Shown one piece after another: positions 1 to 64,000 of a stretch of 64,000 nucleotides of DNA. Within the stretch, counting starts at the first letter, position 1, and each line of letters begins with the position of its first letter. Origin of the DNA: Gemmatimonadota bacterium. Lineage in GTDB: Bacteria; Gemmatimonadota; Gemmatimonadetes; Longimicrobiales; Gaopeijiaceae. The stretch is taken from NCBI GenBank assembly GCA_013002885.1, contig JABDLS010000047.1, positions 17,351-81,350 of the forward strand, written 5' to 3'. The notes beneath the pieces are model-generated. The model saw only the letters and a list, made by a program, of their open reading frames with translations. It was not told where the DNA came from and searched no databases. The position numbers were made by a program, and so were the translations under genes.

Positions 1-84
1 GTCTTCCGAGGTGGTGGCGCGACCGATGCGCAACAGGTGGGGTAGAGGGGAGTAACGGGGGAACGCACCGAGGATGAGCCACTC

Positions 85-1716
85 ATGAACCGCAGCATCG
101 TCGCACCGATCTTCATCGTCCTCCTGTCCGTTACGGCCGGCGGCTGGCTTCTCCAGCAGGGGGTCGACCGGGCGGAAAACATCTACGTTCGCGTCCGTGT
201 CCTGCAGGAGGTCGTCGATCGGGTCGAGTCGAGCTTCGTCGACGAGGTCGACCCCGGGGCGCTCTACGAATCGGCCATCGACGGCCTTATTCGCGACCTT
301 GGCGACCCGCACTCGTCGTTCCTTCCGGCCGATGAGTACGAGGACCTCAGGATCCGGACCGAAGGGGAGTACGGCGGCGTAGGCCTCGAGGTGACGGAGC
401 GCAACGGCTATGTGACCGTTGTGAGCCCCATACCCGGCGGCCCGGCAGGGCGAATGGGAATCCGCGCCGGCGACCAGTTCTTCGAGATCGAAGGAGTCCC
501 TGCCGACACCATGGTCACGGACCAGGCCGTGGAGCTTCTGCGGGGTCGCCCCGGCGACGAAGTCACGGTGAAGATGCTACGCCCGGGCCTCGATGAGCCC
601 ATCGAGTTCACGATCAACCGTGAGGTCATCCGACTCATGGCCGTGCCGTTCGCCGTCATGCTCGATGGCGAGATAGGGTACGTGCCCCTCCGAACGGTTC
701 GAGAGACCTCGGCGGAGGAGGTGCGTGCCGCCGTGGACTCTCTCCGCGACGCAGGCATGAATGCCCTCATCTTCGACCTTCGAGGCAATCCAGGCGGGCT
801 CCTGGATCAAGGTATCGCTGTCTCTGACCTCTTCCTGGAGCGCGGGCAGGGAATCGTAGAGACGCGGGGGAGAGCCGGCGATCAGAACGAGACCTTCCAG
901 GCGTCGCGTCCGGACCGTTATCCGGGCCTGCCGGTCGTAGTGCTCGTCGACGGCGGAAGCGCCTCGGCTTCGGAGATCATCGCCGGTGCTCTCCAGGACT
1001 ACGATCGAGCCGTCCTCATCGGCGAGACGACGTTCGGCAAAGGCTCGGTGCAGAGTTTGTACCGCCTGACGGGCGGCGACGTCCTCCGATTGACCACTGC
1101 CAAGTGGTACACCCCCATGGGCCGGTCCATCCACCTGGATCCCGAGGTGCGCAGCAACGGCGAGCGGTCCCACACCCTCTCGATCTCCGGTCAACTCGTC
1201 GATCCGGTGGAGTTGGATGGACGACCGACGTACGAATCGGCGGCAGGACGCACGCTCTACGGCGGCGGTGGCATCACGCCCGACCTGTTCGTCATGCCCG
1301 AGACGTTGTCGTCGGCAGAGGTGTCCGCAGTACAGCGCCTGTTCGCGCGTGGGGGCGGCTTCTCGCTCGCCCTGTTCAACTACGCGGTGGATTTCGTGTC
1401 GCGGCATCCCGATCTGGAACCGGGCTTCAGCGTGTCGGCGGCCGACCTCGCGGATTTCTTCGCCACTCTCCCCGACTTCGGGGCCGGCGTCGATCTCGCC
1501 GACTTCGAAGGTGCCGAACGTTTCGTCCGCTACCAGCTCGAGGGCGAGATCGCTCTCCAGGCTTGGGGGGAGGCGGGACAGTTCCGGCAGTTGCTGAGAC
1601 ACGACAGGCAGGTCGCCCGTGCCATCGAGGTGCTCCTGAGCGCCGAGACCCCCGCGGATCTCATCGATGACGTTGCCACCGAGACGTCCGACCAGCTTCC
1701 GGACTCAGGCGCGTAG
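85..1716 (+). CDS. ctpA: C-terminal processing peptidase, S41 family with PDZ domain
   Basis: 543-aa ORF. N-terminal hydrophobic anchor (VAPIFIVLLSVTAGGWLL). PDZ-like segment GGVGLEV...GGPAGRMGIRAGDQFFEIEG. S41-type Ser/Lys motifs GGSASASEIIAGALQD and TFGKGSVQ. Confidence 0.9.
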   Translation: MNRSIVAPIFIVLLSVTAGGWLLQQGVDRAENIYVRVRVLQEVVDRVESSFVDEVDPGALYESAIDGLIRDLGDPHSSFLPADEYEDLRIRTEGEYGGVGLEVTERNGYVTVVSPIPGGPAGRMGIRAGDQFFEIEGVPADTMVTDQAVELLRGRPGDEVTVKMLRPGLDEPIEFTINREVIRLMAVPFAVMLDGEIGYVPLRTVRETSAEEVRAAVDSLRDAGMNALIFDLRGNPGGLLDQGIAVSDLFLERGQGIVETRGRAGDQNETFQASRPDRYPGLPVVVLVDGGSASASEIIAGALQDYDRAVLIGETTFGKGSVQSLYRLTGGDVLRLTTAKWYTPMGRSIHLDPEVRSNGERSHTLSISGQLVDPVELDGRPTYESAAGRTLYGGGGITPDLFVMPETLSSAEVSAVQRLFARGGGFSLALFNYAVDFVSRHPDLEPGFSVSAADLADFFATLPDFGAGVDLADFEGAERFVRYQLEGEIALQAWGEAGQFRQLLRHDRQVARAIEVLLSAETPADLIDDVATETSDQLPDSGA

Positions 1717-1865
1717 GCGCGGGAGGCCAAGCTCCGTCGGCGCTGTCAGGGAGGCACCCCAACGGCGCCGTTGCGAAGGCCACACACGCAAGCCGGTTGG
1801 GGCATGGCGTCGCCCGAAGCCCTTCGTTCGATTCCATTCCATGAACAACAGACCCACCTACGCCC

Positions 1866-2870
1866 ATGAGTGACGTCGAGGTCGTCCGCGGTGGCGTCGT
1901 TGAATCTCGCCACAGCGTCCATGTTGCCGTGGTCAACGCTGATGGAGCGCTCGTGGCGGCCCTTGGTGATCCATCGGCTCTCACGTACTACCGCTCCGCG
2001 GCAAAGCCCATGCAGGCGCTCCCCCTGGTGGAGGAAGGAATCGCTGATCGGTTCGGACTCACCTCTGAGGAGGTCGCCCTCTGCTGTGCATCCCACGAGG
2101 GAGAAGCCCGGCACGTCGAAGGAGCCCTGGCGATCCTGGCGAAGGCGGGGGTTGATGCCGATCTCCTCCGCTGTGGGCCCCATCCACCGTATTCTCGCCA
2201 GGCGGCCATCGAACTCATCCGGGCCGGCCGTGAGCCGGCCCGGGTCCACAACAATTGCTCGGGCAAGCATGCGGGAATGATCGCGCTGGCCGTGGGTATG
2301 GGCTGGGACCCCCTCGACTACCACCTGGCGGATCATCCCGTTCAGCGGAGGATGATCGAAGAGGTCGTGCGGTGGTCGGGGCTGCCCGAGGATCGACTTC
2401 CGACGGGAGTCGACGGGTGTGGTGTGGTGTGTTTCGCCGCTCCACTCAGGGATATGGCCCGCTCGTTCGCCACGTTCACCAGCGATGCCGACGAGGGGGG
2501 CGAGGCGGCCAAGATCGTCGCTGCCATGACGTCCCATCCGTTCATGGTCGGGGGAACGGGCCGCACCTGCACCGACGTCATGGACGTCGCTGGCGACGCG
2601 GTCTTCGTGAAGCTGGGGGCCGAGGGCGTCTACGGGGGTGGCTTGCGGGGTCGAGGGGTGGGCTTCGCCCTCAAGGTCGTCGATGGAGGACGTCGAGCGG
2701 TAGAGGTGGCCCTGATCCATGTGCTGGCGTCTCTCGGCGCGCTGAGCGAGGACGACGTGGCGGCTTTGCGGCACCACGGCAGACCGACGGTCCGGAATAC
2801 TCGAGGGGAGGCTGTGGGCGAGGTCCGGCCTGCCTTCGACCTCTCCATCTACGCCACCGAGGGAGTCTGA
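1866..2870 (+). CDS. asparaginase II-family protein
   Basis: 334-aa ORF with family-typical segments ESRHSVHVAVV, YRSAAKPMQALP, CASHEGE and NNCSGKHAGM. ATG start follows a 149-nt gap. Confidence 0.75.
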   Translation: MSDVEVVRGGVVESRHSVHVAVVNADGALVAALGDPSALTYYRSAAKPMQALPLVEEGIADRFGLTSEEVALCCASHEGEARHVEGALAILAKAGVDADLLRCGPHPPYSRQAAIELIRAGREPARVHNNCSGKHAGMIALAVGMGWDPLDYHLADHPVQRRMIEEVVRWSGLPEDRLPTGVDGCGVVCFAAPLRDMARSFATFTSDADEGGEAAKIVAAMTSHPFMVGGTGRTCTDVMDVAGDAVFVKLGAEGVYGGGLRGRGVGFALKVVDGGRRAVEVALIHVLASLGALSEDDVAALRHHGRPTVRNTRGEAVGEVRPAFDLSIYATEGV

Positions 2871-2871
2871 C

Positions 2872-3903
2872 GTGTTCGTCGATCGCGCCGTCATCGAGGT
2901 GAAAGCCGGCGTCGGGGGGTCCGGCGCCGAGGCCTTCCGGAGGGAGTCGGGAGTCCCGCGGGGCGGGCCCTCGGGAGGCGACGGGGGGAAGGGTGGGGAC
3001 GTGATCCTGCTGGCGGACTCGCAGCTCACGACGCTCCTGGACTACAGCTATCGCCGCCACTACAAGGCGCCCCGGGGGATGCACGGGGAAGGGAGCAACC
3101 GAACGGGGAAGTCGGGGGAGGATCTGATCCTCAAGGTCCCGCCTGGGACCGTGGCCTACGACGACGAGACCCACGAGCTCCTGGGGGAGCTTCTGGACGA
3201 CGGTGAGTCCGTCGTCATTGCCCGGGGCGGCCGGGGCGGCCGGGGGAATGCTCGCTTCAAGACCGCCACGCACCAGGCGCCCAGGCGTTGGGAGCCCGGC
3301 GAGGAAGGCGACGAGCGCCGTGTCAGGCTCGAGTTGAAGCTCATCGCAGACGTGGGACTCGTCGGGGAGCCCAACGCCGGGAAGTCGACGCTCCTCGCGA
3401 CCGTCACGGCTGCGCGGCCCAAGGTCGCCTCGTACCCGTTTACGACCCTGTCACCCAACCTCGGCGTGGCGCAGCTGTCCGACTACAGGACCTTCGTCAT
3501 CGCCGACATCCCGGGGATCATCGAAGGAGCCCATGAGGGCAAGGGACTGGGCCACCAGTTCCTGCGACATATCGAGCGCACCAGGATCCTGCTCCTCATG
3601 ATCCCCGTCGATACGCCGGACCCTCAAGCCGAGTACGGCCGGATCCGCGAGGAGCTGGGGGCCTATTCCGAGGATCTCGCTCGGACACCCTTCGTGGTGG
3701 CGCTCACCAAGGTCGACCTTCTGGGACCCGAAGATGACCTGCCGGACCTCGATGCGGATGATGCCCTCGACGTGGTATACCTCTCGGCGGTCGCAAGGAA
3801 GGGTCTCGACGAGCTCCTCGAGCTGCTCTGGAAACACAGTCAATCTGTCGTCGCAGAAGAGAGGGGCTCTGGCGACGGAGCCGAGGAGTGGTGGAACCCA
3901 TGA
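2872..3903 (+). CDS. obg: GTPase Obg/CgtA
   Basis: Obg fold N-terminus (FVDRAVIEVKAGVGGSGAEAFRRE, GGDGGKGGDV). G motifs GEPNAGKST, DIPGIIEGA and TKVD. GTG start lies 1 nt after the upstream stop. Confidence 0.95.
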   Translation: MFVDRAVIEVKAGVGGSGAEAFRRESGVPRGGPSGGDGGKGGDVILLADSQLTTLLDYSYRRHYKAPRGMHGEGSNRTGKSGEDLILKVPPGTVAYDDETHELLGELLDDGESVVIARGGRGGRGNARFKTATHQAPRRWEPGEEGDERRVRLELKLIADVGLVGEPNAGKSTLLATVTAARPKVASYPFTTLSPNLGVAQLSDYRTFVIADIPGIIEGAHEGKGLGHQFLRHIERTRILLLMIPVDTPDPQAEYGRIREELGAYSEDLARTPFVVALTKVDLLGPEDDLPDLDADDALDVVYLSAVARKGLDELLELLWKHSQSVVAEERGSGDGAEEWWNP

Positions 3904-3922
3904 AAAGGGTTGGCGGGCGGGC

Positions 3923-5098
3923 ATGAGCGCGTTCGAGCTCCTCCTGCTGGAGCAGCTCCCGGGCGTCGGGCCAGCCACCGTTCGCAGGCTCGTCCGTCGC
4001 TTCGGTGACGCCGGAAAGGCCCTCGAGGCCGCTGATGCATCCTTTGCAGCCACCGTTGGGGGAGCCCACGCGCGCGCTTCGGCCCGGGCCCGTCGGGACC
4101 CGACTCGGCACCACCGGGTGCGCGACGCTTTGAAACGAGCCGCGGCCACGGAGACAGCTGTGGTGTCCTGGGACGACGACCTGTACCCCGCGGCACTCCA
4201 CCACCTCGCCGATCCTCCTCCCGTCCTCTTTCTCGCGGGGCGATTGGAGCTCCTGCGGCGGGGGCCGACCGTGGCCGTTGTTGGCGCCCGGCGCTCCACC
4301 GCGCGGGCCAGGGACGTCGCAGGTCGCCTTGGGACGTCCTTGGGGCGGAACGGGGTGACGGTCGTGAGCGGCCTGGCGCTCGGGGTCGATGGCGCGGCCC
4401 ACGCGGGCGCCCTGCGGGCCGAGGGCGACACCATCGCGGTTCTAGGCGCCGGGGTCGACGTACCGTATCCGAGGTTTCACCGGCGACTCCATCACCAGAT
4501 CCGCCAGCGTGGCCTGCTCGTCAGCGAGTTCCCACCGGGCACCAACGCAGCTCCGCACCATTTTCCTCGACGGAACCGGCTACTCGCGGCCCTGTCGGGA
4601 AGCGTAGTCGTCGTCGAAGCTGGAGACCGAAGCGGCGCGCTCATCACCGTCGATCATGCATTGGATCTTGGGCGGGACGTGTGGGCCGTGCCTGGCCCCA
4701 TCGATACACGGGTCTGTGTGGGGTCGAATAGGCTTCTGGCTGAAGGCGCCCGCCCGTTCATATCCGTCGATGCATTCGTCGCGGAGGTCGGAGGTTCGCC
4801 CACGGGGACTGGCGCCGCGGCGCCTTCCGAAGGTGCGCAGCTATCGCTGTTGACGCGGCCCCGAGGCTTGGACCCCTCCTCGTTCGTATCCGTCGTGCCG
4901 ACCCCGGCGCACGATGTCATTGCCGAACCGCTGGAGCACCGACTGCTGCGCACCCTCGAAGAGGCACCGGCGCAGGCCGACGAGTTGGCGCGTCGTTTCG
5001 AGGAACCTATCTCCACGATCCTCGCCGTCCTCACGACCCTGGAACTCCACGGCGAGGTCGAGAGACTGGCTGGCATGCGCTTCCGGCGGGCCGCGTGA
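3923..5098 (+). CDS. dprA: DNA-processing protein DprA
   Basis: Rossmann-like DprA core GARRSTARARDVAGRLG...GVTVVSGLALGVDGAAHAGAL and FPRRNRLLAALS. ATG at 3923 chosen instead of the track start 3734, which overlaps obg in another frame. Confidence 0.88.
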   Translation: MSAFELLLLEQLPGVGPATVRRLVRRFGDAGKALEAADASFAATVGGAHARASARARRDPTRHHRVRDALKRAAATETAVVSWDDDLYPAALHHLADPPPVLFLAGRLELLRRGPTVAVVGARRSTARARDVAGRLGTSLGRNGVTVVSGLALGVDGAAHAGALRAEGDTIAVLGAGVDVPYPRFHRRLHHQIRQRGLLVSEFPPGTNAAPHHFPRRNRLLAALSGSVVVVEAGDRSGALITVDHALDLGRDVWAVPGPIDTRVCVGSNRLLAEGARPFISVDAFVAEVGGSPTGTGAAAPSEGAQLSLLTRPRGLDPSSFVSVVPTPAHDVIAEPLEHRLLRTLEEAPAQADELARRFEEPISTILAVLTTLELHGEVERLAGMRFRRAA

Positions 5099-6273
5099 AA
5101 AGGGCGCGACCGGAGAGGTCTGCCGGCCCCGGCTCCGGTACTCGGGTGTCGTCCGTCTACGTCCACGCCCCCTTTTGCGCCCGCCGGTGCACGTACTGTG
5201 ACTTTGCGGTCTCCGTGCGAACCACGGGTGATGCGGACGAATGGCTGAGCGCTTTGGAGGCGGAGTGGCGAATCGTCGAGCAAGAGGGGCTGTTCAGCGT
5301 AGCGGACACCCTCGACACCCTGTATGTCGGCGGCGGGACTCCCTCGCTCCTCGGTCCCAGAGCCATGAGTGGACTCGCCGAGATCGTCGGGCGGGAGCGG
5401 TTGGGCGCCAACCACCTCGAGTGGACGGCCGAGGCCAACCCCGAGAGCTTCACGCCGGATGTGGCCGAGGGCTGGGCAATCGCCGGAGTGAATCGCCTCA
5501 GCTTGGGGGCCCAGAGCTTCCATCCGGGAACGCTCCGATGGATGGGCCGGTTGCACGGGCCGGGTGGTCCAGAGCGAGCTCTCGACGCCGCCCGCCGCGT
5601 TGGCATCGACAACGTGAGCGTGGATCTGATCTTCGGGCTACCGCCGGACGTGGGCCGTTCCTGGGCCGGCGACCTCGCGCGCGTGCTCGATCTGGACGTC
5701 CCCCACGTGAGCCTCTACGGCCTCACCGTCGAGAGCGGAACCGCGCTCGGCCGGGCGGTCCGGGAGGGACGTGAACTCCCCGTGGACGAGGAGCAGTACC
5801 GCGACGAGTTTCTCCTTGCGGCGGAGACGCTGACCGCTGCCGGATACCTCCACTATGAGGTGTCGAACTTCGCTCGCCCCGGGGCCGAGGCGCGACACAA
5901 TGCGGTGTACTGGCAGGGGCGGCCGTACCTTGGACTGGGCAACGGCTCCCACAGTTACGCGCCTCCAGTTCGGCGCTGGAACGCGCGGGCCTGGGATCAG
6001 TACCGGGCCGCCGCCTTGAAGGGCCTTTCTCCGGAGGAGTCCCGGGAGATGGTGGATGAGGAGGCCGCGGAGCTCGAGGCCGTCTGGCTGGGCTTGCGAA
6101 GCCGCTTCGGGATCCCGACGCCTCGAGGGGTGTCGAAGGTCAGGGACACGCTCGACGGCTGGCTCGAGCGCGGTTTGGCCATCGAGGCGGACGGTCGCCT
6201 GCGCCTCACCGCGGAAGGGTGGCTCCTCCTTGACGAACTCGCTGTCGATCTCGCCGAGAATCGGCGGAGTTGA
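5095..6273 (+). CDS. hemW: radical SAM heme chaperone HemW (HemN-like, oxygen-independent coproporphyrinogen oxidase family)
   Basis: Radical SAM cluster motif VHAPFCARRCTYCDF. GGGTPS motif. HemN C-terminal-like domain. GTGA overlap with the dprA stop. Confidence 0.88.
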   Translation: MKRARPERSAGPGSGTRVSSVYVHAPFCARRCTYCDFAVSVRTTGDADEWLSALEAEWRIVEQEGLFSVADTLDTLYVGGGTPSLLGPRAMSGLAEIVGRERLGANHLEWTAEANPESFTPDVAEGWAIAGVNRLSLGAQSFHPGTLRWMGRLHGPGGPERALDAARRVGIDNVSVDLIFGLPPDVGRSWAGDLARVLDLDVPHVSLYGLTVESGTALGRAVREGRELPVDEEQYRDEFLLAAETLTAAGYLHYEVSNFARPGAEARHNAVYWQGRPYLGLGNGSHSYAPPVRRWNARAWDQYRAAALKGLSPEESREMVDEEAAELEAVWLGLRSRFGIPTPRGVSKVRDTLDGWLERGLAIEADGRLRLTAEGWLLLDELAVDLAENRRS

Positions 6274-6304
6274 CCGCCGGACCACGAAATTTCGATCTTC
6301 GAGC

Positions 6305-7375
6305 ATGTGCGCACTGGATCGCCGAGACATGGTCGGCACGGAACTGAGCGAACGGGAACGGCAGGTTCTCGAGGCGGTCGTGCGCACATATGTCGAGACG
6401 GCGGAGCCCGCGGGCAGCCGAACGGTGTCGCGAAACTACGACCTGGGCGTCTCTGCGGCGACTGTGCGCAACACCATGAGCGACCTCGAGGAGAAGGGAT
6501 ATCTGTTTCATCCTCACACGTCGGCGGGTAGGGTCCCCACGGACGTGGCGTACCGGTTCTTCGTGGACCGCCTCATGGAGCCGCTGGCGCCATCGCCCCA
6601 AGAACGTGCCGACCTCGAGCGGCGTCTCGAAGGAGCGGGGACGTCGGCTGTTGAGCGTCTGGTCATTCACGCCACCCGGGCGCTCAGCTTCATCTCCCAC
6701 GAGCTCGGGGTCGCCGTCGCCCCTCGCCTCGACGACGCGATCCTCGAGAAGCTGGAACTCATCAAGGTATCGTCCGACAAGGTCCTCCTCGTCGCCACCA
6801 TCGGGGGCGGCGTCGTCAGGACGGTCTATGTCGACCTTCCCGTGCAGGTGCCCCACGAGACGCTGGTCCGGGTGACCGTGGCGCTGAACGAGCGCCTCGG
6901 TGGACAGGCGCTGAGCGAGATCCGTGGCACGCTGCCCCACCGTCTCCGCGACGCCGTGAGCGACGAACAGAGCGCGGAGCTCATGAACATCTTCGTTCAG
7001 TCCAGCGCCGAGCTTTTCGACCTGAGTACCCTGTCCGACTCGCAGCTTCTCCTCGGCCCGGCCAGCGTCCTGGCCGGGCAGCCTGAGTTCGAGAGCGGTG
7101 AGCAGCTCAAGAACCTCATCAGTCTGACGGAGGAGACGGACCTACTGGCCGAGGCCGTGGGTAACCGCGACCACGCTGGTCGACTCAGAATCACCATCGG
7201 TGAAGAGAACGATGCCAGCGTGCTGTCCGACTTCACACTCGTGACGGCGGAATACCGCGTCGGCGACCTCAAGGGGGTCATCGGCGTCATTGGTCCGACC
7301 CGCATGCCCTACGAGAAGGTCGTTACGATAGTCGACTATACGTCGTCCCTGGTAACCCGAATCCTAGCCACGTGA
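6305..7375 (+). CDS. hrcA: heat-inducible transcriptional repressor HrcA
   Basis: N-terminal winged helix LSERERQVLEAVVRTYVETAEPAGSRTVS...SAATVRNTMSDLEEKGYL..HTSAGRVPT. ATG at 6305 (alternative 6329). The track start 6056 overlaps hemW. Confidence 0.9.
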   Translation: MCALDRRDMVGTELSERERQVLEAVVRTYVETAEPAGSRTVSRNYDLGVSAATVRNTMSDLEEKGYLFHPHTSAGRVPTDVAYRFFVDRLMEPLAPSPQERADLERRLEGAGTSAVERLVIHATRALSFISHELGVAVAPRLDDAILEKLELIKVSSDKVLLVATIGGGVVRTVYVDLPVQVPHETLVRVTVALNERLGGQALSEIRGTLPHRLRDAVSDEQSAELMNIFVQSSAELFDLSTLSDSQLLLGPASVLAGQPEFESGEQLKNLISLTEETDLLAEAVGNRDHAGRLRITIGEENDASVLSDFTLVTAEYRVGDLKGVIGVIGPTRMPYEKVVTIVDYTSSLVTRILAT

Positions 7376-7422
7376 GGCGCGCCTCCTCGGGAAGCGCCGT
7401 GTCCGTGTTCGACAGGTATTAG

Positions 7423-8580
7423 ATGTCCGACTATTACGAGCTTCTCGGCGTCCCGCGAGATGCGGACGGCGAGCAAATCAAGAAGGCCTATCGCAAACTC
7501 GCCCTGAAATACCACCCCGACCGGAACGAGGGGTCGAAGGAGGCCGAGGACCGCTTCAAGGAGGTCACCGAGGCGTACGAGGTCCTCCGTGACTCCGAGA
7601 AGCGGTCGATGTACGACCGGTATGGCAAGCAGGGGGTTCGGGGTGCGGCGGGCTCTGGCCCACAGGGCTTCGATTTCAGCGATGCGATCGAGGTCTTCAT
7701 GCGCGACTTCGGAGGCTTCTCGGGCATCGAGGACCTCTTCGGGATGCGAGGCGCGCGGGGCCAGCGTACGAAGACCCGCAAGGGTCAGACGGTCCGTATC
7801 CGTCTGCCGCTGACGTTGTCCGAGGTGGCGTCAGGCGTGACCAGGAAGGTACGAGTCGCCCTTCTCGACGAGTGCGACGCCTGTTCGGGAACGGGCGCCG
7901 AGTCGGGTCAGCCACCGGCTCCGTGTTCGAATTGTGGCGGGTCGGGAGAGGAACGCCACGTCCAACGGTCGGTCTTCGGCCAGTTCGTCAGCGTACAGCC
8001 GTGCCGCCGGTGCGGGGGTGAAGGTCGGGTCATCGAGAGCCCCTGCCCGAAGTGTTCGGGCGAGGGTCGGACACGATCGGAGCGTGAGATCGAGGTGGAG
8101 GTGCCCGCCGGCGTGACATCGGAGAATTTCCTCACGCTCAGGGGGCGGGGAAGCGTCGGCCCCCGGGGCGGCCCGCGCGGCGATCTGGTCGTGCTCCTCG
8201 AGGTGGAGGAGGATCCGAGATTCGTACGGAGAGGGTCGGACCTCGTGCACGAACTGCCCATCACCTTCACCCAGGCCGCCCTGGGAGGCGAGATGGACGT
8301 ACCGACCATCGAGGGCACGGCGCGGCTGAAGATCCCCCGAGGGATCCAGAGCGGGGAACTGCTTCGCCTGAAGGGTCTCGGCTTGCCAGAGCTGAACGGC
8401 ACCATCCGTGGCGACCAGTTGGTTCGCGTCGTCGTTTGGGTACCCGACGAGCTCAGCGCCGAGCAGGAGGACCTCCTGGAGCGACTCGCCGCTGTCGAGA
8501 GCGCCCCGCCGACGAAGGTAAAGAGAGGTTCGCGAAAGGGGTTCTGGTCCCGAGTGAAGGAAGCGCTTACGGGCGGATGA
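7423..8580 (+). CDS. dnaJ: molecular chaperone DnaJ
   Basis: J domain with HPD (YYELLGV...KYHPDRN). G/F-rich linker. Four CxxCxG zinc motifs ([32 protein letters not shown]). Confidence 0.97.
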
Positions 8581-9446
8581 GTCATGACCGCCGTTGGCTC
8601 GAGCTCAGGGTGCGAGCGGAGGGAGCCGAAGCTCGGGAATTGGTGCCTGACGCACTTGTCGAGTTAGGTGCCCGGGGAGTGATCGAGGGTCCGGCCCGCC
8701 ACATCGCGTACTTCGAAGAGCCTACCGACGCCGAGGCCTTCGCGGCGAGGGCCGAGGGGTCGCTCCGCGAGACGATTCCCGGTCGTGTCATCGAGGTGGA
8801 ATGGCGGTGGCAGGAGCATGAGGAGTGGGCCGAGCTGTGGAAGAGGGGCCTCGGGCCACGTCGCATCACGGACCGTCTCGTCGTACATCCGTCCTGGAAG
8901 CCGCCAGGTGGTCTCCGGTCGGGCGATGTGGTCATCGTGCTCGACCCGGGAATGGCCTTCGGGACGGCTGAGCATGGCACGACGAGGGGTTGTCTGCGCC
9001 TCCTCGACGAGGTGGTGCAGAAGGGCGAGCGCGTTCTCGACGTCGGAGCCGGCTCGGGCATCCTCTCGATCGCGGCGGCGCGGCTTGGTGCGGAGCAGGT
9101 CGTGGCCATAGAGGGAGATCCTCTCGCATGTGAAGCCATGACCGACAACCTCCGACGAAACCGGGTCCGGCTGCGTGTCGCGATCCGCCAGGTCTGGGTC
9201 GATTCTCCGGCCCTTGCGGCGATGGAAGCCTACGATGGAGTCATCGCCAACATCGAGAGGGGGCTCCTGCTACCCCTTCTCCCCGGCCTCACGGCCACGG
9301 TGGCTCCGGGTGGCTGGCTCCTTCTCTCTGGGATCCTGGAGAGCGAGTTCGCAGAGGTCGCGGCGACGGCAAAAAGCGCCGGCTTCGTGCCGGTGAACGT
9401 TGACGCCGACGGAGAGTGGAGGTCCGCGCTCTTCCGTCGGGGCTAG
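8577..9446 (+). CDS. prmA: ribosomal protein L11 methyltransferase
   Basis: SAM-binding [15 protein letters not shown]. PrmA-type FGTAEHGTT motif. ATGA overlap with the dnaJ stop. Track start 8436 rejected. Confidence 0.9.
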
Positions 9447-9475
9447 ACCACAGAGCCGCCGGACCGCTGGGGCGT

Positions 9476-9883
9476 TCACGCCGCTCTGCGCACCACGGCT
9501 CGTCGGGCGTCTCGTTCGGCGAGGGCGATGGCGTACCAACGGCTCACCTCCATCCTGGATCGGCAGTCCATACCGAGGCCGACCCAGCGGACGCTCTCCC
9601 TCAGGCGGAGCGCCGGAGGGGGCTCGTCAGGGGGCGTGTTCGAGCTTCGGACGGCGATGACCCAGGCATCGGCGCTGCCGTCTTCCCTGAGTCGCCAGGA
9701 CCCCTGCCAACTCTCGAGGACCCGGAAGCGCTCGGGGTGCCCCTCGAGGGCGTGGCGAAGGCGGTCGATGGTGACCGATGGGCCCACCCGTTCCGTGAGA
9801 AGCCTCAGTAGCTCGCCCAGACGAAGAGCGGGATGGGGTGTCGCGTGGAGTACGGATTCGGCGTGGGTGGCGATCGTGTTCAT
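9476..9883 (-). CDS. hypothetical protein (135 aa), possible winged-helix/HARE-HTH-like N-terminus
   Basis: Start chosen at the internal ATG (9883-9881), preceded by AGGAG 7 nt upstream. High GC3 codon pattern. The competing + strand ORFs are Arg/Ser-rich junk. Contains GHPERFRVLESWQGSWRL. Confidence 0.6.
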   Translation of the reverse strand: MNTIATHAESVLHATPHPALRLGELLRLLTERVGPSVTIDRLRHALEGHPERFRVLESWQGSWRLREDGSADAWVIAVRSSNTPPDEPPPALRLRESVRWVGLGMDCRSRMEVSRWYAIALAERDARRAVVRRAA

Positions 9884-10032
9884 CCATGACTCCTGTGGTG
9901 GTCCGCGGGCGTTGACGGAGCACGAAGGTCGAGCGGCCCAGCGGGCCGGGCCATGCCACCTTGGGACTTCGCGGCACCCATGCGGGTAGGGGTGTCCGTC
10001 TGACGCGTCCATCACCCTTTCGAGGAGCGCCT

Positions 10033-10383
10033 GTGACCAACGACCATTGCTTGTTCTGTCGTATCGTCGATGGCGACGTCCCCGCCGATGTCGTCCATGA
10101 GACCGAGCACGTCCTTGCCTTTCGAGATGTCTCACCGAAGGCACCCACCCATGTCCTCGTCATCCCCAAACGGCACATCGCCTCTCTGGCCGAGACCGAC
10201 GACGGTGATACCACGCTGCTGGGTGAGGTGATGATCGCGGCCCGAGACGTAGCGCGGGGTGCCGGCATCGACGAGGCAGGGTTCCGGATCGTCGCCAACA
10301 CCGGGGGCGATGGGGGTCAGACCGTCCACCATCTTCACGTCCACGTTCTAGGCGGGCGGGCTCTCGGCTGGCCTCCCGGCTGA
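10033..10383 (+). CDS. HIT (histidine triad) family nucleotide hydrolase
   Basis: CLFCRIV...HVLVIPKRH...HHLHVHVLGG histidine triad. GTG start with GAGGAG 6 nt upstream. Confidence 0.9.
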   Translation: MTNDHCLFCRIVDGDVPADVVHETEHVLAFRDVSPKAPTHVLVIPKRHIASLAETDDGDTTLLGEVMIAARDVARGAGIDEAGFRIVANTGGDGGQTVHHLHVHVLGGRALGWPPG

Positions 10384-10512
10384 TCACCCCTCAGGCGGAC
10401 GGTGGGCGTGAGAGCCCCGCGCTGGGGCCGGTGTCGTCGCGTTGATCGCGGTGAGGCTCGTCGGTAGCTTCAACCCCCCGAACGAGAACCGAAACCGAAG
10501 CGAGTCGAACCC

Positions 10513-10953
10513 ATGCCAAGCGATCTGAAGAGTCGAATCCAGGCGGACCTCAACGCCGCTCGCAAGGATCGGGACAAGCTCCGCACCCTGGTTCTTTCCA
10601 CGGCCTTGTCGGAGATCCGAAACAAGGAGATCGACGAGGGCGGGGAGTTGGGCGATGACGGAGTGGTGACCGTCGTCAGCCGTGCCATCAAGCAGCGGAA
10701 AGACGCTTCGGAGCAGATGCGGGCAGCGGGCCGCGACGAGCTCGCTGACAATGAGGACGCTCAGTCCGAGGTCCTCGGTGAGTACCTGCCCGAAGGACTC
10801 TCGGACGATGAGGTCCGAGTCATGGTCCGAGAGATCATCGATTCGGGGACGGATCAGATGGGCCCCTTGATGGGCCGTCTCATGCCCCAGTTGCGCGGCC
10901 GCTTCGACGGGAAGGAGGCGAACCGGATCGTCCGCGAGGAGTTGGCGGGGTGA
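10513..10953 (+). CDS. GatB/YqeY domain-containing protein
   Basis: 146 aa. LKSRIQADLNAARKDRDKLRTLVLSTALSEIRNKEID is typical of the YqeY family. Confidence 0.85.
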   Translation: MPSDLKSRIQADLNAARKDRDKLRTLVLSTALSEIRNKEIDEGGELGDDGVVTVVSRAIKQRKDASEQMRAAGRDELADNEDAQSEVLGEYLPEGLSDDEVRVMVREIIDSGTDQMGPLMGRLMPQLRGRFDGKEANRIVREELAG

Positions 10954-10984
10954 TCCGGACCTGCCGTAGCGGCGTCTGGCCCCG

Positions 10985-13384
10985 ATGAACGCCCACGCGC
11001 TCGACGTTCTGGAGTTCGAGCGCGTCCTGGAGCGGGTGGCCCGGCGCGCGGCCAGCAAGCCGGGTCGCGCCCGAATCCGGGCGCTTCGCCCGTCCGACGA
11101 TCCCGCTTTTGTGCGCCGGGAGTTGCGACGCGTGACGGCGGTTCAGCGTTTCGTGGAGGATCGCCCTGAATGGGTGCCGGGGGTCATCCCAGACGTCCGC
11201 GAGGACCTCTCACAACTGCGTGTGGATGGGGCGGTCCTCGAGCCTCTTGGACTCCACCGCATCGGTGTCGTGCTGGGAACGTCGCGGAGCCTTCTCAGGT
11301 CGCTCTCCGGCGAGGACGCCTACCCGGAACTCGGAAGTGTCACCGAGCGATTGGTGGACCTCGGGGAGCTCGAGGATCTTCTGGCCCGCTCCGTGGACGA
11401 AGAAGGAAACGTCTCCAGTCGTGCCTCCCGGGAGCTGAAGCAGATCCGGGATCGTCTCCGGGGTGCCCAGGCCCGGATCGTGAGAAAGCTCGAAGCGTAC
11501 CTGAGCACCCTTCCTGAACGCTTCCTGGTCGGCGACGCCTCGGTAACGATCCGTGAAGGTCGCTACGTGATCCCCGTGAGACGGGAGGGGAAGGGCCAGG
11601 TCGGAGGGATCGTCCACGACGAGTCCCAGACGGGGGCCACCCTCTACATCGAGCCACCGGTCGCCATCGAGGCCACGAACGAGCTTCGGAGCCTGGAGCG
11701 GGAAGAGGCTCGGGAGATTCGCCGGATCCTGGGCGATCTCACCGGGCGGGTCGCGACCCACGGACCGTCGGTGCAAGGAACGTTCGATGCCCTGGTGGAT
11801 TTCGACTCTCTCTATGCCCGGGCCCGCGCGGCGCGAGTGTGGAAGGCCACGGCGCCGGAGATCCTCGATGGCCCGGCGCGCGGTCTCGTGCTCCGTGAGG
11901 CGCGTCACCCCCTCCTGATGGAGGGAGGTGAAGGCGAGGTCGTGCCGTACGATTTGCTTCTCGACGAGGACGAGCGCTGTCTCGTGGTTTCGGGCCCCAA
12001 TACGGGCGGTAAGAGCGTGTTCCTCAAGGCCACTGGCCTCATCGCGGCGTTGGCCCAGAGCGGTGTGATTCCGCCGGTGGGTCCGAAAACGCGACTTCCC
12101 CTCTTCCGGTCGTTCTTCGCCGACATCGGCGACGAACAGTCCATCGCGCGCAACCTCTCCACCTTCTCGGCTCACTTGGAGAACCTGGCCCGGATCGTCG
12201 CTGACGCCGACGACTCCAGCCTCGTCCTGATCGACGAGATGGGGACGGGGACCGATCCGGCGGAGGGCGCGGCGCTGGCGCGCGCTATCCTGGAGGAACT
12301 CGTCGCCAGGGGTGCCATGACGATCGTCTCCTCCCACCTGGGAGATCTCAAGCGGTTGGACGGTGAGGGCAGCCGAATCGTCAACGCGTCCCTCCAGTTC
12401 GACTCGGAGCGGATGGAACCCACCTACCGGCTGGTAAAGGGCAGGCCTGGCCGAAGCTATGGGCTGGCGATCGCTCGACGGCTCGGCTTTTCCGTCGACG
12501 TGCTGGACCGCGCAGAGGCCTACGTAGGGGAAGGGGAGGCCAGCCTCGAAGACGTGCTCGAGCGCCTCGAACAGAAGGAGCGCGAGGTTGAGGAGCTGCT
12601 CCACCAACTCGAGGTCGAGCGTGCGCGAACCGAGCGCCTGAGCAGCGAGGTCGAGGGTCGTGCGGAGACACTCCGTGAGGCCGAGCGCACCGCCGAGGAT
12701 CGTGCCCGCACCGAAGCGCGCCAGATGCTCCTCGACGCCCGCGAGGAGGTCGAGCGCGCCATCGTCGACCTCCGAGCTGCCGTGGAGGCGGGCGCGCCTC
12801 TCGACGAGGCGGCGACCGGGGCCCGCAGTCGGGTGGAGGCTGCTGCCCGGACCCACCGAGCGGAGCGGGAGCGACTCGCGGAAGAGGAGCAGGGCGGCGA
12901 ATCGGGGGCACGTGTAGAGGAGATCGCCAGGGGGGCACGGGTTCGACTCCGTTCTACGGGGGCGAAGGGCATCGTAGCCGAGCTCCGAGACGACCGCGTC
13001 GTCGTGGAGGTGGGCTCGTTGAAGTTCGAGGTAGCGACGACGGAGGTGGACCCCATCGCCTCCGCCGGCCAAGGGACGTCGTCAGGGGCGGCCGGCGGCC
13101 GGAGTGGAGGCGGTTGGAAAGGGCCGGATCGGGGTCAGGCTCGGCTGGAGATCGACCTTCGCGGCCTCCGCGTCGACGAGATGGAGCTCGAGCTCACCAG
13201 GGCCCTGGACCAGGCTGTCCTGGAAGATCTGTCTCAACTCCGCATCATCCACGGGAAGGGGACGGGCGCTCTTCGGAGCCGGGTCGGGGAGATGCTACGG
13301 TCCGATGGCCGAGTGGATGACTTCCGCATGGGGGCGCCGGGAGAGGGCGGCGCCGGCGTCACCGTCGCCATGTTCTCGAAATGA
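10985..13384 (+). CDS. mutS2: endonuclease MutS2 (MutS-family ATPase with C-terminal Smr domain)
   Basis: Walker A SGPNTGGKS, Walker B LVLIDEMGTGTDP, long coiled coil. Smr domain LEIDLRGLRVDE...IIHGKGTGALR. Confidence 0.95.
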   Translation: MNAHALDVLEFERVLERVARRAASKPGRARIRALRPSDDPAFVRRELRRVTAVQRFVEDRPEWVPGVIPDVREDLSQLRVDGAVLEPLGLHRIGVVLGTSRSLLRSLSGEDAYPELGSVTERLVDLGELEDLLARSVDEEGNVSSRASRELKQIRDRLRGAQARIVRKLEAYLSTLPERFLVGDASVTIREGRYVIPVRREGKGQVGGIVHDESQTGATLYIEPPVAIEATNELRSLEREEAREIRRILGDLTGRVATHGPSVQGTFDALVDFDSLYARARAARVWKATAPEILDGPARGLVLREARHPLLMEGGEGEVVPYDLLLDEDERCLVVSGPNTGGKSVFLKATGLIAALAQSGVIPPVGPKTRLPLFRSFFADIGDEQSIARNLSTFSAHLENLARIVADADDSSLVLIDEMGTGTDPAEGAALARAILEELVARGAMTIVSSHLGDLKRLDGEGSRIVNASLQFDSERMEPTYRLVKGRPGRSYGLAIARRLGFSVDVLDRAEAYVGEGEASLEDVLERLEQKEREVEELLHQLEVERARTERLSSEVEGRAETLREAERTAEDRARTEARQMLLDAREEVERAIVDLRAAVEAGAPLDEAATGARSRVEAAARTHRAERERLAEEEQGGESGARVEEIARGARVRLRSTGAKGIVAELRDDRVVVEVGSLKFEVATTEVDPIASAGQGTSSGAAGGRSGGGWKGPDRGQARLEIDLRGLRVDEMELELTRALDQAVLEDLSQLRIIHGKGTGALRSRVGEMLRSDGRVDDFRMGAPGEGGAGVTVAMFSK

Positions 13385-13397
13385 TCGGAGCGAGTCG

Positions 13398-15209
13398 GTG
13401 ATCCCCGACGACGTCATCGACGAGGTCCGTGCCAGGGCGGACATCGTGGACATCATCGGGGAGTTCGTGCCCCTGAAGAAGGCGGGAAGGGAATTTAAAG
13501 CCTGCTGCCCATTCCACGAGGAGCGGACGCCGAGCTTCTACGTGGTGCCCGACAAGGGCTTCTACAACTGCTTCGGGTGCGGAAAATCGGGGAGCGTCTT
13601 CGACTTCCTCATGGAGCGCCAGGGTATGGACTTCGTCGAGGCGGTGAAGCACGTAGCCGGGAGGGCAGGCGTGGAGGTGAGGGAGGTGAAGAAGTCGCGG
13701 CCGGAGGACGACCCCAATCGACCGCTGTACGAGATCAACGGCTTCGCCCGGCAGTGGTACCGTGAGCAACTCCTCTCGGACGGAGGAAAGTCGGCGCGAG
13801 GATACCTCGAGGGGAGGGGGATCGGCCCGGAAGTCGCAGACCGCTTCAGCGTCGGTTACGCCCCCGACGAGTGGCGGGCGTTCAGGGAGGCCGCGCAGAA
13901 GCACGGCTTCGATGAGGAGCACATGCTCCTCCTGGGTCTCCTGAAGAAGACGGACAAGACGCCGGAGCCGTACGACGGATACCGCGGCCGGGTCATGTTC
14001 CCCATCGAGAGCATCTCGGGAAGGGTCATCGGCTTCGGCGGGCGCATTCTCGACGGTGAGGGCCCGAAATACATCAACTCGCCCGAGACACCCATCTACC
14101 ACAAGAGCGACAATCTGTACGGCCTCTCATGGGCGAAGAACGTCATTCGCCGTGAAGAGGTCGCGGTTGTCGTGGAGGGGTACATGGACGTGGTCTCGGT
14201 GGCCGCGTCGGGCATCGAGAACGTGGTGGCGTTCCTCGGAACGGCGGTCACTGCCGGTCAGGCGAAACTCTTGGGTCGCTACACCACCAAGGTCCTCCTC
14301 CTCTTCGACTCCGACGCGGCGGGATTGAAGGCCACCTTCAAGGCAGGCGACCTACTCCTCGAGGCCGGCCTCCACCCTGCGGTGGTCACGCTGCCTCCGG
14401 GAGAGGACCCCGACACCCTCGTACGTTCTGAGGGAAGGGAGGCTCTCCAAGAGCTCATGGAGCAAGCCGTCGACGTCCTCGACCGCAAGCTTCAGATCCT
14501 GGAAGAGAAGGACTACTTCTCGTCGATCGAGCGGACGCGCTCTGCCGTCGATCGTCTTCTTCCGACCCTCCGTGCGGCGAAGGATCCGATTCTCCGAGAC
14601 ATATACGTCGATAGGGTCGCCGACCGAACCGGCGTCCGTCGGGCGATGCTCGACGCCGAGTTGGCGAAGAAAGACGAGGAAGACGCGAAGAGGGCGAGGC
14701 ACACTTCGTCGGGTCCCGGTCGAGGCTTCGGATCCCGTCCGCCCTATTCGGCCCCCGTGCTGGGCGGAGGCGCTCCGTCGGGAGGCGCCGAGCCTCAGCT
14801 GCTCAAGGTGATGGTGCGCGGTGTCGAGTGGGTGGAGCGGGCCGCCGAACTGATCTCCCCCGAGGACTTTGACGATCCGCACTACAAGGCCATCTTTGAG
14901 GCGCTCCTCGAAGAACCGGAGTTGCGCGCTCCGCCGGCGACCATGGAACCAGTGGCATGCCAACGGTTCGATGACATCCTCGCCGATCCGGAAGAGCTAG
15001 CGCACGGACTCGACGTCTTCACGAACTCCGTCAATCGGATTCGCGTGTCGGCACTCGACCGCCGGATTCAGGATCTGCAAAGCCAGATCGAAGCGGCGGC
15101 GGGTGACGATCGGAAGCTCGAGTTGATGGCCACGAAGTCGAAGTTGGCTGCGGAGCTTCGAGAGCTGGACCCGCGGTACTGGGCGTCGGCGGTACGTCGG
15201 CGCCCCTGA
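13398..15209 (+). CDS. dnaG: DNA primase
   Basis: Zinc-binding CCPFHEERTPSFYV...CFGCG. TOPRIM VVVEGYMDV and LFDSDAAG. GTG 13398 chosen because the track start 13104 overlaps mutS2. Confidence 0.95.
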   Translation: MIPDDVIDEVRARADIVDIIGEFVPLKKAGREFKACCPFHEERTPSFYVVPDKGFYNCFGCGKSGSVFDFLMERQGMDFVEAVKHVAGRAGVEVREVKKSRPEDDPNRPLYEINGFARQWYREQLLSDGGKSARGYLEGRGIGPEVADRFSVGYAPDEWRAFREAAQKHGFDEEHMLLLGLLKKTDKTPEPYDGYRGRVMFPIESISGRVIGFGGRILDGEGPKYINSPETPIYHKSDNLYGLSWAKNVIRREEVAVVVEGYMDVVSVAASGIENVVAFLGTAVTAGQAKLLGRYTTKVLLLFDSDAAGLKATFKAGDLLLEAGLHPAVVTLPPGEDPDTLVRSEGREALQELMEQAVDVLDRKLQILEEKDYFSSIERTRSAVDRLLPTLRAAKDPILRDIYVDRVADRTGVRRAMLDAELAKKDEEDAKRARHTSSGPGRGFGSRPPYSAPVLGGGAPSGGAEPQLLKVMVRGVEWVERAAELISPEDFDDPHYKAIFEALLEEPELRAPPATMEPVACQRFDDILADPEELAHGLDVFTNSVNRIRVSALDRRIQDLQSQIEAAAGDDRKLELMATKSKLAAELRELDPRYWASAVRRRP

Positions 15210-15235
15210 CTACTACGACCCGAACGCCTGAATCG

Positions 15236-16135
15236 ATGACGCAGCAGACCCGCACGGGCTTGAAAGAGCTTCAAAGACTGGACATGCGAATCCATTCCGC
15301 ACGTGAGCGGATTCGCGACTTCGACCCCCAGTTCGAGGAGGTCGAGGAGCCGGCACTCATTCTGGAGAGCGAGCTCGAGACGAGCAGGAATCGGCTCAAG
15401 GAGATGAAGGCCGAGGAGCGTCGCCTCGAGCGGGGCACGGAGGAAAAACGAGAGCGGGTCAAGCGTCTCGACGAGCGACTCGGCGGCGTGCGCAACCTCC
15501 GGGAAGAAGCTGCGGTGAGCGCCGAGTTGGAGATGGTGCGAAGGGCTCTGCAAAACGACGAGCAGGAGGCCATGAAGCTCATCGACCAGGTTCGGAAGGG
15601 CGAAGAGCGCGTCAGTGAGTTGGAGGCCACCTTCATGGAGGCCAGCGAACTCGTCGAGCCGAAGAAGAAGGCGCTCCTGGCCGACCGTGAGGAGGCGATC
15701 AAGGACCTCGACCTGCTCGAGAAGAAGCGAGAGGCCTTCGCCGCCGAGCTCGACCCCGAGGAGATGCGTATCTACGACGCCATTCGCGGGAAGGGTCAGC
15801 GTGCTGCCGTCGCTGAGCTCACCGAGGACGGCGCCTGTGGGAACTGCTTCGGGATCGTTCCACTCCAGCACCAGAATGAGATCCGTCACGGTGATACCCT
15901 CATCCGGTGCGAGGCCTGCGGCGTCATCCTCGCGGCGGCCGACCCGGACGAGAATGCCGGCGAGGAAGGGGGCGAAGCAGCCGCGGGTGACGTTGCGACG
16001 GCCGCCGACGCTGGCTCCGACGCAGACGGTGCGGCCGAAGATGCCTCCGACGCCGACGACGGGTCAGCTTCCGTCGAGGACTCCACCGCCGCCGTGGGTG
16101 CTTCCGACGACAGCGGGGACGACGAGGAGGAGTGA
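15236..16135 (+). CDS. coiled-coil / C4 zinc-ribbon protein (COG1579/DUF164-like) with Asp/Glu/Ala-rich tail
   Basis: About 200 aa of heptad-like charged sequence, then CGNC...x19...CEAC zinc ribbon, then a tail of about 65 aa rich in D, E, A and G. Confidence 0.8.
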   Translation: MTQQTRTGLKELQRLDMRIHSARERIRDFDPQFEEVEEPALILESELETSRNRLKEMKAEERRLERGTEEKRERVKRLDERLGGVRNLREEAAVSAELEMVRRALQNDEQEAMKLIDQVRKGEERVSELEATFMEASELVEPKKKALLADREEAIKDLDLLEKKREAFAAELDPEEMRIYDAIRGKGQRAAVAELTEDGACGNCFGIVPLQHQNEIRHGDTLIRCEACGVILAAADPDENAGEEGGEAAAGDVATAADAGSDADGAAEDASDADDGSASVEDSTAAVGASDDSGDDEEE

Positions 16136-17898
16136 GCCCGGCGGGGCAGAGCCGTGCCGTGGCCCCACTCCGGGCCCCGGATCCTCGGTGGGCCCCGTTA
16201 CGCCCCACAGACCCGGCTCTCGTGGACCAGTTGGTAGGGGCCCTCAAGCTTCCTCGATCCCTCTGCTCCATCCTCGTCGCCAGGGGGCTCGAAGACGTCG
16301 ACGCCGCCAAGCGCTTTCTGCGCCCCCGCTTGGGTCATCTGACCGATCCGGCGGCACTCGCCGACGGGTCGATCGCCGCCGGCAGGATCTCCCGAGCCAT
16401 TCGCGGCGGAGAGACCATTCTCGTTCACGGTGACTATGACGTCGACGGCATCTCTGCCGCGGCGCTGCTGACCCGTTGCCTGCGAGGGTACGGTGGTGAG
16501 GTCGTTCCATTTGTCCCCCACCGCCTCCGCGACGGCTACGACTTCTCCGGCGCCGGACTAGACGCGGCGCGACAGGTCGGGGCCACGCTCATTGTCACCG
16601 TGGATTGCGGGACCGTCGCTCACCAGGCCGTCGCCGAAGCAACGCAGGCGGGGATCGACGTCGTGGTCACGGATCACCACACCGTGGGCGACCGGCTTCC
16701 GGACGCCGTGGCGGTCGTCAATCCGCAGCGTGCCGACTGCTCATATCCGGACAAGAACCTGTGCGGAGCCGGCGTCGCCTACCGCGTGGCTGAACTCGTC
16801 GCCCGGGAGATGGAGAAGACCTCGTCCGCCGCCGGGCGGACGGACCTTTCCGAACTCCTCGATCTGGTTGCGCTTGCGACCATCGCCGACCTCGTGCCAC
16901 TGGTCGGAGAGAACCGGGTTCTGGCCCACTACGGCTTACGTCGCATGGCTGCGAGCCGTTGGCCCGGGCTCCGGGCCCTGCTGCGGGTTTCCGATGTGGC
17001 TCCCGCATCGGTGACCTCGGGACAGGTGGGGTTCCGTGTAGCACCCCGTATCAATGCGGCAGGCCGGGTGGGGGAGTCCGCCGACGCACTGCGGCTCCTT
17101 CTCACCGAAAGCGAGGAGGAGGCAGGGGTACTGGCGCAGCGACTGGACGCCCTCAACGCGGAGCGGCGCGACGAAGATCGCCGGACTCTCGACGAGGCGC
17201 TCGAGGATCTCGGACGCCGGTTCGACCCAGACACGGACTACGGAGTCGTCCTCTCGGGCGCCGACTGGCACCCAGGCGTCATCGGCATCGTCGCTTCACG
17301 AGTGGTGGAGCGGATCCATCGTCCGGTTGTCATGATCGCCATGGACGGTGCCATGGGGCGAGGGAGCGCCCGGTCGATCCCCGGCTTCCATCTCTACGAC
17401 GCCCTGGCCGAGTGCTCGGAGCACCTCGAGCGGTTCGGGGGCCACAGGCAAGCGGCAGGGATGGACGTGCCTTCCGACCGGCTCGAAGCGTTCGAGGTCG
17501 CCTTCAACGAGGTGGCCCGGACCCGGCTCGAGGGGGAGGATCTTCGACCCACGCTGACCCCCGACGCCGATCTGGTCGTCACCGACGCGGATCTCGACCT
17601 CGTCCACTGGCTCTCGTATCTGGGCCCCCACGGGATCGGCAATCCCGGCCCCCTCTTCCGCATCGCCGGGGTGGAGTTGGAGGGAGTCCGCGTGGTGGGA
17701 GAGCGCCACCTGAAAGCCACGCTTCGACAAGGGACGGGGCGGTTGAACGCCATCGGATTCGGTCTCGCCGAGCGTCACCCGCCGGAGACCCTGACTACAG
17801 GGCGCTACGATATTCTCGTCCGTCTGGAGCGCAATGATTGGCGTGGTCGAGCCAGTGTGCAGGCGAAGCTCGTGGACCTGCGCCTGTCCTCGTCGTGA
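16132..17898 (+). CDS. recJ: single-stranded-DNA-specific exonuclease RecJ
   Basis: DHH motifs VHGDYDVDGI, TVDCG and VVTDHHT. DHHA1 GGHRQAAG. GTGA overlap with the upstream stop, so the true start may be a little further downstream. Confidence 0.93.
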   Translation: MSPAGQSRAVAPLRAPDPRWAPLRPTDPALVDQLVGALKLPRSLCSILVARGLEDVDAAKRFLRPRLGHLTDPAALADGSIAAGRISRAIRGGETILVHGDYDVDGISAAALLTRCLRGYGGEVVPFVPHRLRDGYDFSGAGLDAARQVGATLIVTVDCGTVAHQAVAEATQAGIDVVVTDHHTVGDRLPDAVAVVNPQRADCSYPDKNLCGAGVAYRVAELVAREMEKTSSAAGRTDLSELLDLVALATIADLVPLVGENRVLAHYGLRRMAASRWPGLRALLRVSDVAPASVTSGQVGFRVAPRINAAGRVGESADALRLLLTESEEEAGVLAQRLDALNAERRDEDRRTLDEALEDLGRRFDPDTDYGVVLSGADWHPGVIGIVASRVVERIHRPVVMIAMDGAMGRGSARSIPGFHLYDALAECSEHLERFGGHRQAAGMDVPSDRLEAFEVAFNEVARTRLEGEDLRPTLTPDADLVVTDADLDLVHWLSYLGPHGIGNPGPLFRIAGVELEGVRVVGERHLKATLRQGTGRLNAIGFGLAERHPPETLTTGRYDILVRLERNDWRGRASVQAKLVDLRLSSS

Positions 17899-18416
17899 GG
17901 ATCATCGCCGGCCTCTGGAAGGGCCATGGCATCAAGAGCGTGAAGGGGCGTCGCGTGCGACCCACCACCGATCGGGTACGGGAGTCTTGGTTCTCCGCCC
18001 TCGGCGACGCCGTCATCGATGCCCGGGTCGTCGATCTTTTTGCTGGGTCGGGTGCCTTGGGCATCGAGGCGGCGAGTCGTGGAGCGTCGAGCGTGACTTT
18101 GGTGGAAAAGGCGCGGGCCCCGGCGGGCGTCATCCGGTCCAACATCGAACGCCTCGGGGCCGACGACGTATGCCACCTCGTGGTCGACGACGTCTTCCGG
18201 TTTCTCCGCCAATCGACCGAGCCTTTCGACCTGGCCCTCGCCGATCCGCCCTATGCGTCGGGTGAGGCCCGTCGTCTGGTCGAGCTCTACCTCCACGAAC
18301 CGTTTGCCAATGAGCTCTGGTTGGAGCATCCTGTGCGCGAAGAACTCGCTCTGCCCGAGGACGCTCGCACCCGTCGCTACGGGGACACCGCACTCACCAC
18401 CCTCTGGAGCCCATGA
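17895..18416 (+). CDS. rsmD: 16S rRNA (guanine966-N2)-methyltransferase
   Basis: IIAGLWKG..., RPTTDRVRE, DLFAGSGALGIEAASRG, DPPY. GTGA overlap with the recJ stop. Confidence 0.9.
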   Translation: MRIIAGLWKGHGIKSVKGRRVRPTTDRVRESWFSALGDAVIDARVVDLFAGSGALGIEAASRGASSVTLVEKARAPAGVIRSNIERLGADDVCHLVVDDVFRFLRQSTEPFDLALADPPYASGEARRLVELYLHEPFANELWLEHPVREELALPEDARTRRYGDTALTTLWSP

Positions 18417-18913
18417 GTCGCCCCCTCCCGGTCGTCGCCCTCTACCCAGGCTCTTTCGACCCTCTCACAGTCGGGCACGAAGACATCGTTCGCCGGGGGC
18501 TCCGGGTCGCGGATCGCATCGTCGTTGCCGTCGCCCACACCAGCACGCATGCGAAGAAGGGTCTCTTCACGGTCGATGAGCGGGTGGATCTCATCCGGGA
18601 GGTGTTCGGCGACGAGGAGCGTATCCAGCCCGTCTCCTTCTCGGGACTCCTGGTGAACTTCGCTCGGAAGCAGGGGGCCCAACTCGTGGTTCGGGGGCTA
18701 CGGGCCATTTCGGACTTCGAGTACGAGCTTCAGATGGCCCAAATGAACCAGGAGCTCTGGCCAGAGATCGAGACCATTTTTCTGGTGCCCGACGCCCAGA
18801 ACTCCTTCATTTCGTCGTCTCTGGTGCGGGAAGTGGCATCCCTCGGCGGCGACGTGTCGTCGTTCGTTTCTCCCGTGGTCCTCGAGGCGATGCGGCGAAA
18901 GCTGGCGGGATGA
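18413..18913 (+). CDS. coaD: phosphopantetheine adenylyltransferase
   Basis: YPGSFDPLTVGHEDI (T/HxGH nucleotidyltransferase motif), RGLRAISDFEYE, ISSSLVRE. ATGA overlap with rsmD. Confidence 0.95.
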   Translation: MSRPLPVVALYPGSFDPLTVGHEDIVRRGLRVADRIVVAVAHTSTHAKKGLFTVDERVDLIREVFGDEERIQPVSFSGLLVNFARKQGAQLVVRGLRAISDFEYELQMAQMNQELWPEIETIFLVPDAQNSFISSSLVREVASLGGDVSSFVSPVVLEAMRRKLAG

Positions 18914-19923
18914 CGGCCGCGAACGACGGCGGGGACTTCCTCCGCTCGCTTCGAGAGCGGGCCGCCGCGCGCAAACGGGTCGTGGTGTACCCCGAAGGCG
19001 ACGATCCGCGAATCCTCGAGGCTGCCGCCGCGTGCGTTCGCCAAGAGCTCGTCGCACCCATGCTTCTCGGCGATCAAGACCGGATTCGCGACGGGCTCAG
19101 CGAGCGAGGGGTGGACCCGGCCGGCGTGCGGGTGTCGTCCCCGGACACGGAAGCGGCGCGAACCCGCTGTCTGGCCCATGTGCGAGCCCGACGAGCCCAC
19201 AAGAACGACTCCGAGGAGGCGCTCTACTCCATGGCCGCCGATCCGCTGTTCCAGGCGGCGACCATGGTCGCCGAGGGTGAGGCCGACGGGATGGTGGCGG
19301 GGTGCGTGCGGACGACGGGTGACGTGGTTCGGGCCGGACTCGTCTGCGTGGGCCTGGCGCCCGGTATCGAGACTCTGAGCTCGTCGTTCTACATGGTTTT
19401 CGAACCCGGGCACCCCGTTGGGGCCCGGGTTCTGACGTTCACCGACGCCGGTGTCGTCCCTGGCCCGTCGTCCGACCAGCTGGCGGAAATCGCCGCGGCA
19501 GCCGTAGTTGCGCGGGCGCGGATCGTCGGCGACGACCCCCGCGTTGCCTTCCTCTCCTACTCGACCAAGGGGTCGGCCGAAGGCCCTGCTGTGGCCCCCG
19601 TCAGAGACGCACTCCACGCCTTCCGGCGGAAGATGCCCGACGTACCCGCCGACGGAGAGCTTCAAGCCGATGCCGCCCTCGACGCCGACGTGGCGGCGCG
19701 GAAGGCGCCAGGGTCACCCGTTGCCGGGCAGGCGAACGTCCTCGTTTTTCCCGACCTTTCGGCGGCCAACATCGCCTACAAGCTCGTCCAGCATCTGGGT
19801 GGTGCGGTCGCGCTGGGACCCGTGCTCCAAGGGCTGTCCCGGCCGGTCAACGACCTTTCGCGCGGCGCTGTCGCCACCGACGTGGTGGCCGTTTCATGCA
19901 TCACCGCCCTCCAGTCGGGGTGA
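18910..19923 (+). CDS. pta: phosphate acetyl/butyryltransferase (PTA_PTB-domain only)
   Basis: 337 aa with phosphotransacetylase-type segments VVYPEGDDPRILEAA, FLSYSTKGS, NVLVFPDLSAANIAYKL and DLSRGA. ATGA overlap with coaD. Confidence 0.8.
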   Translation: MTAANDGGDFLRSLRERAAARKRVVVYPEGDDPRILEAAAACVRQELVAPMLLGDQDRIRDGLSERGVDPAGVRVSSPDTEAARTRCLAHVRARRAHKNDSEEALYSMAADPLFQAATMVAEGEADGMVAGCVRTTGDVVRAGLVCVGLAPGIETLSSSFYMVFEPGHPVGARVLTFTDAGVVPGPSSDQLAEIAAAAVVARARIVGDDPRVAFLSYSTKGSAEGPAVAPVRDALHAFRRKMPDVPADGELQADAALDADVAARKAPGSPVAGQANVLVFPDLSAANIAYKLVQHLGGAVALGPVLQGLSRPVNDLSRGAVATDVVAVSCITALQSG

Positions 19924-20071
19924 CGGAGAACGCGGCCGGCCGGTCGGCGCCATCATTGCCCGTTCATTTGTTTCCTTTTTACTATTGTAGGCGTCGATCG
20001 AGACATTCTGAGTCGACGTTCTCTTCTTCTGTCCAGGCGAGACATCCCCAGCTCAAACGCTAGGAGCGTTC

Positions 20072-20404
20072 ATGAGTTTCGAGGTATCGAAGAGCGGCGA
20101 CGTGACCCTCATTGAAGTCGAGGGACAGCTCATCGTCGGGAACCGGCAGGAACTCAAGCAGCAGGTCCTCGAGCAGTTGGAAGACGGTGACAGGAAGTTC
20201 GTCATCGACTTCGCGGAGACGGGCTACATCGACTCGTCCGGGCTCGGCGTTCTGGTGAGCCTGTCGAAGAAGATCCGGGAGCAGGGCGGAGAGCTACGGC
20301 TCTCCAGCCTCAACGAAGATCTGCGCACGTTGTTCGAGTTGACCAAGCTCGACACGCTTTTTCGAATTGCCGACGATAAAGACCAGGCCCTCGAGGGGTT
20401 TTGA
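20072..20404 (+). CDS. STAS-domain anti-sigma-factor antagonist (RsbV/SpoIIAA-like)
   Basis: 110 aa. GYIDSSGLGVLVSL carries the conserved phosphorylatable Ser context. Preceded by a 148-nt comparatively AT-rich gap and AGGAG. Confidence 0.9.
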   Translation: MSFEVSKSGDVTLIEVEGQLIVGNRQELKQQVLEQLEDGDRKFVIDFAETGYIDSSGLGVLVSLSKKIREQGGELRLSSLNEDLRTLFELTKLDTLFRIADDKDQALEGF

Positions 20405-20408
20405 ACCT

Positions 20409-20870
20409 GTGATCCCACTGAACGATCCGCTGGACCGGGACCTCGTTCTGGAGATCCCGACGGACATTCAGTCCATCGAGGGGGCCGTGGATTACGTGAT
20501 GTCGCACTGCATGACGTGCGTGGAGCACGCCAGGCGGCTCAACCTCAACTTCCGCGTCGGCCTCACCGAGGCGCTGTCGAACGCCATGCTCTACGGCAAC
20601 GGCCGGGATCCGTCGAAGAACGTCGTCGTGGAGGTGTGCGTCTACGCGGGTTCGCTGCGGGCGAAGATCCGTGATCAGGGCATGGGCTTCGATCCCAGCT
20701 CCGTGCCCGACCCGACCCTACCCGAGAACCTGGCTCGACCATGTGGCCGCGGCCTCTTCCTCATGAGGGAGTTGCTCGACGAGGTGTGGTACAACGAGCG
20801 CGGGAATGAGGTGACGCTCGTGCTCCGGCTTGAGCCCGCGGGAACCCTCGAAGGCGGCGCCCAGGCTTGA
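20409..20870 (+). CDS. anti-sigma regulatory Ser/Thr kinase (RsbW/SpoIIAB-like, HATPase_c)
   Basis: N-box LTEALSNAMLYGN, G1 IRDQGMGFD, G2 GRGLFLMREL. GTG 20409 lies 5 nt after the STAS stop. Confidence 0.85.
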   Translation: MIPLNDPLDRDLVLEIPTDIQSIEGAVDYVMSHCMTCVEHARRLNLNFRVGLTEALSNAMLYGNGRDPSKNVVVEVCVYAGSLRAKIRDQGMGFDPSSVPDPTLPENLARPCGRGLFLMRELLDEVWYNERGNEVTLVLRLEPAGTLEGGAQA

Positions 20871-22450
20871 ACAGTCCGGACCGGCTGGCCCTGGGGGCTC
20901 TGCCGGAACCGGTGATTGACACCCTCGAAGACTTCGAGGAGGCGTTCGGGGCCGTCGTCCGCATCACGGTTCCGGCGACTGAACCCGGGGCGGCCGACGA
21001 GGTCCTCTACCAGACCGAGGGTGCCGAGCACGACCCGTCCCAGAGCGGGCCGGTGACCACGACCGTGGTGCCGCATCTGGGGCCCGAGCTTCTTCTTCAG
21101 GTCCTGGCTGCCGAGAAGGCGCCGCCCCGGTCGGTCTCCGAGGCCCTCACGCCTGCCATCACGCAGGGGTTCGCCGCCACGCGTGAGATCCAGTTTTTCA
21201 CGTACGAGCTGTCCGAGCGCTTCGAGGAGATCAACCTCCTCTATTCCATCAGCGAGACCCTCGGGTCGACGCTGGACATGGACAGTGGTGCGGCGACGAT
21301 CCTCGCCGAGGTCCGCGACGTCATGGGTGCGAAACGCGGATCCCTGTGGGTCTACGACTCCAGGCCGGGCGAACTCCAGCTTGCGGCCGAGGTGGGCGAC
21401 GACGGCCGGACCGACTCGCTTTCCCCGAATGACCCCGACACCATCACCTCCATGGTCTTCAGGGAAGGACGGGCGATCATCGCGTCGCGACAGTTGCCGG
21501 TGGCGGAGCGCGAGGCCGGGGAGACTGCCGACTCCTTCCTTTCGGTCCCGATCCGGTACTCACCCGCCGCAGGTGGATCCCGGACCGTCGGCGTCATCAA
21601 TCTCATCGGGCGTCAAGACGGAGGACGGTTCAGTGCGGCCAACCAGAAACTCCTCGCCGCCATCGCCTCCCAGATCGGCGCGGCCATCGAGAACCATCGG
21701 TTGGTGCAGGAAAGCCTCTCGAAGGAGCGAATGGCCCGGGAGATGGAGCTCGCCCACGACCTTCAGATGAAGCTCATCCCCGACGCCGAGAAGTTCGAGG
21801 CGGCAGACGCCGCTGGACGCGTGGAGCCCACGGAACTCGTGGGCGGCGACTTCTATCAACTCTTCGAACTACCGGGTGGCCGGATCGGGGTGATGCTGGG
21901 TGACGTCTCACTCCACGGCTTTCCCTCCGCGCTCATCATGACGCTGACCATGAGCGCCGCTGGAATCTACGCGCGAGAGGCAGAGTCCCCTGCGGCGGTG
22001 CTTCGGAAGTTGGACGACGCCTTGAGCGATGAGTTGGCGTCTACCGAGATGTTCCTCACGGTCTTCTACGGGGTCATCGACCCCGTAGCCGGCGTGCTGA
22101 CGTATGCCAATGCAGGACACCCCCATGCCTTCGCCGTAAGGAGCGACGGAAAGACCGAGCGCCTCACGGCCACCGATCCGCCCGTGGGCTTTGCCGGCCC
22201 CGATTCCTACGACGAGAGCGCCGTGGCGTGGAGCAGCGGTGACGACTTGCTTCTTCTGTTCACCGACGGACTTCCGGATACTCTGGCAACGCGCGGTCTC
22301 AAGAATGGTGAGACCCAGATACTCGAGGTCGCCATCCGGAGTCGGTTCCAATCTCCCTCTGAGATCATCGACGCGCTCTTCGAGCTCTCGTCGGACGACA
22401 GTTGGTCGTCATTGGCCGACGATCGGACGGCCCTCGTCGTCCGGGGCTGA
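20867..22450 (+). CDS. GAF-domain PP2C/SpoIIE-family protein phosphatase (RsbU-like)
   Basis: GAF-like region (ILAEVRDVMGAKRGSLWVYD...VGVINLIG). PP2C/SpoIIE motifs GGDFYQLF, MLGDVSLHG and LFTDGLPD. TTGA overlap with the kinase gene. Confidence 0.88.
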   Translation: MNSPDRLALGALPEPVIDTLEDFEEAFGAVVRITVPATEPGAADEVLYQTEGAEHDPSQSGPVTTTVVPHLGPELLLQVLAAEKAPPRSVSEALTPAITQGFAATREIQFFTYELSERFEEINLLYSISETLGSTLDMDSGAATILAEVRDVMGAKRGSLWVYDSRPGELQLAAEVGDDGRTDSLSPNDPDTITSMVFREGRAIIASRQLPVAEREAGETADSFLSVPIRYSPAAGGSRTVGVINLIGRQDGGRFSAANQKLLAAIASQIGAAIENHRLVQESLSKERMAREMELAHDLQMKLIPDAEKFEAADAAGRVEPTELVGGDFYQLFELPGGRIGVMLGDVSLHGFPSALIMTLTMSAAGIYAREAESPAAVLRKLDDALSDELASTEMFLTVFYGVIDPVAGVLTYANAGHPHAFAVRSDGKTERLTATDPPVGFAGPDSYDESAVAWSSGDDLLLLFTDGLPDTLATRGLKNGETQILEVAIRSRFQSPSEIIDALFELSSDDSWSSLADDRTALVVRG

Positions 22451-22455
22451 CCGAC

Positions 22456-23256
22456 GTGCGGCACCGGGCCAAGCGGTCCCTCGGCCAGAACTTCCTAGTC
22501 GACGCCAATCTCCAGCACAAGATCGTCGACGCCGTCGGGGCCGGTGCCGCCGACGAAGTCCTGGAAATCGGTCCCGGAAAGGGGGCGCTCACCCGGCACA
22601 TGGTCGACCGGGTGGGGAGGCTCGTTCTGGTGGAACTCGACGATCGACTCGCCGACCATCTCGCGGAGCGGTACGGCGAGCGTGAGAAGGTCGAGGTCGT
22701 CCACGGGGATGTCCTGAAGGTCGACCTGCAGGCCTATCTCCGCGACCCGGCGAAGACCCTCGTCGTGGGCAACATCCCCTACAACATCACCACGCCGATC
22801 ATCTTTCGCCTCCTCGAACGCCCTCGGCCCGCGTCCATCGTGCTCATGGTCCAGGACGAGGTCGCCGACCGGGTGGTGGCACCTGTGGGGTCGAAGGCGT
22901 ATGGCGCGCTCTCGGTAGGCGTTCGATCGGTTGCCTCGGTGGAGCGACTGTTCAAGGTGGGGCGGGGCGCATTCCGTCCGGTGCCCGGGGTGGATTCGGC
23001 CGTTATCCGGATCACGCCGTTCCGTCCCGAGCCCATCGACATCGAAGAGGAGGTCGCTCTCCGAACGCTTGTTCGCGCGGCCTTCCAGTGGAGAAGGAAG
23101 CAGCTCAGGAAGATCCTCCGGGATCATCCCGATCTCGGCATCGACCCGGAGGGTATCGAGAGGGCGCTCCAGTCCGCGGGCGCTCAACCAGCCGACCGTC
23201 CGGAGCGCGTCGACCCGGAAGGCTTCGTGGCCATGGCGCGGTCCCTCTTCGGATAG
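22456..23256 (+). CDS. rsmA: 16S rRNA (adenine1518/1519-N6)-dimethyltransferase
   Basis: SLGQNFLVD, LEIGPGKGALT, GNIPYNITTPI. GTG 22456 chosen just after the upstream stop. Confidence 0.93.
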   Translation: MRHRAKRSLGQNFLVDANLQHKIVDAVGAGAADEVLEIGPGKGALTRHMVDRVGRLVLVELDDRLADHLAERYGEREKVEVVHGDVLKVDLQAYLRDPAKTLVVGNIPYNITTPIIFRLLERPRPASIVLMVQDEVADRVVAPVGSKAYGALSVGVRSVASVERLFKVGRGAFRPVPGVDSAVIRITPFRPEPIDIEEEVALRTLVRAAFQWRRKQLRKILRDHPDLGIDPEGIERALQSAGAQPADRPERVDPEGFVAMARSLFG

Positions 23257-23381
23257 GAGGGCCACGATCGGGTGCCGCCAGGAGCTTGGCGCTTCAGCCG
23301 GGTGGCGTGGCGTCAGGTCGCTGCCCGATCCTCGATTCGACACCTTGCTCGCGTTGCCGGACCTGCCCCCCGCGCCTACAT

Positions 23382-23399
23382 TTGTGACGAAATTCACAA
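23382..23399 (+). promoter_or_regulatory. Rex operator-like inverted repeat TTGTGAC-GAAA-TTCACAA
   Basis: 18-bp palindrome matching the Rex box consensus TTGTGAA-N4-TTCACAA at 13 of 14 specified positions. Its end lies 42 nt upstream of the rex start codon. Confidence 0.7.
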
Positions 23400-23441
23400 A
23401 CCGGCTGAAAGCCGCTCCATTCCTGCCTTCTTAGCGCATCC

Positions 23442-24074
23442 GTGACCAGGAAGATCCCTCAAAGCACCGTTCGGAGACTGTCCCACTATCTCCGTTCTCT
23501 TGAAGGCTTCGAGGATGAGGGCGGCACCGTCTCCAGCGAAGAGTTGGCGGCTCGGGGGCAGACCACCGCGGCTCAGGTCCGAAAAGACCTTTCCCACTTC
23601 GGGTCCTTCGGGAAACGAGGCCTCGGGTATCGAGTCGACGAGCTGAGGTCCAGACTCCGTCATATTCTGGGTATCGATCGCCCGTGGCGCGTGGCTTTGG
23701 TGGGCGCGGGGCGCATCGGCCGCGCTCTCATCGAGTATCCGGACTTCCGGGCGCGGGGCTACGAGTGCGTCGCCATCTTCGACAGCGACCCGGACAAGGT
23801 CGGCAGGCGGCTGGGTGACCAGACGATCCGGGACGCCGCCACTCTGGAGGAAGCGATGGAGGACCTTCAGGTCGAGCTGGTGATCCTCGCGGTGCCCGCG
23901 GAGGCGGCCCACGATGTGGCCGCCCGTGCCGTCGACGTGGGGGTGAAGGGGATCCTCAATTTCGCGCCCATCAGGCTCAACGTGCCTCCGCGCATTCCCG
24001 TGCAGGATGTGAACCTGGTCATGGAATTGGAGGCCCTCTCCTTCGCCATCTCGCAGGCCGAGGAAGCCGGTTGA
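23442..24074 (+). CDS. rex: redox-sensing transcriptional repressor Rex
   Basis: IPQSTVRRLSHYLR...SSEELA...AAQVRKDLSHFGSFGKRGLGY winged helix. Rossmann VALVGAGRIGRAL. Confidence 0.93.
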   Translation: MTRKIPQSTVRRLSHYLRSLEGFEDEGGTVSSEELAARGQTTAAQVRKDLSHFGSFGKRGLGYRVDELRSRLRHILGIDRPWRVALVGAGRIGRALIEYPDFRARGYECVAIFDSDPDKVGRRLGDQTIRDAATLEEAMEDLQVELVILAVPAEAAHDVAARAVDVGVKGILNFAPIRLNVPPRIPVQDVNLVMELEALSFAISQAEEAG

Positions 24075-24928
24075 GCGACGCGTCCCTCGTCCGGTCGGCG
24101 GCGGACCTCCTGGCGGACGGACCTGTGCACACCCTGGACGTGGCTCGCGATGTCCTCGGGCTCACCGGGCATCCCGGGGCAGCTTCTGCGGCGGTCTTCC
24201 ATCTCCTGGGCACCGATCCGCGTTTCCAGGTCGACGGTGAGGGCGTTTGGTCCCTGGATCCGGACCGCGTGCCCTTGGGGGCACGCCTGGACTCGGTCCC
24301 CTTCGCGGTCGTGGACGTGGAGACGACCGGCGGGGCCCACTGGAGGGGTCACCGCGTCATCGACCTTTCTATCGTCGAGGTTCTCGGCGGACAGATCGTC
24401 GAAGAATACGAGACCCTCGTGCACCCGGGGCGGGCGGTGCCCCCGATGATCACGGCCCTCACGGGGATCACCACAGACATGATCAGCGGGGCGCCGTACT
24501 TCGAGCACGTCGCCGACGAAATCGCCGAACGGCTCCGAGGGCGCGTTTTCGTGGCCCACAATGCCACCTTCGATTGGGGCTTCGTCTCCGCCGAACTGAT
24601 TCGAGCCGGCGTCGAAGTTCCCGACGTACCGCGAGTGTGCACGGTGCGGATGTGCCGTCGTTTGGTTCCGCGACTCCGGCGCCGTAACCTCGACGTCGTG
24701 AGCCGCCATTTCGGAGTTTCCATCCACGCCCGTCACCGTGCACACGGCGACGCCCTCGCCACGGCGCGAGTCCTTCTCCGACTCCTGGACGAGGCTGCGG
24801 GGAGGGGGATCGACGATCTAGCCACCCTTCAGTGGTACCTGAAGCGGCGGCGCCAGCGGAAAGAGTTCGACCCGGAGCAGTACTCGTTGGAGTTGCCCGG
24901 CCATGAGCCACGACGACGGAGGCGATGA
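24071..24928 (+). CDS. DnaQ-like 3'-5' exonuclease with N-terminal HARE-HTH-like domain
   Basis: Exo I VVDVETTG, Exo II VAHNATFDWGF, Exo III HRAHGDAL. The N-terminal ~85 aa end in GTDPRFQVDGEGVWSL. TTGA overlap with the rex stop, so the start is uncertain. Confidence 0.85.
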   Translation: MSDASLVRSAADLLADGPVHTLDVARDVLGLTGHPGAASAAVFHLLGTDPRFQVDGEGVWSLDPDRVPLGARLDSVPFAVVDVETTGGAHWRGHRVIDLSIVEVLGGQIVEEYETLVHPGRAVPPMITALTGITTDMISGAPYFEHVADEIAERLRGRVFVAHNATFDWGFVSAELIRAGVEVPDVPRVCTVRMCRRLVPRLRRRNLDVVSRHFGVSIHARHRAHGDALATARVLLRLLDEAAGRGIDDLATLQWYLKRRRQRKEFDPEQYSLELPGHEPRRRRR

Positions 24929-25806
24929 GCACCATGCATGAAGGACTACCACTCAGCCGCTCCACCAACGTGGGCTCCGTCCGTATCCACGGGATCGAAG
25001 CCGGTGTTCAGCAACTCGACGGTGGGGCCATGTTCGGGGTGGTCCCCAAGCCTCTGTGGGAGCGACGGATTCCGGCTGATCCCAGGAATCGCATTCCCCT
25101 CGCCCTCCGTTGCCTTCTGGTCGAGGCTCCCAACGCCCTCGTCCTCATCGACACCGGGGTCGGGAACAAGTACGACGACAAGTTCGGGCACATCTACGGG
25201 ATCTCGAACCGCGGTGATCCGACCCGACTGGAGGACGGCATCCGCCACGCCGGCTTCGACCCCTCGGATGTCGACATCGTCCTGAGCACACACCTCCACT
25301 TCGACCACGCCGGCGGAAACACATGGGTGGACGGACAGGAACGGGTCCGGCCGGCGTTCCCCGACGCCCGCTACGTGGTGCAGAGGGGTGAGCTCGACTT
25401 CGCCCACAGCCAGAACGAACGCATTCGGGCCAGCTATCTCCTCGAGAACATCGATCCGGTGACCGACGCCGATCTCTGGGATCTGGTGGAAGGGGAGGCG
25501 CAGGTGACCGAGGGGGTACGCGTCGTGCCGACGCCGGGTCACACTCCTTACCATCAATCGGTCCTGGTAGAGAGCGACGGCGAGACAGCCTGCTACCTGG
25601 CCGACGTGTGTCCGACCTCCGCCCACCTGCCCCTACCGTGGATCATGGGCTACGACCTCGAGCCCTTGTTGACGCTCGAATCGAAACAACGCCTGTGGAC
25701 CCGGGCGTTGGCGGAGGACTGGCTTCTGGTCTTCGAGCACGATCCCCGGGTCCCCTGGGGCCGGCTGGATCCCGACGCCGATCGGCCGAAGCTTCGAGAG
25801 GAGTAG
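24925..25806 (+). CDS. MBL-fold metallo-hydrolase
   Basis: HxHxDH motif (HLHFDHAGG) and downstream TPGHTPYH. ATGA overlap with the upstream gene. Confidence 0.88.
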   Translation: MSTMHEGLPLSRSTNVGSVRIHGIEAGVQQLDGGAMFGVVPKPLWERRIPADPRNRIPLALRCLLVEAPNALVLIDTGVGNKYDDKFGHIYGISNRGDPTRLEDGIRHAGFDPSDVDIVLSTHLHFDHAGGNTWVDGQERVRPAFPDARYVVQRGELDFAHSQNERIRASYLLENIDPVTDADLWDLVEGEAQVTEGVRVVPTPGHTPYHQSVLVESDGETACYLADVCPTSAHLPLPWIMGYDLEPLLTLESKQRLWTRALAEDWLLVFEHDPRVPWGRLDPDADRPKLREE

Positions 25807-25897
25807 AGTGCGGGATGGGCAGGATCGGTCCAAAACCTCTTCGCTTCTGCTTATCTTGGTAGGCTGATCATCGAACCGAATCGAGGTGTTGCCATAC

Positions 25898-27112
25898 ATG
25901 AGCGATCCGTCCACAACTGCCGTCATCCTCAAGGGTGGTGCCCGTACCCCCATCGGACGATTCCTGGGAGGGCTCAGCCGCTTCTCGGCCCCTGAACTCG
26001 GCGCCATCGCCGTCCGCGCCGCGACCGACCGCTCGGGTATCGACGTCAACGATGTCGACGAGGTCATCATGGGCAACGTCGTCACCGCCGGCGCCGGCCA
26101 GGCCCCGGCCCGTCAGGCCGCGGTCAACGGTGGCATCCCGGCGACGGTGCCCGCCCTCACGGTGAACAAGGTCTGTGGATCGGGCCTCAAGGCCGTGATG
26201 CTGGCGGCTCAAGCCGTCCGCGCCGGCGATGCCCGTCTCATCGTCGCCGGGGGAATGGAGTCCATGTCGACGGTCCCCTACTACGTCCGCGGTATGCGTG
26301 GCGGGGTAAAGTTCGGCAACCAGACCATGGAAGACGGTCTCGTCCACGACGGGCTCTGGTGCTCCTTCGGAGCGTGCCACATGGGCGGCCACGCCGAATA
26401 CACGGCCGCCAAGGCCGAGGTGAGCCGCGAGGACGCGGACGCTTTCTCCCTGCGGTCGCACCAGAAGGCCGTTTCGGCCATCGAGGAGGGGCGCTTCCGT
26501 AACGAGATCGTGCCTGTGGAAGCGAAGAGCCGGCGGGGCGTCACCGTCGTAGACACCGACGAAAGCCCACGGGGCGACACGTCGCTGGAGGCGTTGGGGA
26601 AGCTTCGCCCGGCTTTCGTACGTGATGCTCCCGAAGACATCGAAGAGCATGTCGTCACCGCCGGTAACGCGCCTGGCCTCAACGATGGAGCGGCCTCGGT
26701 GGTCGTGGCGTCGCTGGAGTACGCTCAGGCCCACGGTCTGGAGATCGACGCCACCATCTCGGCGTACGCTTCGGGCGCCACCGAGCCGCAGGACCTCTTC
26801 TTCGCTCCTATCGAAGCCGTGCGGGGCGTGATGAAGAAGGAAGGGAAGTCCATCGGCGACTACGACCTGTTCGAAGTCAACGAGGCCTTCGCCGTCCAGG
26901 CCATCGCCGACATGCGCGCCCTCGACATGGACGAAGAGCGCGTCAACGTCAACGGTGGCGCCGTGGCGCTTGGACACCCCATTGGGGCGTCCGGCACACG
27001 GATTCTCGTGACGCTCCTCAACGCCATGGAGCACCGTGGTGCGAGCACCGGGCTGGCGACCCTCTGCCTCGGCGGTGGGAACGCCGTGGCCCTGTCCGTC
27101 GAGAAGGTCTGA
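25898..27112 (+). CDS. acetyl-CoA C-acetyltransferase (thiolase II)
   Basis: Active-site Cys context VNKVCGSGLKAV. NVNGGAVALGHPIGASG. C-terminal CLGGGNAVAL. ATG 25898 with GAGGTG upstream. Confidence 0.93.
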   Translation: MSDPSTTAVILKGGARTPIGRFLGGLSRFSAPELGAIAVRAATDRSGIDVNDVDEVIMGNVVTAGAGQAPARQAAVNGGIPATVPALTVNKVCGSGLKAVMLAAQAVRAGDARLIVAGGMESMSTVPYYVRGMRGGVKFGNQTMEDGLVHDGLWCSFGACHMGGHAEYTAAKAEVSREDADAFSLRSHQKAVSAIEEGRFRNEIVPVEAKSRRGVTVVDTDESPRGDTSLEALGKLRPAFVRDAPEDIEEHVVTAGNAPGLNDGAASVVVASLEYAQAHGLEIDATISAYASGATEPQDLFFAPIEAVRGVMKKEGKSIGDYDLFEVNEAFAVQAIADMRALDMDEERVNVNGGAVALGHPIGASGTRILVTLLNAMEHRGASTGLATLCLGGGNAVALSVEKV

Positions 27113-27133
27113 TTCTACTCAGGGAGAGATGAC

Positions 27134-27715
27134 ATGAGCACGTTCTCGGAGACCATACGCACCCTCGCCGTAGAGGAGGTCGTCGAAGACAGGCGGGTCC
27201 GGGCGGCCCTCGGTGTGGTGGCGTTCGCCGTGGCCACGGCCCTCAGCGCGCAGGTGGCGGTGTGGTTGCCATGGACGGCCGTCCCGGTCACGCTCCAGCC
27301 GCTCTTCGTGATCCTCGCCGGTGCCCTTCTTGGCCCGCGGTTGGGTGCGCTCTCCATGGGCGCGTACGTCGTCGCCGGTGCCATGGGCGCCCCCGTCTTC
27401 GCCAGCGGCGGAGCGGGCTTGCCGTGGCTGGTCGGACCCACGGGTGGTTACCTCCTGGCGGCGCCAGTGGCAGCCTTCGTCGCCGGTGTGATCGCGGGTC
27501 GCGAAGGGGACCTTCGCCTGCTGGCAGGCCTCGTCCTCGGCGTCGCAACCATGTACGTCGGCGGTGTCGCACAGCTCGCCGGGCTGACCGGTCAGGGGCT
27601 CGAAGCCGTCGTCGCCGCAGGGGTGGTGCCCTTCCTGGTGGGCGACGCGACCAAGATCGGGCTGGCCTTCTTCGTCGTTCGTTCGGCGAGGTGGGCTCGG
27701 TCGAAGCGCTCCTGA
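27134..27715 (+). CDS. bioY: biotin transporter BioY (S component)
   Basis: 193-aa multi-TM protein. VPVTLQPLFVILAGALLGPRLG...GAPVFA...GPTGGYLL is typical of BioY. Confidence 0.88.
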   Translation: MSTFSETIRTLAVEEVVEDRRVRAALGVVAFAVATALSAQVAVWLPWTAVPVTLQPLFVILAGALLGPRLGALSMGAYVVAGAMGAPVFASGGAGLPWLVGPTGGYLLAAPVAAFVAGVIAGREGDLRLLAGLVLGVATMYVGGVAQLAGLTGQGLEAVVAAGVVPFLVGDATKIGLAFFVVRSARWARSKRS

Positions 27716-27736
27716 ACGCTCACAGCGGCTAGGCCA

Positions 27737-28624
27737 TTGGGGGTTTTCACCGGGTCGGACGGTCGAGTGCGACTCGGCTGGAGGCTCCTGGCTTTCATCT
27801 TCATCGCCGCCGCACTGGGGATCGTCCTCGCGGCTTTCACCCCGGGAGGACTGACCGCGGGGGCCCTGGCTCTGCTGGTGGGATCGACGGTCGCCGGGTG
27901 GTGCATGCTGGCGCTGGACGGTCGCCAGCCGGCGGCTCTCGGCTTTCATCTGTCCCTACCGGCGGTTGGTGAGCTCGCCAAGGGAACGGCACTGGGAGTC
28001 GCCGTCGGCCTTGTGGTCGTCGGTGTCATGGCCGCACTCGGCGTCGTGAGTTGGACCGGGCAGGAAGGATCTGCCGTGGCGTGGGTACGTGGTGCAGCCG
28101 GGGCCCTCGGGTTCCTGCTGATCCCCGCCGCGGCCGAAGAGGCGCTGCTGAGGGGATACCCTTTGCAGGCAGTGGGTGAGGCATGGGGTGCCCTCGTCGC
28201 CGTGGTCGTCACCTCCGTGATCTTCGGGCTCCTCCACCTCGCCAACCCGGGCGTCGGCGTGCTCGCGATAGCGAACATCGCCGTGGCGGGGCTCCTGCTC
28301 GGGGTGATCTACGTGCGCACTCTGAGCCTATGGTGGGCGACCGGTGCGCACCTGGGCTGGAACTGGGCGCACGGGTATCTGGTGGACGTCCCGGTGAGTG
28401 GGCTGGAGGTGATCGACGCTCCGCTCTACGAAGGGGTGACGTCGGGCCCGCCGTGGCTGGGCGGAGGGGGCTTCGGCCCCGAGGGCAGCCTGGTGAGCAC
28501 CGTGGTCGTGCTCGGGGCGACGGCCGCGCTCTGGTGGGGGCCGTGGCTGAAACCAGGGGAGGAGGCTCTGAAGTCGGAGCCCTTGATGATGGACGACATA
28601 CACACGAAGGCAGTGGAGGCATAG
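27737..28624 (+). CDS. CPBP-family intramembrane glutamic endopeptidase (CAAX protease-like)
   Basis: Multi-TM protein with motifs EEALLRGY and FGLLHL and a later HLGWNW. TTG start is uncertain. Confidence 0.8.
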
Positions 28625-28629
28625 ATCGA

Positions 28630-29487
28630 ATGAGCATCGACCGCATCGCCGTGGTGGGTGGGGGCACGATGGGCAACGGCATCGCCCACGTGGCTGCGCA
28701 GCACGGCAAGAGCGTCCGCCTGGTAGACCTGTCCGACGACGTCCTCGACAAGGCGATGGCGACCATCGCCAAGAACCTGGATCGACAGGTGAAGAAGGAG
28801 ATCCTAGACGAGCAGGCTAGAGACGCGACCCTCGCCCGCATCGAAACGATGAACGGGCTCGAGGAAGGCGCCGACGGAGTGGATCTGGTGGTGGAGGCGG
28901 TGCCGGAGAAGGCCGAGCTCAAGTACGCGATCTTCCAGACCATCGACGCGGCTGCCGGACCGGACACGATTCTGGCGTCCAACACTTCGTCCATCTCCAT
29001 CACCGAGATCGCCGCCCGAACGTCGCGACCCGACAAAGTGATCGGGATGCACTTCATGAACCCAGTTCCGGTGATGAAGCTGGTGGAGGTCATCAGGGGA
29101 CTCGCCACGAGCGACGAGACGACGAAGACCGTCTCTTCGCTCGCCGAGGAGCTGGGCAAGACGCCAGTGGAGGTCAACGACTTCCCCGGCTTCGTGTCGA
29201 ACCGGGTCCTCATGCCCATGATCAACGAGGCCGTGTTCGCCCTCATGGAGGGCGTGGCCGAGGTGGAGGCCATCGACACCGTCATGAAGCTCGGGATGAA
29301 CCACCCCATGGGTCCCCTGGGACTCGCCGACCTCATCGGCCTCGACACGTGCCTCAACATCCTCGAGGTGCTGCACCGCGAACTTGGCGACGACCGCTAC
29401 CGACCGAGCCCACTCCTGCGCAAATACGTTGCCGCCGGATGGCTGGGACGGAAGTCCGGACGTGGCTTCTACCGGTACGAAGCATGA
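28630..29487 (+). CDS. hbd: 3-hydroxyacyl/3-hydroxybutyryl-CoA dehydrogenase
   Basis: NAD fold [43 protein letters not shown] 28630 chosen because the track start 28183 overlaps the CPBP gene. Confidence 0.93.
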
Positions 29488-30644
29488 TGACCGAAGAGCA
29501 GCGCGAAGTGCAGGCCCTCGCCCGCGACTTCGCCGTGGCCGAACTGCGGCCGAAGACGGCGGAATGGGACGAACGTCGTGAGTTGGACGACGACGTCTTC
29601 GACAAGCTCGCCGAGTCGGGCTTCCTGGGAATGCTCGTGCCCGAAGAACACGGCGGATTGGGCTTCGACCTCCTTACCTACCTCCTCGTCCTCGAGGAGA
29701 TCGCCTGGGGTGACGCGGCGGTTGCTCTGTCCGTCGCCATCCACAGCGGTCCGGTGGCGGGCCTCATCGCCCGGTATGGGAGCGACGCACAGAAGGAACT
29801 GTGGTTGCCGAAGCTGGCGTCGGGGGAGACCCTCGGCGCCTTCGCCCTTTCCGAGCCTGACGCCGGATCCGACGCGTCGTCCATCACATCGACGGCGACC
29901 AGAGACGGCGACGGCTGGACGCTCGAGGGTGAGAAGCGATGGGTCACGAACGGGGCTCGGGCCGGGGTGGTGGCTCTGTTCGCGCGGACGGGTGACGACG
30001 CCATCGGGCTCTTCCTCGTCGAGCCGTCTGCCGACGGGTATGAGGTGGGCGAGAGAGAGACCACCCTGGGCATGCGGGCATCCGAGACCGTATCCGTCCA
30101 TTTGAATGACGTCCGCGTCGGAGACCACGCCCTGGTCGGCGAACCCGGCGCAGGGCTCCGCTATGCGCTGGATGCCTTGGACCTGGGGCGCATCGGGGTT
30201 GCGGCCCAGGCCACGGGCGTCGGGCGCGCCGCTCTGGAGCACGCTACCCGCTACGCCCTGGAGCGTCAGCAGTTCGGGACGCCCATCGCCCGTTTCGGTG
30301 CTCTTCAGGCCAAGTTGGCGGATGGTGCCCAGCGTCTGGCGGGTGGTCGCTGTCTGGCCCATGAGGCTGCTGCGGCATGGGAGGCGTCGCGCAGCGGGAC
30401 GCCACGAACGGGTCTGAACGGGGTGACGGCACGCGCGGCGATGGCCAAGCTCGCCGCTTCGGAGGCAGCCAGCTTCACCGCGGACGAGGCGATCCAGATC
30501 CATGGGGGCTACGGCTACATGAGGCACTACCCGGTGGAAAAGCTACTCCGCGACGCTAAGGGCGCCGAGATTTACGAAGGAACCAACGAGATCATGCGAC
30601 GAGTCATTGCCGGCGAAATCCTTCGGGACGCCGGCGATCGCTAA
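29484..30644 (+). CDS. acyl-CoA dehydrogenase
   Basis: ACAD-typical [26 protein letters not shown] and YEGTNEI. ATGA overlap with the hbd stop. Confidence 0.93.
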
Positions 30645-30663
30645 AGCCATAGAGAGGAAGTGA

Positions 30664-31719
30664 ATGGAGATTTTCGGCCTGATGTCCGAGGGCGGTCACG
30701 AGCAACTCGCCTTCTGGAACGATCCGGATCTGGGCTACCGTGGTATCATCGCCATCCATGACACCACCATGGGGCCTGCCCTCGGCGGGACGAGATTCTG
30801 GAACTACGACTCCGACGAAGACGCCATCGTCGACGCGCTTCGACTCTCCAGGGGGATGACGTACAAGGCCGCCATCACCGGCCTGAACCTCGGCGGGGGC
30901 AAGTCGGTGATCTGGGGTGACAACCGGACCATCGACCGGGAGATGGTTTTCCGCGCCCACGGACGGGCGGTGGACTCCCTGGGCGGTCGATACATCACCG
31001 CCGAGGACGTGGGCACGTCACCAGACGACATGGAGTTCGTCTCCATGGAGACCGAGCACGTCGTGGGTCTCATCGGGCGTTCCGGTGATCCGTCTCCGGT
31101 GACGGCCTATGGGGTCTACCGGGGGATCAAAGCCTCGGCGAAGGCGCGCTACGGGACAGACTCACTGGCGGGCAAGCACGTCGTCGTTCAGGGCGTGGGG
31201 CACGTCGGGTACTATCTCTGCGAGGACCTGGCCGCGGAAAACGCACAGCTCACGGTCACCGATATCGATCAGGACCGCATTCAGAGGGTCGTCGACGATT
31301 TCGGCGCCGACGCTGTCGCTCCAGACGAGATCTACGACGTGGATGCCGACATCTTCGCCCCGTGTGCCCTCGGCGCCGTGGTGAACGACGACACCATCGA
31401 CCGCTTCACCTTCGACATCATCGCCGGTGCCGCCAACAATCAGCTGGCGAAGGGCTCGGTTCACGGGCCCGCCCTGAAAAAGCGCGGCATCCTGTACGCT
31501 CCGGACTACGTCATCAATGCCGGCGGGCTCATCAACGTGTATGGTGAGATCAACGAGTGGTCGGCCGAGCGGAGCAAGCGGAAGGCTGGCGACATCTACA
31601 ACACCCTCCTGCGCATCTTCGAACTCGCCGAGTCGGAGGACATTTCGACGCACGTCGCCGCCAATCGACAGGCGGAGCGCCGCATCCAGGAGGCACGACA
31701 CCTTCAGCGGACGTGGTGA
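30664..31719 (+). CDS. Leu/Val/Phe dehydrogenase (Glu/Leu/Phe/Val dehydrogenase family)
   Basis: GPALGGTRF, catalytic Lys context [11 protein letters not shown] fold [20 protein letters not shown] Shine-Dalgarno (SD) sequence upstream. Confidence 0.88.
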
Positions 31720-31720
31720 C

Positions 31721-32989
31721 ATGGCCGACACGATGGAGCACCTGAAGCAGACCGACCCCGAGGTCTACGATTCCATCATCTCGGAGGCGAGGCGCCAGGC
31801 GGATGGCCTGGAGCTCATCGCGTCGGAGAACTTCGTGTCCCGGGCGGTCCTCGAAGCCATGGGCTCGGTGATGACGAACAAGTACGCCGAGGGGCTGCCG
31901 GGAAAGCGGTACTACGGCGGGTGCGAGTTCGTCGATATCGCCGAGGATAAGGCCAGGGAGCGAGCGAAGCGGCTTTTCGGGGCCGAACACGCCAACGTCC
32001 AGGCCCATTCCGGCGCCCAGGCCAACATGGCTGCGTACTTCACCTTCCTGAGCCCCGGCGACAAGATCCTCGGCATGAACCTGAGCCACGGAGGGCACCT
32101 CACCCACGGCTCACCGGTGAACTTCAGTGGCAGGCTTTTCGAGGTCGCCTCCTACGGTGTCGGCGATGACGATGGACTCATCGACTACGACGCTGTACGC
32201 GAACTGGCCCTGAACGAGAAGCCGGCGATGATCGTGGCAGGAGCCAGTGCCTACCCGCGGATCATCGATTTCGAGCGCTTCGGTGAGATCGCCCGGGAGG
32301 CGGGCGCCCGCATGCTCGTTGACATGGCCCATATCGCCGGCCTGGTGGCCACGGGGCATCACCCGTCGCCGGTCCCTCATTCCGATGTGGTGACGACGAC
32401 CACCCACAAGACCCTTCGCGGACCACGAGGCGGCCTCATCCTGTGCACCGAGGAGCATGCCAAGGGCATCGACAAGTCGGTCTTCCCCTTCATGCAGGGA
32501 GGCCCACTCATGCACGTCATCGCCGCCAAGGCTGTGGCGTTCAAGGAGGCGTTGGAGCCGACCTTCACGGACTACTCGGCTCAGGTCATCGCCAATGCCC
32601 AGGCCCTCGGGGCGGGGCTCGTGGATCATGGCTTCCACCTGGTGAGCGGTGGCACAGATAACCATCTGCTCCTGGTGGACCTTCGGCCTAGCCACGACGA
32701 ACTCACCGGCAAGGACGCGGAGCACGCCCTGGAATCGGCAGGCATCACGGTGAACAAGAACACGGTTCCCGGCGAAACCCGGTCGCCGTTCGTCACATCG
32801 GGGCTCCGCATCGGCACCCCGGCTTTGACCACCCGGGGCATGAAGGAAGACGAAATGCGTCGCATTTCGGACTGGATGGCACATATACTTGAGAAGCCCT
32901 ACGACGAAGATCGGATCGACGCCGTGCGGGCCGAAGTGCGTGAGATGTGCGACGAATTCCCCCTCTATAGGGAGCTTTCGACCGCCTGA
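31721..32989 (+). CDS. glyA: serine hydroxymethyltransferase
   Basis: [25 protein letters not shown]-Lys motif [17 protein letters not shown] 31721 follows the upstream stop with a 1-nt gap. Confidence 0.97.
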
Positions 32990-33007
32990 GCCACCGTCAA
33001 GGGTGGC
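32990..33007 (+). terminator. hairpin after glyA (GCCACC-gtcaag-GGTGGC), weak terminator candidate
   Basis: 6-bp GC stem immediately after the stop. Only a weak, interrupted T-tract follows. Confidence 0.25.
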
Positions 33008-33038
33008 GCCCCCCCTTCAGGTTTCACACATTCTGCCG

Positions 33039-33425
33039 ATGAACGAGTTACAGTTCGCCGACGAAGTCCTGGATCAGCTCCAGGAGCGTAACCCGCGGTT
33101 TCACCCGCGGTCGTACGTGTTCGTATTGCAGGCGCTGCACTCGGTCATCCAGTCTCTCGACGAGCCCCGGCACATCACGGGGCGCGAACTCACCGAAGGC
33201 GTTCGAGAGTTGGCTATCGGGCAGTACGGTCCCCTCGCCAGGACCGTGCTGGAGCATTGGGGCATTCATGAGACCGAAGATGTCGGTCGTGTAGTCTTCG
33301 CGATGGTCGAGCAGGGCATACTCGTGAAGGAGGACGACGACAATCCGCAGGACTTCGAGAATCTGTTCGACTTCGAGGAAGCGTTCGAGTCGAATTACCC
33401 CTGGAACGCTCGGCCCCAACACTGA
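33039..33425 (+). CDS. conserved hypothetical, Minf_1886-family-like
   Basis: 128 aa. The pattern NPRFHPRSYVFVLQAL...ITGRELTEGVRELAIGQYGPLARTVLEHWGI..TEDVGRVVFAMVEQGIL...DFENLFDFEEAF matches my recollection of this family. Track start 32889 overlaps glyA. Confidence 0.6.
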   Translation: MNELQFADEVLDQLQERNPRFHPRSYVFVLQALHSVIQSLDEPRHITGRELTEGVRELAIGQYGPLARTVLEHWGIHETEDVGRVVFAMVEQGILVKEDDDNPQDFENLFDFEEAFESNYPWNARPQH

Positions 33426-33428
33426 AGG

Positions 33429-33446
33429 GATCCGCTCCGGCGGATC
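33429..33446 (+). terminator. hairpin GATCCGC-tccg-GCGGATC just after the stop codon
   Basis: 7-bp perfect stem, 4-nt loop, no U-tract. Confidence 0.25.
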
Positions 33447-33519
33447 GAAAATCCAAGACAAGCCCGACTGGTCGGGCACACATCGAGGGCGCACGTGAGC
33501 ACGTCGCCCATGGGAGGGG

Positions 33520-33723
33520 ATGGACATGGTGTCTGAAAGCGGCTTTCCCGCTTGCCAGAAGTGCAACGACGGGCTCTTGCTTCCGCTGTCCGACTACGGA
33601 AGGGAAGGAGCACCGATTCGCTACAAGGCCTGGGTCTGCTCCAACCCGGAGTGCGGCTTCAACATCCGCATCGACAACGGAGAGGTCACGCTCGGGCGTC
33701 AGATCGGCCAGAGCTACAAGTAG
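33520..33723 (+). CDS. small zinc-ribbon protein (67 aa)
   Basis: CQKC ... CSNPEC four-Cys arrangement. GGGAGGGG upstream of the ATG. No recognisable family. Confidence 0.6.
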   Translation: MDMVSESGFPACQKCNDGLLLPLSDYGREGAPIRYKAWVCSNPECGFNIRIDNGEVTLGRQIGQSYK

Positions 33724-33741
33724 TCACGGGGCGCTCGCTCC

Positions 33742-35430
33742 ATGAGCGATTCATCACCGCCCCTCCGACCCTTCGCCCGAGGGCACATCCGCGTCCAGAC
33801 GGCGTCCGAGGCCGGCGCTTTCGACCGTCGTGCCATCGACGAGGTCGGCGTTCCCGAGGTGGTACTCATGGAGAACGCCGGGCGATCGGCGGCCCTCCTC
33901 GCCCGTAGGCTTCTTCTGGCACCATTCAGAGGGACTCCCACGGCCGACGGGGCTGCCAAGGGGGTGGGTGGGCCTCCTTCCCGCCCGGTCCCGATCGTGG
34001 CGCTGGTGGGGTCGGGCAACAACGGAGGCGACGCACTGGTCGTCCTTCGTTCCTTCGCTGCGTGGGGCTACCAGACCCGCGCCGTCGTGGTGGCCGATCG
34101 TGCGGCCGACGATCCCCTCCTCCACGGATGGCCCGTGGACATCGTCGATGACCGGGACCTCGCGGATACTGAGTTGCAGGCTCTGCTGGGCACGGCCGCA
34201 CTCGTGGTGGACGGCATTCTCGGGACCGGAGCACGTGGTGCGCCGCGCCCCCGGCAGGCACGGGTCATCGAGGCGTTGAATGACAGCCAGGGGCCCGTGA
34301 TGGCCCTCGACGTCCCCTCCGGTGCCGACGCTTCCTCTGGTGGCGTCTCTGGCGCCATCGTCGACGCCGACCTCACGGTTTCCTTCGGCGCTCCGAAGAT
34401 CGGGGCGCTCCTCCATCCGGCCAGGGCCCGCGTCGGACGACACGTGACGGTCGAGATCGGCTTTCCGCCCATCACCGACGCGGACGCCTCGGCCTTTGCC
34501 GTGACGCCATCGTGGGTAGCGCGCCGCCTGCCCCGGCGGGGCACCGACACCCACAAGAACGAGGTAGGGCGGGTGGTCGTCGTCGGCGGGGGGGCGGGCA
34601 TGGCCGGGGCGGCGATCCTGGCTGGGCGCGCGGCGTTCCGGGCGGGGGCCGGTCTCGTCCAGATTGCCACGGCGGCGGAGAACCGCGCGGCCGTCCTTGG
34701 AGCGGTGCCTGAGGCGATCGTCTTGGCATGGAACGACTCGGAGGCGCTCCGGAGGGCGCTGGAGGAAGCCGACGCCGTCGTGGCCGGTCCTGGGCTGGGG
34801 ACCGGTACGGAGGCCGCCCATGTGTTGCGTGTGGCTCTGGCAGAGGGCGCTGCGCCCCTGGTGCTCGATGCCGATGGTCTCAACCTGGTGGCGGATGGGG
34901 CCGTCGATCTGCCGGGTGGACGGCCGATGCTCATGACGCCGCACCCAGGGGAGATGAGAAGGCTTCTGGACGCCAGGGAGGGCGCGGGCGCTCCACCCTC
35001 CGACGGAGGCGGCACCTCGTCCCTCGATTTGGCTCGTGCTGCCGCCACGCGCATGCACTGCACCGTTCTCTACAAGGGGGCACCGTCCGTTGTGGCCGCG
35101 TCCGAGGGGCCGATGGCCATCGACACGCAATCAACGTCCGACCTGGCCGTGGCGGGTATGGGAGACACCCTCGCCGGAGTGTGTGGCGCCGTCGCGGCGC
35201 AGGGCCTCGACGTCGCGGATGCCGGTGCCGTCGGCTTGTACCTGAGCGGGCGGGCCGCCACCCTGGCCCGACGCGGTCCCGGCCTCACCCCTTCCGACGT
35301 GGTCGAATCGGTGCCCGCCGCCATCGCCGAGCTGGTGGGCCTCGGTGACGATCTCGTTCGAGGGTTCGGAGGGGGGAGTACGGAGCTCGATCTTCCCTTC
35401 GTCCTTTTCGATGCGGACCCGGCTCGTTAG
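33742..35430 (+). CDS. nnr: bifunctional NAD(P)H-hydrate epimerase / ADP-dependent dehydratase
   Basis: YjeF-N motif VGSGNNGGDALV. C-terminal kinase-like VVVVGGGAGMAGAAILAGRAAFRAGAGLV and GMGDTLAG. Confidence 0.9.
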   Translation: MSDSSPPLRPFARGHIRVQTASEAGAFDRRAIDEVGVPEVVLMENAGRSAALLARRLLLAPFRGTPTADGAAKGVGGPPSRPVPIVALVGSGNNGGDALVVLRSFAAWGYQTRAVVVADRAADDPLLHGWPVDIVDDRDLADTELQALLGTAALVVDGILGTGARGAPRPRQARVIEALNDSQGPVMALDVPSGADASSGGVSGAIVDADLTVSFGAPKIGALLHPARARVGRHVTVEIGFPPITDADASAFAVTPSWVARRLPRRGTDTHKNEVGRVVVVGGGAGMAGAAILAGRAAFRAGAGLVQIATAAENRAAVLGAVPEAIVLAWNDSEALRRALEEADAVVAGPGLGTGTEAAHVLRVALAEGAAPLVLDADGLNLVADGAVDLPGGRPMLMTPHPGEMRRLLDAREGAGAPPSDGGGTSSLDLARAAATRMHCTVLYKGAPSVVAASEGPMAIDTQSTSDLAVAGMGDTLAGVCGAVAAQGLDVADAGAVGLYLSGRAATLARRGPGLTPSDVVESVPAAIAELVGLGDDLVRGFGGGSTELDLPFVLFDADPAR

Positions 35431-35472
35431 CCGCATGGTGACCAAGGGGTGGCCCGAAGAGCGGAGGACTCC

Positions 35473-36468
35473 ATGAAGCGCGTGAAACTGGGTAAAGGAG
35501 GGGAGTTCGACCTCATCCGTCGGCTCGTCGGAAACGACGACGGGGCGGACATCGCGCTCGGGCCTGGCGATGATGCCGCCGTCCTCCGGGATGGCTGGGT
35601 GGTCACCACTGACCTCTCCGTCGAAGACGTCCACTTCAGGCGGAAGTGGCTCAACGACGAGGAGATCGGGTGGCGAGCGGGGGCCGTGGCTCTTTCTGAC
35701 CTGGCGGCCATGGCCGCGACACCGGTGGCGGTGCTGGTGTCGATGGCGGTGCCTCGGCCGGCTGGGGGTGACCGCGCATTGGACCCGGAGGCGGTCCAAC
35801 GCGGTGTGCGGGCCGCGGCCTTCTCGGTTGGCGCTACCGTCGTCGGGGGCGACCTCACCCGTTCGCCTGGTCCACTCGTCATCGATGTCGTGGCTCTGGG
35901 CCGTACGGCGTGGCCGGTGCAACGCGACGGCGCCGAGGACGGCGACGACGTTTGGGTGACCGGCCCGCTAGGGGCCAGCGCCGCGGCGGTGGCAATATGG
36001 GAGTCCGGAGGAGAGCCGGGGCCCGAGTTGCGGGCGGCCTATGCCCACCCCGAGCCCCGCGTTTCGGCGGCGTGCGGCCTCGTGGAGCAAGAGGTCGTGG
36101 ACGCCCTCATCGATCTGTCCGACGGCCTCGCCGGCGACGCGGGCCACCTCGCGGCGGCTTCGGGTGTCGCCATCGTCCTGGACGAGGAGGCCATTCCCGT
36201 CGCCGAAGCCGTCGTCAGCGCCTTCGGCCTCGAACGGGCCCGCGATCTCGCACTTCACGGCGGCGAGGACTATGAACTCTGCTTCGTCACTGATCCGGGT
36301 GTCGTCGATGTCTCGTATTTCGAGAAGAAGTATGGGTTGCGGCTGGCGAAGGTCGGAACGGTCGAGGGGCTTGCAGTCGGGGGGGAGCCGGCGGTCCGGA
36401 TCCGCCGCGCAGACGGGACGGTGGAGGAACTGCAGCGTGGAGGGTTCGACCATTGGGGCCCGTCGTGA
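35473..36468 (+). CDS. thiL: thiamine-monophosphate kinase
   Basis: GEFDLIRRL, GDDAAV, DLSDGLAGD, GGEDYELCF. ATG 35473 preceded by GGAGGA. Confidence 0.9.
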   Translation: MKRVKLGKGGEFDLIRRLVGNDDGADIALGPGDDAAVLRDGWVVTTDLSVEDVHFRRKWLNDEEIGWRAGAVALSDLAAMAATPVAVLVSMAVPRPAGGDRALDPEAVQRGVRAAAFSVGATVVGGDLTRSPGPLVIDVVALGRTAWPVQRDGAEDGDDVWVTGPLGASAAAVAIWESGGEPGPELRAAYAHPEPRVSAACGLVEQEVVDALIDLSDGLAGDAGHLAAASGVAIVLDEEAIPVAEAVVSAFGLERARDLALHGGEDYELCFVTDPGVVDVSYFEKKYGLRLAKVGTVEGLAVGGEPAVRIRRADGTVEELQRGGFDHWGPS

Positions 36469-36497
36469 GTCTGTGCCCTCGGCCAACCCAGCCATGA

Positions 36498-38836
<2,339 letters not shown>

Positions 38837-38841
38837 AGAGC

Positions 38842-39813
38842 TCAGTCCTCCTCTTTCGAACCCCGTTCGCTCTCCACCGGAACCGCTTCCTTCTCGTTCG
38901 CGGCTGGGGCGCTTCCGGTCTCCCCGACGTCGAGAAGCTTCCGGGCCACGTTCTCCAGGCCTGCGGCTTCCTCGCTCTTTCCCGGTAGCGACGACCCCAC
39001 CATCGCTTCCGCCGCCGCCTTCAGGGCCCGTTCCCGGGCCTCGGGTGAAGCCTTCGTCGACTCCTTCACGAAGGGCGAGAAGAGGTCGATGGGAATCGGG
39101 AAGAGGGTCGTGGAATTATTCTCCACCGCGACCTCGGTCACCGTCTGCAGGAAGCGGAGCTGCATGGCTACGGGGAACTGCTCGATGATCTCCGCGGCGG
39201 CGACGAGCTTCGTCGACGCCTGATACTCTCCCTCGGCGTTGATGACCTTGGCACGCCGCTCGCGCTCTGCCTCGGCCTGCTTCGCCATGGCGCGCTTCAT
39301 CTCCTGCGGTAGGTCGATGTCCTTGATCTCCACGCCGGTGACGTCGATGCCCCAGGGGTCCGTGCCCTGGTCGATAATGCCACGCACCACCTCGTTGATC
39401 CGCTCTCGTTCGGCGAGAAGCTCGTCGAGCTCCGACTGACCGATTACCGATCGAAGCGTGGTCTGGGCCAGCTGGCTGGTGGCGAAGTAGTAGTCCTCGA
39501 TCTCGATGACCGCCTTCGTCGGGTCCGCCACCCGGAAGTACACCACCGCGTTCACCCGGACGCTCACGTTGTCTTTGGTGATGGTGTCCTGAGGGGCAAT
39601 GTCCAAGGCCACGATGCGGAGGTCCATCTTGCGCAGTCGGTCGACGCCGAAGGGCACCAGGAAGACGACGCCGGGCCCTTTGGCCCGGGTCAGCTTGCCC
39701 AGACGAAAGACGACACCACGTTCGTACTCAAAGAGGACGCGGACGCCCGTGAGGATGGCACCGATTCCACCAATGATGGCCGGGACCAGCAGAGCGCTGA
39801 GCTCGAACCCCAT
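38842..39813 (-). CDS. SPFH/Band-7 (stomatin-like) membrane protein
   Basis: N-terminal TM segment, [24 protein letters not shown], and a coiled-coil Ala/Glu-rich region. Confidence 0.9.
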
Positions 39814-39930
39814 GGAACCTCTCCTTCGTCGGAGTGACTGAAAGCGATCGGGCCGAGAGCCCTGTGCGGGCGACCCTGATCAAGGGTACCCGCAGGTCCG
39901 AATTCGTGCCGCGCGCCGCGACACACGCTG

Positions 39931-39959
39931 TTGACAGGGTGCCCGCGCAGGATGAGCTT
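39931..39959 (+). promoter_or_regulatory. possible promoter of the tRNA gene (perfect TTGACA -35)
   Basis: TTGACA at 39931-39936, 34 nt upstream of the tRNA 5' end. The -10 region (TGAGCT/GAGCTT) is poor. Confidence 0.3.
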
Positions 39960-39969
39960 TTCCGTCCTC

Positions 39970-40043
39970 GCCGGAGTAGCTCAGCTGGTTAGAGCAGCGG
40001 AATCATAATCCGCGTGTCGGGGGTTCAAGTCCCTCCTCCGGCA
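39970..40043 (+). tRNA. tRNA with CAT anticodon (elongator Met or Ile2/lysidine type; not initiator)
   Basis: Hand-folded cloverleaf: acceptor GCCGGAG/CTCCGGC, D arm GCTC-AGCTGGTTA-GAGC, anticodon arm GCGGA-ATCATAA-TCCGC, T arm GGGGG-TTCAAGT-CCCTC, discriminator A. G1-C72 is paired and there is no 3xGC anticodon stem, so it is not tRNA-fMet. CCA is not encoded. Confidence 0.9.
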
Positions 40044-40072
40044 CTCAGAGCAGCAGAAGGTCGCGCCGATGC

Positions 40073-40094
40073 GGCCCCTCCCGCGGGAGGGGCC
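40073..40094. terminator. GC-rich hairpin GGCCCCTCCC-gc-GGGAGGGGCC between convergent tRNA and lipoprotein genes
   Basis: 10-bp perfect inverted repeat. On the + strand a T-containing tail (GTGTTCGTTCG) follows. Could act bidirectionally. Confidence 0.45.
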
Positions 40095-40107
40095 GTGTTC
40101 GTTCGCC

Positions 40108-40992
40108 TCAACACCCCTTTCCGTACGCCACGTCCACCCTCGGTCGCCCTGCCTCGTCCAGCAGCGCCTCCACGGGCACTTCGAGGATCTCGACCTCGAC
40201 CGTCGGCACCGAATCGACGTCCTCGCCGCACGGCATGTCCTGGGGGATCTCGGCTCGGAAGCGCACCTGGCCATTCTCGACGCCGAGGACCATGTAGACG
40301 CCGGCGGGAACGATGCTCGATTCCCCGACGGCTCCCGCCGCCTCCAGGTGCTGGAAGTACCAAAGGCGACCGGTCAATCCGAACGGACCCTCGAGCACGC
40401 TGAATCCGCGGCCGCCATCCAGTGAAAGCCAGACCCCCATTTCGGCGAGAAACCAGGGCTGGAATCGATCACCCTGCACCTGGCGAATCGGAACCGTCAT
40501 GCCGTAGCCCCAGTCGCCCACGTCCTCGATGAGGGTGACCGCTGCAGCGTCGTCCCCCTGGGCAACGAGCGCCGCGTAGGGCCACCGCCCCTGGGTCCGT
40601 AGGCGAGCGGAGAGCCACCCGGCGGGCTCATCGTCTCCGGCACCCCGCCAATAGCGGGCGAGGGGCACGGCAGTGCTATCGAGGTTCTGGGCCCAGCACG
40701 CCTCAGGCTGTCCACGACAGAGCTCTTCGAGTCGCTGGTACTCCACGTTGTATATGGAGTCCAGTGGACCGTGCAGGTACGCGTCGACGAACTTCGGCTC
40801 GTCGTCGAGCATGGGTGCGGCGATGGCAGCGGATGCCGGTGCCGGCGGCGGGGGCGGCGCTTCCATGCTATCGGGAGCGCCAAGGTGGGCGTCGGTATCG
40901 AGCGGAACCCGGTCTCCGCCGCAGCCAAATAGGGCAACGGTGGCACAGAAGGCGATGGTACGAGGCCATCGAGACGTCGGGAATGGGGCCAT
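40108..40992 (-). CDS. putative lipoprotein, unknown function (294 aa)
   Basis: Lipobox in MAPFPTSRWPRTIAFCATVALFGCGG, followed by a Pro-rich linker (EAPPPPPAPA). Only the last 294 codons of the 921-aa track ORF are accepted. Confidence 0.7.
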   Translation of the reverse strand: MAPFPTSRWPRTIAFCATVALFGCGGDRVPLDTDAHLGAPDSMEAPPPPPAPASAAIAAPMLDDEPKFVDAYLHGPLDSIYNVEYQRLEELCRGQPEACWAQNLDSTAVPLARYWRGAGDDEPAGWLSARLRTQGRWPYAALVAQGDDAAAVTLIEDVGDWGYGMTVPIRQVQGDRFQPWFLAEMGVWLSLDGGRGFSVLEGPFGLTGRLWYFQHLEAAGAVGESSIVPAGVYMVLGVENGQVRFRAEIPQDMPCGEDVDSVPTVEVEILEVPVEALLDEAGRPRVDVAYGKGC

Positions 40993-41154
40993 ATTCGACG
41001 GTAACGCGTTCCCGCCGGCTCCGCCCACCTTTTCGACCGCCGGGCCGTCTCGTGTGGCACGTCCTTCGATTCCCCCGACGCTCAGCCTGCCGTACCTTGA
41101 TAGGCTAGACAGCGACTCCACACGATCAGCCACCAGGGCAAGAAGAAGGCAGCC

Positions 41155-41670
41155 ATGACCGGACGAGCAAAAACCATTCTCACCGGGCGCCGGGAGCGCA
41201 TGGAGCGCATCCTCGATCGGAAGCTCTTGGCTCCGAAGGCGGGAGCCGATACCCCCATCCCTGATGAGACGCGCGAACACCTCCTCAGTGAAGCCCACGA
41301 CCTGTACTGGAACGAGTTGGAGTGGGAGCATATCACCGACGAGGAGGCCTTGGAGGATGGCCCGTTGGTCGAGCTCACTTTCCCGGGCCTCCTCGCTTAC
41401 GTTCGGGGCCTCCTTCTCGACGAAGTCATGCCCGACGCGCTGTCGCCTGCGAACCCTCGTCCACAGGTGGTGGCCGACCTCCTCGGCTTTCTCGCCGAGC
41501 GTATCGTCAGCCTGGAGGAGAACCTCGACGGTGATGACGCGTCGGAGCCGGAGAAACTCCAGCGCGAGTTGGCGATGACCAGCGAGCTCATCGACCGGGT
41601 TCTCTATCTGTATCATGATCTCTCCACCCAGGAAGTCGAATTCGTGGAGTCGGCCCAGGCCGCGACCTGA
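41155..41670 (+). CDS. hypothetical acidic protein (171 aa)
   Basis: ORF with coding-like composition and high GC3, divergent from the lipoprotein gene. No family recognised. Confidence 0.6.
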   Translation: MTGRAKTILTGRRERMERILDRKLLAPKAGADTPIPDETREHLLSEAHDLYWNELEWEHITDEEALEDGPLVELTFPGLLAYVRGLLLDEVMPDALSPANPRPQVVADLLGFLAERIVSLEENLDGDDASEPEKLQRELAMTSELIDRVLYLYHDLSTQEVEFVESAQAAT

Positions 41671-41709
41671 GGCGCGTGTAGCGCCGGGGTCCGCCGTGCC
41701 GTTGCCCTG

Positions 41710-42570
41710 ATGGTCCGTCGCAGACCGGGACGGCCGTACCTGTCGGGAGCCCCACTTCTGGTAGCCCATCGCGGCGGGGCGAAGCTGGCTCCTGAGAATA
41801 CCTTGGCCGCCTTCAAGGCTGCGGTCGAGGAATGGGGGGCCGACATGCTCGAACTCGATGTCCGGCTCTCGAAGGACGGCCATGTGATGGTCGTCCACGA
41901 TGCCACGGTGGATCGCACCACCGACGGTGCGGGCGCGGTCGCCGACTTCACCCGCAAGGAGCTCCAGTCTCTTGATGCCGGCTATCACTTCGTCGACTCC
42001 TCGGGCCATCGGTCCTTCCGGGGAAGGGGTGTCACGATCCCGACGTTGGAGGAACTCATGGATGCGTGCCCGGACACATGGCTGAACGTCGAGGCGAAGG
42101 AGGCCCAGGTCGCCGCACCACTCGTGGAGCTCGTGCGCCGGCGAGGTGAGACCCACCGGGTTCTCGTCGCTGCCGAGCACGATTCGAATCGTGCCGCCGT
42201 CCGTGGGTATGAGGGGCCCTGGGGCGCGAGCCGACATCACTGCATCCTCTTCTGGATCGCGCATCACCTTCCGGGCGGGGGGCCCTACACGCCGGCGGTC
42301 GACGTCTTTCAGATCCCGGAAAGGTGGAAGGGCGTTCGCGTCCTGACCCCGCGGCTCGTCCGCGAGGCCCACCGCCGGAACATCCCGGTGCATGTCTGGA
42401 CGGTGGACGATCCCGCCGACATGCGTCGGTTGCTGGACTGGGGGGTGGACGGCATCCAGTCCGATCGGCCCGACCTCCTGTCCGATGTGCTGGTCGAGCA
42501 GGCGGGGCGGCCGCTCCCGCCGTGTAGACGCTCGGCGACCGGGAGGACCTCTTCCGACGACTCGCCGTGA
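41710..42570 (+). CDS. glycerophosphodiester phosphodiesterase family protein
   Basis: LVAHRGG...PENTLAAF, ELDVRLSKDGHVMVVHDATVDRTT, VHVWTVD. Confidence 0.88.
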   Translation: MVRRRPGRPYLSGAPLLVAHRGGAKLAPENTLAAFKAAVEEWGADMLELDVRLSKDGHVMVVHDATVDRTTDGAGAVADFTRKELQSLDAGYHFVDSSGHRSFRGRGVTIPTLEELMDACPDTWLNVEAKEAQVAAPLVELVRRRGETHRVLVAAEHDSNRAAVRGYEGPWGASRHHCILFWIAHHLPGGGPYTPAVDVFQIPERWKGVRVLTPRLVREAHRRNIPVHVWTVDDPADMRRLLDWGVDGIQSDRPDLLSDVLVEQAGRPLPPCRRSATGRTSSDDSP

Positions 42571-42586
42571 ACCAGGGAGCCGCAAG

Positions 42587-43672
42587 GTGAAGCGCCTACC
42601 GTCGGACCCGGTCGCTTTGGTTCGGGCGACCATCGTGGCAGAGCTCGACGACGTCCGGGACGGGCCCGTCGTCGTTGCCCTGTCCGGTGGACTCGATTCG
42701 TGCGTCCTCCTGCACGCTTTGCGCTTTTCAACCGCCGTCGAGACGGCCCTCGTCGCCGCCCACTTCGACCACGGGATGCGTTCCGGCAGCCGGAGCGACG
42801 CAGCATGGGTCCGGGGCGTGTGTAAGGCATGGTCCGTGGATCTCGCCGAGGGAGGTGTGACGGGGTCGGCCACCGTACCGACGTCCGAGGACGAGGCCCG
42901 GGACCTCCGCTACGCCTTCCTCGGGGACGTCGCCGAGCAAAGGGGCGCGGTCCTCCTCACGGCCCATCACGCGGATGACCAGGCCGAGACGGTGCTCTTC
43001 CGGGCCCTGCGGGGCACGGGTATCGAGGGCCTGGCCGGCATTCCCCGTCGTCGCGTTCTGGACGTGGATGGAGACGTCGGGGTCACGGTGGTCCGGCCGC
43101 TGCTGAGCCTGACCCGCGACGATCTGGAGGCATACGCCCGCCAGTGCGTCGTTCCCTACCGACCCGACCCCTCCAACGAAAGCGCGTCCTTCGCTCGCAA
43201 CGTCCTCCGCCGCACGATTCTGCCTCTGGCCGAAGAAAAGGTGGCCCCGGGGGCTCGTCGATCCCTCGCCCGTCTCGCCGACATCGCCCGGGAAGAGGAG
43301 GCCGCATGGGCCGCGGCCATGCGGTTCGTCCTGCCGGCTCTGGACGTCCGCCCAGGGACGGAAGGCGACCTCGGGCGTCGGCCTGATGCGAAGCGATGCC
43401 TGTCGTGCCGGCGGGACGCGTTGGTGGAGGTCGGGCCTGCCCTCGCCGCCCGGGTTCTCCGGCGCATGGCCGGCGAGCACGGGCTGAACCTCGATCGTGA
43501 CACCACCCGTCGCGGCTTCGCCTTCGTCCAGAACAGCCAGAGCGGCCGGTACATCGAGCTCGGTCGGGGGGTCCAGCTCCATCTGAAGGAGGATCGCGTA
43601 ATCATCGTATCTTCTGAGAAGCCCGAGACCGATCCCATGAGAGGGTCGGCGTCCCTCGACCGAGCCGAATGA
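42587..43672 (+). CDS. tilS: tRNA(Ile)-lysidine synthetase
   Basis: PP-loop VVALSGGLDSCVLLHAL, AAHFDHGMR, HHADDQAETVLFR. GTG 42587 with GGGAG upstream. Confidence 0.9.
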   Translation: MKRLPSDPVALVRATIVAELDDVRDGPVVVALSGGLDSCVLLHALRFSTAVETALVAAHFDHGMRSGSRSDAAWVRGVCKAWSVDLAEGGVTGSATVPTSEDEARDLRYAFLGDVAEQRGAVLLTAHHADDQAETVLFRALRGTGIEGLAGIPRRRVLDVDGDVGVTVVRPLLSLTRDDLEAYARQCVVPYRPDPSNESASFARNVLRRTILPLAEEKVAPGARRSLARLADIAREEEAAWAAAMRFVLPALDVRPGTEGDLGRRPDAKRCLSCRRDALVEVGPALAARVLRRMAGEHGLNLDRDTTRRGFAFVQNSQSGRYIELGRGVQLHLKEDRVIIVSSEKPETDPMRGSASLDRAE

Positions 43673-44259
43673 CCGACACCCGCCCTTCCGAGTCCTCGGA
43701 CCGCCCGCCGACCGGTAGTCTCGTGCCCGATCCTCGATTGGGGGGACACCGCATTCGTGGAGTCGTCTTCGACGCCCACCAGATTCAGGCCAGGGTGCGG
43801 GAGCTGGCTGCCGAGATCAGCGAAGCCTATGGAACCGAGGACCGCCTCCTCGTGCTCTGCCTCCTGAAAGGCGCGTTCCTGTTCACCTCAGACCTCGTGC
43901 GCCACATCACACTCCCGGTGCAGCTCGACTTCATGGTGGCGGCGAGCTACGGAGACGCGAAGGAGACCAGCGGAGAGGTCACGGTCCGATACGATCCGCC
44001 CATGGATCTGACGGGTCGAGCCGTGCTCCTGGTAGAGGACATCATCGACACGGGAACGACACTTGCGGCCCTCGTTCCTCGTCTGGTGGAACAGGGTGCC
44101 GCCAGGGTGGATGTCTGCGCCTTGCTGCACAAGCGGGAGCCGACAGCCGTGGTCGAGGCACGCTGGGTGGGATTCGATGCACCCAATTCGTTCCTAGTGG
44201 GGTACGGACTCGACCACGCTGAAGACTTTCGTCAATTACCTTATATCGCCAGCCTATAA
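43669..44259 (+). CDS. hpt: hypoxanthine phosphoribosyltransferase
   Basis: PRPP-binding LLVEDIIDTGTTL and FLVGYGLD. ATGA overlap with tilS. About 30-aa N-terminal extension. Confidence 0.92.
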   Translation: MTDTRPSESSDRPPTGSLVPDPRLGGHRIRGVVFDAHQIQARVRELAAEISEAYGTEDRLLVLCLLKGAFLFTSDLVRHITLPVQLDFMVAASYGDAKETSGEVTVRYDPPMDLTGRAVLLVEDIIDTGTTLAALVPRLVEQGAARVDVCALLHKREPTAVVEARWVGFDAPNSFLVGYGLDHAEDFRQLPYIASL

Positions 44260-44300
44260 GGACCGGCCTGACGCGGCCAACGGTCCGATACCAGTAGACG

Positions 44301-46298
<1,998 letters not shown>

Positions 46299-46359
46299 TT
46301 TCGGTACTCCATCGTTGTCGGAGGTCGTACCTTGGTAGCGATCGCCTCCCTTCGACCGT

Positions 46360-47187
46360 GTGGAGCGGCCTGACGTGACGTTGATACTGGAACAGCTCCA
46401 GTTCTTGCGACCGGGTTGGACCGACCTGGTCGAGATCCTCATCGTCGCGTTCCTGCTGTACCGTCTTCTGCTGGTGCTCCAGCGGACGCGGGCCATGCAG
46501 ATCATGCTGGGTGTGGTCGCGCTGGCCCTCTTGTACGGCGCGTCACGGCTTCTGGATCTCATCCTCATCCGCACCATGCTCGAAGCGGCGTTTCAGTATG
46601 GGGCCATCGCCGTCCTCGTCGTTTTCCAGCCCGAACTGCGATCGGCTCTGGCCCGTCTCGGCCGCAGTCGGATGATGAGGGCCTTCCAGCGTATGGAAGG
46701 GAGCCGCGTCACCGAAGAGATCGTCGAGGCGGTCGAGCGGCTGTCCCATGCCCGGCATGGGGCTATCATCGCTATCGAGCAGGAGATCGGCCTCGACGAG
46801 TATGCGGAAACGGGTAGCCCCGTCGATGCACGGGTCTCCGCCGAGATGCTTACGACGATCTTCACCCCCTACTCGCCGCTCCACGACGGGGCCGTCCTGG
46901 TCGTCGGCGACCAGATTCGCACTGCGGGTGCCATCCTACCGCTTACCCAGTCCACGGTGAAGGACCGCTCGCTGGGCACTCGGCACCGGGCGGCCCTGGG
47001 ACTCAGCGAAGAGACCGACGCCATCGTCATCGTCGTGAGTGAAGAGACCTCCCAGGTGTCGTTGGCCGTGGGTGGACGCCTGGACAGGGACGTGGGCATG
47101 GAGCGACTGCGCGAGACCCTGGTAGGAGCTGCACCGGCGAGCGAGTCGCCGTTGGTATCGCCCAAGTCCGTGTTGTCGCCCTCCTGA
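46360..47187 (+). CDS. cdaA: diadenylate cyclase CdaA (membrane-anchored DAC domain)
   Basis: Three N-terminal TM segments. DAC motifs LHDGAVLV and GTRHRAALGLSEETDAIVIVVSEETSQVSLA. Confidence 0.9.
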   Translation: MERPDVTLILEQLQFLRPGWTDLVEILIVAFLLYRLLLVLQRTRAMQIMLGVVALALLYGASRLLDLILIRTMLEAAFQYGAIAVLVVFQPELRSALARLGRSRMMRAFQRMEGSRVTEEIVEAVERLSHARHGAIIAIEQEIGLDEYAETGSPVDARVSAEMLTTIFTPYSPLHDGAVLVVGDQIRTAGAILPLTQSTVKDRSLGTRHRAALGLSEETDAIVIVVSEETSQVSLAVGGRLDRDVGMERLRETLVGAAPASESPLVSPKSVLSPS

Positions 47188-47271
47188 CCTCGCGGCGCAT
47201 GTCCGGGGGATCCGCTCTTCCAGTGGTAATCAAGGCCTCGAAGACCGCGTAGGTACATTGCAGACGGCGCG

Positions 47272-47301
47272 TTGACACTCTGGCGGGCCACGGCCTAGAT
47301 T
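47272..47301 (+). promoter_or_regulatory. candidate sigma70-type promoter TTGACA-N18-TAGATT upstream of exbB
   Basis: Perfect -35 at 47272-47277 and a 4/6 -10 at 47296-47301, inside a 193-nt gap. An 8-bp-stem hairpin (GCGTCGGA...TCCGACGC, 47315-47343) follows. Confidence 0.4.
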
Positions 47302-47380
47302 GCCGAGTCTCAAAGCGTCGGACGGCATCGGTCGATCCGACGCTGAATTTCAGATACAGGTAACGAGGAGCGACGACTCC

Positions 47381-48172
47381 GTGGAATATCGGCTACTGAC
47401 TCTTTTCGCCGACGGCGGGCTGATGATGTACCCGCTCGTACTGTGCTCGATGATCGCGCTGGGTGTGATGATCGCGAAGTTCTTCACGCTCCACATCGCG
47501 CACAAAGGCACCAGCCGGGTTCTCACCGAAGTGGAAGAGCTCGCTCTTTCCGGTGACATCGCGGGGGCCATCGAGGTCGCCCGGGACACCCCCGGTCCTG
47601 CCTCGGCCATCCTCCTCGCCGGTCTCCGCCGTCTCGAGACCAAGAAGCTGAATGCCGGTGAGCTCGAGTCGATGATCGCCACGACGGGGACCATCGAACT
47701 CGGCTTTCTCGAGCGCGGTCTCGTGATTCTCGCCACCGTTGCCAACGTCGCCCCTCTCATGGGCTTCCTCGGTACGGTGGCTGGGATGATCCTGGCTTTC
47801 GCCGCCATCGAGCAGGCGGGGAACGTGGAGCCGTCCCTCGTCGCGGGCGGTATCAAGGTGGCGCTGCTCACCACGGCATCTGGACTCGTCATCGCCGTTC
47901 CGGTGAATATCGGCTACAACTTCTTCGTGACCCGTATCGACCAGCTCATCGTCGACATGGAGCACGGCGCGCAGAAGATCATCAACCTGGCTTGGGACCT
48001 GGAGAAGGACGGCAAGATCGAGATCATCCCGAGAGGCGATGATCGTTGGCCGGCCAAGGAGGGCTTCGCAGCGAAGGCCGCGGCGTCCAGTCCGCCGCCC
48101 AGTCCGACGCCCAACAAGCCGGACATGGGAGCCGGAGAGGCTTCGGGTTCGGCGGGGGAAAGTGGGGAGTAG
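47381..48172 (+). CDS. exbB: MotA/TolQ/ExbB proton-channel protein
   Basis: GGLMMYPLVLCS..., GTIELGFLERGL, ATVANVAPLMGFLGTVAGM. GTG 47381 with GAGGAG 10 nt upstream. Unusual Pro/Ser/Gly/Glu C-terminal tail. Confidence 0.88.
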   Translation: MEYRLLTLFADGGLMMYPLVLCSMIALGVMIAKFFTLHIAHKGTSRVLTEVEELALSGDIAGAIEVARDTPGPASAILLAGLRRLETKKLNAGELESMIATTGTIELGFLERGLVILATVANVAPLMGFLGTVAGMILAFAAIEQAGNVEPSLVAGGIKVALLTTASGLVIAVPVNIGYNFFVTRIDQLIVDMEHGAQKIINLAWDLEKDGKIEIIPRGDDRWPAKEGFAAKAAASSPPPSPTPNKPDMGAGEASGSAGESGE

Positions 48173-48237
48173 GAACGCAGGACGCGGAACACGCAGGGCT
48201 CCGACTCAGTACTTGTAACGAAACAGAGGAAAAACGG

Positions 48238-48663
48238 ATGGCTGTTCTCAACAACAAGAAGTCGAAGGTGAGCGATGAGGTCCCGACTTCGTCGATGGCC
48301 GACATCGCGTTCCTTCTGCTGATCTTCTTCCTGGTTACGACCACCTTCCCCAAGGACAAGGGGCTGGGTGTCGTGCTCCCGGAGCCGGGTGAAGAAGCCC
48401 AGGTCAGTCAGAAGAACATCCTGCACCTCATCGTCCAGCCCACGGGCATCGTGGACGTGAAGCGGGGTGAGAGCACCCAGATCCAACAGATGCGTCCGCG
48501 GGAGATCGAAGGGCTGTGGCGACAGGAAGTCTCCGCCAATCCGAATCTCATCGCGGCGGTGAAGACCCACCCCGACGCCTCCTACAAGTTCATGATGGAC
48601 GTGCTCGACGCGCTCCACACGGCGAATGCCGAGCGGATCTCGCTGCAGGTCCTGGAGAACTGA
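48238..48663 (+). CDS. exbD: ExbD/TolR biopolymer transport protein
   Basis: VPTSSMADIAFLLLIFFLVTTTF. ATG 48238 chosen because the track start 48046 overlaps exbB. Confidence 0.9.
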   Translation: MAVLNNKKSKVSDEVPTSSMADIAFLLLIFFLVTTTFPKDKGLGVVLPEPGEEAQVSQKNILHLIVQPTGIVDVKRGESTQIQQMRPREIEGLWRQEVSANPNLIAAVKTHPDASYKFMMDVLDALHTANAERISLQVLEN

Positions 48664-48666
48664 CGG

Positions 48667-49116
48667 ATGTCGATCAAGGGTGGTGGTTTCGAGAAGAGCT
48701 CCAAGGCGTCGTCCGAGGTCCCCTCGTCGTCGCTCGCGGACATTGCATTCCTTCTCCTGATCTTCTTCATGGTGACGACGGTCTTCCAGCAGGACCGCGA
48801 CCGTCCCATCGAGTGGCCCGAAGCCGAGGCCGCGGAGAAGATCGACGAGAAGCAGAAGAACATCCTCAACATCTGGATGGAGCGGGACGGTTCGATCTTC
48901 ATCAACGATCAGCCGGTTCCCATGGTTGACGTCTCGCAGATCGTGGCTCCGCTTTACGCGGACTCCGAGCGGGCCCTCGTCATTTCCATCCGCGGTGATC
49001 GGGATGTGCCCTACCGGTTCATGGATCAGGTCCAACAGGAGCTGGTCGCCGCCGGTGTCGTGCGGGTCGTTTTTGCCGCACAGATGGAACAGGCCATGCA
49101 GAGGGAGAGACGATGA
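48667..49116 (+). CDS. exbD: ExbD/TolR biopolymer transport protein (second copy)
   Basis: VPSSSLADIAFLLLIFFMVTTVF. Lies 3 nt after the previous stop. Confidence 0.9.
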   Translation: MSIKGGGFEKSSKASSEVPSSSLADIAFLLLIFFMVTTVFQQDRDRPIEWPEAEAAEKIDEKQKNILNIWMERDGSIFINDQPVPMVDVSQIVAPLYADSERALVISIRGDRDVPYRFMDQVQQELVAAGVVRVVFAAQMEQAMQRERR

Positions 49117-49790
49117 CACCTGAAGCCGTAACAGCCCCTGAAATGCAGCCGTCGGCCAACGATCGACTGAAGAGCACTTTCAATTCGTGGTTCTGGGGGT
49201 CGATGATCGCCGCCACGGTGGTGCACTTCGGAACGTTCGCGCTCTGGCCGGAACTGCAGGCCGAGGATTTCTCGTTCGAAAGTGAGGAGCTGGAGGCCAT
49301 CGAGCTCCCACCGGAGATCGAGATCCCGCCGCCGCCTCAGCAGATTTCGCGCCCCGCCACGCCCGTCATGGCGAGCGCCGAGATCGACGAGGACATCACC
49401 ATTGCCCCGACGACGTTCGAAGAGAACCCCGTCGAGGACTTGCCGCCGCCGCCTGAAGAGGAAGCGACGGACCTGTCGGCGCAGCCGACGTTCACTCCCT
49501 TCACCGTGGCGCCGACGATTCAGAATCGTCAGGAAGTCGTCCGCGCGATGACGCGTGAGTATCCGCCGCTCCTGCGCGACGCGGGTATCGGTGGAACGGT
49601 CCTGGTCTACTTCTTCATCGACGAGAGCGGGGTCGTACAGGACTACCGGATCCACGAGAGCTCGGGCCACCAGGCACTCGATGACGCGGCCTTGGCCGTT
49701 GCCGACGTGTACCGCTTCACGGCTGCGCTCAACCGGGACAAGAAAGTTCCCGTCTGGGTCCAATTCCCGATTACCTTCCAGGTTCGATAA
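49113..49790 (+). CDS. tonB: energy transducer TonB
   Basis: N-terminal TM segment, Pro/Glu-rich spacer (PPEIEIPPPP, LPPPPEEE). TonB C-terminal domain YPPLLRDAGIGGTVLVYFFIDESG...VWVQFPITF. ATGA overlap. Confidence 0.9.
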   Translation: MTPEAVTAPEMQPSANDRLKSTFNSWFWGSMIAATVVHFGTFALWPELQAEDFSFESEELEAIELPPEIEIPPPPQQISRPATPVMASAEIDEDITIAPTTFEENPVEDLPPPPEEEATDLSAQPTFTPFTVAPTIQNRQEVVRAMTREYPPLLRDAGIGGTVLVYFFIDESGVVQDYRIHESSGHQALDDAALAVADVYRFTAALNRDKKVPVWVQFPITFQVR

Positions 49791-49813
49791 CCCGGAGCCT
49801 GGGAATCCTCGAA

Positions 49814-49852
49814 GGGACCCCGCCGGTGCTCCGGCGGGGTCCCTTCTTTATT
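49814..49852 (+). terminator. rho-independent terminator after tonB
   Basis: 13-bp perfect stem GGGACCCCGCCGG-tgct-CCGGCGGGGTCCC, followed by TTCTTTATT. Confidence 0.85.
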
Positions 49853-49877
49853 GTATGTGCGTGAGCCATCCAGAATC

Positions 49878-50594
49878 ATGACCTCCGCGACCATCAGCTA
49901 CACGGAACGCCTGACCGAGACGGTGCCGGCGGTAAGGGAGAGCATCAACGATGCCGCCCACGCCGCGGGTCGCAACGTCGAGGAGGTTCGGCTCGTGGCC
50001 GTCACGAAGGGCCACCCGTTCGAAGCCGTGGATGCGGCCCTGGCTGCGGGACTCACCGATCTCGGCGAGAACCGAGTGGCCGAGATGGAGGAGAAGGTCG
50101 CCCACTACGGTTCGGAATCCGTGGTCTGGCACATGATCGGCCATATCCAGAGCCGAAAGGCCGGACGGGTGGCGGAGGCGGCGGCCATGGTCCACTCCGT
50201 CGACTCGTTGAAGCTCGCACGGAAGCTGTCCCGGGCCGCGGAGGAAGGCAGCGCGCCCCTGAACGTCCTGGTGCAGATGAACACATCGGGGGAAGAAGCG
50301 AAGTACGGCTTCGCTCCCGAGGAGGGATACGACGCTGTATTGGAGATGAGCGAGATGACTGGGCTGAACGTTCGAGGGCTGATGACCATGGCTCCCTTCG
50401 ACGACGACGAGGGGGTCCTGGGCTCGACCTTTTCCGGTCTGAGAAAGCTCTCCGAGCGACTCCAGTCGGCGAGCGAACAAGTGGGTCCCGAGCTTTCCAT
50501 GGGCATGACCAACGACCTGGACATCGCCATTCGCGAAGGCAGCACCATAGTCCGCATCGGCACGGCACTCTTCGGCGAACGAGATCGAAAATGA
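49878..50594 (+). CDS. yggS: YggS-family pyridoxal-phosphate homeostasis protein
   Basis: VRLVAVTKGHP (PLP Lys), WHMIGHIQSRK, LSMGMTNDL. ATG 49878 chosen because the track start 49851 lies inside the terminator T-tract. Confidence 0.88.
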   Translation: MTSATISYTERLTETVPAVRESINDAAHAAGRNVEEVRLVAVTKGHPFEAVDAALAAGLTDLGENRVAEMEEKVAHYGSESVVWHMIGHIQSRKAGRVAEAAAMVHSVDSLKLARKLSRAAEEGSAPLNVLVQMNTSGEEAKYGFAPEEGYDAVLEMSEMTGLNVRGLMTMAPFDDDEGVLGSTFSGLRKLSERLQSASEQVGPELSMGMTNDLDIAIREGSTIVRIGTALFGERDRK

Positions 50595-51859
50595 TCGACC
50601 TGACACCGCTGGACGTCCGCAACAAGCGCGGCGACTTCAAGAAGCTGATGCGGGGGTACGACCCGCAGGAAGTGGACGTCTTCCTGGAGTTGGTTGCCGA
50701 GCGCCTGGAGGCCCTGGTACGCGAGAACATCCAGCTCCGGGATCGGACCACCGCTCTGCAAGTGCAGGTGGAGGCTCAGACCGGTCGTGAGCAGGCGGTC
50801 CAGGACGCACTGGTCACCGCCCAGGAGCTGCGGAAAGACATTCGCGAGCAGTCGCAGCGAGAGGCCGATCACATCATGCGGGAAGCCGAAGGTGAGGCTC
50901 GGCGCATGATCACCGAGGCCGAAGCGGAGGTGCGCTCGCGTCTTCGCGGCGTCCAACACCGGTTGGACGAGTCTCGGGACTCCCTGGAGAAGCTGGAGCG
51001 GCGGCGTCAGCGCTTCCTCCATGAGTTCCGCGGACTCCTCCAGCGAGAACTGGACGTGGTCCAGGTGGAAGAAGAGCGGGTCCCGCTGGAAGAGCGGACG
51101 GTGGATCTGGAACTGGGTGGTCATCGAGGGTCGTCGGCGATGGGGTCGCCAGGAGCCGGCTTGGTCGGAGAGGGCTCCCCCGTGGTAGATGAGGCGTTCC
51201 CCGCGGTCGATGAGGTGACCTCCGAGGTCGAAGACCCGGGCGCTGAGGCCGACGACGCATCTCCCGGAGTCGAGGAGACCTCGGACGAAGCCGATCAAGC
51301 CTCCCACGGAGTCGAGGGGTCCCCCGATGAGGCGTCCCTGGTCGAGGATGGCTCCGGTACAGTCGAGCTCGTGGACTTCAGTGGCGATGAATACGACCGG
51401 GCCTCGGCACCCGAGAGTGCCGACTCGAGCGAGGAGGCGGACGAGGTTACACCAGAGCCCCCCACCGAGCCGGCATCCAACGGCTCGGAAAGTGGGGACG
51501 GGAAGGAGGAGGCACGACCCGAGGAGTCTCCCCCTGTCGATGTCGCCGACCTGGGACCCAAAGCCATGCACGCGGCCGATGGAGCCGCGGCGCCACCTAC
51601 TCCGACCGTGGCGAGCGAGCCGTCGGCTCTCGAACTCGAGCTCATGGCCAGCGCCACACCCGAGGCCCTCTCGGGGGACTACCCCGACGTGCCCGACCTC
51701 GAGACCGTGCTCGCCGAAGCGGGGATCGACGAGGTGAGGCCGCCGGCGGACGAGGAGATCTCTCCGCCTCCAGCGAGCCGAAACCCGTCGCGCGACGATG
51801 CTCGTCGGCCCGAGGATCGGCTTGTGTTCGACAAGGACAAGAAGGGCAGGCAGGGCTGA
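50591..51859 (+). CDS. divIVA: DivIVA-domain protein with long acidic low-complexity C-terminal region
   Basis: N-terminus LTPLDVRNKRGDFKKLMRGYDPQEVDVFLELVAERLE plus coiled coil. The remaining ~250 aa are rich in D, E, P, S and A. ATGA overlap with yggS. Confidence 0.85.
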   Translation: MIDLTPLDVRNKRGDFKKLMRGYDPQEVDVFLELVAERLEALVRENIQLRDRTTALQVQVEAQTGREQAVQDALVTAQELRKDIREQSQREADHIMREAEGEARRMITEAEAEVRSRLRGVQHRLDESRDSLEKLERRRQRFLHEFRGLLQRELDVVQVEEERVPLEERTVDLELGGHRGSSAMGSPGAGLVGEGSPVVDEAFPAVDEVTSEVEDPGAEADDASPGVEETSDEADQASHGVEGSPDEASLVEDGSGTVELVDFSGDEYDRASAPESADSSEEADEVTPEPPTEPASNGSESGDGKEEARPEESPPVDVADLGPKAMHAADGAAAPPTPTVASEPSALELELMASATPEALSGDYPDVPDLETVLAEAGIDEVRPPADEEISPPPASRNPSRDDARRPEDRLVFDKDKKGRQG

Positions 51860-51870
51860 CGGCCAGGAAC

Positions 51871-52695
51871 ATGAGTCAAGATCTGAGGCACCGGGTCGAC
51901 GAGTGCGCCGAGGCTATCAAGGGGCGCCCCGGCGCCCGTCCCACCGTCGGGATCGTCCTGGGCACCGGGCTAGGTGCGCTGGCGGACATGATCGACGTCG
52001 AGACTACGATCCCCTATGAGGAGTTGCCGGGCTTTCCGGTCCCGACCGTGGAGAGTCACTCGGGACGCCTAGTACTGGGCACGCTCGGCGGCACGCCGGT
52101 GGTGGCCATGCAGGGGCGCTTTCATCGGTACGAAGGCTACACCCTCCAGGAAGTCACCTTCCCTGTTCGAGTTCTGAAACGAGTGGGTGCCGAGACCCTT
52201 GTCGTTTCCAACGTGTCCGGCGGCATGAATCCGCTCTGGAGCGTCGGCGAGCTCGTCCTGATCGACGACCACATCAACCTGCTGGGCGACAGTCCGCTCA
52301 TCGGGCCCAACGACGAAGATTTCGGGCCGCGATTCCCCGATATGTCGGAGCCATATGACATCGGGCTTCAGGAGATGGCCCTGGAAGCCGCATTGGAGTT
52401 GAATATCCGGCTGAACCGAGGCGTATACGTGGCCGTGTCCGGACCCCAGCTCGAGACCCGCGCCGAGTACCGGATGCTCCGGGGTCTCGGCGCCGACGTG
52501 GTAGGAATGTCCACGGTTCCAGAGGTGATCGTCGCCCGGCACATGAGTATGCGAGTGCTGGGCCTCAGCATCATTACCGACGCGTGTCTGCCCGATGCGC
52601 TCGAGCCCGTCGACGTTTCCGCTATCATCGCCGCCGCCGCCGAGGCAGAACCCCAACTGACCCGACTCATCGAGCGGGTCGTGAGCCGAATCTAG
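51871..52695 (+). CDS. purine-nucleoside phosphorylase (PNP/MTAP trimeric family)
   Basis: VESHSGRLVLG, GRFHRYEGY, VSGPQLETRAE, GMSTVPEV. Confidence 0.9.
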   Translation: MSQDLRHRVDECAEAIKGRPGARPTVGIVLGTGLGALADMIDVETTIPYEELPGFPVPTVESHSGRLVLGTLGGTPVVAMQGRFHRYEGYTLQEVTFPVRVLKRVGAETLVVSNVSGGMNPLWSVGELVLIDDHINLLGDSPLIGPNDEDFGPRFPDMSEPYDIGLQEMALEAALELNIRLNRGVYVAVSGPQLETRAEYRMLRGLGADVVGMSTVPEVIVARHMSMRVLGLSIITDACLPDALEPVDVSAIIAAAAEAEPQLTRLIERVVSRI

Positions 52696-52720
52696 AACCG
52701 CTTTCCAGCGACTCATCCCC

Positions 52721-55700
52721 ATGACATACCCCGAGCTGCCGAGCAGCCTCCTCGACGTGGAGGAGGAGTCCCTTCGTCGTTGGCGCGACGAAGACCTCTT
52801 CCGCCAGACACTGGAGCAGAACGCCGACCAGGAGCGCTTCGTCTTCTACGAAGGTCCGCCCACCGCGAACGGCCGGCCGGGCCTACATCACATTCTCAGC
52901 CGTACCATCAAAGACCTCGTCTGCCGTCACCGGGCCATGCTCGGCCACAGCGTCACCCGGATCGCGGGGTGGGATACGCATGGGCTACCGGTTGAGATCG
53001 AGGCCGAGAAGAAGCTGGGCATCAGCGGTAAGCCTGAAATCGAAGCCCTGGGCATCGCCGAGTTCAATCAAGCGTGCAAGGACTCGGTCTTCACGTACAA
53101 GGAGGAGTGGGAGGAACTCAGCGAGCGTATCGGCTACTGGCTCGAGTACTGGCGCCCCTACGTCACCTTCCACACCACCTACATCGAGTCGGTGTGGGCC
53201 ATCCTCAAGACCATCGCGGACAAGGACCTCCTCTACCGCGGGCACAAGAGCGTGCCGTATTGCCCGCGGTGCGGGACCGCACTTTCGTCCCACGAGGTGG
53301 CTCAGGGCTACCGCGACGTCTGGGATCCGTCGTTGACCTTCGTGTGCGAGGTCGTCGATGCCGATGGCGAGCCCGACCCGGAGGGCAGGGCGATCCTGGC
53401 CTGGACGACGACGCCATGGACCGTGCCGTCGAACACGGGCCTGGCCGTCCACCCCGACCTCTCGTATGTGGAGGTGGCTCGCGACGGTCGCCGCTACATC
53501 GTCGCCGAGGGGCGCGCCGAGGCCATCTTCGGCGAAGAGGCCGACGTCGTGGGGCACCTTCGAGGCAGCGAGATGGTGGGCTGGCGGTACCGTCGCCCTC
53601 TGGACCTGGTCCCCGAGCCTGAGGATTCCGGCAACGGCTGGACCGTCGTAGCCGAGGACTTCGTGAGCGCCGACGACGGGACGGGTATCGTCCACATGGC
53701 GCCGGCGTTCGGGGCCGACGACTACGCCGCCGGTCAGCGTCACGGACTGCCCATGCTCAACCCCATCGACGACGCCGGTCGCTTCGAGGAGGGCATCGAG
53801 CTGGTGGGTGGGCTGTTCGTAAAGGACGCCGACGCGGTCCTCGTCGACGAGTTGAAGGCGAGGACGCTGCTCTTCGAGCTCGATCGCGTCGAGCACAGCT
53901 ACCCTCATTGCTGGCGCTGCGACTCGCCTCTCCTGTACGTAGCCATCGATTCGTGGTTCGCGGCGACGTCGACACTGAAGGACCAGCTTCTGGCGAACAA
54001 TGCCCAGATCGCCTGGCACCCACCGGAGGTGGGAGAGAAGCGTTTCGGTGAGTGGCTGCGAGGCAACATCGACTGGGCCCTCTCCCGGGACCGCTACTGG
54101 GGCACGCCCCTTCCGGTCTGGGTGTGCGATGCCGACCGCGACCATATGCGGTGGATCGGCTCCCTGGCCGAACTGGCCGAGCACGCCGGAGCGCTTCCGG
54201 AGGACTTCGATCCCCATCGGCCCTTCATCGACGAAGTTACCTGGGGTTGCTCGGAATGCGCTGGGACCATGAAGCGGACTCCGGAGGTCATCGACGTCTG
54301 GTTCGATTCTGGAGCCATGCCCTACGCCCAGTGGCATTATCCCTTCGAGAACGAAGAGGAGTTCGAGGACCACTTCCCAGCGGACTTCATCTGCGAGGGC
54401 CTGGACCAGACCCGAGGATGGTTCTACTCACTCCTGGCCATCTCGACCATGCTCGGGCGCGGACCGTCCTTCAAGGCCTGCCTCGTGAACGACCTGGTTC
54501 TCGACTCCGAGGGCCAGAAGATGTCCAAGTCCAAGGGCAACATCGTGAACCCTTGGGACGCGGTGGGGGAGCACGGAGCCGACGCCGTGCGCTGGTACTT
54601 CATCACCTCGTCGAACCCGTGGCTGCCCAAGCGCTACGATCCGGAAGGCGTCTCCGAGGCGGCCCGCAAGTTCTTCGACACCCTCTTCAACTCCTATCGC
54701 TTCTTCACCCTCTACGCCTCGGTGGAGGGGTGGGTCCCGTCGGATGACGACCCGGCGGTGACGGAGCGACCGCTCCTGGATCGGTGGCTCGTGGCCCGCC
54801 TCGATTCGGTGGTAGGTGAGGTGTGCTCGGGGCTCGACGGCTACGATCTCACCCGCGCGTACCGCGCTCTAGGCGACTTCGTCGTCGAGGACCTCTCCAA
54901 CTGGTACGTACGTCGCAATCGTGCCCGCTTCTGGAACAGCGACGACGATGCCGACCAGCGAGCAGCTTTCCGGACGCTCTACGACGCCTTGCGCCAGGTA
55001 GCGCTTCTGGCGGCACCGTGCACACCCTTCTCCTCTGACTGGCTCCATCGTGCGCTCACCGGTGAGAGCGTCCACCTCCAGCGCTTTCCCTCTGCACTCG
55101 GAGCGTCCGAGCGAGACGCCCTCCTCGCGGGCGAGGACCTCGAGGGCGACATGGATGCGGTTCGAACCCTCGTTTCGCTGGGCCGTGCGGCTCGGGAAGA
55201 CGTGCAGATCCGCGTGCGGCAGCCTCTCAGACAGGTACGAGCCGTCGTCCCCGGGGGGCGGACGCTCTCCGAGGAGATGCTGGAGGTCGTTCGGGACGAG
55301 TTGAACGTGAAGGAGGTGGGCTTCCTCTCCACGTCCGAGGGGCTGGTGAGCCTTACGGCCAAGCCGAACTACCGCTCCCTCGGGAGCCGCTTCGGCAAGC
55401 GGACCAACGACGTGGCCAACCGGATCAGGGCGCTCTCCGAGGAGGACCTCCGAGCCTACCAGGCCACGGGGATGCTGTCTGTCGAGCTGAACGGAGAATC
55501 CCACGATCTGGGCGCAGACGACCTGGACGTGATTCAGGAGGCGTCCGGCGGGTTGGCGGTGAAGGGGGAGGGCGCCTACACCGTGGCCCTCGACCCCTCG
55601 CTCGACGACGAGCTGAGGGCGGAAGGTGTCGCCCGTGAACTCGTGAATCGTATCCAGCGCCTGCGTCGAGATGCCGGCCTCGAGATCTCGGACCGGATCG

Positions 55701-55891
55701 AACTCCGGGTGGCCGGATCGAAGGAGATCCGTACCGCGGCGGAGAGCCATCGGGACTTCATCGGTGGAGAGGTGCTGGCGGCGCAGATGAATGTGGTCGA
55801 GGCCATTGAGGACGGCGACCTGCCCCACGTCCGGGAGGTCGATATCGACGGAACGCCGGCGACCCTCGGTCTGCGGCCTTCGGTTGGCTAG
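52721..55891 (+). CDS. ileS: isoleucine--tRNA ligase
   Basis: 1056 aa. HIGH-region PTANGRPGLHH, editing-domain WTTTPWT, KMSKS motif. C-terminal region typical of the long (type 2-like) IleRS. Confidence 0.97.
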   Translation: MTYPELPSSLLDVEEESLRRWRDEDLFRQTLEQNADQERFVFYEGPPTANGRPGLHHILSRTIKDLVCRHRAMLGHSVTRIAGWDTHGLPVEIEAEKKLGISGKPEIEALGIAEFNQACKDSVFTYKEEWEELSERIGYWLEYWRPYVTFHTTYIESVWAILKTIADKDLLYRGHKSVPYCPRCGTALSSHEVAQGYRDVWDPSLTFVCEVVDADGEPDPEGRAILAWTTTPWTVPSNTGLAVHPDLSYVEVARDGRRYIVAEGRAEAIFGEEADVVGHLRGSEMVGWRYRRPLDLVPEPEDSGNGWTVVAEDFVSADDGTGIVHMAPAFGADDYAAGQRHGLPMLNPIDDAGRFEEGIELVGGLFVKDADAVLVDELKARTLLFELDRVEHSYPHCWRCDSPLLYVAIDSWFAATSTLKDQLLANNAQIAWHPPEVGEKRFGEWLRGNIDWALSRDRYWGTPLPVWVCDADRDHMRWIGSLAELAEHAGALPEDFDPHRPFIDEVTWGCSECAGTMKRTPEVIDVWFDSGAMPYAQWHYPFENEEEFEDHFPADFICEGLDQTRGWFYSLLAISTMLGRGPSFKACLVNDLVLDSEGQKMSKSKGNIVNPWDAVGEHGADAVRWYFITSSNPWLPKRYDPEGVSEAARKFFDTLFNSYRFFTLYASVEGWVPSDDDPAVTERPLLDRWLVARLDSVVGEVCSGLDGYDLTRAYRALGDFVVEDLSNWYVRRNRARFWNSDDDADQRAAFRTLYDALRQVALLAAPCTPFSSDWLHRALTGESVHLQRFPSALGASERDALLAGEDLEGDMDAVRTLVSLGRAAREDVQIRVRQPLRQVRAVVPGGRTLSEEMLEVVRDELNVKEVGFLSTSEGLVSLTAKPNYRSLGSRFGKRTNDVANRIRALSEEDLRAYQATGMLSVELNGESHDLGADDLDVIQEASGGLAVKGEGAYTVALDPSLDDELRAEGVARELVNRIQRLRRDAGLEISDRIELRVAGSKEIRTAAESHRDFIGGEVLAAQMNVVEAIEDGDLPHVREVDIDGTPATLGLRPSVG

Positions 55892-56846
55892 CGGGCCGGG
55901 GACGGTCCACGAACTCGTCGTGGGCCCGGAGGGGGCCGATCGGCTGGACGTTTTCGTTTCCGACCGGCTGGAGCTGTCCCGGACTCGTGTCCAGAAGCTC
56001 GTGGTGGCGGGCCTGGTGACCGTCGACGGCCGCGGCGCGAAGAAGTCCGAGGAGTTGGCGCCGGGGTGCGCCGTACGGGTGCAGGTGCCACCAGCACAGT
56101 CCGTCGAGATCGCCGCCGAAGACCTCCCGCTGGACATCGTCTTCGAGGACGACCACCTGTTGGTGGTGAACAAAGCCGCGGGGATGGTCGTGCATCCTGC
56201 CCCCGGCCACCGATCGGGAACGATGGTGAACGCACTCCTATGGCATGTCCCGAACCTGTCCGGCGTTGGGGGGCGGGCTCGCCCGGGCATCGTGCACAGG
56301 CTCGATCGCGACACGTCGGGCCTCCTCGTCGTTGCCAAGACCGACGCTGCCCACCGTCGGCTCGCCGACGCACTCCGGGCTCGTCGCATCAAGCGCCTCT
56401 ACCAGGCCGCGTGTTGGGGGCACGTAGCCGAGGATGCCTTGGCCATCGACGCGCCCATCGGCCGCGACCCCAACGACCGGAAGCGGATGGCTGTGGTGGA
56501 AGACGGACGCCCGGCTCACACACGGGTGAAGGTGCGGGAGCGCTGGCTGCGAGCCGACCTCCTGGACGTTGCCCTCAAGACCGGACGGACGCATCAGATC
56601 AGGGTCCATCTCGCGCATATCGGCCATCCCGTGGTCGGCGACCAGACCTACGGCGTCGGTTGGGAGCGTGGTCTGGGCGGCCCCACCCGTCGGTGGGTGG
56701 ACGAGCTGGCTCGCCGGGTCAGGCGGCAGTTCCTCCACGCCTCGAAGCTCGCCTTCGAGCATCCGGAGTCAGGTGACCGCATGGAGTTCGAAGCGTCCCT
56801 GCCCGCCGATCTCGGCGGCGTCGCCGAGTGGGCCCGCCAAGGCTGA
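55884..56846 (+). CDS. rluD: RluA-family 23S rRNA pseudouridine synthase (RluD-like)
   Basis: S4 domain (RLDVFVSDRLELSRTRVQKLV). Catalytic HRLDRDTSGLLV. GRTHQIRVH. Start uncertain: TTG 55884 (overlaps the ileS stop) or GTG 55920. Confidence 0.88.
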   Translation: MASGPGTVHELVVGPEGADRLDVFVSDRLELSRTRVQKLVVAGLVTVDGRGAKKSEELAPGCAVRVQVPPAQSVEIAAEDLPLDIVFEDDHLLVVNKAAGMVVHPAPGHRSGTMVNALLWHVPNLSGVGGRARPGIVHRLDRDTSGLLVVAKTDAAHRRLADALRARRIKRLYQAACWGHVAEDALAIDAPIGRDPNDRKRMAVVEDGRPAHTRVKVRERWLRADLLDVALKTGRTHQIRVHLAHIGHPVVGDQTYGVGWERGLGGPTRRWVDELARRVRRQFLHASKLAFEHPESGDRMEFEASLPADLGGVAEWARQG

Positions 56847-56952
56847 CCAATCCCGCTCATGCCCTTTTTTATTCGCCCCTGGAATCCGATACTTAGCGGC
56901 TCGCCGGGATTCGCAGACTGCGGATCTCGCCTCCGAACGCGTTCGTAGCTCC

Positions 56953-58776
56953 ATGTCCGAACTCGATCCGAAACTCACCTTCGAGTCTTTCGTCGTCGGC
57001 CCCGCCAACCGCCTGGCGTCGGCCGCGGCTCGGCGTGCCGCCGAGACACCCGGGACGAGCTACAACCCCCTCTTCCTCTACTCCAAGCCGGGCCTGGGCA
57101 AGACGCACATCCTCACCGCCATCGCCCATAGAGCAGAGTCGGACCGTGTCGAGTACATGGCGCTCGAAGAGTACCTCGACCGTCTGGAGGCGGGCTTGCA
57201 CTCCGGAACCGGCGAGAAGGGTGTGTACGGGGATCTGGACATCCTTCTTCTCGACGACGTCCAGTTCTTGACCGGCCAGCCCGAGGCCCAGGAGATGCTA
57301 CTCAAGACGCTGGACCAACTGACGTCGTCCGAAGGGCAGATCGTGTTGGCCAGCGACCGACCGCCGGCGGACATCAACGGACTCGATGCTCGCCTGCTGT
57401 CGCGCTTCTCAGGGGGGCTCATCGTCGATCTGGGCGCCCCGGAGTACGAGACACGCGTCGCCATCATCAACAAGAAGGCCGAAGAGCGGGGCCAGACCCT
57501 GGAGCCAGGGGTCGCGGAGGCCGTTGCGAAGGCGCCCCTCAAGAATGTCCGCGAGCTCGGTGGCGTCCTCAACAAGATATTCGCTACGCAGGACCTGGAA
57601 GACCGGCGCGTCGCCATCGAAGAAGTGGCCGCGCTTCTCGAGAAACAGGACGAGGCGGCTGCCCTCAGTAGCGGCTCCGACGAATTCGGCTCGTTCCTCA
57701 CCGAACTCACGTCGACGGTCGAGACCGTGGTCGAGGAGAAGGAGGAGCTGTGGAGAAAGACGCTTCGAGACGCCATCGAGACGGCGGACCGGCGGGGCTT
57801 TTCGACGCTCCGCCTCGAATCGCTCCTCGACAGTTCCGTTGAACCGGAGGGGTGGGAAGAGGCCATCCGAGGCTTCAAGGCCGACCTCCAGCGCCTCCAC
57901 GAGATCGACAATGAGCTGAACCGTCTCGGCAATCCCTGGCCCGAAGCCGCCCAGGGGGTACTCGAGGACCCCGACCGCCTCGAAGAGGCCGAGGCGCTCC
58001 TCACCTCCGTCCGCGAGCGTCAGCGGCCCTTTCCCCGGATCGCGGACGGCGACCAGTTGCACGATCTCGACGACTTCGAAAACATCGCGCTGAAGGCGGC
58101 TGCCCAGTTGGTCGGTGCGGAGAAGCCCGACTACAACCCCTTGTACGTCTGGTCGTCCGACGAAGCGACGGCCAAGACGCTCCTCGGCGCCGTCGGCCGA
58201 ACGTACCAGGAAGCATACCCCGAGCTAGCCATGGCCGTGGCCTCCGTACCCGAGTTCGCCTCGGACTTCATTCGAGCCCTTGGCGAGGGTGTCGCTGGGG
58301 CGTGGCGGGAGCGGTGGTGGACGGTGGACCTCCTCCTTGTCCATGGTATCCAGGATCTGGTTGAGACCGAGCGGGCGCAGGACGAGTTCTTCCACCTTTT
58401 CGAGGCTCTTCGTCGACGTGGAGCGAGGATGATGTTCGTGGGCGATCGGGCTCCGGCGTCCATATCGGAAATCGACGATCGTATGCGTTCCCGATTCGAG
58501 GGTGGTCTCGTCCTGGAGGCATCGACGGGTACCATCGTGCCTCTTGAGCTCGTCGAGTCGTCCGACGACGAGCATGCCGGCTCCGACGACGCCATCTTCG
58601 TGCCGGATCTCGATGACGGCGCGGACGACGGCGAGGCTGGTGGCACGTCGTCGAGGCCTCAACCAGTGCCCATCGAGGCCGCGACGCAGAGGGGTGGCGC
58701 GTGGTTCCCCGGACCAGAGAACGCGGTGATCCACTGGCCGCGCTTCGAGGAGCTCCTCATCGAGGAGCTAGACTGA
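56953..58776 (+). CDS. tandem DnaA-domain-III (AAA+) protein lacking DnaA domain IV; module 1 intact, module 2 degenerate
   Basis: Module 1: FESFVVGPANRLA..YNPLFLYSKPGLGKTH (Walker A), ILLLDDVQF (Walker B), LASDRPP, RLLSRF (box VII Arg), NVRELGGVLNK (sensor II). Module 2 starts near 58132: YNPLYVWSSDEATAKT, LLLVHGIQ, ERAQDEFFHLFEAL, FVGDRAP, RMRSRFEGGL. No HTH domain IV. ATG 56953 follows a 106-nt gap. Confidence 0.85.
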   Translation: MSELDPKLTFESFVVGPANRLASAAARRAAETPGTSYNPLFLYSKPGLGKTHILTAIAHRAESDRVEYMALEEYLDRLEAGLHSGTGEKGVYGDLDILLLDDVQFLTGQPEAQEMLLKTLDQLTSSEGQIVLASDRPPADINGLDARLLSRFSGGLIVDLGAPEYETRVAIINKKAEERGQTLEPGVAEAVAKAPLKNVRELGGVLNKIFATQDLEDRRVAIEEVAALLEKQDEAAALSSGSDEFGSFLTELTSTVETVVEEKEELWRKTLRDAIETADRRGFSTLRLESLLDSSVEPEGWEEAIRGFKADLQRLHEIDNELNRLGNPWPEAAQGVLEDPDRLEEAEALLTSVRERQRPFPRIADGDQLHDLDDFENIALKAAAQLVGAEKPDYNPLYVWSSDEATAKTLLGAVGRTYQEAYPELAMAVASVPEFASDFIRALGEGVAGAWRERWWTVDLLLVHGIQDLVETERAQDEFFHLFEALRRRGARMMFVGDRAPASISEIDDRMRSRFEGGLVLEASTGTIVPLELVESSDDEHAGSDDAIFVPDLDDGADDGEAGGTSSRPQPVPIEAATQRGGAWFPGPENAVIHWPRFEELLIEELD

Positions 58777-60395
58777 TGGCCATCGAAGGCGCACTCCAGG
58801 ACGTCAGTCTGGCCGACATCTGCCAACTCCTCGGCATGGGCGGGAAGACCGGATGTCTCAGCATCACCGACCGGTCGAACTTCGGCTACATCTACTTCGA
58901 GAAGGGCCGGGTCATCTATGCTTCGGTCCTGAATCGTAAGGACCGCCTCGGCGAACTCCTGGTCCGCAACCACGCCATCACGCGAAAGGATCTGTCGACC
59001 GCTGTCGAGAGACAATCCGAGACCAAGGGCAAGAAGCTGGGTGAGCTCCTCGTGGAGATCGATGCCCTCTCCGAAGAGGTCCTGCAGCGATACATCCAGG
59101 TGCAGATCGAGGAAGCCGTCTACCACCTTTTCGCTTGGAATCAGGGCTCCTTCCATTTCGACACGGGCCAGATGCCCGATGAGGACGGCATCTATCTGGT
59201 CAGCATTCCGCCGGAGGCCCTCCTCATGGAAGGGGCTCGCCGCGTCGACGAGTGGAGCCAGGTCGAGAAGAAGATCCCGTCGTTCGACATCGTCTTTCAG
59301 CTCGACAAGCACCCGGACGAGTCCGACGACGACGTCGATCTAACCAAGGCGCAGAACAAGGTCCTCCCGTTCATCGACGGTGTCCGAACCGTGCATGAAA
59401 TCATGGACGAGGCCGGCCTCGTCGAGTTCGAGACGGGGAAGGCACTGTACGGTCTCATCCAGGCGGGCTACGTGTCCCGGTCGGGAGAGAGAAGCACCAC
59501 CGAGGAGACCGGGGGCGATGAGGCTCTACAGCAGCACTTGAACGTCGGTATAGCGTTCTATCGGTCGGGTATGCTCGAAGACGCGGCCCGCGAGTTCGAG
59601 CAGGCTTTAGCCCTCGAGCCCGAGCAGGCGCGAGCCAACTTCATGATGGGCCTCATCGCCGTCAGGCGGGGCCAACTCGAAGATGCCCTCGGCCACTTCG
59701 GCTCCATGCCTCCTGGAGCGAGCAATGCCTATTCCGTTCATCGCAACACGGCACTGACGCTGGAGCTTCTCGGCCGATACGACGACGCACTCGCTGCCCT
59801 CGACGAAGCCCTGGTCACCAAGCCCACGGATGCCGCTGTGCATCTTTCTCGGGCGATCATCCATATCAAGCGCGGCGACATTCCTCTGGCCCTGGACGCA
59901 CTTCGGCTGTACCGCACGTCACCGTCGGTGAAGAAGCCATCGCCCCAGTACTACGCATATACCGTTCTGGCTGCGGGTGTGAGCAGCGATCTGGATTACG
60001 CGGTAGCCGTCGGCCGCGAAGGGCTCGGGCACTATCCAGACTCGGGTCCGATCCTGGTGAATACCGGCCAGGTCCTGGAGCGCCGGGGCGAAGTGGAAGC
60101 GGCGGCAGCGCTCTACAAGCGGGCCACCCAGGCGAACCCGCCGCTTCCGCAGGCCCATAAGAACCTCGGGGACCACGCCTACGCACACGGCGACCAGGAA
60201 GGCGCACGGGCTCAGTACGAAAAGGCGGTGAAACTCGCGCCGAGGCTCGGCGACGACGTCTACCTCCGACTCGGCACACTCGCCTACCAGGGCAACGACC
60301 GCGACGTCGCCGTCCTTCTGTGGCGCCGGGCATTGGACCTCAATCCCAACAACCAGGCCGTCCAGGCGAACCTGGAGATGCTCCAGGGCGAGTGA
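58776..60395 (+). CDS. DUF4388 (PATAN-like) domain protein with T2SSE_N/MshEN-like repeats and C-terminal TPR repeats
   Basis: GALQDVSLADICQLLGMGGKTGCLSI...GYIYFEKGRVIYA (DUF4388 signature). Two RLGELLV/KLGELLV 24-aa repeats. TPR-like helices from about residue 290 to the end. TGATG overlap with the upstream stop. Confidence 0.8.
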   Translation: MAIEGALQDVSLADICQLLGMGGKTGCLSITDRSNFGYIYFEKGRVIYASVLNRKDRLGELLVRNHAITRKDLSTAVERQSETKGKKLGELLVEIDALSEEVLQRYIQVQIEEAVYHLFAWNQGSFHFDTGQMPDEDGIYLVSIPPEALLMEGARRVDEWSQVEKKIPSFDIVFQLDKHPDESDDDVDLTKAQNKVLPFIDGVRTVHEIMDEAGLVEFETGKALYGLIQAGYVSRSGERSTTEETGGDEALQQHLNVGIAFYRSGMLEDAAREFEQALALEPEQARANFMMGLIAVRRGQLEDALGHFGSMPPGASNAYSVHRNTALTLELLGRYDDALAALDEALVTKPTDAAVHLSRAIIHIKRGDIPLALDALRLYRTSPSVKKPSPQYYAYTVLAAGVSSDLDYAVAVGREGLGHYPDSGPILVNTGQVLERRGEVEAAAALYKRATQANPPLPQAHKNLGDHAYAHGDQEGARAQYEKAVKLAPRLGDDVYLRLGTLAYQGNDRDVAVLLWRRALDLNPNNQAVQANLEMLQGE

Positions 60396-61407
60396 GGGTG
60401 ACCGCGCCCCGACGCGCCTCGCTGACCTTTGCGCCCATCCTTACTGCCTGCGTCCTTGTGGTGCCCATGGTCTTCGGGCCCCCGGACGCTGCCGGGCAGG
60501 AGCGCCCGCTCCCCGACACCCTCGACGGGGAGCCGTACGGGTCGGTTCGGAGCCAGCGTGCAATCATCTACCACGCCCCCCGGGATTCGCTGGTGGCCAT
60601 CCGTGTCGGTGAGCTCCTCGACGAACAGGCATCGTTGCCTGGCCTGCCCGAGTCGGTCCCCGACGGAGTCCACGCGGTCCTTGCCCACACGCCCGCTGCC
60701 TTCGACGAGGCCATCGGTGGTGCCGTTCCCGAGTGGCGGGCCGGAGTGGCCATTCCGTCCCGCGACATGCTGGTCATGCCCACGGGAGAAGGCGTCCGCG
60801 TGGTCGACGGTGAGGGCCTCAGGACGCTGCGTCACGAGTGGGCCCACCTCGGCTTGCACCAGACGCTGGGTGACCTCAGGATCCCACGTTGGTTCAACGA
60901 GGGATACGCCCAATGGGCCTCTGGGGGCTTCGACGTCATGGGAGCCTGGCGCCTGCGGGTCCTCATCGCCCTGGGTCGAGCCCCTGAAATGGACTCCCTC
61001 ACTCTGGGTTGGCCTGCGGATCGGGAGCAGGCCCGCACCGCGTATCTCTTGTCGGCCAGCGCCGTGACCTACCTCCTCGAAGCGGGGGGTGAACGAGGTC
61101 TGGAGCTTTTCCTCGAACGTTGGCGCGACACGCGCTCCTTCGAGGGTGCCTTCCGGGAGACGTTCGGCCTTACCACGGGTCAGTTCGAGTCCGACTGGAA
61201 GCGTCACGTCCGTCAGCGCTACGGTTGGCTGTTCGTACTGAGTCATTCGTCGCTCTTCTGGCTGCTGCTGGCACTCGTCTTGCTCTTCATGGTCCGCGGT
61301 CGACAAGGACGGAACAGGGAGAAACTGGCGCGCCTTCGTGCTGATGATCTCCCGGATTCACCGGCCTATTGGGACACGAGTCAAGATTCAGGGGTACGAG
61401 GCCCACC

Positions 61408-61411
<4 letters not shown>
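60392..61411 (+). CDS. peptidase-MA (gluzincin)-like protein with signal/anchor N-terminus and C-terminal TM segment
   Basis: HEWAH-x17-E, giving HExxH-X18-E with WFNEGYAQW (60833-60901). N-terminal hydrophobic LTFAPILTACVLVVPMVF. C-terminal TM LFWLLLALVLLFMV. GTGA overlap with the upstream stop. Confidence 0.75.
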
Positions 61412-62730
<1,319 letters not shown>

Positions 62731-62761
62731 CCTGTTTCGCGGGGGCGGGTAGCCTTCCTCC

Positions 62762-62953
62762 ATGGCCAAGACGACGAAGAAGGACACTCCTGCTGCGCTG
62801 AAGTTCACAAAGGTCAACGCCCTACTGGGCGCGGCGGGGATCGCCGTGCTGACCTTCGGTTATTGGCTGCTCGCCCAGGGCTCCATCACGGCAGCCCCTC
62901 TCCTGCTGGTTCTCGGCTACGTCGTGCTCCTCCCCATGGCCATCATCAAGTAG
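62762..62953 (+). CDS. small two-TM membrane protein (DUF3098-like)
   Basis: 63 aa. Lys-rich N-terminus followed by two hydrophobic helices (LLGAAGIAVLTFGYWLL, APLLLVLGYVVLLPMAII). Confidence 0.6.
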   Translation: MAKTTKKDTPAALKFTKVNALLGAAGIAVLTFGYWLLAQGSITAAPLLLVLGYVVLLPMAIIK

Positions 62954-63346
62954 ATGCCGAGGAAGGCGCTCTCCAGCCCAACGGCCTCGGCCATAGGCCC
63001 GTACTCCCACGCTGTCGACGACGGCACCCACGTCTTCTGTTCGGGGCAGACCCCCATCGATCCGGAGACCGGTCGTCTGAAGGAGGGTGGGGTGGGAGAC
63101 CAGACCCACCAGTGCTTCGACAACCTCTTCGCCGTTCTGGCGGATGGGGGGCTCACAGCGGGCGACGTCGTGAAGGTGAACGTGTACCTCACCGATATGG
63201 ACGATTTCGCGGAGATGAACGAGGCCTACGCCACCCGCTTCGAACGTCCGCCGCCGGCGCGGACGACGGTTGGAGTCGCGGCACTCCCCATGAACGCCCG
63301 GGTCGAGATCGAGTTGGTGGCCAAGAAGTCGCGACACGACCGTTGA
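62954..63346 (+). CDS. ridA: RidA/YjgF-family reactive intermediate deaminase
   Basis: IGPYSHAV, GQTPIDPETG, VKVNVYLTDMDDF, ARTTVGVAALPMNARVEIE. ATG immediately follows the upstream TAG. Confidence 0.92.
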   Translation: MPRKALSSPTASAIGPYSHAVDDGTHVFCSGQTPIDPETGRLKEGGVGDQTHQCFDNLFAVLADGGLTAGDVVKVNVYLTDMDDFAEMNEAYATRFERPPPARTTVGVAALPMNARVEIELVAKKSRHDR

Positions 63347-63370
63347 GGTTTTCCCCCTTCCTGTAGGCCT

Positions 63371-64000
63371 GTGACGCCCATCCTCACTCGCAGTCTCGAC
63401 CTGTTCAATTTCCACATTCGCCTGACCGCGACGGTCATCACGCTGGCGGCGCTCTTCGCCCTATCGGCATTACCTCGCGTCACGACCCAGGCGTTGGCTC
63501 AGGAAGAGGGCGACGAGTCGGAGGAGCGCGACGGTTTGGGCCTGCCGCTCGAGCCCGGCCGGGAGCTGGTCTTCGACGCCACTGAGGGAAGTTGGATGTC
63601 GTTGGATATCAGCCCCGACGGACAGACCCTCGTGTTCGACCTCCTCGGTGACCTCTACACCCTCCCTGTTGCCGGTGGCACGGCCACGCGGGTGACATCT
63701 GGGATGGCGGTGGACGTCCAACCCCGCTTCTCGCCAGACGGAGAACAGGTCGTCTTCGTATCCGACCGTTCCGGTCGGGAGCAGGTGTGGACGTTGGAAG
63801 TCGCAACGGGGGACACGGCGCAGGTCACTCGAGGCCGAGGTGCGGATGTTCTGTCACCAGAGTGGTCGCCAGACGGCGAGTACCTGGTCGTGCCCAAGTC
63901 GGGCCGAAACGTGAACGGCCTCTGGCTGATCCACACCGACGGTGGGTCCGGCGTCCGAATGCACGAGGACGAGGGCACCTTCATGAGCGGTCCGGCCTTC
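63371..64000 (+). CDS. partial (5' part) secreted protein with TolB-like PD40 beta-propeller repeats, probably N-terminus of an amidohydrolase-family protein
   Basis: Not in the ORF track because it runs off the window. My translation from GTG 63371 gives a signal-like TATVITLAALFALSALP, then SPDGQTLVFD, FSPDGEQVVFVSDRSG and WSPDGEYLVV repeats. The open frame continues to the window end. Confidence 0.75.
   Translation, partial: MTPILTRSLDLFNFHIRLTATVITLAALFALSALPRVTTQALAQEEGDESEERDGLGLPLEPGRELVFDATEGSWMSLDISPDGQTLVFDLLGDLYTLPVAGGTATRVTSGMAVDVQPRFSPDGEQVVFVSDRSGREQVWTLEVATGDTAQVTRGRGADVLSPEWSPDGEYLVVPKSGRNVNGLWLIHTDGGSGVRMHEDEGTFMSGPAF

Follow-up and report, generated by a model that had tools for sequence, protein, structure and literature searches.

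DnaA-type AAA+ modules are known from replication initiation (DnaA and Hda), helicase loading (DnaC and DnaI) and transposition (IstB). In the 64,000-nucleotide (64-kb) stretch of Gemmatimonadota DNA analysed here (the window), one gene, called gene X below, encodes two such modules in a single chain, and the question is whether its product belongs to replication or to another pathway. In public databases, members of its family carry names such as 'DnaA/Hda family protein' and even 'chromosomal replication initiator', and a protein 100% identical to X is named 'ATP-binding protein [Gemmatimonadetes bacterium]'. No publication on the X family was found in the literature on DnaA-like proteins, Gemmatimonadota, PATAN/DUF4388, MglA/MglB and type IV pili.

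Tandem DnaA domain III modules in one protein

Gene X extends from an ATG at 56953 to a TGA at 58774-58776, and this start is supported by public gene calls and by homologues of ~600 aa. A longer ORF with a TTG start at 56569 overlaps the rluD-like gene upstream, and the 56953 start was preferred. Numerous antisense ORFs across gene X (e.g. 57078-58004, minus strand) were set aside as high-GC artefacts; public homologues match the plus-strand product. The order of the encoded parts is an intact DnaA domain III (core and lid), a helical domain of ~130 aa, a DnaA IIIa core, an acidic spacer and a WxWP...EE peptide, located as follows.

56953..58776, + strand: gene X, tandem DnaA-domain-III protein, 607 aa (ORF/translation, two Pfam Bac_DnaA matches, public record)
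56962..57429, + strand: module 1 alpha/beta core (DnaA IIIa), residues 4-159 (Pfam profile positions 1-162 of 162; PDB, Foldseek)
57091-57108, + strand: module 1 Walker A GLGKTH, K50 (motif located in sequence)
57244-57267, + strand: module 1 Walker B LLLDDVQF, D101/D102 (motif located in sequence)
57343-57366, + strand: module 1 sensor I region (motif)
57385-57420, + strand: module 1 box VII DARLLSRFSGGL (RLLSRF; R147, R151; motif located in sequence)
57430..57657, + strand: module 1 lid (DnaA IIIb), residues 160-235 (alignment to DnaA structures; AF2 helices 165-240)
57544-57564, + strand: module 1 sensor II NVRELGG, R200 (motif located in sequence)
57673..58065, + strand: family-specific helical linker domain, residues 241-371 (family conservation, AF2)
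58081..58518, + strand: module 2, degenerate DnaA IIIa core, residues 377-522, no lid (Pfam, PDB profile search, AF2)
starting at 58132, + strand: module 2 YNPLYVW (motif)
58153-58179, + strand: module 2 former P-loop SSDEATAKT (motif)
58288-58323, + strand: module 2 invariant GVAGAWRERWWT (motif, conservation)
58330-58353, + strand: module 2 former Walker B LLLVHGIQ (motif)
58369-58410, + strand: module 2 ERAQDEFFHLFEAL (motif)
58441-58455, + strand: module 2 GDRAP (motif)
58474-58509, + strand: module 2 box VII DDRMRSRFEGGL (R510, R514; motif)
58522..58692, + strand: acidic spacer, residues 524-580, poorly conserved, predicted disordered (pLDDT, conservation, charge)
58693..58773, + strand: conserved C-terminal peptide GGAWFPGPENAVIHWPRFEELLIEELD (alignments)

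Pfam Bac_DnaA (PF00308) matched X twice, at residues 4-159 and ~379-521, and the whole protein scored 243.7 bits (1.3e-72), above the gathering score. The two modules aligned with each other in BLASTP (E=2e-13, 27% identity over 147 aa), and both share the fold of DnaA domain III (8bv3/8btg, 2hcb, 3r8f and 2z4r). The initial annotation had described residues ~1-235 as DnaA domain III motif for motif, and module 1 (residues 4-235) was indeed found to carry all of the motifs, namely Walker A and B, the sensor I region, box VII and sensor II, together with the lid; the Walker A position of 57082-57105 was a few bases off, GLGKTH being residues 47-52. In a PDB sequence search, module 1 matched B. 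subtilis DnaA 8bv3 (8e-45), and its alignments to DnaA structures extended through residues 223-230. Foldseek superimposed it on 8btg/8bv3 with an rmsd of 1.8 Å over ~235 columns at 38-39% identity. Among 118 homologues, Walker A, Walker B, box VII and sensor II were 96-100% conserved. The arginine finger of module 1 was kept in 39 of 40 sequences. Judged by its motifs, module 1 has every catalytic element of the Bac_DnaA ATPase domain.

The helical linker domain, which contains the motifs EFGSFL..., GF.T.RLE, NPWPEAA and DPDRLEEAEALL, is conserved throughout alignments of the X family and had no Pfam match and no PDB fold match by Foldseek (best E=1.9). It was modelled with a pLDDT of ~95 in the full AlphaFold model and of 89.4 (pTM 0.71) alone, occurs in tandem in two 1248-aa relatives (eight copies in one and at least five in the other), and its HMM matched 237 of the collected proteins. 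These results indicate that the linker is a conserved, autonomous and novel domain. The acidic spacer had a pLDDT below 50 at residues 543-582, a column conservation of ~0.45-0.65 and a net charge of -12; residues 222-265 carry -11, so that the acidic linker and acidic tail proposed earlier were both recovered. The C-terminal 85 residues are acidic (pI 4.05), and the whole protein has a net charge of -57 and a pI of 4.46, in contrast to about -1 for canonical DnaA. The C-terminal peptide, with the family consensus (S/R)EK(V/M)VWxWPxxxxR(L/I)(I/V)EE, stands at the extreme C terminus in Longimicrobiales, Gemmatimonadales and low-GC relatives.

A second DnaA copy had been proposed near 58132, with its P-loop and Walker B acids gone. 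YNPLYVW begins exactly at that position, Bac_DnaA matched module 2 scanned alone (E=1.4e-26; 94 bits against a cutoff of 23), and SSDEATAKT and LLLVHGIQ were both located. A profile search against the PDB had been named beforehand as the check on a second DnaA-III fold; with a profile built from degenerate modules only, DnaA domain III was the sole match (1.7e-32). In addition, module 2 was modelled with a pLDDT of 95-98 and has the same order of strands and helices as module 1. Module 2 therefore has a true DnaA domain IIIa fold. In 118 close homologues no stretch of module 2 is less conserved than the former P-loop, a variable SDExxA(K/R)T, and the former Walker B reads LLL(V/I)HGIQ, whereas R510 and R514 of box VII are invariant. 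The lid helices are absent after this box VII, which is the sole catalytic motif left. Module 2 is thus a predicted pseudo-ATPase, as had been suggested, with its fold and box VII arginines under strong constraint.

In Gemmatimonadales orthologues (n=60), module 2 has GxGKTH, DDV(H/Q) and a lid. Two Longimicrobiales intermediates lack the lid in module 2 and carry GPEGAGKST and LVLDGLE (P0141) or GPDDGPRGT and LFIDGVQ (P0138) at the P-loop and Walker B. Since both ATP sites are intact in Gemmatimonadales, the dead module 2 is a derived state of the Longimicrobiales. The comparison indicates that the ancestral tandem protein bound ATP at both modules, that the Gemmatimonadales forms still appear able to do so, and that in Longimicrobiales the lid was probably lost first, followed by the P-loop and the Walker B acids.

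The X family is found mainly in Gemmatimonadota, and the window protein has the layout that defines it: module 1, linker, module 2 and the WxWP...EE peptide, with a PATAN-TPR gene directly after. A genome search with a narrower linker alignment recovered the clade with both sites intact only. Among the relatives, DnaA-III modules also occur together with very long coiled coils or with the linker domain in eight copies, and in another lineage DnaA-III paralogues are fused to MshEN within a pilB/pilT/pilC cluster. Loss of the module 2 catalytic motifs, together with a weak Pfam match to IstB_IS21 (26.2 bits; cutoff 24.1), might suggest that X has no specific role and is a decaying or mis-called dnaA duplicate or a transposition helper of the IS21 IstB type. 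However, more than 100 clusters preserve the complete ORF at 70-92% identity and it can be followed across the phylum to ~30% identity, its linker, W-rich motif, box VII and C-terminal peptide are strongly constrained although non-catalytic, and synteny is fixed. The IstB match is confined to positions 95-195 of 238, reflects the AAA+ core in general and falls far short of the DnaA match; the NCBIfam IS21 helper model gave 36.4 against a cutoff of 200, and no transposase adjoins gene X. This explanation is effectively refuted.

Gene neighbourhood and the proposed PATAN-TPR partner

The genes and motif around gene X that bear on its function are as follows.

55791..56846, + strand: rluD-like pseudouridine synthase, upstream of X (Pfam PseudoU_synth_2 and S4)
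58776..60395, + strand: partner gene, PATAN (DUF4388/PatA_N) plus TPR, 539 aa (Pfam DUF4388 2.1e-38, TPR families, gene call)
58944..59105, + strand: MshEN-type tandem c-di-GMP-binding motif in the helical insertion of the partner's PATAN domain, residues 57-110 (NF053729)
60398..61411, + strand: Peptidase_MA_2 (HExxH) gene (Pfam 7.9e-13; downstream in 54-55 related loci)

The ATG of the partner gene overlaps the stop codon of gene X by one base (TGATG). In 71 Gemmatimonadales loci X is followed immediately by a partner orthologue, and in 70 of these the two genes are -1, 0 or +1 nt apart. In a single relative (P0144) X and its partner are fused, a Rosetta-stone arrangement that keeps the C-terminal peptide immediately ahead of the PATAN domain. 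In a distant low-GC relative, a PATAN gene stands directly before X in a che/TPR/PATAN cluster. Fusions in the X family are to PATAN-TPR and REC domains, and none is to a replication protein.

The partner scored 45.3 bits against NCBIfam NF053729 (cutoff 38), and its two 24-residue motifs fit the published MshEN pattern (PMC5013675) apart from the Gly, in place of which they have H and D. Gemmatimonadales orthologues of the partner retain the motif Gly. Binding of c-di-GMP by the window protein is uncertain, as both glycines of its motifs are replaced. MshEN domains are c-di-GMP receptors that form the N terminus of PilB/MshE ATPases; X itself has no such domain.

The rluD-like gene serves as a synteny anchor common to Gemmatimonadales (loci L089, L074, L026, L068 and L072), in which it is separated from X by about ten che/TPR/PATAN/mglB/mglA genes. 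The gene order of the cluster is cheW-cheY-cheA-cheC-TPR-PATAN-TPR-mglB-mglB-mglA-X-PATAN-cheR-cheD-cheB-cheW, mglB being Robl. The che/mgl/X/PATAN cluster is present also in one Longimicrobiales MAG. An MglA-like gene was found upstream of X in 77 of 80 loci, and MglA of the Gemmatimonadales cluster has the hallmark TVPGQ motif. The locus of the window lineage retains only rluD-X-PATAN-peptidase, and tblastn detected no mglA, mglB, che or pil genes in the 64-kb window. The pathway context of the window gene is therefore borrowed from its relatives, and X may have acquired a different use in this lineage. In a PADLOC search for defence systems, X and its neighbours gave only marginal matches (mad8, 17.4 bits; a generic TPR, 18 bits). 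An Rfam search of the last part of the window (50-64 kb) and a scan for promoters and terminators yielded nothing informative.

The Gemmatimonadales cluster shares che genes, MglA, Roadblock/MglB proteins, large TPR proteins and PATAN proteins with the Myxococcus xanthus Frz and MglA/MglB systems and with the cyanobacterial PATAN regulators of type IV pili; in contrast, no DnaA-type AAA+ component was found described for those systems in the literature searched. The link of PATAN with MglA/MglB has been published previously in an MglA neighbourhood survey that does not mention DnaA (PMC4316618). An interaction of PATAN regulators with the type IV pilus motor has been reported (bioRxiv 10.1101/2021.06.11.447907).

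Replication and Hda-like roles

Against the DnaA model TIGR00362, X scored 330.9 bits, below the cutoff of 343.9, with profile positions 102-337 of 437 covered. No match was obtained to DnaA_N (PF11638, domain I/II) at E<=1, the AAA+ core beginning at residue 4, or to Bac_DnaA_C (PF08299, domain IV) at E<=1 with the whole protein and at E<=10 with the C-terminal part. Unlike DnaA, X thus lacks the domains for interaction with DnaB and DiaA (I/II) and for DnaA-box binding (IV), has two modules per chain split by a novel domain, the second without a nucleotide site or lid, is strongly acidic, and lies in a signalling gene context rather than at oriC. The initial annotation had also named a position at oriC as a point to be checked. 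Two near-matches to the DnaA box TTATCCACA were found against 2.68 expected, indicating no enrichment, there was no GC-skew switch near gene X, and its neighbours are ileS, rluD, PATAN-TPR and peptidase genes, not dnaN, recF or gyrB. This non-oriC neighbourhood was repeated in >80 genomes. A canonical Gemmatimonadota DnaA was not among the names of the DnaA-like clusters, which were of Actinobacteria or unnamed only. These results indicate that a replication-initiator role for X is very unlikely and that direct DNA binding is unlikely.

Hda/HdaA, which acts in RIDA, is a DnaA paralogue with the AAA+ domain only, whose arginine finger acts on the ATP of another protein, and it was the second-best family for X, after DnaA domain III, in both sequence and fold searches. 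X could accordingly be imagined as an Hda-like negative regulator or filament cap that docks on DnaA-ATP at oriC, stimulates hydrolysis and blocks oligomer growth, a pseudo-dimer whose arginine-finger face is live and whose ATP face is dead; initiation might then come under chemosensory, polarity or c-di-GMP control. The invariance of both box VII arginines and the lack of domain IV, as in Hda, agree with this proposal. In addition, an arginine of module 2 in 'TERAQDEFF' is presumably equivalent to the ssDNA-contacting R245 of E. coli DnaA (aligned manually), and by keeping it module 2 may have kept a nucleic-acid or DnaA-directed role. However, Hda is a single module of ~230 aa with an N-terminal beta-clamp motif. 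This clamp-binding motif is of the QL[SP]L type, and, in agreement with the earlier claim that DnaA domains I/II and IV and an Hda-type clamp motif are absent, inspection of both termini of the two-module protein X revealed none at its N terminus MSELDPKLTFESF or its C terminus ...WPRFEELLIEELD. X fell far below the cutoffs of the Hda models (TIGR03420, 105.6 against 194.8; PRK08084, 48 against 268). In >80 loci examined, X was always beside PATAN, TPR, MglA/B or Che genes and never beside dnaA, dnaN or other replication genes. The conservation of PATAN-TPR, MglA/MglB and Che partners, like the range of fusions, argues against a replication role of the DnaA or Hda type, and we consider an Hda-like function improbable.

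Proposed mechanism and significance

Based on gene order, a single fusion and the co-occurrence of domains, we favour, with some reserve, the assignment of X as a non-replicative DnaA AAA+ paralogue that would serve as an ATP switch or scaffold with the PATAN-TPR protein in a chemosensory and MglA-MglB polarity module. Gene order and the fusion suggest that X is co-produced with and bound to the PATAN-TPR protein. The two may form the core of a module of CheA/W/Y/R/B/C/D and the MglA/MglB small-GTPase polarity proteins, of which the window lineage would have lost the adjacent Che and Mgl genes while keeping X, PATAN-TPR and the peptidase. From the structural biology of DnaA, ATP at module 1 (K50, D101/D102 and R200) would be read by an arginine finger that a DnaA-type interface supplies, possibly R514 of module 2 of the same or of another chain, and X would switch between assembly states as this ATP is bound and hydrolysed. 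A docking element could be formed by the acidic tail together with the C-terminal peptide, so that the assembly state would determine what the PATAN-TPR protein recruits.

The AlphaFold model of X (pTM 0.51) places the modules relative to each other with low confidence. By analogy with DnaA, it is plausible that the module 2 arginine completes the ATP site of module 1 within one chain. Conservation alone cannot assign which finger serves the single ATP site, box VII being also structural; with two conserved fingers for one site, an intermolecular filament fits as well as an internal pseudo-dimer. Active modules paired with dead homologous ones that keep a structural or arginine-finger function likewise occur in tandem type II AAA+ proteins with one degenerate module (NSF D2, p97/Cdc48) and in heteromeric initiators with inactive subunits (ORC). 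However, Foldseek aligned the whole X model to p97/NSF chains poorly (~575 columns, rmsd 16-19 Å), and the modules of X are parted by a 130-aa domain, not stacked. p97 and NSF are classic-clade proteins that close into hexameric rings, whereas X belongs to the initiator clade, whose modules (DnaA, ORC) assemble as open spirals.

This property also underlies the proposal that X is an ATP-dependent, DnaA-like helical homopolymer (...M1-M2-M1-M2...) acting as a polar scaffold or cytoskeletal element, an open filament in contrast to the closed intramolecular switch of the preferred reading. In the window lineage, the dead-site interface would be nucleotide-independent and module 1 ATP alone would gate polymerisation. 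The filament structures of DnaA (2hcb, 3r8f and 8btg) were the top structural matches, both arginine fingers are conserved though one ATP site remains, and the relatives with very long coiled coils or eight linker copies fit such a polymer. The strongly acidic surface, on the other hand, could disfavour self-assembly without a partner. DivIVA is encoded among the window neighbours and bactofilins in one other locus (L003), as might suit a cytoskeletal element; neither is conserved across the X family. We regard the homopolymer as rather unlikely and retain the switch or scaffold acting with PATAN-TPR as the preferred reading.

A large and conserved DnaA-type family thus appears firmly tied to chemosensory and small-GTPase polarity clusters, in translational coupling with PATAN-TPR. 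Many 'replication initiator' annotations of X family members in metagenomes would need correction, and a new component open to testing would be added to the PATAN-MglA/MglB modules outside Myxococcus, which are poorly understood. The family forms a natural series, from both sites live, through loss of Walker B, to loss of the P-loop and lid, which is usable to study how one tandem module turns into a pseudo-ATPase while its arginine finger stays. In a wider and speculative extension, to which we give little weight, DnaA-type AAA+ modules would be ATP-gated assembly elements of polarity and motility signalling (Che, MglA/MglB, PATAN, c-di-GMP and type IV pili), X being either a polar filament scaffold or a partner in DnaA hetero-oligomers through which chemosensory, small-GTPase or c-di-GMP signals would govern initiation in these budding bacteria. 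If such recruitment outside replication is true, X of Longimicrobiales would be a minimal 'one live site plus one arginine-finger donor' version. Cultured Gemmatimonas species should permit the genetics of the family.

Two DnaA domain III modules in X

Gene X and the gene directly after it occupy the following positions, with residue numbers referring to X.

56953-58776, plus strand: X, 607 aa; module 1 (residues 4-235, intact ATP site), helical domain (241-371), module 2 (377-522, degenerate core)
58776-60395, plus strand: PATAN-TPR, a PATAN (DUF4388/PatA_N) and TPR protein

The ORF of X runs from ATG 56953 to TGA 58774-58776. An alternative TTG start at 56569 gives a longer ORF overlapping the upstream rluD-like gene; the start at 56953 fits the public gene calls and the ~600-aa homologues. 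Bac_DnaA (PF00308) of Pfam matched X twice, at residues 4-159 and ~379-521, the latter with E=1.4e-26 when the region was scanned alone, and the two modules were aligned with each other by BLASTP (E=2e-13, 27% identity, 147 aa). A profile made solely from degenerate second modules retrieved from the PDB DnaA domain III (1.7e-32), marginally a 2kjq 'DnaA-related protein' chain (E=0.0045), and nothing else. In an AlphaFold model based on an alignment of 51 sequences (mean pLDDT 86.9), module 2 (pLDDT 95-98) had the strand/helix order of module 1, without the lid, and Foldseek placed the model on B. subtilis DnaA domain III with an rmsd of 1.8 Å. It is therefore apparent that the second DnaA-III fold is real, as the initial annotation had observed in describing two DnaA AAA+ modules, the second degenerate. 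The motifs that it quoted were all found; the coordinates of Walker A GLGKTH in module 1 alone were slightly off and are 57091-57108.

Neither DnaA_N nor Bac_DnaA_C was found in X by Pfam, in agreement with the proposed lack of DnaA domains I/II and IV. X scored 330.9 against the NCBIfam DnaA equivalog (cutoff, 343.9), aligning over domain III only. The score of the Hda model was far under its cutoff and no clamp motif was present, which bears out the lack of an Hda-type clamp-binding N-terminus. X was rejected as a replication initiator or Hda on the grounds that it has no DNA-binding/DnaB-binding domain and no clamp motif. Nor is its locus oriC-like, a point raised in the same annotation: DnaA boxes were not enriched in the window DNA, no GC-skew switch was seen at X in the window, and over 80 genomes show X in a constant, non-oriC neighbourhood. 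X has a net charge of −57 (pI 4.46) and its relatives one of −23 to −35, against about −1 for canonical DnaA. Both modules are near DnaA in sequence, and module 2 keeps an arginine which, by manual alignment, would correspond to the ssDNA-contacting R245 of E. coli DnaA. These features would suit a minority reading, which we regard as improbable, in which X acts as a cap or regulator of the genuine DnaA.

The X family and the state of module 2

A protein 100% identical to X is public, from a Gemmatimonadetes MAG, and more than 100 clusters with 70-92% identity to X are labelled Gemmatimonadota/Longimicrobiales and carry the name 'DnaA/Hda family protein'. When the C-terminal half of X was searched exhaustively, 80 representatives were obtained at E<1e-30, and the layout of X recurs in most of them (550-900 aa).

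Parts of the X family proteins
Part 1: module 1, DnaA IIIa core and lid (basis: family sequences and alignments)
Part 2: helical domain, ~130 aa; motifs EFxxFL, G(F/Y)xTxRLE, DPxRxxEAE
Part 3: module 2, second DnaA IIIa core
Part 4: acidic spacer, variable
Part 5: C-terminal peptide, consensus (S/R)EK(V/M)VWxWPxxxxR(L/I)(I/V)EE

The helical domain, modelled alone, folded confidently (pLDDT 89.4, pTM 0.71), had no Pfam match and matched no PDB fold (best E=1.9), and it occurs in tandem in relatives, eight copies in one of 1248 aa and at least five in another of equal length. These results indicate that it is an autonomous, undescribed domain, more than a mere linker. In these two relatives, P0215 (L086:8001-11747) and P0261, one intact DnaA-III module comes after the copies; P0261 has zinc ribbons at its end, and among the neighbours at these loci are genes of the UQ_con (E2-like) and phage-sheath-like types. 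Among other variants, a 738-aa relative (P0135) has a response-regulator receiver domain at its C terminus, where the tail would normally be.

A genome scan seeded with the linker of distant members gave 80 loci, nearly all in Gemmatimonadales MAGs. The state of module 2 was arranged as a series from a motif census and representative sequences.

State of module 2 (Walker A; Walker B; lid)
Gemmatimonadales orthologues (n=60): GxGKTH; DDV(H/Q); present
P0141, Longimicrobiales intermediate: GPEGAGKST; LVLDGLE; lost
P0138, Longimicrobiales intermediate: GPDDGPRGT; LFIDGVQ; lost
Window clade (n=40): variable SDExxA(K/R)T; LLL(V/I)HGIQ; lost

Judged from this sequence series, the dead module 2 is the derived state. 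Among 118 close homologues, the module 1 motifs were 96-100% conserved and GVAGAWRERWWT, ERAQDEFFHLFEAL and box VII (R510, R514) of module 2 were essentially invariant; the former P-loop of module 2 was among its least conserved stretches (mean 0.69). This pattern of a relaxed P-loop and an invariant box VII argues that module 2 is a maintained pseudo-ATPase and no decaying remnant.

Gene neighbourhood and the probable partner PATAN-TPR

The Gemmatimonadales cluster has the order rluD-cheW-cheY-cheA-cheC/X-TPR(893 aa)-PATAN/TPR-TPR-Roadblock-Roadblock-like-mglA-X-PATAN/TPR-cheR-cheD-cheB-cheW-cheW-TPR-peptidase_MA; in 77 of the 80 loci, X is immediately preceded by an MglA-like gene. The MglA-like protein contains TVPGQ, the MglA family being known for its threonine hallmark (PMC3000849), and one Roadblock-like protein matched the NCBIfam Thermus-type MglB weakly, below the cutoff. 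PATAN adjoining MglA/MglB has already been published (PMC4316618). The full Che/Mgl cluster was also found in one Longimicrobiales MAG whose module 2 is partly degenerate, and a low-GC relative, a close homologue of which is labelled Candidatus Cloacimonetes, has cheW-cheY-cheA-AAA-cheW-cheC/X-TPR-PATAN-X. The association of X with PATAN-TPR and Che thus reaches beyond Gemmatimonadales.

In the Gemmatimonadota cluster (L089:1-21986, L090:1-17972), cheA, cheW, cheY, cheC/X, cheR, cheD and cheB were present and no methyl-accepting chemoreceptor gene was recognisable among the calls; a receptor is not evident. Gemmatimonadales have rsmH (mraW) ~9 kb downstream of X. A complete cluster of this type in an 'uncultured Acidimicrobiia bacterium' MAG (L023, CAXMUQ010000073.1) probably reflects a binning/labelling error, or possibly transfer. 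At L003:3765-12701 (RFFQ01000173.1, a low-GC MAG labelled Gemmatimonadetes), two bactofilin genes and a gene for an 867-aa TPR-like protein precede a divergent X, which is followed by several proteins without a Pfam match; no PATAN, MglA or Che genes were detected there.

In the window, as in its closer relative P0124, the order is reduced to exbD-tonB-yggS-divIVA-PNP-ileS-rluD-X-PATAN/TPR-peptidase_MA-(REC)-ntrC, and no che, mgl or pil genes were found in the whole 64 kb of the window. Between the shared anchors rluD and peptidase, the two signalling blocks that flank X are therefore missing, which leaves the X-PATAN pair. Upstream of X (50591-56846) lie divIVA, a PNP/UDP-type phosphorylase gene, ileS and rluD, an order shared with L091, where exbD-tonB-yggS precede; the order is similar to that at the distal end of the division-cell-wall region in other phyla. 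The gene just after the peptidase gene, at 61408-62730, encodes a sigma-54-dependent response regulator (REC, Sigma54_activat and AAA lid). As the arrangement is found also in L091, the regulator is possibly conserved next to the reduced locus.

The TGA of X and the ATG of PATAN-TPR overlap by one base in the window (TGATG). The spacing in 71 Gemmatimonadales loci was −1 nt (57), 0 nt (7), +1 nt (6) and 49 nt (1), and a 1026-aa protein (P0144) is a direct natural fusion of an X-type tandem protein with PATAN-TPR; we infer that the two are probably co-translated. Residues 57-110 of the window PATAN-TPR (58944-59105), in an alpha-helical insertion of the PATAN domain, matched an MshE-related c-di-GMP-binding motif of NCBIfam (45.3 against a cutoff of 38 bits). 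Two 24-residue repeats fit the published MshEN pattern of c-di-GMP binding (PMC5013675) except for its glycine. Gemmatimonadales orthologues retain this glycine, whereas the two repeats of the window protein have H and D, respectively, at its position. The ligand site of PATAN-TPR may be degenerating alongside module 2 of X.

Proposed role and novelty of the family

By its motifs, X has one complete ATP site (module 1); module 2 is a pseudo-module that is folded and under constraint, its box VII being invariant, and the helical domain and C-terminal peptide are both conserved in sequence. From the genomic association, X and PATAN-TPR would form a complex, and this complex would be central to a Che/MglAB module that signals for polarity or motility and may receive c-di-GMP input. 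By analogy with DnaA structural biology, an arginine finger would sense ATP at module 1 across a DnaA-type interface, R514 of module 2 being the most economical candidate. ATP would in this way set the assembly state of X and, through it, what PATAN-TPR recruits. The interpretation in the initial annotation stands in part: the maintained pseudo-ATPase keeping box VII is supported, and the intramolecular pseudo-dimer would be one version of this switch, an open M1-M2-M1-M2 filament (M1 and M2, modules 1 and 2) another. The data do not separate them, because R151, module 1's own finger, is conserved just as well as that of module 2, and the domain arrangement in the AlphaFold model is uncertain (pTM 0.51).

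Three adjacent MshEN and Bac_DnaA genes (983, 398 and 1990 aa) at L088:2359-13973 (JAUXFG010000024.1, GCA_030620115.1) encode MshEN-DnaA-III fusions and are flanked by pilD and pilB-pilT-pilC-pilS; the 1990-aa relative has two DnaA-III modules with ~1300 aa of coiled coil between them. Here too, in a cluster for type IV pili, DnaA-type ATPase modules appear to serve outside replication. An interaction of PATAN response regulators with the type IV pilus motor has been reported (bioRxiv 10.1101/2021.06.11.447907). A DnaA-type component is not mentioned in the literature found on PATAN, MglA/MglB, type IV pili and Gemmatimonadetes DnaA.

The fold of X is that of an AAA+ initiator-clade protein. 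The tandem DnaA-III architecture, the private helical domain and C-terminal peptide, the near phylum-wide conservation and the embedding in Che-MglAB-PATAN clusters appear to be undescribed. Pseudo-ATPase modules as such are already known. In many database entries, proteins of the X family are mislabelled as replication initiators.
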